From a virus (Duplodnaviria; Caudoviricetes), in the IMG/VR virus record IMGVR_UViG_3300044274_000057, positions 1 to 27,827 of that record: 27,827 bases of DNA; one strand, 5' to 3'. Below the pieces are notes generated by a model. It was not told the DNA's origin, did no database searches, and saw nothing but the letters and a program-made list of their open reading frames with translations. Each line of letters starts with the position of its first letter. Position 1 is the first letter of the stretch. The translations under genes and the position numbers were made by a program. Shown piece after piece: positions 1 through 27,827 of this stretch.

Positions 1-117
1 GCGGTTCACTGTCCGCCCCTACCTCTTAGTTCCCCTGTTTACTGATCTCTGAAGTGGCCCGTGGCGCTGCGGCTCACCAGATGGAGGGGAAGCGTTCCCG
101 CTAAAGCGCGATGAACC

Positions 118-148
118 AAAAAAAAGGGGCTGCCTTTTGGCAGCCCCT
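118..148 (-). terminator. Rho-independent terminator of the host tRNA-Lys locus
   Basis: 10-bp perfect stem AGGGGCTGCC/GGCAGCCCCT (125-134/139-148), 4-nt loop, U-tract on the minus strand (A run 118-125), just downstream of the tRNA CCA end. Confidence 0.9.
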
Positions 149-159
149 CTTCGGAATAG

Positions 160-211
160 TGGTGGGTCGTGCTGGATTCGAACCAGCGACCAATTGGTTA
201 AAAGCCAACTG
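160..211 (-). repeat. att core: duplicated 3' part of tRNA-Lys(UUU) from the anticodon arm to CCA; not an intact tRNA
   Basis: Minus strand reads CAGTTGGCTTTTAACCAATTGGTCGCTGGTTCGAATCCAGCACGACCCACCA (TTT anticodon, GGTTCGAATCC T-arm, CCA). The D-arm and 5' acceptor strand are absent and similarity stops at 211. Confidence 0.93.
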
Positions 212-223
212 GACAGGCTTTAT

Positions 224-295
224 AAATCAGTGGGTTACGACAGGCTCAGGATCAAAAGTGCCCCTTTTTCACCCCTGGAATATCAGTGGTTTACG
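224..295 (+). promoter_or_regulatory. Putative integrase arm-type binding sites (imperfect direct repeat)
   Basis: AAATCAGTGGGTTACG (224-239) and ATATCAGTGGTTTACG (280-295), 14/16 identical, on the phage side of the att core. Confidence 0.6.
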
Positions 296-301
296 GGTTT
301 T

Positions 302-347
302 TTGATCCCGGCCTTCGGTAGAAGATATACTGTCCATATGTCCAGCA
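302..347 (+). promoter_or_regulatory. Sigma70-like promoter overlapped by a LexA (SOS) box
   Basis: TTGATC (302-307), 18 bp, TATACT (326-331). TACTGTCCATATGTCCAGCA (328-347) fits CTG-N10-CAG with a TACTGT left arm. Confidence 0.75.
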
Positions 348-646
348 TCTCCCTCACCATCAATCAGCAGTGGGCCGGCTGCCTCGTGGTCCACCCGTGG
401 AGCCGTGCCCAGATCGGCGTGCGGCGCAAAGGCGGCGGTCTGCGGTATGTGCCGTTCGGCGGTCTGCTGCACAAATCCTGGCTCCCCCTGTGGGTCACGC
501 CCGTGGCCCTGGCCGTCACCGATTGGAACTATGCCGACGCCCATCAATCCGACCAGCGGCACATCATGTCCGGCTTCGTGGTGGGTGCACTGATTGAGCA
601 GCGGGCGTTTGTTGTGCTGTACGATGGACGACCCAAGGAAGTGTAG
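338..646 (+). CDS. Putative SOS-regulated small protein (102 aa), possibly a divergent SRAP-like fold
   Basis: ATG at 338 is in frame with track ORF 137..646, whose upstream part runs through att/tRNA and is unlikely to be coding. Starts inside the LexA box. Confidence 0.6.
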   Translation: MSSISLTINQQWAGCLVVHPWSRAQIGVRRKGGGLRYVPFGGLLHKSWLPLWVTPVALAVTDWNYADAHQSDQRHIMSGFVVGALIEQRAFVVLYDGRPKEV

Positions 647-729
647 GCTCAGGCTGACACGTTCCGCCCACGATCTCCTACAGACACAGGACTGCGCCCT
701 GCTCTACGTTGGGAGAAAAGGAGGTGCGC

Positions 730-957
730 ATGGACGCGAACAGGACGTGGACAGTGATCGTGGAAACGCCGTCAGGTATGGAACAGGTGGTGGTGGTGCG
801 GTATCCGCTCAGGCCAACGGAGGATTTAGCCGCCGGCCTGGTCCGGCATAAACTGGGAATGGAGCAGATGCCGGAGCAGTACCGGTACTGCGAGAACGCC
901 AGCCTGCGGGCACTGGAATCGGCGGGCTATCGGCTGCTGGGTGTGCGCGAGGCGTAG
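730..957 (+). CDS. Hypothetical protein (75 aa)
   Basis: Strong SD AAGGAGGT just upstream of ATG 730; converges on the tail operon with a 5-bp gap. Confidence 0.75.
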   Translation: MDANRTWTVIVETPSGMEQVVVVRYPLRPTEDLAAGLVRHKLGMEQMPEQYRYCENASLRALESAGYRLLGVREA

Positions 958-962
958 AGTGA

Positions 963-1313
963 TCATGCGCACCCCGCGTATTTGACGTGTGGCGTCTCCG
1001 GCTCAGGGTCGATCAGCACGTCCACCAGCGCGGTGCGGTACGCCGCTTCGTGGTCCGGGTGCACCAGGATGTTGACGTGGTAGCCCGGCACTGGCGCCAT
1101 TTCCGGGTATTCGCTGCCTTCGCCGTCGGTCAGCGTCTCGCCGGTCGGTTCCATCAGGTCCGGGAGAAGCTTCAGACGGATGACGTGTGGATCAGCGCCC
1201 ACCACTTCGTCGCCGGTCTCGGGGTCGATGTCGGCCAATCCGGCAGCCTTCAGGGTGTCGAGCATCGAGGTCTCATCAGGTGCGCAAAGGTAGAGTGGCT
1301 TCCAGGGCTTCAT
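963..1313 (-). CDS. Fibre/lectin-associated small acidic protein (116 aa; assembly partner or chaperone-like)
   Basis: ATGA overlap with the upstream gene at 1310-1313. The LYL...PVPGYHVNI...PETPHVKYA pattern recalls small genes that follow phage LamG-type fibre genes. Confidence 0.75.
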   Translation of the reverse strand: MKPWKPLYLCAPDETSMLDTLKAAGLADIDPETGDEVVGADPHVIRLKLLPDLMEPTGETLTDGEGSEYPEMAPVPGYHVNILVHPDHEAAYRTALVDVLIDPEPETPHVKYAGCA

Positions 1314-2215
1314 GGTGTAGTTAGCTCCTGCAGTTTGGTGGCGGTCTTGGCGTGTTTGAAAACGCGGAAATCGCCCACCCACAAATTATTAGGGAACGTG
1401 CCGTTTAAAAGCGCGCCGAAGCGAACATCCATGAGGCCCGCCTCAATATCGTTAATGTACGTTGCAGCGCTTCCATTTATTGACAACACCGACTCACCGT
1501 TTCGGACATAGGAAACGCCGAATATATAACGCTCACCGGGCGATGCCGGGATAGTCGCCTGCTGGATGCCTTGCGTGCCTCGAAGTTGGGCAATAGCCTC
1601 GCCACCGTCAAAATACAACAGCACACGGCGCGAAGAAGAATTGCCCAACACAAGAAAAGTAGCGATGCCGTCCACTCTTGTTGGCACACATTCTGCCACG
1701 ATTGTAAATTCTTCTTGGTTGAACCAGTCTTCTCCGTCGACACCAGAGATAGTGACAACGTCAGCGGCTCGGGTGACTGCGGTCCCGGAGGTTTCAATAG
1801 GTGACGTGGCAACGCTGCCCGCCTCAAGCTGGAACACATCCAGGGTTCCGGTCACGGTAACGGTCACGCTGGTGCCGGTCGTGGTGAACGTGAGCGGAGA
1901 GCCATCCATTGCTGTGCCAGAACCTCCGGCTGTAATCTCCGCCGACCCGGAGCCGTAGACGCTCAGGGTGTAAGTCGTGGCATCACTGACACTCACCGTC
2001 TGGGTGGCCGGGGCAAAGCTATTAAGGAGAACATTGGTCGCGTCGACAGCTTCGATAATCTGCCCGAGAGGCTCGCCGGTGAAGCGGTCGTAGCCGAAAG
2101 CAGGCTGCCCAGCAGGCGCCTCGACAAGCTGTCCCTGGGCGTTCCAAACCCACTTCGGAGACGGCGCGGAGAGGGTGAACATGCCGTCATAGGGGACCGT
2201 TTTCATGTTGCGCAT
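1310..2215 (-). CDS. Stand-alone ConA/LamG-like lectin (spike/fibre head) receptor-binding module
   Basis: Motifs FTLSAPS..WNAQGQL..P.FGYD..TGEPLG.IIE...TN.LLNS and QLEAGSVATSPI.T.G.AVTRAAD typical of phage spike/LamG proteins. SD GGAGGT 6 nt before ATG 2215; TGATG coupling. Confidence 0.8.
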   Translation of the reverse strand: MRNMKTVPYDGMFTLSAPSPKWVWNAQGQLVEAPAGQPAFGYDRFTGEPLGQIIEAVDATNVLLNSFAPATQTVSVSDATTYTLSVYGSGSAEITAGGSGTAMDGSPLTFTTTGTSVTVTVTGTLDVFQLEAGSVATSPIETSGTAVTRAADVVTISGVDGEDWFNQEEFTIVAECVPTRVDGIATFLVLGNSSSRRVLLYFDGGEAIAQLRGTQGIQQATIPASPGERYIFGVSYVRNGESVLSINGSAATYINDIEAGLMDVRFGALLNGTFPNNLWVGDFRVFKHAKTATKLQELTTP

Positions 2216-2847
2216 CACGCCACCTCCAGAACGAACGATTGGGCTTTAAAGTCGGCGTAGAGGCTGGTCTCGCCGAACTCAGGGTGCAGGCTGCCGATCA
2301 GAGCGAGAATGCGGCTTTCCTGGCTGTTGAGGGCGTCCACCGCGTCGGCCAGGGTCTGGCTGTTCGGGTAGTCGCCCTGAGCCACGGCGGTGTCGTTATC
2401 GTTCTGGTACAGCGTCAGGCCGCCCGCGTCCGGCACCCAGAAGAACTCGGTGTCACTGGTCCCGGCGATGCCTGCCGTGGTGTCGGCGAACGTAGGTGCG
2501 CCGTTGGCCGCGACGCCGGTTATCAGGTTGAACCGGCTCTGAATCTTCCGCATCGCCCGGGTGAAGATCGTGGCAGTCTCGATGTCGCCCTGGGCCATCT
2601 CGGGGATGCCGTCAACGGTGAAATCGCGCTGGATGGCGTAGGCGCCCGACCGATCCGCGCCCTGGTACGGGACGGTGAGGGTGATCTGGGTGTCGCTGTC
2701 CACGCTGGCGATGTCGTAAACGACGCCCGTGCCGGCCATGACGAAGCTGTCCCCGGCGCTGACGTTGGCCAGCCAGGCTGTGCCGACGCCGGACACAACG
2801 GCGCTATCCTGCACCACCGAGGCGGTGCCGGTTTTGTACTGTGACAT
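2215..2847 (-). CDS. Short tail fibre / RBP adaptor (210 aa)
   Basis: N-terminal YKTGTASV...V.GVGTAW anchor typical of siphophage fibres, internal DTTAGIAGT...FFWVP...LYQN module, position after the tail-tip gene. Confidence 0.8.
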   Translation of the reverse strand: MSQYKTGTASVVQDSAVVSGVGTAWLANVSAGDSFVMAGTGVVYDIASVDSDTQITLTVPYQGADRSGAYAIQRDFTVDGIPEMAQGDIETATIFTRAMRKIQSRFNLITGVAANGAPTFADTTAGIAGTSDTEFFWVPDAGGLTLYQNDNDTAVAQGDYPNSQTLADAVDALNSQESRILALIGSLHPEFGETSLYADFKAQSFVLEVA

Positions 2848-2860
2848 GGGGTTCTCCGGG

Positions 2861-5800
2861 TTAGTCGGAATTAAATACCGCTGGGTCTTTCTGGAGGTAT
2901 CTCGCCTCGCCGATGTAAAGACGCTGGAGCTGGCTAGAGGTACCAGGGCAATAAAGCGAGGCAGAGGGAAACTGCTGGGATGTTGACGCAGTAGAGACGG
3001 GCAAGTTCGTGGTTATGGTCACCACCAGCACCCTGTCCACATAATATTCAATTCTATCGCTGTATTGGCGGCACCCAAGCCGAACCTCCAGGGATGGATC
3101 GGCAGCTAATTCTACAGCGGTATAGTCGGGCGACCCGGATGATGACCATGCATAGAGCTTGGCTCCCGTGGTGCCTGAATCCTCGAAGTACCTGAAACCA
3201 AACGAGTTTAATATGCCCCCATGGACGGACCCCTTGCCCACAAACCAATCCGCGTCGCCTGAATCCGAACCAATAAACCTGACCATCACCTCAAAGGACA
3301 CTCTCGCCTCAAAGGTTGACCACTCTTGAAACGAGAGACCAGATACATTCGGTGAAAGCCGGGCGATTTTGTCATTGACGCCGCTATCCACCGTCATCTT
3401 TATTGAGCCGGGCTTGGCAACGACGTCGCCGTCGGCGGGCGTGAGAAAAACGATTGACGTGCCGGCCTCAGTAATCTGGTTATATTCCTGCTCCAGATGC
3501 GAAACGATGTACCGGCTATAATCCAAGGAGTTGAAGTTGGCGAAACCCCTGAAATCGGTTTCCTCGCCGATCACAAGGTCGCCGGACACTTTCTGGATAT
3601 ACTTTTCTCCGCCGTCCCCGAAATAGAAGTCGCCGTTATCGTCGATGTAGGCGGTCCAGCTCGCACCGTCGTAATACCCCAGGTGGGTGGCGGTCAGGTT
3701 CAGGCCGGTGGAGGGCGTGTCACCCAGCCGGGACGGGATGCCGGACAGGTTGCTGTACCAGTCGGCGCCCAGGCTGCCCGAATCCTCCCAGGTCGACCCG
3801 TTCCACCGCTTCAGCAGCTTGGTGCTGTCGTTGTACCAGAGGTCACCCACCGACTCGGCCGTCGGGGTGCTGGTGGTGAAGAACGTGGTGACCTTGCCGT
3901 CGGCGGTGGCTTGGGCGTCGGCAGCCTCGGACAGCGCGGTGCCAATGCCGCTGTCCTGCGCGTCCTGCCATGCCGTGCCGTCGTATCGGTAAGCGCGGTT
4001 ACCGTCGTCCGTATCGAACCACAGGTCGCCCTCGCTCATGCCGCTGGCCGGCTCCGCATCCTGGTAGAACGACTGGATTTTGCCATCGGCTGCCGTCTGG
4101 GCCGCTGCCGCGTCGGAAAGGGCCTGCTGAGCGTCCGCATACGCATCGCTGAGCGTGTCCGCCTCGCCGCTGTTGATGTCCGCCAGGGAGCCGGGCTTGT
4201 CGCTCAGGTTGCTGTAGCCGCTGCCCCCGGTGATCACCACGGAGCCGGAGAACGCCGCCGAGCCGTCGCTGTAGACGGCAAACAGGGTGGTCCCGTCGTA
4301 CTGGTAGGTGATCATGCCGGTCTTGCCGTCGGCCGCTTTCGGCCCCAGCGTCGCCACCGCATCGCCCACGACGCTCTCCACCTGCCCTTCCACGCTGATC
4401 TTCTCGGTGGCGGCCAGGGTGCCGGTGACGATCTTGGAGGCGGTAAGCTTGACGATCTTGGTGCTGTCGATGGCGTCATCCGCCAGATTGGCGTCGATGA
4501 ACGCGCGGTCGGCGTCGGTGACCGTGGCCCAGGGGCTCAGGCCCTCCACCTCACCAGCGGACAGCGACGGCGTGGTGACCGTGAACTGGCTGCTGATCGT
4601 GCCCTGGCCGAAGGCGTCATAGGTGGCAAACCGCAGGTAGTAGGTGCTGTTGTCGGTGAGGCCGGAAAGCACCACCGGCCCGCCGTACTGCTGGGCCACC
4701 AGGTTCTCAGGGCCGGGGGTGAAGCCGGTGCTCTGGCTCATCCATACCCGGGAGTCGCGGTAATCCAGGTCTTCCGGCGGCTCGAAGTCGATCTGCGCGC
4801 TGCGGAAGCCGGCGGAGATAGTCAGGGCGCCCGGCAGGGGTGGAGCGACGTTCTCCACGCTGAGCCGCGCCGCCTGGGCGCTGATCTGGTTCTGCCGCCC
4901 TCGGCAGTAGACCCGAAATTCCATTTCCCGCCATGCCCCGGCACTACCGGTCTCTCGGGCAAAGTCCTCGGCGTTCTTTTCGTAGGTATAGATGAATTCC
5001 GGGTCAACCACCCATTCGGTGCGCACCAACTGCAAAAGCCCAGCCACATCGGCCCAAACTTCGACTTGGTAATCCTTGAAATAGAGATCCAAGGCGCCCT
5101 TGCCGGCGCCCTGCCGCCCCTCGGCGCCCATCTCGACCCACTCGGTGACCGAGTTCTTGCGCCATACCACCTTGACGTCTTTGCCGCCAAATACCGTGTC
5201 GTTCCCTTGCTGGAACAGCTCCATCCCGGTAACTGGCGGCGCTGGGACCACCTGGTCAGCTTCGTCCTCCGGCCCCTTATCATCAGGTTGGCCGTCACCC
5301 GGAGCACTGACCTTGGTCGTTGTGATCTCCGCCACGGTGCCGTCCTGGTTCACCTTGCCGCGCAGGGAGACGCCCCGGACTTGGACCTCGTAGGTTTTGC
5401 CGTCGCTGGGCACCACAAACGTGGCCTCCGGCGATGCCGGGCCGACCTCAAACCAGCCCGCCTGCCCCTTCTCGCGGTACTCCACCAGGCCGTAGGCGTA
5501 GTTGCTCACGCTCGGCGGCTGGACGCCCACCTCAATGGTGGAAAGGTTCGCGTTGGCCGACCGGGGGGTGTTGGTGGCCTCGGCCAGGGTCACAACCGGC
5601 GGATTGAGGGTCACCACCGGCTCATCCTCCACCGGCTCGATGTAGCCGGTCAGGATTTGCACGGTAAACGCGGTTTCCCAGACCATGGCGCCCGGCGCCG
5701 GCGAGGTGGTGGCCGTGCCCTGCTGCGGCGCGGGGCCTTTGTCGCTGGAGACCGTGACAGTACCGTCGTTGGTCACCTTGTAGGGCCTGAGGCGCCGGCC

Positions 5801-8326
5801 GGCCCACACCAGGTCCCCGCCATTGGCGATTGCGGTGCGCTCGTTGATGCTGGGGGCGTTGGCCAGCCCGTCGATCAGGATGTAACAGGCACCCGGGCCG
5901 CCCGGACCGCCAGAGCCGGCCCAGATGTGCAGCTGGGGGTCCGCCGAAGGGCTGTAGTCGGGACCCGGGGGCGTGCTGCCGGCCGCCCCGCTGACATCGA
6001 TGTACCCGTTCACGCCGATGGTCATGCCGCGCGCCACGATCATCAGGCCCGCACCACCGGCCCCGCCATCCCCACCAGGGCGTTCGTACTCGATGAATCC
6101 GTCGTAGTTGGAGATCACCGAGCCGCCGCCGCTGCCGCTGGAGCCGCGCAGGTCCACCGGGTACAGGGTGATCCCGCTTTCGTCCTGCTCGTACACCGGG
6201 GGCGGGGTCTGACCCGGCTGGATCCGGCCGCCAATGATGGCTCCGGCCGGCCGCATGGTGGCCAGGCCGTCCACGTCCAGCAGGTACGGGTCGAGCGTGC
6301 CCCGGTTCTGGTAGCCCCGACCGCCCTGCGGCGTCGACTGGATGTCGATAAAGCCCGGGGTGCCCTTGTTCACCGCGTCCCAACGGCTGCCGTAGTTGAA
6401 GAAATAGCCGCCGCTGGAGACCATGCTGGTGGTCCCGGCGCCGCCCGGGTAGCCGCGGCCTTTGCCGTTGATCTTGGCGTTGTTCAGCGAGAAGAAGCCA
6501 CGCACCAGCAGGGCCACGTTGTCGGAGATGCGGATCTCGGCCGCGTCGTCGCAGGTGAGGTCCGTGGGGCACCAGAAGAACGACGCCTCATCGCCCAGCC
6601 CATCCCCACCGGCCAGGTCCAGCAGCCCCTCCACCCGGGTGACGCCGCCGGAGACGGTCACCACGCCCGGGAAGTTGGTTGGGCTGATCTCGGTGCCCCG
6701 CTCATACCATTCGTCCGGGATGGCCGTGCCGGTCTCCTGCGGCGGCAGCGCGCCAGCCTTCTGGCTGGACCCGAACAGCTTCACCTTGACCTTGCCCGTC
6801 CGCCAGTCGGTGCTGATCTGCTGGATCTCGAAGTTCCGATTGAGGTGGCCGTCTACGGTCGTGCCGGTGTAATCCTGCACCTCGAACAGGTCGACCCGCA
6901 CGATGTCGCCCACCTCGAGGTCGTTCTGGTCCGGGGTCAGGGTCAGGTCCAGGCGCAGCGGCGGGCCCGCGTATCGGTCCCGAAGGCTGGCGATAAGCCG
7001 CTGGATCGTCTGCGAGCTGTGGCGGCTGCTGTACAGGCCCCGGAATTCGAGGTCCTTCTGCTCGGCCTTGCCGTGGGTCTGGATCGACTCCAGGTCCGGC
7101 AGGTAGTTCAGGCGGGTGAACTCTTCCTGGAAGATGTCCCAGTTCCAGGACACGAAGATCTCATTGATCACCGCGCCCATGTCGTGGGTCAGATCGCCGT
7201 AATCCGCCACGGTGTCGGCGTCCAGGCGACGGACATAGCCACCGGTGGAGTGCACGGCCGTCATGCGCTGCAGGCCCAGCTGCCCGTCCGAGTAGATGGG
7301 GGCATAGCAGCCCATCAGCAGAAGAATCTCCTCCTCGAGAAACTTCTTACCGTCCTCCTCCTCAAGCCCGGCCAGGCGAATGATGAAGCCCTGGTTGTCA
7401 TCATCCGGCACCCAGAGGTCTTCCCCGATGGCCTCGAAGTCGCTGGTGCGGATGAACTCGGCCGGAACGCCCAGGTGCCAGTGATCCGGCAGGTATTCGC
7501 CCGGGTAGCCGTAAATGGCACCGGTGAGCACCGCGTAGGCCAGCATCGGCCCCGGCATCTCCAGATACACGAACTCTGTAACCTTGGGGCTGGATTCGCT
7601 GTCGTCGGTGTTGCTGAGCTCGATGCGCAGCGGGGTGGTGCCGAACAGACCCCGAGTCACGCCGGTGAATTTGTTGGCCTCCTTGCCGGTGTAGGAGGCA
7701 ATCTCGAAATCGTCGTCATCGCCTTCCAGGCGAAGCAGGCCGATCTTCTGCCCGGCGGCCACGGCCCCGGCCACGTTCGGGTGCTGGTACGCCTCAAACC
7801 CGTTGGTGGTCAGGACCTCGATTTCGTCGGCGCCAGCCTCCAGGGTGCGGTTCAGGCGCGTCTCTTGCGGCGTGAAGATGTCCTCGCGGAGCATCCGCTG
7901 AACGTCGGCGCACTTGAAGCTGTAGGACAGATCCTTATAGCCGGCCTCATCCACGATCTGGGTGGTGGCGAGGATGTAGCTGGACCACGGCAGGGTCTCA
8001 TCGCCGACATAGAACCGCACGGTCTTGCCCCGCAGGCCTTTGCCCTGGCTCAGCCGGTCCGCCTGCAGCGCGGTCAGGCCGTCGTCCAGCACCTCAAAAT
8101 TCAGGCTGCCGATCTCGGAGTTGGCCTTGTCCGGGTTCAGCTTCTGGGAGGTGCCTGAGATGCTCTCCAGAACGCCCTCGATGACGTTCTCGCCGGTCAG
8201 GCCGGTGATGGCGTGAGAGGTCAGGTAGAACAGGTCATCGTCGCCGAAGTCGATGGACACGACGAACTGGGGCGCCTGCCACTGGCTGTCGTTGACTTCG
8301 GCGAAGGCGCTGTTATCGATTCTCAT
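2861..8326 (-). CDS. Large tail-tip / central fibre protein (hub, Gly-rich insert, FN3-like domains, repeats, variable C-terminus), 1821 aa
   Basis: Long ORF with phage codon bias downstream of TMP. Hub-like DLEVGDIVRV motif, FN3-like YEVQVRGVS and GLTDNSTYYLRFATYDAFG, GDLW repeats; ATGA overlap with the upstream gene. Confidence 0.9.
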   Translation of the reverse strand: MRIDNSAFAEVNDSQWQAPQFVVSIDFGDDDLFYLTSHAITGLTGENVIEGVLESISGTSQKLNPDKANSEIGSLNFEVLDDGLTALQADRLSQGKGLRGKTVRFYVGDETLPWSSYILATTQIVDEAGYKDLSYSFKCADVQRMLREDIFTPQETRLNRTLEAGADEIEVLTTNGFEAYQHPNVAGAVAAGQKIGLLRLEGDDDDFEIASYTGKEANKFTGVTRGLFGTTPLRIELSNTDDSESSPKVTEFVYLEMPGPMLAYAVLTGAIYGYPGEYLPDHWHLGVPAEFIRTSDFEAIGEDLWVPDDDNQGFIIRLAGLEEEDGKKFLEEEILLLMGCYAPIYSDGQLGLQRMTAVHSTGGYVRRLDADTVADYGDLTHDMGAVINEIFVSWNWDIFQEEFTRLNYLPDLESIQTHGKAEQKDLEFRGLYSSRHSSQTIQRLIASLRDRYAGPPLRLDLTLTPDQNDLEVGDIVRVDLFEVQDYTGTTVDGHLNRNFEIQQISTDWRTGKVKVKLFGSSQKAGALPPQETGTAIPDEWYERGTEISPTNFPGVVTVSGGVTRVEGLLDLAGGDGLGDEASFFWCPTDLTCDDAAEIRISDNVALLVRGFFSLNNAKINGKGRGYPGGAGTTSMVSSGGYFFNYGSRWDAVNKGTPGFIDIQSTPQGGRGYQNRGTLDPYLLDVDGLATMRPAGAIIGGRIQPGQTPPPVYEQDESGITLYPVDLRGSSGSGGGSVISNYDGFIEYERPGGDGGAGGAGLMIVARGMTIGVNGYIDVSGAAGSTPPGPDYSPSADPQLHIWAGSGGPGGPGACYILIDGLANAPSINERTAIANGGDLVWAGRRLRPYKVTNDGTVTVSSDKGPAPQQGTATTSPAPGAMVWETAFTVQILTGYIEPVEDEPVVTLNPPVVTLAEATNTPRSANANLSTIEVGVQPPSVSNYAYGLVEYREKGQAGWFEVGPASPEATFVVPSDGKTYEVQVRGVSLRGKVNQDGTVAEITTTKVSAPGDGQPDDKGPEDEADQVVPAPPVTGMELFQQGNDTVFGGKDVKVVWRKNSVTEWVEMGAEGRQGAGKGALDLYFKDYQVEVWADVAGLLQLVRTEWVVDPEFIYTYEKNAEDFARETGSAGAWREMEFRVYCRGRQNQISAQAARLSVENVAPPLPGALTISAGFRSAQIDFEPPEDLDYRDSRVWMSQSTGFTPGPENLVAQQYGGPVVLSGLTDNSTYYLRFATYDAFGQGTISSQFTVTTPSLSAGEVEGLSPWATVTDADRAFIDANLADDAIDSTKIVKLTASKIVTGTLAATEKISVEGQVESVVGDAVATLGPKAADGKTGMITYQYDGTTLFAVYSDGSAAFSGSVVITGGSGYSNLSDKPGSLADINSGEADTLSDAYADAQQALSDAAAAQTAADGKIQSFYQDAEPASGMSEGDLWFDTDDGNRAYRYDGTAWQDAQDSGIGTALSEAADAQATADGKVTTFFTTSTPTAESVGDLWYNDSTKLLKRWNGSTWEDSGSLGADWYSNLSGIPSRLGDTPSTGLNLTATHLGYYDGASWTAYIDDNGDFYFGDGGEKYIQKVSGDLVIGEETDFRGFANFNSLDYSRYIVSHLEQEYNQITEAGTSIVFLTPADGDVVAKPGSIKMTVDSGVNDKIARLSPNVSGLSFQEWSTFEARVSFEVMVRFIGSDSGDADWFVGKGSVHGGILNSFGFRYFEDSGTTGAKLYAWSSSGSPDYTAVELAADPSLEVRLGCRQYSDRIEYYVDRVLVVTITTNLPVSTASTSQQFPSASLYCPGTSSQLQRLYIGEARYLQKDPAVFNSD
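3782..4111 (-). repeat. Tandem 62-aa-period protein repeat inside the tail-tip protein
   Basis: AQTAADGKIQSFYQ..P....GDLWF....RYDGTAWQD versus AQATADGKVTTFFT..P....GDLWY....RWNGSTWED; 186-bp period. Confidence 0.85.
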
Positions 8327-8706
8327 ACGAACTCACGCACGTTGAAGTTGACCGAGTAGAAGCCGACGCTATTCACCAGCGACCAGCTTGGGTCACCGTC
8401 GATCTGGCAGGTATAGAGCGTGCCGAAGGGGTTAATCTCGAAGGTCTCGCCGCCGGCCACCGAGTCCAAGAACTCCTGAAGCTGGGCCAGCTTCGATTCG
8501 TCGTCCTCGGCGACTGTGGAAACGCGCCACTCCCGGTCAATTCGGGTCAGTCGGTCGAAGCGCCGGCCAGACAGAGACGTAGAGCTGGCCGCCTGCCGTC
8601 GGGGGCGCGGGGTCCAGTCGGAAATGGGCACCTCGAAGGTGTATTCCTCGCCCACAGTCCGGCCGCCCGCCACGCTGCGCTTGGCGGTGTAGGTGATCGT
8701 TGCCAT
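8323..8706 (-). CDS. Putative distal tail protein (127 aa)
   Basis: Position between TMP/moron and tail tip; LQEFLDSVAGGETF..PFG pattern of distal-tail-like proteins; SD GGAG. Confidence 0.75.
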   Translation of the reverse strand: MATITYTAKRSVAGGRTVGEEYTFEVPISDWTPRPRRQAASSTSLSGRRFDRLTRIDREWRVSTVAEDDESKLAQLQEFLDSVAGGETFEINPFGTLYTCQIDGDPSWSLVNSVGFYSVNFNVREFV

Positions 8707-8718
8707 TCAGGGCTCCAG

Positions 8719-8750
8719 AAACGAAAAAGCCCCGCCGAATGGCAGGGCCT
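8719..8750 (-). terminator. Rho-independent terminator closing the moron
   Basis: Minus strand GCCCTGCC-ATTC-GGCGGGGC-TTTTTCGTTT. Confidence 0.8.
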
Positions 8751-8795
8751 GGAAAGCAAGGGTCCCGCCGGAGCGAGACTGTCAGGATGTTGCGG

Positions 8796-9110
8796 TCACC
8801 GGCCCATGCAGGCGCCGAATGCTGCATCCCTGTAATCGGAAATCGACCGCTGTTGGTGCCTCTCGGTGGAGTAGCGAGGCTTATCCCAAGCGTCCATCAC
8901 CATGGCATTCACGAGTTCGTTGGGTTCGCCGTCGTTGACTATCTCAAGCATCTTCGACATCGCCACTCCTCGCTGGCGCGCACTCATGACCGACTCGGCA
9001 AGTTTCTCGATTGCCTTGCAGGCCTCCATGCGTTCCTTGAAGCTTTTTTCGGCCTGCCCGGTGGCAGGCAATAAAGCCAGGACCGCCAGACACAAAATCA
9101 TCGATTTCAT
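8796..9110 (-). CDS. Moron: secreted/periplasmic helical protein (104 aa)
   Basis: Signal peptide MKSMILCLAVLALLPATGQA, two Cys in the mature part, ATGA overlap with the lipoprotein gene, lower GC. Confidence 0.8.
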   Translation of the reverse strand: MKSMILCLAVLALLPATGQAEKSFKERMEACKAIEKLAESVMSARQRGVAMSKMLEIVNDGEPNELVNAMVMDAWDKPRYSTERHQQRSISDYRDAAFGACMGR

Positions 9111-9640
9111 TGCTGCCCCTCCTGAGCCTGCGGCGACACCCTGAAGTGATCGCGCTCTTGGTGGGCCGTGTGGACCACGTAGACGTCCACAGGCTCACTA
9201 GTGATAGGCTCTTCAAGAGGCACGATGGTTGTCGTCCACCACATCTTCAGGGAGCTGGAGCTGGGCACGTTGGGCACACTGTCGGTCCCCTCCTTCCGGC
9301 TGACCTCTTGGCCACCACGCTTCACAACGATTTCCAGCCACTTCCCTTTCGCTGAATCCAGGGAGTAGGCGTCAAGGCGAACCACGAAATACCCGCCAGG
9401 CCACGGAACTTCGTCAGCCTCTTTCATGGCCAATTCGGCCTCTTTGCGCTCCCGCTCTTCGAGCATCGAGGGTGTAACGTACTCCAGCGTGACCCGCCCC
9501 ATGTAAGAGCTTTTCTCTACGTGCTCAATGGGGTAGCCATTACCCTCGTTCGTCGGAATCCCCATCATCTTGTCCATGTTGGCGCAGCCGGACAAAGCCA
9601 GGGTCAGCGCCAGCACCATGGATGCCATTTTTATTGTCAT
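9107..9640 (-). CDS. Moron: predicted lipoprotein (candidate superinfection exclusion); alternative start 9646
   Basis: Lipobox LALSG-C after a hydrophobic stretch; SD AAGGGA; atypical codon usage; inserted in the tail operon. Confidence 0.8.
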   Translation of the reverse strand: MTIKMASMVLALTLALSGCANMDKMMGIPTNEGNGYPIEHVEKSSYMGRVTLEYVTPSMLEERERKEAELAMKEADEVPWPGGYFVVRLDAYSLDSAKGKWLEIVVKRGGQEVSRKEGTDSVPNVPSSSSLKMWWTTTIVPLEEPITSEPVDVYVVHTAHQERDHFRVSPQAQEGQQ

Positions 9641-9672
9641 GTGCATTCCCTTTTTTGCATGTTTAGGCCCAA

Positions 9673-9701
9673 ATCCTATGTGATGCAGGTCACACCGTCT
9701 A
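9673..9701 (-). promoter_or_regulatory. Putative moron promoter with a CRP/Vfr-type palindrome in the spacer
   Basis: Minus strand TAGACG, 17 bp, TAGGAT; the spacer contains TGTGA-CCTGCA-TCACA (9679-9694). Confidence 0.65.
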
Positions 9702-11888
9702 GCGGAGGGTCCGGCCGTTCCGGCTGTTCGAGTCGATCAGCACGTAGTCCTTGTTGGCAATTCGCTCCTTCAGGGCATCACCAAACATATCTGCTAGCTC
9801 ATCTTTGGTGGCGCCCACGACGCTGCCCTGAACTGTGATCGAGATCGAGCTGCCACCGCCACTATCGGCCCCTCTGCCGCCGTCTAGCTGTACCGGTGCG
9901 GGTGCTGCCGGGACAGTGTTCACGCCCCCCGTGATAGCGGCCGCGCCTCCGCCGCCGTTGAAATTGGCGGATTTAATGGCGCTGAGCTGCGCTGTCTGGG
10001 CCACTACGGCAGCGGTGGCAGCAATTGGCGCCAGGATGTGACCGATCACCGGCACCGCCGAGGCAGAGGCATATGCGTTGGTGGCGGCCAGCGGGATATT
10101 GATTGCCCCCTGCGCAATAGCCGCTGCCTTGCCGATCTCGAACATCTTGCGGTTTTCGCTGGCCATGAGTCCGGTCAGCAGGCCAAACACGTCAGCCGTG
10201 CCTTTAAGCTGCAATTTCCACCGCTGCTGATCGAGGTCATTTAGGGTTTCTTTGTGCCTCTCCTCCTCGGCTGCAATCGCATCATTCCACTTGGTCTGAT
10301 TGTCGAAGTCAGCGGCGCGCGCAGCCTCCAGCACCTCGAGGCGCCGTTGGTGGTGCTCCCTCAGCAACTCCTCCTCGGTCATGTACCGTTCGAGAAGCTG
10401 CTCCCCGGCGTCGATGTCGGTGGCGCGCTCCTTGTCCATCTCCGCCAGAATTTCAGCCGCGTCCCGGCGGGACTTGATACTGAACTCCAGCGCCTTCTGC
10501 TCAGCCTCATACGCCTCAATCTGCCGGTAGGAGCCCTCGATGGCAGCCAGCTGCGCGGCGGTGGCGCCTTCTTTCCTGGCCCGGTACAGCTCCTCCTGGC
10601 GGGCCGTCATGCCTAGGGTTTCGGCTTCCAGCTGGAGGGCTGCGACGCGCTTCTGGATGGAGTCGGTGGCCTTGTCGTTACCGCCGCCGAGCGGTTCGGG
10701 CGGATCGCCACTGTCCTGGTCCGGGTTGGTGTTGCCGAACCCCTGGTTAAAGCTCTGCTGCAAGTCGTAGGCAACCTGAAGGCGCTCGCGCACTTCCTCG
10801 ATCTTGCGCTTGATCTCTTCGTCGCTGGTGAACACCAGCCCGATGTCCTTCTCCAGGAAGGAGGCATCCAGCTGCTTCTCCAGACCGGCCAACTCCCGCT
10901 CAAGCCTGGGGATGTCGTCGGCGGCCACGCCGTTGATCTTGGAGGCCAGCTCGGCACCAAGGTATTCGGTGAAGTTCACCACTTCGCTGGCGCCAGAGGC
11001 CATGGTGCCGATCAGTGTAGCGAAGGCTGTGCCAAGGGTGACCACGCTGTCTTTAAAGTTCGGGTCGGTGACCAGCTCGCGCAGGTCGTCGATGGCATCG
11101 TTGAAGCCGGAAACGTCGGTCTCACCGAAGGTGTCGATCAGATCATTGCGGAGCTGCTGGAGTGACTGGCCCACGGTGCGGGGCATGTCCTGGAATTCGC
11201 GGTTGATGCTGTCCGCGCTGGACAGGAGTGCCCGGGTCACCGCCGAGCCGGTCAACTGGCCTTCGGCGCCCAGCTCCCGCAACTGGCCGATCGTCACACC
11301 CAGGCCGTCGGCAATGGCGCGCGCCAGGCGGGGGCTGTTCTCCAAAACCGAGTTCAGCTCCTCGCCGCGCAGCGTCCCGGAGGCCATGCCTTGGGACAGC
11401 TGGAGGGTGGCGGAGGCCGCTTCCTGCGCGCTGGCGCCGGAGACCACGAACGACTGGTTAATCGCTCGGGTGACCGTCAACAGCTGCTGATTGGTCAGGT
11501 CCAGCTCTTCACTGGAGCGGGCCAGCCGGGCGTACAGGTTGATGGTTTCGCCGAGGCCGCCACGGGTGTCCTGGGCCAGCTTGTAGGCCGCCTCGTAGGT
11601 GTCGTTCAGCTCCTCCTGGCTCTCGGTCACCAGCCGCAGCTGGGAGCGCAGCTCGGAGTAGGTGTCGGACGCCTGAACAACGGCGCGGATCGCCACACCA
11701 ATGCCCACTGCGGCGAGCACCTTGCGCAGGCCGCGATACGCCCCACCCAGCTGGTCGGTGGCACGGGTGAGCCGCTCGGTTTCCTGCTCGGCCCGGCGTG
11801 ACTTATCGGTCAGGCCATCCAGGGACCGCTGGCCACGGTCGACTTCACGGCTGTCAACGGCTAGTACGAGACGCGCTGTTTCGGTCAT
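9699..11888 (-). CDS. Tail tape measure protein (729 aa)
   Basis: Tape-measure domain (QLSQGMASGTLRGEELNSVLENSPRLARAIADGLGV..GQLR); Ala-rich helical; follows the chaperones. Confidence 0.95.
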   Translation of the reverse strand: MTETARLVLAVDSREVDRGQRSLDGLTDKSRRAEQETERLTRATDQLGGAYRGLRKVLAAVGIGVAIRAVVQASDTYSELRSQLRLVTESQEELNDTYEAAYKLAQDTRGGLGETINLYARLARSSEELDLTNQQLLTVTRAINQSFVVSGASAQEAASATLQLSQGMASGTLRGEELNSVLENSPRLARAIADGLGVTIGQLRELGAEGQLTGSAVTRALLSSADSINREFQDMPRTVGQSLQQLRNDLIDTFGETDVSGFNDAIDDLRELVTDPNFKDSVVTLGTAFATLIGTMASGASEVVNFTEYLGAELASKINGVAADDIPRLERELAGLEKQLDASFLEKDIGLVFTSDEEIKRKIEEVRERLQVAYDLQQSFNQGFGNTNPDQDSGDPPEPLGGGNDKATDSIQKRVAALQLEAETLGMTARQEELYRARKEGATAAQLAAIEGSYRQIEAYEAEQKALEFSIKSRRDAAEILAEMDKERATDIDAGEQLLERYMTEEELLREHHQRRLEVLEAARAADFDNQTKWNDAIAAEEERHKETLNDLDQQRWKLQLKGTADVFGLLTGLMASENRKMFEIGKAAAIAQGAINIPLAATNAYASASAVPVIGHILAPIAATAAVVAQTAQLSAIKSANFNGGGGAAAITGGVNTVPAAPAPVQLDGGRGADSGGGSSISITVQGSVVGATKDELADMFGDALKERIANKDYVLIDSNSRNGRTLR

Positions 11889-12198
11889 TCCAGGCCTTCG
11901 ATCTCAGGTGGTCCAGATGCCGCAACACGTCCACCTCCCAGGGCAGGAGGTGAACGCGCTTCAGTGCGGCCCAGTGATGGATCTCGGTGAACGAGCAGTC
12001 GCCCAGCTCGCAGAACCAGCCCCACAGGTAGGCGGTGCCATCCGGAGGCGGATCTGTTTTCAGGCTCTTGGGTTTCTTGCCGGTCTGGCGGTAAACCGCC
12101 TCAAGCTGCTGCCGGCGGCTGGCGCCGGTCTTGGGGTCGGGGATCGTGTCCGCTATTTCTTTTTCCGCCCACTCGTAGAGTCGGTGGACGGCTTCCTG
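11854..12198 (-). CDS. Tail assembly chaperone T segment (C-terminal part of the GT fusion made by -1 frameshift)
   Basis: Not in the ORF track. Open -1 frame from the slippery site to TGA at 11854-11856 reads QEAVHRLYEWAE...YLWGWFCEL..CSFTEIHHWAAL..V.LLPWEVDVLRHLD, typical of gpT-like segments. Confidence 0.85.
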   Translation of the reverse strand, partial: QEAVHRLYEWAEKEIADTIPDPKTGASRRQQLEAVYRQTGKKPKSLKTDPPPDGTAYLWGWFCELGDCSFTEIHHWAALKRVHLLPWEVDVLRHLDHLRSKAWNDRNSASRTSR

Positions 12199-12551
12199 AA
12201 AAAACGGGCATCACGCGAGGCATGGCGGTCGATCATGTCCCGAAGCTGGGGGGCTTCACGGAGCAGCGTTTTCACGTTCTCCTCGGAGAATTCCTCCTCC
12301 AGGTCCCAGCCGGCCACCAGGGCCGCGCACAGCGTCACATGGCGCTCGGTGCTGTCCACGGCCTCACCCTTGGCCAGGGACTCCATGTCCTGCCGGTAAG
12401 CGTCCTGCTTCGCCTGCTGGAAGGCGTCGGACCATTGCGACCGGATAATCAGGTGGTAGTCCGTCGGCGTGCCGTCCGGGTGGGACAGGGGCACCTTGGT
12501 GCCCTCGTTGGCCTTCTCGCGGGTGAAGAACTGCTTCATTCCTTCGCTCAT
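12153..12551 (-). CDS. Tail assembly chaperone G (132 aa)
   Basis: Between tail tube and TMP; LVAGWDLEEEFSEENVKTLL..AP motif; ATGA overlap. Confidence 0.88.
   Translation of the reverse strand: MSEGMKQFFTREKANEGTKVPLSHPDGTPTDYHLIIRSQWSDAFQQAKQDAYRQDMESLAKGEAVDSTERHVTLCAALVAGWDLEEEFSEENVKTLLREAPQLRDMIDRHASRDARFFRKPSTDSTSGRKKK
12198..12204 (-). other. Programmed -1 ribosomal frameshift slippery heptamer T TTT TTC
   Basis: In-frame CGT TTT TTC AGG near the 3' end of the chaperone gene; X XXY YYZ form. Confidence 0.8.
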
Positions 12552-13486
12552 GCAGCACCCCGCAGGATCACGATCTGGCTTTCCTCGGTGGCGTCATAGA
12601 GGGCCTGGAAGTCCATGGAGACGGTGACCTCGCCCTCACCGCTCACGTCCGGCTGGCCGGAGTTGTACTTCACGCGCGGCAGGCTGAATGTGTAGGCGTT
12701 CGTGCCGTCGCTCAGGGTGAATTCCAGATTGGACTCGGTCTCGTTCAGGAACTTCTCGTAGAGCGCCACGCTGTCGAAGAAGGTGGTGATCGAGCCGGTC
12801 AGGTTGGAGCGGGCGATGCTCACGCAGGCCGCGCTGTCGGAGCCCACCACGAACAGCGGTGACAGGCCGTTCTCCAAGGTCAGGGACAGCTCGGTGACCG
12901 TCGCAATGGCTGAGCCGCCCTCGCTGATCTCACCGGAGAACGAATCGAACGGGCTGGTGGTGCTCGCGCTCTGGTAGGTGGCGCCCGTGACCGGGGCCTG
13001 GGCGGGCGCAGCCATGGAGCGGCCCACCAACCCAAAGGAGCTGGTGATGATGGCGTTGGTGGAGACCGTCAGGTTCCAGGTGTTGAACTCGCAGCCCAGA
13101 TACCGCAGGTACTGGCCGATGTCCGCGAAGTGGCGCTCGATGGTGAACGGGCGGCGCACCACGCCTGCCTTGAGGGTGTCGGTGCCGGCGGACGGCGTGT
13201 CCGCTTCCCAGGTGCCGCACAGAACGGCCTCGAGCATCGGGCCGAACGCGCCGCCGTAGCTCAGCTCGGTGGAGATGTCGCCGCCCACCTGCTTGTTGCC
13301 GTGGCGCATGTCGGCGATCTGCCGGTCGGCGCGCAGCTCGTTGCTTTGCAGGGCCTCTTTCGTCAGGGCCAGTGTGGTGCCGGTCTGGCGAATCGGGGTG
13401 AAGTCGGGGGTTGCCGGAGTGGTGCCGGCAACGGTTTCGGCCACCAGGGCCATAGAGTGGCGTGAGCCGTTTGCAGGGCAGCCCAT
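12548..13486 (-). CDS. Major tail tube protein (312 aa)
   Basis: ET..GTTP..P, SNELRADRQIAD.R.G...VGGDI..ELSYG and FTIERHF.DI motifs; SD GGAGG. Confidence 0.92.
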   Translation of the reverse strand: MGCPANGSRHSMALVAETVAGTTPATPDFTPIRQTGTTLALTKEALQSNELRADRQIADMRHGNKQVGGDISTELSYGGAFGPMLEAVLCGTWEADTPSAGTDTLKAGVVRRPFTIERHFADIGQYLRYLGCEFNTWNLTVSTNAIITSSFGLVGRSMAAPAQAPVTGATYQSASTTSPFDSFSGEISEGGSAIATVTELSLTLENGLSPLFVVGSDSAACVSIARSNLTGSITTFFDSVALYEKFLNETESNLEFTLSDGTNAYTFSLPRVKYNSGQPDVSGEGEVTVSMDFQALYDATEESQIVILRGAA

Positions 13487-13506
13487 AACGAACCTCCGTC
13501 AGATAC

Positions 13507-13530
13507 AAAAAAGCCCGCTCAAGGCGGGCC
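13507..13530 (-). terminator. Rho-independent terminator upstream of the tail tube gene
   Basis: Minus strand GCCCGC-CTTGA-GCGGGC-TTTTTT. Confidence 0.75.
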
Positions 13531-13550
13531 GATAGGAAAGGGGGTTGGGT

Positions 13551-14015
13551 TTACGCCCGGCTGATCCAGGCGCTGTAGTAAATCGTCATCGTGGTTCGCG
13601 ACCAGTTCTCCACCCGGCGCGGCTGTTCGTAGCCGCAGGAGCGGATCAGGACCTTGAGCGGGTCCCAGACCAGGAATTCCTGGGCCTGGAAATCGGCGAT
13701 CAGGGTCTCGGACAGGGCCGGGGCGTCGAAGCGCGTGCCGGCCTTGTAGCGGTTGGCAATTTGGTCAGCCAAAGTGATGGCCGGGATGTCCCCGCTATTG
13801 AGGGGGTGATTCAGGTCGATCTGCAGGAATCCATCGTGGCGGTCCTGGCCCTCATCCCCGAGCGTGGCAACGCCGGGCTGGCTCGGGACGACGAACAGGG
13901 CTGCCCATGGGTCCGTACCCGGGGTGAAATCCTTGTTCGGGAACGCCGTGGTCAGGCCGAAATCGCCATCCAGCCAGCTCAGCACCAGCGCGTTACGAAC
14001 GTCGAGGAATCTCAT
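13551..14015 (-). CDS. Tail terminator (DUF4128-like) with an apparent loop insertion
   Basis: Last neck gene before the tail tube; AFPN..F.P, G.LQIDL..P...G and ADQIA..YKAGT motifs. Confidence 0.85.
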   Translation of the reverse strand: MRFLDVRNALVLSWLDGDFGLTTAFPNKDFTPGTDPWAALFVVPSQPGVATLGDEGQDRHDGFLQIDLNHPLNSGDIPAITLADQIANRYKAGTRFDAPALSETLIADFQAQEFLVWDPLKVLIRSCGYEQPRRVENWSRTTMTIYYSAWISRA

Positions 14016-14416
14016 ACGCGGTTCTTCTGAGCCTCTTCCTGGAGAATCTGCCGAAAGCGAGCCACGTTCTTGCGGACCATGCCCTCGGGCGCCTTCGTCT
14101 TGGAATAGCCCTCAAACTCGATACGGTAGGCGTAGGGCATGTTGTTGGTCAGCACGGTATAGCTGCCGCCCTGGATCGCGGCCACGATGGACTCCATCTC
14201 CGCCAGGGTGGCCCCGCCCTGCTTGTCGGCGCGGCCATTCTCGCCGGAGGCCGGCTTATCGGTCGTGGCTTGCCAGTCGCCACGGAGACGGCCATCAAGG
14301 ACTGGTGTGTCCATGACCACGGCCCGAAACAAGCGCAGCTCCACACCCCGGGCGGTTTGCTCCAAGGAGCGACCAGCCTTCCGGGCGAACCCGGCGACAT
14401 CATCACCGAAGCTCAT
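14012..14416 (-). CDS. Neck/tail completion protein (HK97 gp10-like)
   Basis: TPVLDGRLRGDW...NNMPYAYRIEF.GYS..KAPEGMVR motif. Confidence 0.88.
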   Translation of the reverse strand: MSFGDDVAGFARKAGRSLEQTARGVELRLFRAVVMDTPVLDGRLRGDWQATTDKPASGENGRADKQGGATLAEMESIVAAIQGGSYTVLTNNMPYAYRIEFEGYSKTKAPEGMVRKNVARFRQILQEEAQKNRV

Positions 14417-14787
14417 CGGCGCACCTGCAATTCATGGAGCACGGCGGCTCCGGCGGGACTCAGGGTTTTGACGCGCATCACCGTCCAGTCGAGCCCGCCC
14501 ACCGTTACGGTGTCGGTTACGACCGGATCGACCTCAAAAGCGGCGCAGAGCAGCTTTTTGTCGGTGCTCACGATGTCCACCCCAGCGGCCCGGAGATCGC
14601 CAGCTTCCTTGCCGCCGTAATTCAGCAGGACGCCGTCCGGCGTATAGGTCGTGGTGGTCTGGCCGGTTGTCTCACCGGTCAGCGGGTCATAGGTGCCACC
14701 AGAGGTACGCGTGATGCTCACCGGCTGGCCATAGCTCGCCAGGAGCCGCGCGGCGGTGGCGGCTGTGCGGTCGTAGAATTGGCTCAT
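14413..14787 (-). CDS. Head closure (head-tail joining) protein
   Basis: Synteny; A.RLLA.YGQ.V...R...G.YDP.TG and P.G..VL.ELQVRR motifs; ATGA overlaps. Confidence 0.85.
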   Translation of the reverse strand: MSQFYDRTAATAARLLASYGQPVSITRTSGGTYDPLTGETTGQTTTTYTPDGVLLNYGGKEAGDLRAAGVDIVSTDKKLLCAAFEVDPVVTDTVTVGGLDWTVMRVKTLSPAGAAVLHELQVRR

Positions 14788-15281
14788 GCTCGGACAGCCA
14801 GCAGGCCCCGTGTGTTCAGGTAATCGGCGAACTGGGCGCGACTCGGGCGCTCAGGAGCGGCCCAAAGCACCTTGCCGTTGTTCTGGACCTCCTGATACTC
14901 GACCTCGATCACGTCGACCTTCTCGCGCGTGACCGGCCCCTGGCGCTGATCGGGCGGCGCCTGTTCGTCGGCATAGATTTCGGTGGCCAGAGCCATCTGG
15001 CCGTATTGGATGCGGGCCGGGATGTAATTGGAGGCGAGGTATCCGCCATCAATGCACACCCCTTCCCGGGGCCATGACAGGCTCTGATCGGCAGCAACGC
15101 GCCACCCCTTCCAGCGCATCACCTGCATCTGCAAGGCAGCCTGCCGCAGCAGGGCCTCGCGCGCGGTTTCGCCTTCGGGCAGGTCTCGGCCAAATCGCTC
15201 GGCATAGTCCGCCAGTTCCGCCGCGGTGGCGAAGCTGTCGGCGCCGGGCACGATGCTGCCATCCTCGATAATCAGAGCCAT
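14784..15281 (-). CDS. Head-tail adaptor (DnaT-like ssDNA-binding family annotation)
   Basis: MALIIEDGS.VPGADSF, WKG.R....QSLSWPR and REKVDVIEVEY motifs; start reassigned to ATG 15281 (SD GAGGA). Confidence 0.85.
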   Translation of the reverse strand: MALIIEDGSIVPGADSFATAAELADYAERFGRDLPEGETAREALLRQAALQMQVMRWKGWRVAADQSLSWPREGVCIDGGYLASNYIPARIQYGQMALATEIYADEQAPPDQRQGPVTREKVDVIEVEYQEVQNNGKVLWAAPERPSRAQFADYLNTRGLLAVRA

Positions 15282-15306
15282 TGGGCCATCATCCTCGGAA
15301 TTCGGT

Positions 15307-15332
15307 AAAAAGAAAGGGGGCATGCGCCCCCT
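15307..15332 (-). terminator. Rho-independent terminator after the capsid genes
   Basis: Minus strand AGGGGGC-GCAT-GCCCCCT-TTCTTTTT. Confidence 0.75.
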
Positions 15333-15335
15333 GTC

Positions 15336-15548
15336 TTATTCGCTCGCTTTCTTGGCGGGCACCTTGCTGCCCTTCTCGGTGACCTTGGGCAGATCCTTCT
15401 CGGGCGCGGCGTCCTGGCGCTGATCCGCCGGGACATACCGGGCATCAATGATGCGGACGGCCGCCTTGCGAGCCAGATCCTTCACGTCCTCGTTATAGCG
15501 AGTGAAGGGGCCGGCCAGATACCACACTGGCGCTTTTTGCTTCGCCAT
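15336..15548 (-). CDS. Small capsid-associated hypothetical protein (70 aa)
   Basis: Immediately after the MCP; SD AAGGAG. Confidence 0.8.
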   Translation of the reverse strand: MAKQKAPVWYLAGPFTRYNEDVKDLARKAAVRIIDARYVPADQRQDAAPEKDLPKVTEKGSKVPAKKASE

Positions 15549-15561
15549 GATCGGTTACTCC

Positions 15562-16530
15562 TTACTGAGCGGCGTCGCCAACTGCGATAACGCCGGCGGT
15601 GTGTTTCACGGAGGTGGCCACCTGGTCCCAGTTGGTGCCGGTAGCCAATTCCGCGTCGGAGGGGGACTTTCCGCCGTTGGTTTCGTCCCAGGTGTAGCCC
15701 TTCAAGCCCAGGCCGAAGGTGTAGTCCACCTGCATGGTGGTCTCGATCCGGGTCTGGCCGTTGGACGTTTCGATGTTGCTGATCACGTCGCCGGCGTCGT
15801 GGACGATAGCCGCGGACTCCACCAGGCCCAGAACCTTCTGCTTGTTCGGGGTGCCGGCTTCGTACAGGGCGGGCGCGTCGGTCACCACCACCGCCTTGCC
15901 CAGGATGTCCACAACGGTCACGTTCTGGGCCTGGAAAAGCTGCGGAGTGTTGGTCAGGTTCTGGCCGATCAGCTTGTGGTACACCGAACCGGTCATCACG
16001 TTGGACAGCACGTTGCCGCTGTGGTCGCCGAACTTGGCGTGCGCGTCGTTCAGGGCGCTGTAGGACAGGCCGCCAGTGGCGGACACGTCATTGGTGGCGT
16101 CGCTGTTGTTCTCGATGGCAGCCACCAGGGCAGCGATGGCGGTGTTCAGCTGGTCCGCCATGAGTGCCTCGGCAAAGTTTCGGCTGGCCACCTCGATGCC
16201 CTCGGCGGTCGGCTTCTGCAACCAGGTCAGCTGGCCGGGCTCGAAACGGATCGGGCCAAAGCCGCCGGCAATCTTCACCGAGCTGTGCTTCAGCTGGGTC
16301 AGGTCGGTGGCGGAGGCGGAGGCCTGGGAGGCGTAGCGATCCACGCGGCGCTGGGCGCTGTGAATGGCGGCGAAGAACGATTCCTGGAGGAAATCGCCGT
16401 CGAAGCCCTCGGTGGTCAGGCGGATAGTGTTACGGCTTGCGGCGTTGAACTTTTCCACCATCTGGTCCAGCGTCTCGATGGTCGCCGGCATGATGTACTG
16501 GTTGAACACCTGCATCTGTGAAAGAGACAT
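15562..16530 (-). CDS. Major capsid protein (322 aa)
   Basis: Follows the scaffold, strong codon bias, SD GAGGTG; FNAAS...I.L and GLKGYTWD..NGGKSP..AELATGTNW motifs. Confidence 0.93.
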   Translation of the reverse strand: MSLSQMQVFNQYIMPATIETLDQMVEKFNAASRNTIRLTTEGFDGDFLQESFFAAIHSAQRRVDRYASQASASATDLTQLKHSSVKIAGGFGPIRFEPGQLTWLQKPTAEGIEVASRNFAEALMADQLNTAIAALVAAIENNSDATNDVSATGGLSYSALNDAHAKFGDHSGNVLSNVMTGSVYHKLIGQNLTNTPQLFQAQNVTVVDILGKAVVVTDAPALYEAGTPNKQKVLGLVESAAIVHDAGDVISNIETSNGQTRIETTMQVDYTFGLGLKGYTWDETNGGKSPSDAELATGTNWDQVATSVKHTAGVIAVGDAAQ

Positions 16531-16541
16531 TTCTTGTCACC

Positions 16542-17249
16542 TCATTGATTCAATTCAGGGAAACGGTTACGAATTGCGGCCGCACGCTCGGAGCGATCTC
16601 CGCCCATGCTGCCCTTTGAGGCGGCACCGCCACCCTTATGGCCACCACCGGCACCGCCGCCAGAGGCCTTCGACGCAACGATCAACGGCGCGAAGGCCGG
16701 ATCGCTTGCGAATTCTGCTTTCAGCTCTTCCACGGTCATGGCGCTGGGCTTGCCCTCGGCGTCCAGAACGACGGTGGTCGGCTTGCCGTCGCGGATCTCC
16801 ATGGAGAGACGGCTGGTCAGGTGTGGCTGAAGCGCCTTGGCGCTGCCCTGTACGGCGATGTCCGCCGCGATACTCGACGCCACACCGGTGACCATCTGTT
16901 CTTTGAGCCAGGCTTGGTGTTGCTCCACCTCGCCCTTCAGCTCGCTTTCGCGCTTGGAGAGCTTCTCTTGCCAGCTCTTCTCCAGCGCCTCGACATCGCC
17001 CGCCTTGCGGTGCTTGTCGTCGTCCAGGCTGGCCAGCTGGTCCTCCAGCTCCTTGAGGCGCTTGGCGGCCTCCTGGCGCTCCTGCTTCGCGGTCTTGGTC
17101 TCGCCCAGCAGCTTCTCGTGATGCTCTTTCAGGCGCTCGTTTTCGGCCTTGATCTCGCTGATCTGCTCCGGGGTCAGGCTGCTACCGCCTTCACCACCTT
17201 CGCCACCAGCCTCTTCACGGAATGCACGGGGGAGTTTGTTGATACGCAT
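16542..17249 (-). CDS. Capsid scaffolding protein
   Basis: Coiled-coil, charged, ASKASGGGAGG C-terminal motif; no protease gene present. Confidence 0.88.
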   Translation of the reverse strand: MRINKLPRAFREEAGGEGGEGGSSLTPEQISEIKAENERLKEHHEKLLGETKTAKQERQEAAKRLKELEDQLASLDDDKHRKAGDVEALEKSWQEKLSKRESELKGEVEQHQAWLKEQMVTGVASSIAADIAVQGSAKALQPHLTSRLSMEIRDGKPTTVVLDAEGKPSAMTVEELKAEFASDPAFAPLIVASKASGGGAGGGHKGGGAASKGSMGGDRSERAAAIRNRFPELNQ

Positions 17250-17267
17250 TGGTCACTGACCTCTTGG

Positions 17268-18350
17268 TTACCCACTGGGTTGGATTCCCGCGCGCTCGAA
17301 GGCCTGGGGCTCAAGGGCCCGCATTTCATCAAGCGTGAGGGGTTTGAAATTTCGGTCCAGCTGAAGCTCTGAGAACCGGCTGGCGGACAGCCCGCCCTGG
17401 CGCAGCAGGCGACCCCGGGCCGGGCCCAGGGTCGAATCCTGAAAGGCGGCAGGCTGCCGCTTGAGCCATTCGTAATACGTCAGGTCCGCCTTCACCGGCC
17501 CCTGCTCAGAGGAGCGGGTGGCGTCGCGATCCAGGAAGTCCAGGCCGTCGTCCAGCTCGGCCACCGTAGTGGACCGGCAACCGATATGGATCGGGGGCTT
17601 CGGCCCTTTGCCGACCTTGAAGGTGCGCCCGTCCAGGGAGCGGCACTGGGCGCTGGTGCGGCTATCCAGGGTGGACACCCACCGGTAGCCGCTGATGATG
17701 TCGCTGTTGCGCTCCCAGGCCTGAAACCGGGCAACGCTGGCCACATGCTGGACGGCGGTTCGCACGACTGCCTGAGCATGCCGGCGAGTGGTCTCGAGCA
17801 GACCGTCCCGATAGTTCAGCGCCTTGGCGCCTCGGATGGAGCGGACGATCTCGGCGTTCGTCTGGCCCTCGAAGGCGCCCTGGCGGATGCGGTTCTTGAC
17901 CGCCTCGATTTCGCTGGCGCTCCAGTCTTTCAGGAACGGGTTGAGCAGCTTCCCGCCCTGAGCGCCGCGCACCGACATCGGGTCACTGGTGGCCGCCGCC
18001 CAAACGGTGGCGACCGCCGGAACGGCCAGCTGGACCCCGGACACCACCTCCTGCAGCGCCCGCACCTCGAATCCGGCCTCGTAGTCGGCCAGATCGCGCA
18101 GGTCCGCAGTGATCGTTTCCAGCTGGGCGCCGTAAAGGCGGCTGAGCAGGTCGTCGATCTCATCGAGCAATCGGTTGAGCTTTGCTCGACGGTAGGCGCT
18201 GATCTCGGCCCGCATCAGCAGCCGCTTGCGCAGCTCACGGTCTACCTTCTGCAGAAACTCGCGCACCTTGCGCGTCTCGCCAGCCTTCAGGCGCTCCAGA
18301 TAGACCTGGTGGCGGACGGAGGCGTTAAGGAGTAGTTCCGGTACCGCCAT
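17268..18350 (-). CDS. Minor head protein (SPP1 gp7 / Mu F-like)
   Basis: WVSTLDSRTS..CRSLDG..F......PPIH.GCRST motif; after the portal. Confidence 0.92.
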   Translation of the reverse strand: MAVPELLLNASVRHQVYLERLKAGETRKVREFLQKVDRELRKRLLMRAEISAYRRAKLNRLLDEIDDLLSRLYGAQLETITADLRDLADYEAGFEVRALQEVVSGVQLAVPAVATVWAAATSDPMSVRGAQGGKLLNPFLKDWSASEIEAVKNRIRQGAFEGQTNAEIVRSIRGAKALNYRDGLLETTRRHAQAVVRTAVQHVASVARFQAWERNSDIISGYRWVSTLDSRTSAQCRSLDGRTFKVGKGPKPPIHIGCRSTTVAELDDGLDFLDRDATRSSEQGPVKADLTYYEWLKRQPAAFQDSTLGPARGRLLRQGGLSASRFSELQLDRNFKPLTLDEMRALEPQAFERAGIQPSG

Positions 18351-19773
18351 CGGTCATATCGTCCAGGTTGAGGCCGGCGTCGTTTTGCGTTTCTTCGCGG
18401 ATCTCTTCGTCGGTCTTTTCCGGGTCGATCAGCCCCGCCTTGCGCAGGTACGCCCACAGGTCGCCCTCGGGGATGGCGCCGCTCATCCAGGCGGCCACCA
18501 GCTCCTTGAGCATTTGCGCGTCGAGGCTGTGCTCGGTCAGGTCCTGGTTGAGCTGGTACAGGGCTTCGCCGGCGGCGGCCATGAACTCGCCCACCCAGGC
18601 CAAGCACTGGCTGTAGGCTTCGGAGACGTTCGACGCGGCCAGGGACAGGATGGAGTGCTGGGTCTCGCTTTCGTCCTGTGCCTGAGTGGCCGTCTTGACG
18701 GCTTGGCCGGGCTGGACCAGCCGCGCACCCAGGGCGACCATGCGCTGCTCGATGGCCTCCAGCTCTTTCTGAAGGGCCGTATCGGCGGTGACCGTCTCGA
18801 TGCCGAACTGGCCGCCGTCCGGCAGCATCATGGGCGAGCGACTACCCATCACCACGCCCATCTCCTCCAGCATGGCGACCCACTGCTCGGTGAGGCCGGA
18901 CATCCAGGGCTGGGGCTGGCCGGCGTAGAAAAGCGCGTTGTACCAATCCGCCCCCACCTGGTAGTGCTTAATGTTCAGGGTGGCCAGATCCAGCAGGGGC
19001 GCCTTGTCCACGTCGGAATCGTTGTTGCGTGCGCCGACAAAGGTGAAGGGAATCCGGTCCCAGGGCTGACCATTGCCTCGCTTGGGAATGGATTCCTCGT
19101 GGATCACGAACGCCCCGCCCGATTCCGGCTTGCGCCAAATGCGGACGATGTACACCCCGTCTTCCAGGGAGAGCTGGCGAAACTGTTCGATAGCCTGAAG
19201 CCCGAAGCCATCTTCCGTGGGCTCTTCGGCATGCTCATGGATCACCACCAGGGACAGCAGGTGGGCGCCGCCGATCTTGGTGGTGCGCCAGTTGATGATC
19301 TGTTCGGCGTCGTAGCTGTTGATGGTGGCCCGGATCAGGCCGGCGGCCTGCTGAGCGCGCGAGGCCGGCGCATCGGTGGTTGGGTAGTCCACCAGCAGGC
19401 CGGCCCGGCCCTTACCCAGAACCTGGCCCAGCACCTCCTGGCTCTGCTGGTAGATGCTCACCCCGGCGCCGTCGGCATCGCTCTCCAGGTAATTGAGCGC
19501 GTCCGGGGCAATGAAGGTCGGCACCTTGCGGAATACGGCGCCGATCAGCCCCTCACGGGTGTAGCCGGTGGCGTTGTAGAAGCTGGCCCGCTGCTTATAG
19601 CGGTCGTAAACCGCCTTTTTTTGGTCCGGGTTTTCCTCAACAGCGGACGGGTTCGGCAGGTACTCCTCGCCCCGCTTCTTGACGGCACGGTCGCCACGGC
19701 AAACGTCGCCCACCAGTGCCCAGTCCGGCTTGGCGTTCAGGTACTCCTGGCGTTCAAATTGCACGTCTGCCAT
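18325..19773 (-). CDS. Portal protein (DUF4055-like)
   Basis: After TerL; YLP...Y..Y..RA.FYN.T, IPFTFVGA.NN and PLLDLA.LN..HY motifs. Confidence 0.92.
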   Translation of the reverse strand: MADVQFERQEYLNAKPDWALVGDVCRGDRAVKKRGEEYLPNPSAVEENPDQKKAVYDRYKQRASFYNATGYTREGLIGAVFRKVPTFIAPDALNYLESDADGAGVSIYQQSQEVLGQVLGKGRAGLLVDYPTTDAPASRAQQAAGLIRATINSYDAEQIINWRTTKIGGAHLLSLVVIHEHAEEPTEDGFGLQAIEQFRQLSLEDGVYIVRIWRKPESGGAFVIHEESIPKRGNGQPWDRIPFTFVGARNNDSDVDKAPLLDLATLNIKHYQVGADWYNALFYAGQPQPWMSGLTEQWVAMLEEMGVVMGSRSPMMLPDGGQFGIETVTADTALQKELEAIEQRMVALGARLVQPGQAVKTATQAQDESETQHSILSLAASNVSEAYSQCLAWVGEFMAAAGEALYQLNQDLTEHSLDAQMLKELVAAWMSGAIPEGDLWAYLRKAGLIDPEKTDEEIREETQNDAGLNLDDMTDGGTGTTP

Positions 19774-21005
19774 TAGAAATTCATTCTCAGCTTGGTGGTG
19801 GTGGCCGGCTTGATCACCGGGTACTCGTAGTGGATGAAGTAGCCGCCGGAATCCGGGAAATGATCGAGACCCTGCTTCTTGTCCGGCTCGCCGTGCTGGT
19901 TATAGGCCTGCTGCTCCAGGCACTTCACATACCCGGGGCAGCGGTCCACGTTGATCTTGTAGTCGCCCTGAAAGGCGGCGTTCATCGCGTTGATCCGGTC
20001 CTTAACCGGCGGGTTCTGCTTGGGCGCGTGGATCGTGAATCCCGCCTCCCGCAGGATGGCCAGATCGGTCTTGCTGGCATCGACGCTGCGCCGACCACCC
20101 CCGGAGGCATCCGGGTACACATGGATGGCATGACCTGGGTAACGGTCCTTGATGAGCCGCACCATGTCCGGCGTGTCGTAGCCGTTGCCGATTTCGCCGA
20201 CCGCTACCGGGTGGCCGTTGCGCTTCACATGGACGACCGCCGACATCTGGCCGACGTTGAAGTCCATGCCGATGAACAGCGGCTCGCCCGGCTCTTCCGT
20301 TTCGTGCGTGTTGCAGCGCTTCCGGTCGAACTGGATGTACACCGTGCCAGTCGTCAGGTTGACGAACTCGCCCTCGATGTAGGCGTCCAGCAGGCGCGAT
20401 GGGTAGATGTCGCGCAGGCTGTCGATGTAGCCGTCCGGCAGGTGCGGATTGCTGTACGACGGCGCCCGGATGATCTCGTAGCCCGGCGGCCGCTTTTCGT
20501 GCCACGTCTCGTAGACGAAGCGAAAGCCCTCCGGGGTAGTGGCCACGCCGACGGTGTTGGGCGAGCCGTCCGCCTTCCTCTGCCGGTTCCGGGACAGCAC
20601 GCGGCGCCAGACTTCGGCGGCGTCGTCCCGTTTCAGCGTATCCAGCTCGTCCACGTCCGAATCGCCGACCTCAAAGCCGATGATCCGCTGGGGCGTGTCC
20701 ATGCTCCTGAAGATGATCCGGCCGTAGCCGTCGATCTCCAGGACGTTGTGCGGGTGTTTCGTGAGCCGGTACGGCACCTTCAGGTCTGACAGCAGCTCCT
20801 CGAAGCGCGGCCAGGCAATCATCCGGATCAGGTCGTAGGTCGGCTCGTAGAAGGCCCTGTCCGATTCAGGGTGCGCCAGTTTGCCCAGCAGGGAGCGGAC
20901 GATCAGCGCCTCGGTCTTGCCGGCACCGAAACCGGCGACGATGGCCGGGTACCGCGCCTCCGAGAAAATGAACTGGTCCTGGGGGACCGTCGGGTTAATT
21001 TCCAC
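19773..21005 (-). CDS. terL: Terminase large subunit
   Basis: Walker A AGFGAGKT, Walker B VDELD, TTPEG motif, nuclease GMDFN and DH..D. Confidence 0.96.
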   Translation of the reverse strand: MEINPTVPQDQFIFSEARYPAIVAGFGAGKTEALIVRSLLGKLAHPESDRAFYEPTYDLIRMIAWPRFEELLSDLKVPYRLTKHPHNVLEIDGYGRIIFRSMDTPQRIIGFEVGDSDVDELDTLKRDDAAEVWRRVLSRNRQRKADGSPNTVGVATTPEGFRFVYETWHEKRPPGYEIIRAPSYSNPHLPDGYIDSLRDIYPSRLLDAYIEGEFVNLTTGTVYIQFDRKRCNTHETEEPGEPLFIGMDFNVGQMSAVVHVKRNGHPVAVGEIGNGYDTPDMVRLIKDRYPGHAIHVYPDASGGGRRSVDASKTDLAILREAGFTIHAPKQNPPVKDRINAMNAAFQGDYKINVDRCPGYVKCLEQQAYNQHGEPDKKQGLDHFPDSGGYFIHYEYPVIKPATTTKLRMNF

Positions 21006-21525
21006 CGGGGCGATTGACTACGACGGTGACGCCCTCCGGCGGCAGAGAAATCTGGTCCTTGAACGCCTGAACGTCGATGTGCTTGCCGATCAGCTCCAGG
21101 CGCTTCACGCGGTCCGACAGCTTGACCTTCACCACAACCCCGCACGGCTCTTTCTCGCCGTCGATGTATTCGTACTGCTGCTCGACGTCGATGCCAGCCA
21201 CCAGTCCCTTGCGCCAGATCTCCGGCCACTGGTGAATCGGCTTCAGCCCACCGTCCTCGTTGTACAGGTCGGCAAGGTCTGCATCCGCCTCAGCAGCCAA
21301 GCGATTCAGCAGCCAGTCCGCGTCCACCTTGGTGCGCTCAGACCGGGAAGCCTTGGCCTGGGCGATAGCTTCGGCTATCTGGGGTTTTCTAAGGTTCTCG
21401 TTACCGACAGATGCAGCCGTTTTCGCACTGTAGCCGGCGCGGATGGCCGCCTGTGTGGCATTCAGGTCGCGCAGGTACTCTTCAACGAAAGCCTGTTGCT
21501 TGTCGGTCAGCTTGGGAGTCAGCAC
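20995..21525 (-). CDS. terS: Terminase small subunit
   Basis: LTDKQQAFVEEYL.DLNATQAAIRAGYS.KTA...G.ENL.KP.I motif; SD GGAGGA before GTG. Confidence 0.95.
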   Translation of the reverse strand: MLTPKLTDKQQAFVEEYLRDLNATQAAIRAGYSAKTAASVGNENLRKPQIAEAIAQAKASRSERTKVDADWLLNRLAAEADADLADLYNEDGGLKPIHQWPEIWRKGLVAGIDVEQQYEYIDGEKEPCGVVVKVKLSDRVKRLELIGKHIDVQAFKDQISLPPEGVTVVVNRPGGN

Positions 21526-21589
21526 CGCTGAGTCCTCCTACCCTGGGCCCCGCCCAGTTAATCGTTGCCGGGCACCGCCCGGGTTGCTG

Positions 21590-21934
21590 TTACTCATCCA
21601 CCTGCACAGGCGGCGATTTCTCGATGATGATCGCGTCCATCTTCGGCATGACGCCGGCCAGCGCGATCAGCAGGGTTGCCAGTGCGACCAACCCGCCGAG
21701 AATCCAGACGGCGCCGCGCACAAACGAATTCATCTTGGCCAGGACCACCTTCATCTGCGTGGTGTCCTGGCGGATCACGTTCAGGTCTTGGATGCTGGCC
21801 TCCAGGTTGCCGACACGGTGCGGCAGCCGCTCTTGCTTCATGGCGTCCATGTCTGACTTGAGCGTATGGACCTCCTGCTCGAGCAGGCCGAGCCGTGGCG
21901 GAATGCTGTACATTTCCTGTGCCTCTTCAGTCAT
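21590..21934 (-). CDS. Coiled-coil protein with a C-terminal TM helix (XhlA-like architecture); alternative start 21913
   Basis: Heptad-like N-terminal region, then GAVWILGGLVALATLLIALAGV. Confidence 0.7.
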   Translation of the reverse strand: MTEEAQEMYSIPPRLGLLEQEVHTLKSDMDAMKQERLPHRVGNLEASIQDLNVIRQDTTQMKVVLAKMNSFVRGAVWILGGLVALATLLIALAGVMPKMDAIIIEKSPPVQVDE

Positions 21935-22049
21935 CCCGGGACGATCTCCACCATTGCCGCGCAATCCACGCAGCCACAAGCCAGAAAAGAAAAACGATGA
22001 TGAGCGTGAGCGTCAGGGCGTACACGGTCGTGTACAGCCAGCGCTTCAT
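21927..22049 (-). CDS. 40-aa single-TM membrane peptide
   Basis: Below track cut-off: MKRWLYTTVYALTLTLIIVFLFWLVAAWIARQWWRSSRDD; ATGA overlap with the o-spanin stop and 8-bp overlap with the next gene. Confidence 0.65.
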   Translation of the reverse strand: MKRWLYTTVYALTLTLIIVFLFWLVAAWIARQWWRSSRDD

Positions 22050-22288
22050 TCTCGGATGGCCTCGATCAGGCCGTTATGCCGGGTGGCGCAGTCGTGATAC
22101 TGGCTGGCCCACTCGGTCATGGTGCGCAGGACCGTGCCCGCCTCGCCGTTACTCAGGGTCGGGAGAGTCTCGGGGCAGCGGGTCAGCAGATTCTGCTGGT
22201 ACGGTCTCGCCTCGGGCTGCCGCATTGAGCAGCCGGAGGCCAGAATCAGGCACGCACACGTTGCGATAAACAGGGTTCTGGATTTCAC
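22046..22288 (-). CDS. o-spanin (Rz1-like lipoprotein)
   Basis: Lipobox LASG-C; CP..LP and Y..C..RHNGLI motifs; overlaps the 3' half of the i-spanin. Confidence 0.85.
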   Translation of the reverse strand: MKSRTLFIATCACLILASGCSMRQPEARPYQQNLLTRCPETLPTLSNGEAGTVLRTMTEWASQYHDCATRHNGLIEAIRE

Positions 22289-22538
22289 GGATCACCCCGC
22301 GATCAATGATGCGTTCGTTCGCCTTCAGGTCGGCCAAGCGGCCCTCCACCTTCTCGGCGATCTTGGATTCGCGGGCCATGGCGGCGTCGATGGCGGCCTG
22401 GGCGCCCCGCTCTTCGGCCAGGTCCCGGCTATCCTCGTACCAGCCGCGGCCAACCCAGCCGCCGAATGCGATTGCGGCCACCACGGCGAGAACGACGGCG
22501 TACGGCCCACCCCTTTTCAGCAGCACCGCCCAGCTCAT
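22149..22538 (-). CDS. i-spanin (Rz-like)
   Basis: N-terminal TM helix, coiled-coil, PVYRNVC.PDSGLRLLN motif. Confidence 0.85.
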   Translation of the reverse strand: MSWAVLLKRGGPYAVVLAVVAAIAFGGWVGRGWYEDSRDLAEERGAQAAIDAAMARESKIAEKVEGRLADLKANERIIDRGVIREIQNPVYRNVCVPDSGLRLLNAAARGETVPAESADPLPRDSPDPE

Positions 22539-22747
22539 TCAGGCTTATCCCGCTGCCATTGCCAGAACTTCACCACCAGGGGCGGCAGCGCAAACAGGGT
22601 GGCGAACGCCGCGGCGGTGCCTGTCGGAATGTCCGGCGGGTCGAAGAACACCTTGATCACCACCAGGGTGGTCAAAGTCAGGCCCCACAGCGCCAGCAGG
22701 ATCTTTGCCCAGCCGTTGCGCGCTATGAAGGACCGAAAGTCGCTCAT
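22535..22747 (-). CDS. Putative holin (70 aa, two TM helices)
   Basis: Two hydrophobic segments and a charged C-tail; coupled between endolysin and spanin by ATGA overlaps. Confidence 0.7.
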   Translation of the reverse strand: MSDFRSFIARNGWAKILLALWGLTLTTLVVIKVFFDPPDIPTGTAAAFATLFALPPLVVKFWQWQRDKPE

Positions 22748-23151
22748 ACCAGCTCGAAATGCACCAGATCATCGAAGTTGTTGTCGTTGACCTGGGTGTC
22801 CATATCCCAGTCGCCGCCCCAGCGAAGGGCGCGAGACATGCGACCCTCGGCCAGCAGGCGCGCCGCTGTGCCCATCACGAAGCCGGCGAAATAGTGAAAG
22901 CGCTCCCGGTCTTGCCAGTCGATGGGATACGGTGCCACATCGACCGCCTCGCTGGGCTCGCTGTTGTGCCGGCTGTTCGGCCAACGGACCTGGCTCTTGC
23001 CCTGCTCCACCATGCGGTTCTGCGTCACGCGGTCGCGGTGACCGGTGATGATGGTGCAGTCGAAGTCTTGCACGACCTCAGCCATCAGCACCTGCAGATC
23101 GGCGTCGCAGGTCGCCAGACGCTGTTTGCTGCGTTCGCTGAATCTAGGCAT
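22744..23151 (-). CDS. Endolysin, M15-family (L-Ala-D-Glu-type) peptidase
   Basis: FS.RS..RL, G.R...Q, S.H.....AVD, WGGDW and D..HFEL zinc-peptidase motifs. Confidence 0.93.
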   Translation of the reverse strand: MPRFSERSKQRLATCDADLQVLMAEVVQDFDCTIITGHRDRVTQNRMVEQGKSQVRWPNSRHNSEPSEAVDVAPYPIDWQDRERFHYFAGFVMGTAARLLAEGRMSRALRWGGDWDMDTQVNDNNFDDLVHFELV

Positions 23152-23160
23152 GTCAGGTCC

Positions 23161-23191
23161 AGAAATAGAAAGACCCGCACGGGGCGGGTCT
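23161..23191 (-). terminator. Late-leader (tR'-like) terminator upstream of the lysis genes
   Basis: Minus strand AGACCCGC-CCCGT-GCGGGTCT-TTCTATTTCT between the Q-like gene and the endolysin. Confidence 0.75.
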
Positions 23192-23263
23192 CGGGGATGG
23201 CCGGGTCAGGGGTTCCGGCTTGTTTCAGAGCCAATCTGTGACTCTGGCAAATAGGGTACTTTT

Positions 23264-23288
23264 ACTACGGTCATTCCCACTACGGTCA
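23264..23288 (-). promoter_or_regulatory. Direct repeat TGACCGTAGT x2 in the late promoter region
   Basis: Perfect 10-bp repeats at 23264-23273 and 23279-23288, directly after the Q-like stop. Confidence 0.55.
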
Positions 23289-23289
23289 G

Positions 23290-23832
23290 TTATGCGCTTT
23301 CTTTTTGCCGTAGCGCCATGATTTCCTCGCACACTTCCCGGGGCTGGCGCAGGGCCTCGCGCTCCCACTGGTTCAGGATCCGGCCCATCTGCTCGTACCA
23401 GAGCCGCCACTTCCGCCCGGGCTTGTACCAGTTGCTCTGGTCAACGCCGAGCATCTGGCACACCATTTCCACGCTGAACGGGCCGTTCCGGGCCTGGGCC
23501 TGATAATCGAACACCGCAATTTCGGTCATGGCCTTGGCCTTGCGCAGCGTGTGGTCCCGGTTGATGTCCTTGCCGCAGCGCCGGAGAAATTCACCCCACA
23601 GGCAGGCCCGGATCACGTCGAAGGACCGCGTCTCCCACTCCGGGGCGTAGCACATCAGCAAAAGGTCTCCCAGCGGCCGGGGCTGGTTCTCCACCGCCGC
23701 CATGACTTTGCCGGCCCAGACATTCTTGGCCATGCCGTAGATGCGGCCGGAAAGAGCGTTCCCGCCGCTGCCCTCGCGCTGCATCTTGAACATCGCGTAT
23801 GCGTCATGGATTTCTCGCTTCACGTCCGCCAT
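23290..23832 (-). CDS. Late-gene regulator, antitermination protein Q-like
   Basis: Last gene before the terminator and lysis cassette; HDAY..AGKV.AAV...P.PL.....Y.P pattern and C-terminal HTH-like VCQMLGVDQSNW; start set at ATG 23832. Confidence 0.75.
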   Translation of the reverse strand: MADVKREIHDAYAMFKMQREGSGGNALSGRIYGMAKNVWAGKVMAAVENQPRPLGDLLLMCYAPEWETRSFDVIRACLWGEFLRRCGKDINRDHTLRKAKAMTEIAVFDYQAQARNGPFSVEMVCQMLGVDQSNWYKPGRKWRLWYEQMGRILNQWEREALRQPREVCEEIMALRQKESA

Positions 23833-23833
23833 G

Positions 23834-24148
23834 TCATTGCCCGCCCTTGGTGTCATGCCTGCCATCCAGCCCATCGATATAAGCTAGCTCCTTTGCCAGA
23901 TGCATCTCCTCACGCTTTTCGTCGATGCGACTCATAAGCGTGCGAGTACCCATCTGCGCTTTCCTTCGCTTAACCTGAGATGCTCTGGAGCAATACACGC
24001 AGCGATTGCTTGATGAGTACCTAAGGCAAAGCCCGTCGCCTCGCGCATGGCCTGAGACTGCGCAGCTCGACCCCCAGTAGTATTTTCTTTCTCCCTGGCG
24101 CCCAATCTCGCCTGCCGATATGCCGTAAGGAACACGATTCGCATCCAT
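23834..24148 (-). CDS. Small Zn-finger protein (104 aa)
   Basis: KYYWG..C..GH......RY.S...CV.C motif; SD GAGGG before ATG 24148; low GC. Confidence 0.7.
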   Translation of the reverse strand: MDANRVPYGISAGEIGRQGERKYYWGSSCAVSGHARGDGLCLRYSSSNRCVYCSRASQVKRRKAQMGTRTLMSRIDEKREEMHLAKELAYIDGLDGRHDTKGGQ

Positions 24149-24149
24149 A

Positions 24150-24350
24150 TCACCGCCCTCTCGCCTCGAAAATGCCCTGACAGTCCACGCAGCGGGTGAC
24201 CCCGCCCAGTGCCCGCCGCCGCTCCGGTATCTGGTCGTCGCAATCCACGCAGTGCGTCTCGGACTCGCCCGCAGGTGCGCCACGGCCGGCCAGTGCCTGC
24301 GCCATGCGTTCCTCGATCAGTTCGCCTGCTCGGTCTGCTGCATCAGCCAT
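24150..24350 (-). CDS. TraR/DksA-family C4 zinc-finger protein
   Basis: MAD.AD.A N-terminus and CVDC...IPE.RR.....TRCVDCQ. Confidence 0.92.
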   Translation of the reverse strand: MADAADRAGELIEERMAQALAGRGAPAGESETHCVDCDDQIPERRRALGGVTRCVDCQGIFEARGR

Positions 24351-24723
24351 TGGCCTCTCCCAAATACCCCGTGATCGTGTCGATAGCCGCCTGGGCGCCC
24401 TTGCACAGCGCCGTCATGTAGCCCTGCTCGGCTAGCCATTCCAGCCATTCGATTTGCTCCCGGCTGGTGGTGCTGCCCTTCTGCCGCTTCATTTCGATGG
24501 CCAGCCCGTGGAAGCCGTGGGCCGGGACCGGCAGGAACAGGTCGGGGAAGCCAGGACGCAACCCCTCGGCCTTCATCCGCGCCATCTTCATCGCCCGCTG
24601 TTTCCCGCTGCCGGCGAGGTGCGCCCCGTTGGGCACCGCTATCAGCCGTCCTTTCAGGTCTCGGTGGCTCAGGTCGAACCAGCGCACCACGGTGATCTGT
24701 TCCTGGCTCTCGCTGGGCAGCAT
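24343..24723 (-). CDS. VRR-NUC domain nuclease
   Basis: E..EQ, AVPNG, KAEG.RPG.PDL, IEMK and Q..W...L...GY motifs; ATG 24723 preferred over TTG 24738. Confidence 0.9.
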   Translation of the reverse strand: MLPSESQEQITVVRWFDLSHRDLKGRLIAVPNGAHLAGSGKQRAMKMARMKAEGLRPGFPDLFLPVPAHGFHGLAIEMKRQKGSTTSREQIEWLEWLAEQGYMTALCKGAQAAIDTITGYLGEANG

Positions 24724-24728
24724 GGGTT

Positions 24729-24980
24729 TCAGCTCCAAAGCTGACGGACCCTGTTGGCGATCCTACGGAGATCCCATACTTCGACGCCCGAGCCCTTATG
24801 AACCCATAACGTCCAGTATTTCCATCCCTTGCCGAGACTGAACGAAACTCCGTACTCCCCCTCGCTCAAGCCACGAAAAACATTAGGAATCGGAATCTGA
24901 AGCCATTTGAAATACGGCCCGCCGAATCGCGGCTGAAACTCAAAAACCAGACTTTCTTCGCACTTAATGACGCCAATCAT
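24729..24980 (-). CDS. Hypothetical protein (83 aa, low GC)
   Basis: SD AGGAG; fills the gap between two coupled genes. Confidence 0.65.
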   Translation of the reverse strand: MIGVIKCEESLVFEFQPRFGGPYFKWLQIPIPNVFRGLSEGEYGVSFSLGKGWKYWTLWVHKGSGVEVWDLRRIANRVRQLWS

Positions 24981-24991
24981 GGCGGTCTCCT

Positions 24992-25363
24992 CTAACGGTG
25001 GTAGTCCTCAATCGCAGCCAGCACCTCCGCCGAACAGGGCAGCTCGCCCCTCTGGCGCCGGTAGTGCGCCACCAGGCCGGCAAAGATCAGCTTCTCCATG
25101 CCCCGCCGGCCTATGTCCCGGGGTGCGCCGTAATACTCGGTGACAAACTGGGCGGTGTTTTTGTCGATGGACGCCTCGTGCCGGTGGTGGCGCGGACATA
25201 GCGGAATCACGAAATCTTGGCCGATCCACACCTTGCTGTGCTTGCCGGTGGAACCTACGCAGTGATGAATCTCCGCCGGCATGCCGCAGCAGGCGCAGCC
25301 CTGGTCGCGGAGCCATTGGTGCCACCGCTTTTGGCGCGCGGTGGGTGCTTTGCCGCCTTGCAT
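24992..25363 (-). CDS. Ref/DUF968-like HNH nuclease
   Basis: GC.CC...AEIHH...VIPLC..HH motif; SD GGAGGTGGAG and TGATG coupling at 25363. Confidence 0.8.
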   Translation of the reverse strand: MQGGKAPTARQKRWHQWLRDQGCACCGMPAEIHHCVGSTGKHSKVWIGQDFVIPLCPRHHRHEASIDKNTAQFVTEYYGAPRDIGRRGMEKLIFAGLVAHYRRQRGELPCSAEVLAAIEDYHR

Positions 25364-25593
25364 CAGCTCCACCTCCACTGGCGACCAAAAATCACAACGC
25401 CAACGCACTTAAACCAGGAAACGATAGGTGGCCCGTTTAATGGCCGACCCAGCTCCTCGGAATGCTCTTGAATAAAATCCTCTACCTTGTCCATCTGCCG
25501 GGTAATCGACCCGGTCACCAAAAACTCTCGACGGGAAACGATAGCGCCGCCTGGATAAGTTCCTCTGCTGACCACAAAATAGATTCGCTTCAC
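25363..25593 (-). CDS. Hypothetical protein (76 aa, low GC)
   Basis: GTGA overlap at 25590-25593 and TGATG at its end. Confidence 0.6.
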   Translation of the reverse strand: MKRIYFVVSRGTYPGGAIVSRREFLVTGSITRQMDKVEDFIQEHSEELGRPLNGPPIVSWFKCVGVVIFGRQWRWS

Positions 25594-26060
25594 GCTGCCA
25601 CCCCCAGCAGATTGCTCATCTGCTCGATCTGGTCCTGGGTCAGCCCGCTCCAGTACATGTCGATGATGTGCTGGCAGAACTGACCGTAGACCTGCTGAAA
25701 TTCGCCTTCGTCCATCTGGTCGAAGGACATGGATTTGGGCCACCGCTGGCTGACCACGCCGTACCCGGGCACCTTCACATCCATCCGCTCGCAGCCGATG
25801 TCCGCCTCGAACTGCAGGCGCTTCAGTACGCTGTGCGCGTCCATGTTGGTGAAGTCGTCCAGGTTCTCGATCAATAACTGGGCCAGCTTGTGGGCGCGCT
25901 TCCAGGCGGTGGGGTTGCGGGCCTTCTTCGGGTCGGCAGACACCAGGTCGCCCCGGCGAATCTTCCGCTGACGGAGCAACTGCTTACTCAGGTCATCGGC
26001 CGGCACGAATGCGCCGTCGTCGGTGACGCGGAGCAGGACGGTTCGCTTCTGTTTAGCCAT
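25590..26060 (-). CDS. DUF1367-like nin-region protein
   Basis: G.FVPA, K.ARNP..W and PKSMSF..MDE.EF...Y motifs; SD GGAGG before ATG 26060. Confidence 0.8.
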   Translation of the reverse strand: MAKQKRTVLLRVTDDGAFVPADDLSKQLLRQRKIRRGDLVSADPKKARNPTAWKRAHKLAQLLIENLDDFTNMDAHSVLKRLQFEADIGCERMDVKVPGYGVVSQRWPKSMSFDQMDEGEFQQVYGQFCQHIIDMYWSGLTQDQIEQMSNLLGVAA

Positions 26061-26214
26061 GCACCACCTCCAGAATCTCCATGCCATGCGCCCTGTGTTT
26101 GGCCATGACAGCCATGCCCTCGGGCGTGGTTACGATGGCCTGGGGCCAGCCGGTCATTTCGGCCTGGAACTGGGCCTCTTCCAGGGCGGCTTGAGGGTCG
26201 GTGAATGGGGTCAT
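26053..26214 (-). CDS. Hypothetical protein (53 aa)
   Basis: MTPFTDPQAALEEA...; SD GAGGAGG and ATGA overlap (3' part of track ORF 26053..26883). Confidence 0.7.
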   Translation of the reverse strand: MTPFTDPQAALEEAQFQAEMTGWPQAIVTTPEGMAVMAKHRAHGMEILEVVHG

Positions 26215-26528
26215 GCGGCCTCCTCGCCTGCCGGCGCAGGCAGGGAAACCATATGCACGTTCCGACCCGTCACCGGGCACGGCGTCAGATCCTCGGACTC
26301 CACCAGCCGGCGGGCTGCGATCAGCGAGTTGGTGCGCGCCGCAACGGTGGACGTTTCCAGGCCGGTGAGCTGCGCGATCTGCCGGCGGCTGACCCATCCA
26401 TCGGTGTGCTGGCCGGTGCGGATCAGCAGGGCCACACCGGCGAGCACCTGCTTTTCTTGGCGGCCCAGGTCGGCGGTCTTGAGGGTGTCGTAGGCTATGA
26501 GGCTGGATTCGCGGACCGAGGTTTTCAT
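26211..26528 (-). CDS. Winged HTH DNA-binding protein
   Basis: SRRQIAQLTGLETSTVAARTNSL HTH followed by a C.VTGR wing; TGATG coupling. Confidence 0.8.
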   Translation of the reverse strand: MKTSVRESSLIAYDTLKTADLGRQEKQVLAGVALLIRTGQHTDGWVSRRQIAQLTGLETSTVAARTNSLIAARRLVESEDLTPCPVTGRNVHMVSLPAPAGEEAA

Positions 26529-26914
26529 CACGCCGCCCTCCTGTCCCGCTCAGACGCCCAGCCCACCAGATACTGCTGGCGGCCATAAATGCGGCTGGCC
26601 AGAACAAAGCCGGCTTCCAGCGCGACCAGGGCCGTGGCTTTGCCGGTCCATGCCGCCCACGCTTCAAGATCAGCCAGCACGGCATCCAGGTAGTGCCGCT
26701 GCGTGAAGTACCGCGACCGCTGGAACTGATTGACCTGCGAGTAATGGACCCGACCATCGCCGTTGCACAGGCCGCACTCCTCTGAACCAAGCTCGGTGCC
26801 GCAGCACTCGCATTCGTCAGGGGACAAGCCGAAGCCGTCGCAGTCAGGGCATTCCACCAGCGGGTCGCCCTGCACCATTTCACCGTGCCATTCGTGGTAT
26901 TTGATGATGTTCAT
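26528..26914 (-). CDS. DnaJ-type (CxxCxGxG) zinc-finger protein
   Basis: CPDCDGFG..CECCG..CGLCNGDG; SD GAGGTG before ATG 26914. Confidence 0.75.
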   Translation of the reverse strand: MNIIKYHEWHGEMVQGDPLVECPDCDGFGLSPDECECCGTELGSEECGLCNGDGRVHYSQVNQFQRSRYFTQRHYLDAVLADLEAWAAWTGKATALVALEAGFVLASRIYGRQQYLVGWASERDRRAA

Positions 26915-26946
26915 CACGCCACCTCGCTCTTGCTGGTCAGTTTCAT
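26914..26946 (-). CDS. 10-codon minigene MKLTSKSEVA
   Basis: ATGA overlap with the DnaB stop, own SD GGAGGT, TGATG overlap with the next gene. Confidence 0.45.
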   Translation of the reverse strand: MKLTSKSEVA

Positions 26947-27827
26947 GCGACCTCCCGGGACAGGTTGGCCACGGCCATGATTTCCGGTTGCCAGTAGACG
27001 CGGACGGCGCCGGTCGGCCCGTGGCGGTTTTTCTCCACGCGCACTTCCATGATTCCCTTGTCCTGTGAGTTCTCGTTGTAGACCTCATCGCGGTACAGGG
27101 TCAGGATCTGGTCGGCCTCTTTCTCGACCTCGGAGCTGTCGCTGATGTCGCCCATGTGCGGGCGTTTGTCGGCCCGGTCCTCGACTTTCCGGCTTACCTG
27201 GGCCAGCGCCACCACCGGGATATTCAGCTCGCGGGCGCAGTCCTTGAGGGCGCGAGTGATTTCGCCCACCTGCTGGTGTTTGGGCTGGGTCGAGTCGGCG
27301 GGTTTGATCCGCTGGATGTAATCGACGAACAGCGCCTTGATGCCATAGGCGTGCTTCCACTTCCGGGCTTGGCGCACTACGTCCGCAACGGTCGGTCCGC
27401 AGTTGTCGTTGATCCAGATGTTGTTGCGGTCCTGGAGCTTCTTGACCGTCGCCGTGATCACCGCCCAATGGGCGTCGCTGATGTCGCTGGGGTTGCGCAT
27501 TCGGGCAGCGGCAAAGCGCCCCTCGCGGGAAATGAGACGCTGGCCGATCTGAGTTACCGGCTGCTCGGTGGAAATCAGTCCGCCGGCGGCGTTGCTGTTC
27601 AGCATCAGGTTCAGCAGGAACGCGGTTTTGCCGACCGAGGGCCGGGCGGCGATCACCACCAGATCGGAGTCATGCAGCCCGCCCAGCAGGTGATCCACGT
27701 CCACCAAGCCGGTGGGGATGGATGCGATGTCGCCGGCCTGCCTCGCCTCCAGGTCGTTGACCACGGCGCGCAGCATTTCAGTGGTGCTGTACTCGTGGCT
27801 CTGGCCGACCATGCCAAGCTGCATGAG
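26943..27827 (-). CDS. dnaB: Replicative DnaB-family helicase (5' part outside the window)
   Basis: IPTG, AARPSVGKT Walker A, VDYIQ, LAQ.SR, D..DS..VE..AD and KNRHGPTG motifs. Confidence 0.96.
   Translation of the reverse strand, partial: LMQLGMVGQSHEYSTTEMLRAVVNDLEARQAGDIASIPTGLVDVDHLLGGLHDSDLVVIAARPSVGKTAFLLNLMLNSNAAGGLISTEQPVTQIGQRLISREGRFAAARMRNPSDISDAHWAVITATVKKLQDRNNIWINDNCGPTVADVVRQARKWKHAYGIKALFVDYIQRIKPADSTQPKHQQVGEITRALKDCARELNIPVVALAQVSRKVEDRADKRPHMGDISDSSEVEKEADQILTLYRDEVYNENSQDKGIMEVRVEKNRHGPTGAVRVYWQPEIMAVANLSREVA

Follow-up and report, generated by a model that had tools for sequence, protein, structure and literature searches.

Why do two unrelated structural proteins of one phage, a short side fibre and the tail terminator, carry the same short peptide, and how is this peptide related to a separate gene for a lectin-fold module that begins where the fibre gene ends? 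This question is raised by a 27.8-kb virus record, which we analysed over its full length of 27,827 nucleotides (called the window in the following). The record carries the head and tail genes of a siphophage, all of them on the minus strand, and the relatives of this phage include a prophage in Alcanivorax sp. DP30 and one protein labelled Alcanivoracaceae. The finding rests on four genes, which encode the tail terminator, the side fibre, the module and a small protein (Table 1).

Assignment of the four proteins

The tail terminator was recognized by its profile matches (phrog_179, E 2.9e-22; PF13554, 4.2e-10, over the cutoff), and the best Foldseek matches were the gpU terminators of FCWL1, T1 and lambda. 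Its gene is flanked upstream by the neck1 gene (14012-14416) and downstream by the tube gene (12548-13486), which is the position expected for a gpU-type protein. For the 210-aa protein, the label fibre is based on PHROG matches that mostly cover residues 1-90, and for the 301-aa module the label lectin refers to the fold only; a Pfam search gave no match for either of these two proteins. In the Atlas, the 116-aa protein matched unnamed viral clusters only.

Table 1. Location and properties of the features of the window that bear on the shared peptide (tag)
Feature	Position	Strand	Properties
Small protein, 116 aa	963..1313	minus	phrog_18574; located 3' of the module at many loci, whether the module is split or fused
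Module, 301 aa	1310..2215	minus	tagless, ConA/LamG fold; phrog_5939 family
Split point	2213..2227	minus	GGAGG within the final codons of the fibre gene; stop and start overlap in TGATG
Short side-fibre/adaptor protein, 210 aa	2215..2847	minus	N-terminal fibre-type anchor (phrog_1980 and phrog_2712 tail fibre, residues 1-73)
Tag copy 1	2227..2262	minus	LYADFKAQSFVL; counterpart of the first hairpin that fused homologues carry in-chain
Central tail/fibre protein, 1821 aa	2861..8326	minus	without tag in the window phage
Tail terminator, 154 aa	13551..14015	minus	gpU-type fold; phrog_179, PF13554
Terminator loop region	13662..13727	minus	19-aa clade-specific insertion; tag copy 2 (LIADFQAQEFLV) at 13668-13703

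Sequence comparison of the two tag copies

The side fibre ends with ETSLYADFKAQSFVLEVA, which is directly followed by the stop codon, and positions 2227-2271 of the window correspond to ETSLYADFKAQSFVL. The protein likely forms a coiled-coil near its C-terminal end, with the tag as its last element, and it closes with LYADFKAQSF (also given as LYADFKAQSFVLEVA). In the terminator, positions 13668-13709 correspond to ETLIADFQAQEFLV and the tag reads LIADFQAQEF. The ten-residue consensus of the tag is L-x-[LA]-[DN]-F-x-x-[QE]-x-[FY]. When 12 codons of the two copies were compared in register, seven residues were identical and four of these were encoded by different codons. Only 21 of the 36 bases matched and, together with the differing codons, this rules out a recent duplication of the tag at the DNA level.

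To quantify the similarity, we built a profile from the in-chain hairpins of 29 fused homologues only (21 distinct 10-mers). When the 8,407 10-mers of the 36 window proteins were ranked with this profile, the fibre tag came first (21.2 bits), the terminator tag second (11.2 bits) and a 10-mer of the capsid protein third (10.0 bits), but the test is partly circular since the training motifs had been selected via a pattern containing D/N/S/E-F. Taken alone, the terminator copy is only modestly above background, and its score was reached by 74 of 200,000 random 19-mers and by 205 of 100,000 shuffles of the insertion.

The start codon of the module gene (ATG, 2215-2213) overlaps the stop of the fibre gene, and GGAGG is located 7 nt upstream of it. 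Translational coupling is likely at this junction. An earlier note, which had been made from the letters of this DNA, had claimed that fibre and terminator share a peptide, that the peptide rather than the DNA is conserved and that a separate gene with its own Shine-Dalgarno (SD) sequence follows the fibre copy. All three claims were borne out by the data given above.

The tag of the terminator lies in a clade-specific loop insertion

The terminator loop involves 35 residues in the window protein vs 16 residues in 135 of the 148 distant terminator representatives (the best 150 of 813 matches minus two that were already in the set), and the 40 cultured-phage terminator matches that were listed span 128-135 codons only. 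These loop lengths do not agree with the motif being a normal part of terminators, an outcome that the earlier note had named as fatal to its own proposal. Among full-length close homologues the insertion is present in 13 of 14 (P0018 is the close homologue that lacks it), with LDF or ADF kept and variable flanks. The 135-aa members of the P0120 cluster had been considered as terminators without insertion, but this was rejected because they are merely shorter at the N-terminus and keep the tag.

P0120 itself, a distant terminator, carries FELDFVKDSY at the equivalent site; P0158, another distant one, carries a 93-aa domain at the insertion site, and several distant terminators carry fused extra domains. 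The tag of P0120 and the domain of P0158 indicate that the loop tolerates external additions, which suggests that it is an outward-facing display site. In the structural model of the terminator the core is confident and pLDDT falls below 50 at residues 103-109 and 111-115, although these low values may stem from a thin alignment, in which about a quarter of the 102 rows contain the insertion. The model thus predicts that the tag is disordered in the free terminator.

All nine distinct terminator tags share L1, D4 and F5 without exception, and each of them retains Q/E at position 8 and F/Y at position 10. Pairwise comparison of 23 genes yielded an uncorrected pN/pS of 0.44 for the tag codons vs 0.30 for the terminator core. 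The tag codons are under purifying selection and less constrained than the core.

Fold of the module and fused homologues

In two phages with a lambda-like tail, the module is fused directly behind SLRADFKARSF or ALRADFKVPSF. Here, we found that the fibre end and the module start of the window align to such a fused homologue with zero gap between tag and module. Another fused protein, P0189, carries LGLDFKQQVF in-chain and is 91% identical across half of the module. When we searched 81 module homologues for the motif 35-75 residues ahead of a conserved anchor, 29 carried it, 21 were tagless and 31 were left unclassified by the pattern, many of which visibly carry the motif.

The 301-aa module matches phrog_5939 (E 2.8e-21), and a PDB sequence search with it gave no match. 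It belongs to the ConA jelly rolls, the fold being seen on the model of the fused homologue P0189 (mean pLDDT 92.8), which has strands at 13-16 and 21-23. The best solved matches of this model are ConA-fold domains, and phage ConA-like proteins also match. In VIA, residues 10..311 of the model aligned with residues 7..196 of the CBM40 domain 6er3_B (Z 15.5, 153 aligned positions), and AbnA domain 4 matched with Z 16.9; the identity to solved lectins is below 20%. The 153 positions aligned to CBM40 exceed the roughly 138 residues of the C-terminal domain of P0189 alone. Since VIA reports the first and the last aligned residue only, we infer the strand assignment of the tag from the ends of the aligned range. 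According to this model, the tag likely forms strand one of the jelly roll and is followed by an inserted second domain; the hairpin is predicted to be ordered when the module is fused. The 301-aa module of the window is likely a socket that lacks this first strand, and by the same model it would have an open groove. Judged by likeness of fold, it is a putative carbohydrate binder.

These results agree with the earlier note on its ConA/LamG-like assignment of the module and on its statement that, in fused proteins, a hairpin of this kind stands just ahead of the module. Its view that the hairpin has been split off fits the gapless alignment and the start of the ConA/CBM40 alignment on the hairpin.

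The tags co-occur with a separate tagless module

We next compared the window with 15 other genomes in which both loci were available (of 18 fibre loci, 3 were fragments and were left out). In all 16 genomes the terminator and the fibre end are tagged, and a tagless module is encoded separately. Reading of the genes revealed no motif at the module N-terminus in any of the 16, and each module is a separate gene with its own SD sequence and start; a purine-rich SD-like run precedes every module start. Fibre and module genes overlap by one base in 14 genomes and are separated by a one-base gap in two. Two prophages with untagged 138-aa terminators carried no module within 32-33 kb. A search around an Alcanivorax genome, which covered 401 genomes at the order level and 70 at the family level, gave one tagged prophage (already counted) and two untagged ones.

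A pattern of the tag, defined post hoc and applied to all open reading frames of at least 100 aa at 109 loci, returned 27 distinct contexts, and all 27 were terminators, fibre ends or two central-fibre inserts. The motif is in-chain in fused homologues and absent from the split module, and in unrelated structural proteins it occurs only in module-bearing lineages.

It was less clear whether the two copies evolve together. The similarity of terminator and fibre tags was 490 within genomes vs 397 ± 29 across genomes, with a p-value of 0.00015 that can be taken at face value only, because the genomes are related. When the tags were paired across four lineages, the true pairing ranked 2 of 24, which is not significant. 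In four genomes of lineage C, LDF terminators are paired with ADF fibres, and the same terminator tag was seen with two different module types. The payloads behind the socket vary strongly between relatives and the terminator tags are fixed. This combination would fit a tolerant groove in which mainly L, D/N-F and the final aromatic residue are recognized; it is also compatible with some terminator copies being no longer used.

Additional tag sites and a second lineage

A third site was found in the central fibre. In 2 of 18 proteins compared, a knob repeat carries a tag insertion of about 24 aa, and the other knobs printed do not. The tags read LDLDFTTETF in genome G006 and LSLNFINQEF in genome G003, and among six types each of them best matches the fibre tag of its own genome (38 vs 23 for the next type and 32 vs 24, respectively). 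G006 also has a second tagless module gene, which is broken by a frame change and has no tag directly upstream.

The pattern recurs in myophages. In the proviruses G479 and G480, a baseplate protein (phrog_26379) has a proline-rich extension that ends with MVLDFANQxYQSI, and each provirus also has a tagless module as well as a 70-aa gene in which the tag occurs twice. Over the whole records the strict pattern matched only among these tags, twice in each, whereas 0.2 and 0.05 matches were expected. When we inspected baseplate-wedge loci (the best 80 of 92), tag and module were both absent from 76, and the downstream sequence reached 4 kb or more in 49 of these. All four loci with a module were tag-bearing vs none of the 76 without. 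The wedge tag sits on an extension beyond the 219-position family profile; three of the four wedges carry the strict pattern and the fourth (L151) has two looser copies. At L118, one of these four loci, the module carries a fused tag of its own. A wedge tag could only be used there via strand exchange or if translation also began inside the gene, and ahead of the internal Met no clear SD sequence was seen. The co-occurrence of the terminator insertion with a split lectin gene, which the earlier note had proposed as a test, was seen in 16 of 16 genomes, and a second, unrelated lineage could be added. However, the four wedge loci may be of common origin and the 16 genomes may represent another single origin, so that there may be few independent events.

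Other arrangements were also seen. Some viral contigs carry tandem modules, the first of which ends in a tag-like peptide and the next of which starts tagless. In gp49 of Azospirillum phage Cd, a tagless module forms the start of the chain and a tag follows at residue 735. A tagless module on an 18-kb fragment (L120) had no tag within the record, and the terminator profile gave no match in five records of other lineages. DUF2612 wedges of Pbunavirus were considered as carriers of a whole module but were rejected, since in phage F8 the module profile found nothing and the tblastn match extends over just a part of a related module; the available part of the report on E217 gp45 (PMC10329688) adds nothing to this question.

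Proposed mechanism and competing explanations

Taken together, we consider it probable (roughly three chances in four) that a portable donor-strand tag putatively docks a tagless lectin-fold module at several sites of the virion. The ten-residue peptide would act as donor hairpin that completes the beta-sandwich of the ConA-fold protein in trans, and one module type would dock on both the fibre end and the terminator. The split of the gene would free the module for use at several sites; such sharing would require it, since in a fused module the groove is already filled from within the same chain. Terminators form rings of six subunits and trimeric fibres offer three chains. Accordingly numbered, up to six module copies could sit at the terminator ring and three on each fibre, if the fibre is trimeric. 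The module might bind surface or matrix glycans and thereby contribute to reversible adsorption, and an exchange of the cassette would change the payload at every tagged site simultaneously. Trans binding by strand complementation, occupancy of the neck and glycan binding are the parts of this scheme that we infer.

Could the fibre copy alone dock the module? This would be an ordinary split gene with strand complementation, and the terminator insertion would be a former dock or serve, for instance, a contact with the tail tube or the neck. The much lower score of the terminator tag (11.2 vs 21.2 bits), its constancy when the module cassette is swapped and the lack of significant tag covariation at the lineage level are in line with this explanation. 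However, it does not account for the conserved positions in 9 of 9 distinct terminator tags (L1, D4 and F5 invariant, Q/E8 and F/Y10 kept), for a tag pN/pS of 0.44 or for the recurrence of the pattern in a distant terminator as well as in central fibres and in baseplate wedges, and we regard it as unlikely, although it is the strongest competitor. It is more improbable still that the ConA-fold module is not the direct reader of the tags and that some other partner recognizes them, such as the phrog_18574 protein acting as chaperone or adaptor. The gene of this protein has no assigned function and lies 3' of the module at most of the loci printed, but it also follows fused modules without a free tag (L029, L030), and at L151, where tags and a tagless module are present, it is absent between the module and the next gene. 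Moreover, in the fused model the tag belongs to the fold of the module itself.

A programmed frameshift or readthrough might re-fuse fibre and module, so that the split would only be apparent. Fibre end and module start are indeed collinear with a fused homologue, and upstream of the ATG the reading frame of the module stays free of stop codons over 10 codons. On the other hand, the junction frame is not conserved (one-base overlap in 14 and one-base gap in 2 of 16), an SD-like purine-rich run precedes each module start, inspection by eye revealed no in-phase slippery heptamer in the open stretch, and the tags in terminator, central fibre and wedge would be left unexplained; we give re-fusion very little credence. 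Least probable of all is a resemblance by chance or by convergence on a generic amphipathic beta-strand, which is already largely refuted. The motif is short, the capsid 10-mer scores nearly as high as the terminator tag, a core 10-mer of one untagged terminator reaches 15.2, and looser patterns gave seven scattered matches at 80 loci outside the wedge and module genes, besides the two 70-aa tag genes. Nevertheless, four kinds of sites carry the motif within an insertion or extension, in two lineages it tracks the module, and the whole-record scans returned two matches each where 0-0.2 were expected.

For docking by a portable tag, a wider view has slightly better than even odds in our judgement, namely that tailed phages, siphophages as well as myophages, possess a natural tag-and-catcher system. 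Here, a strand of the ConA module would serve as mobile address label on terminators, central fibres, side fibres, baseplate wedges, two-tag adaptors and, in chains, other lectin modules, and one swappable catcher gene would set the glycan specificity everywhere. If this is true, phages have a general route to add or move adhesion modules, in which an insertion of 20-30 residues, with no domain to be fused, is enough for a new docking site, and all sites are retuned by swapping one gene. Many tagless phrog_5939 genes now called hypothetical, and short insertions in core virion proteins that have been unexplained, would obtain a role, and lectin-fold modules would be predicted remote from the tail tip, at the junction of head and tail. 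The pair would also offer a natural peptide and catcher for display on laboratory phages.

Comparison with known systems

The arrangement is a recurrent and real feature, and the assembly principle proposed for it is already known. Chaperone-usher pili use donor-strand complementation, and engineered tag/catcher pairs are made by splitting a single domain; in both, a strand provided by another chain fills the gap in an incomplete beta-sandwich. The window system may work in a similar way by putative trans binding. However, pili involve an Ig fold, self-polymerizing subunits and a chaperone and usher, and the engineered pairs are artificial, whereas here a ConA jelly roll is combined with a natural tag in unrelated virion proteins. 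A literature search, which covered mostly abstracts of papers outside subscription, yielded no description of a tag on the scaffold together with a tagless module.

Among phage systems, the branched receptor-binding proteins (RBPs) of the podophages KP32, K11 and KP34 of Klebsiella are comparable (PMC13352976). According to the accessible part of this source, a peptide on the payload RBP2 binds one site, the branching domain of RBP1, as socket. Our proposal for the window resembles this in that a short conserved peptide, paired with a partner domain, would attach a host-binding protein from a separate gene to the virion. The polarity differs, however: in the window the peptide is found on fibre and terminator, thus on the scaffold and on several unrelated structural proteins, it derives from the fold of the payload itself and it is missing from the payload. 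In the rope-type chain fibres of A1002, GP4 and VP1, separate payload subunits join an extended scaffold peptide via an augmented beta-sheet, and the same source describes a split nozzle whose missing strands are supplied by a second protein (PMC13730344). The rope type relies on a single rope protein dedicated to this role, which offers sites in series for small payload dimers, and the part of that source open to us reports neither a peptide common to unrelated structural proteins nor a ConA-fold module. In the window there is one tag per protein, and in the other lineage at most two (70-aa gene, L151 wedge). For the neck, the dedicated gp56 dimers of Staphylococcus phage 812, which brace it on the outer face of the terminator ring (PMC12886913), resemble our proposal in that separate proteins sit on this ring; as described in the accessible portion of that paper, gp56 has neither a shared tag nor a link to a fibre payload.

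Fusion by a programmed frameshift of the lambda G/GT type would be another known solution, but the junction frame differs among the 16 genomes and no in-phase heptamer was seen. The closest relatives in family and fold are the phrog_5939 and ConA-like (LamG, PF13385-type) tail modules. These are usually fused behind a fibre or an anchor and keep the hairpin in-chain, whereas the phrog_5939 module of the window is encoded by a stand-alone gene without the hairpin.

Additional tag sites and module arrangements

A third site of the tag, an insertion in a knob repeat of the central fibre, was found in two loci, and in each case this tag matches the fibre tag of its own genome. In the window, the 1821-aa central fibre has a lower G+C content towards its C-terminus (3001-3600; 0.53 vs about 0.65), and this part varies between relatives, which is consistent with a swapped tip domain. 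Myophage loci combine a C-terminal tag on the baseplate wedge with a tagless module and with a gene of 70 aa that carries two tags; in L118 the module is fused, with an internal Met at the position of the first residue of the split forms. Extra domains are inserted in or fused to further phrog_179-like terminators (proteins P0158, P0028, P0060, P0123, P0150, P0157, P0059), which points to the terminator as a site used repeatedly for display. The capsid 10-mer FDGDFLQESF scores slightly below the terminator tag and does not match the strict pattern; its likeness to the tag is probably due to chance.

In lineage C, the tagless modules begin with a short socket domain, behind which lie further domains, repeat arrays among them, and thus their payloads vary widely. 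The two tandem tagless module genes of L066 enclose the small protein gene, and the second of them is broken by a frame change (real or an assembly error). In the tandem ConA-fold loci, a tag-like peptide ends the first gene and the next one has a tagless start, which suggests that modules are chained.

Between the tape measure and the distal tail genes, the window carries two small genes, one of which matches phrog_2315, while no match was found for the second; in relatives, other small genes occupy this slot.

Tag and module within one chain were seen in gp49 of Azospirillum phage Cd, the N-terminus of which is a tagless module and which carries a high-scoring tag at residue 735, directly preceding a phrog_8610 domain.

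Coordinates of the features
Feature	Location	Strand
Lineage-C tagless module	L058:1501-3018	
Lineage-C tagless module	L060:343-1863	
Lineage-C tagless module	L061:1-1755	
Two small genes, N-termini export- or lipoprotein-like	window 8796-9646	minus
Tandem tagless module genes	L066:2778-5639	minus
Tandem ConA-fold genes	L115:8634-11194	
Tandem ConA-fold genes	L126:7494-11824	
Tandem ConA-fold genes	L127:29-3582	
Tandem ConA-fold genes	L116:85-1508	
Azospirillum phage Cd gp49	L148:17950-20697	
Major capsid protein 10-mer	window 15562-16530, aa 43-52	
Central-fibre tag insertion	L079:2979-9947 (aa 1774)	
Central-fibre tag insertion	L086:2951-9571 (aa 1666)	
Myophage baseplate-wedge tag locus	L117:8753-11218	
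Myophage baseplate-wedge tag locus	L119:8750-11206	
Myophage baseplate-wedge tag locus	L151:7992-10039	
Myophage baseplate-wedge tag locus	L118:3345-5134
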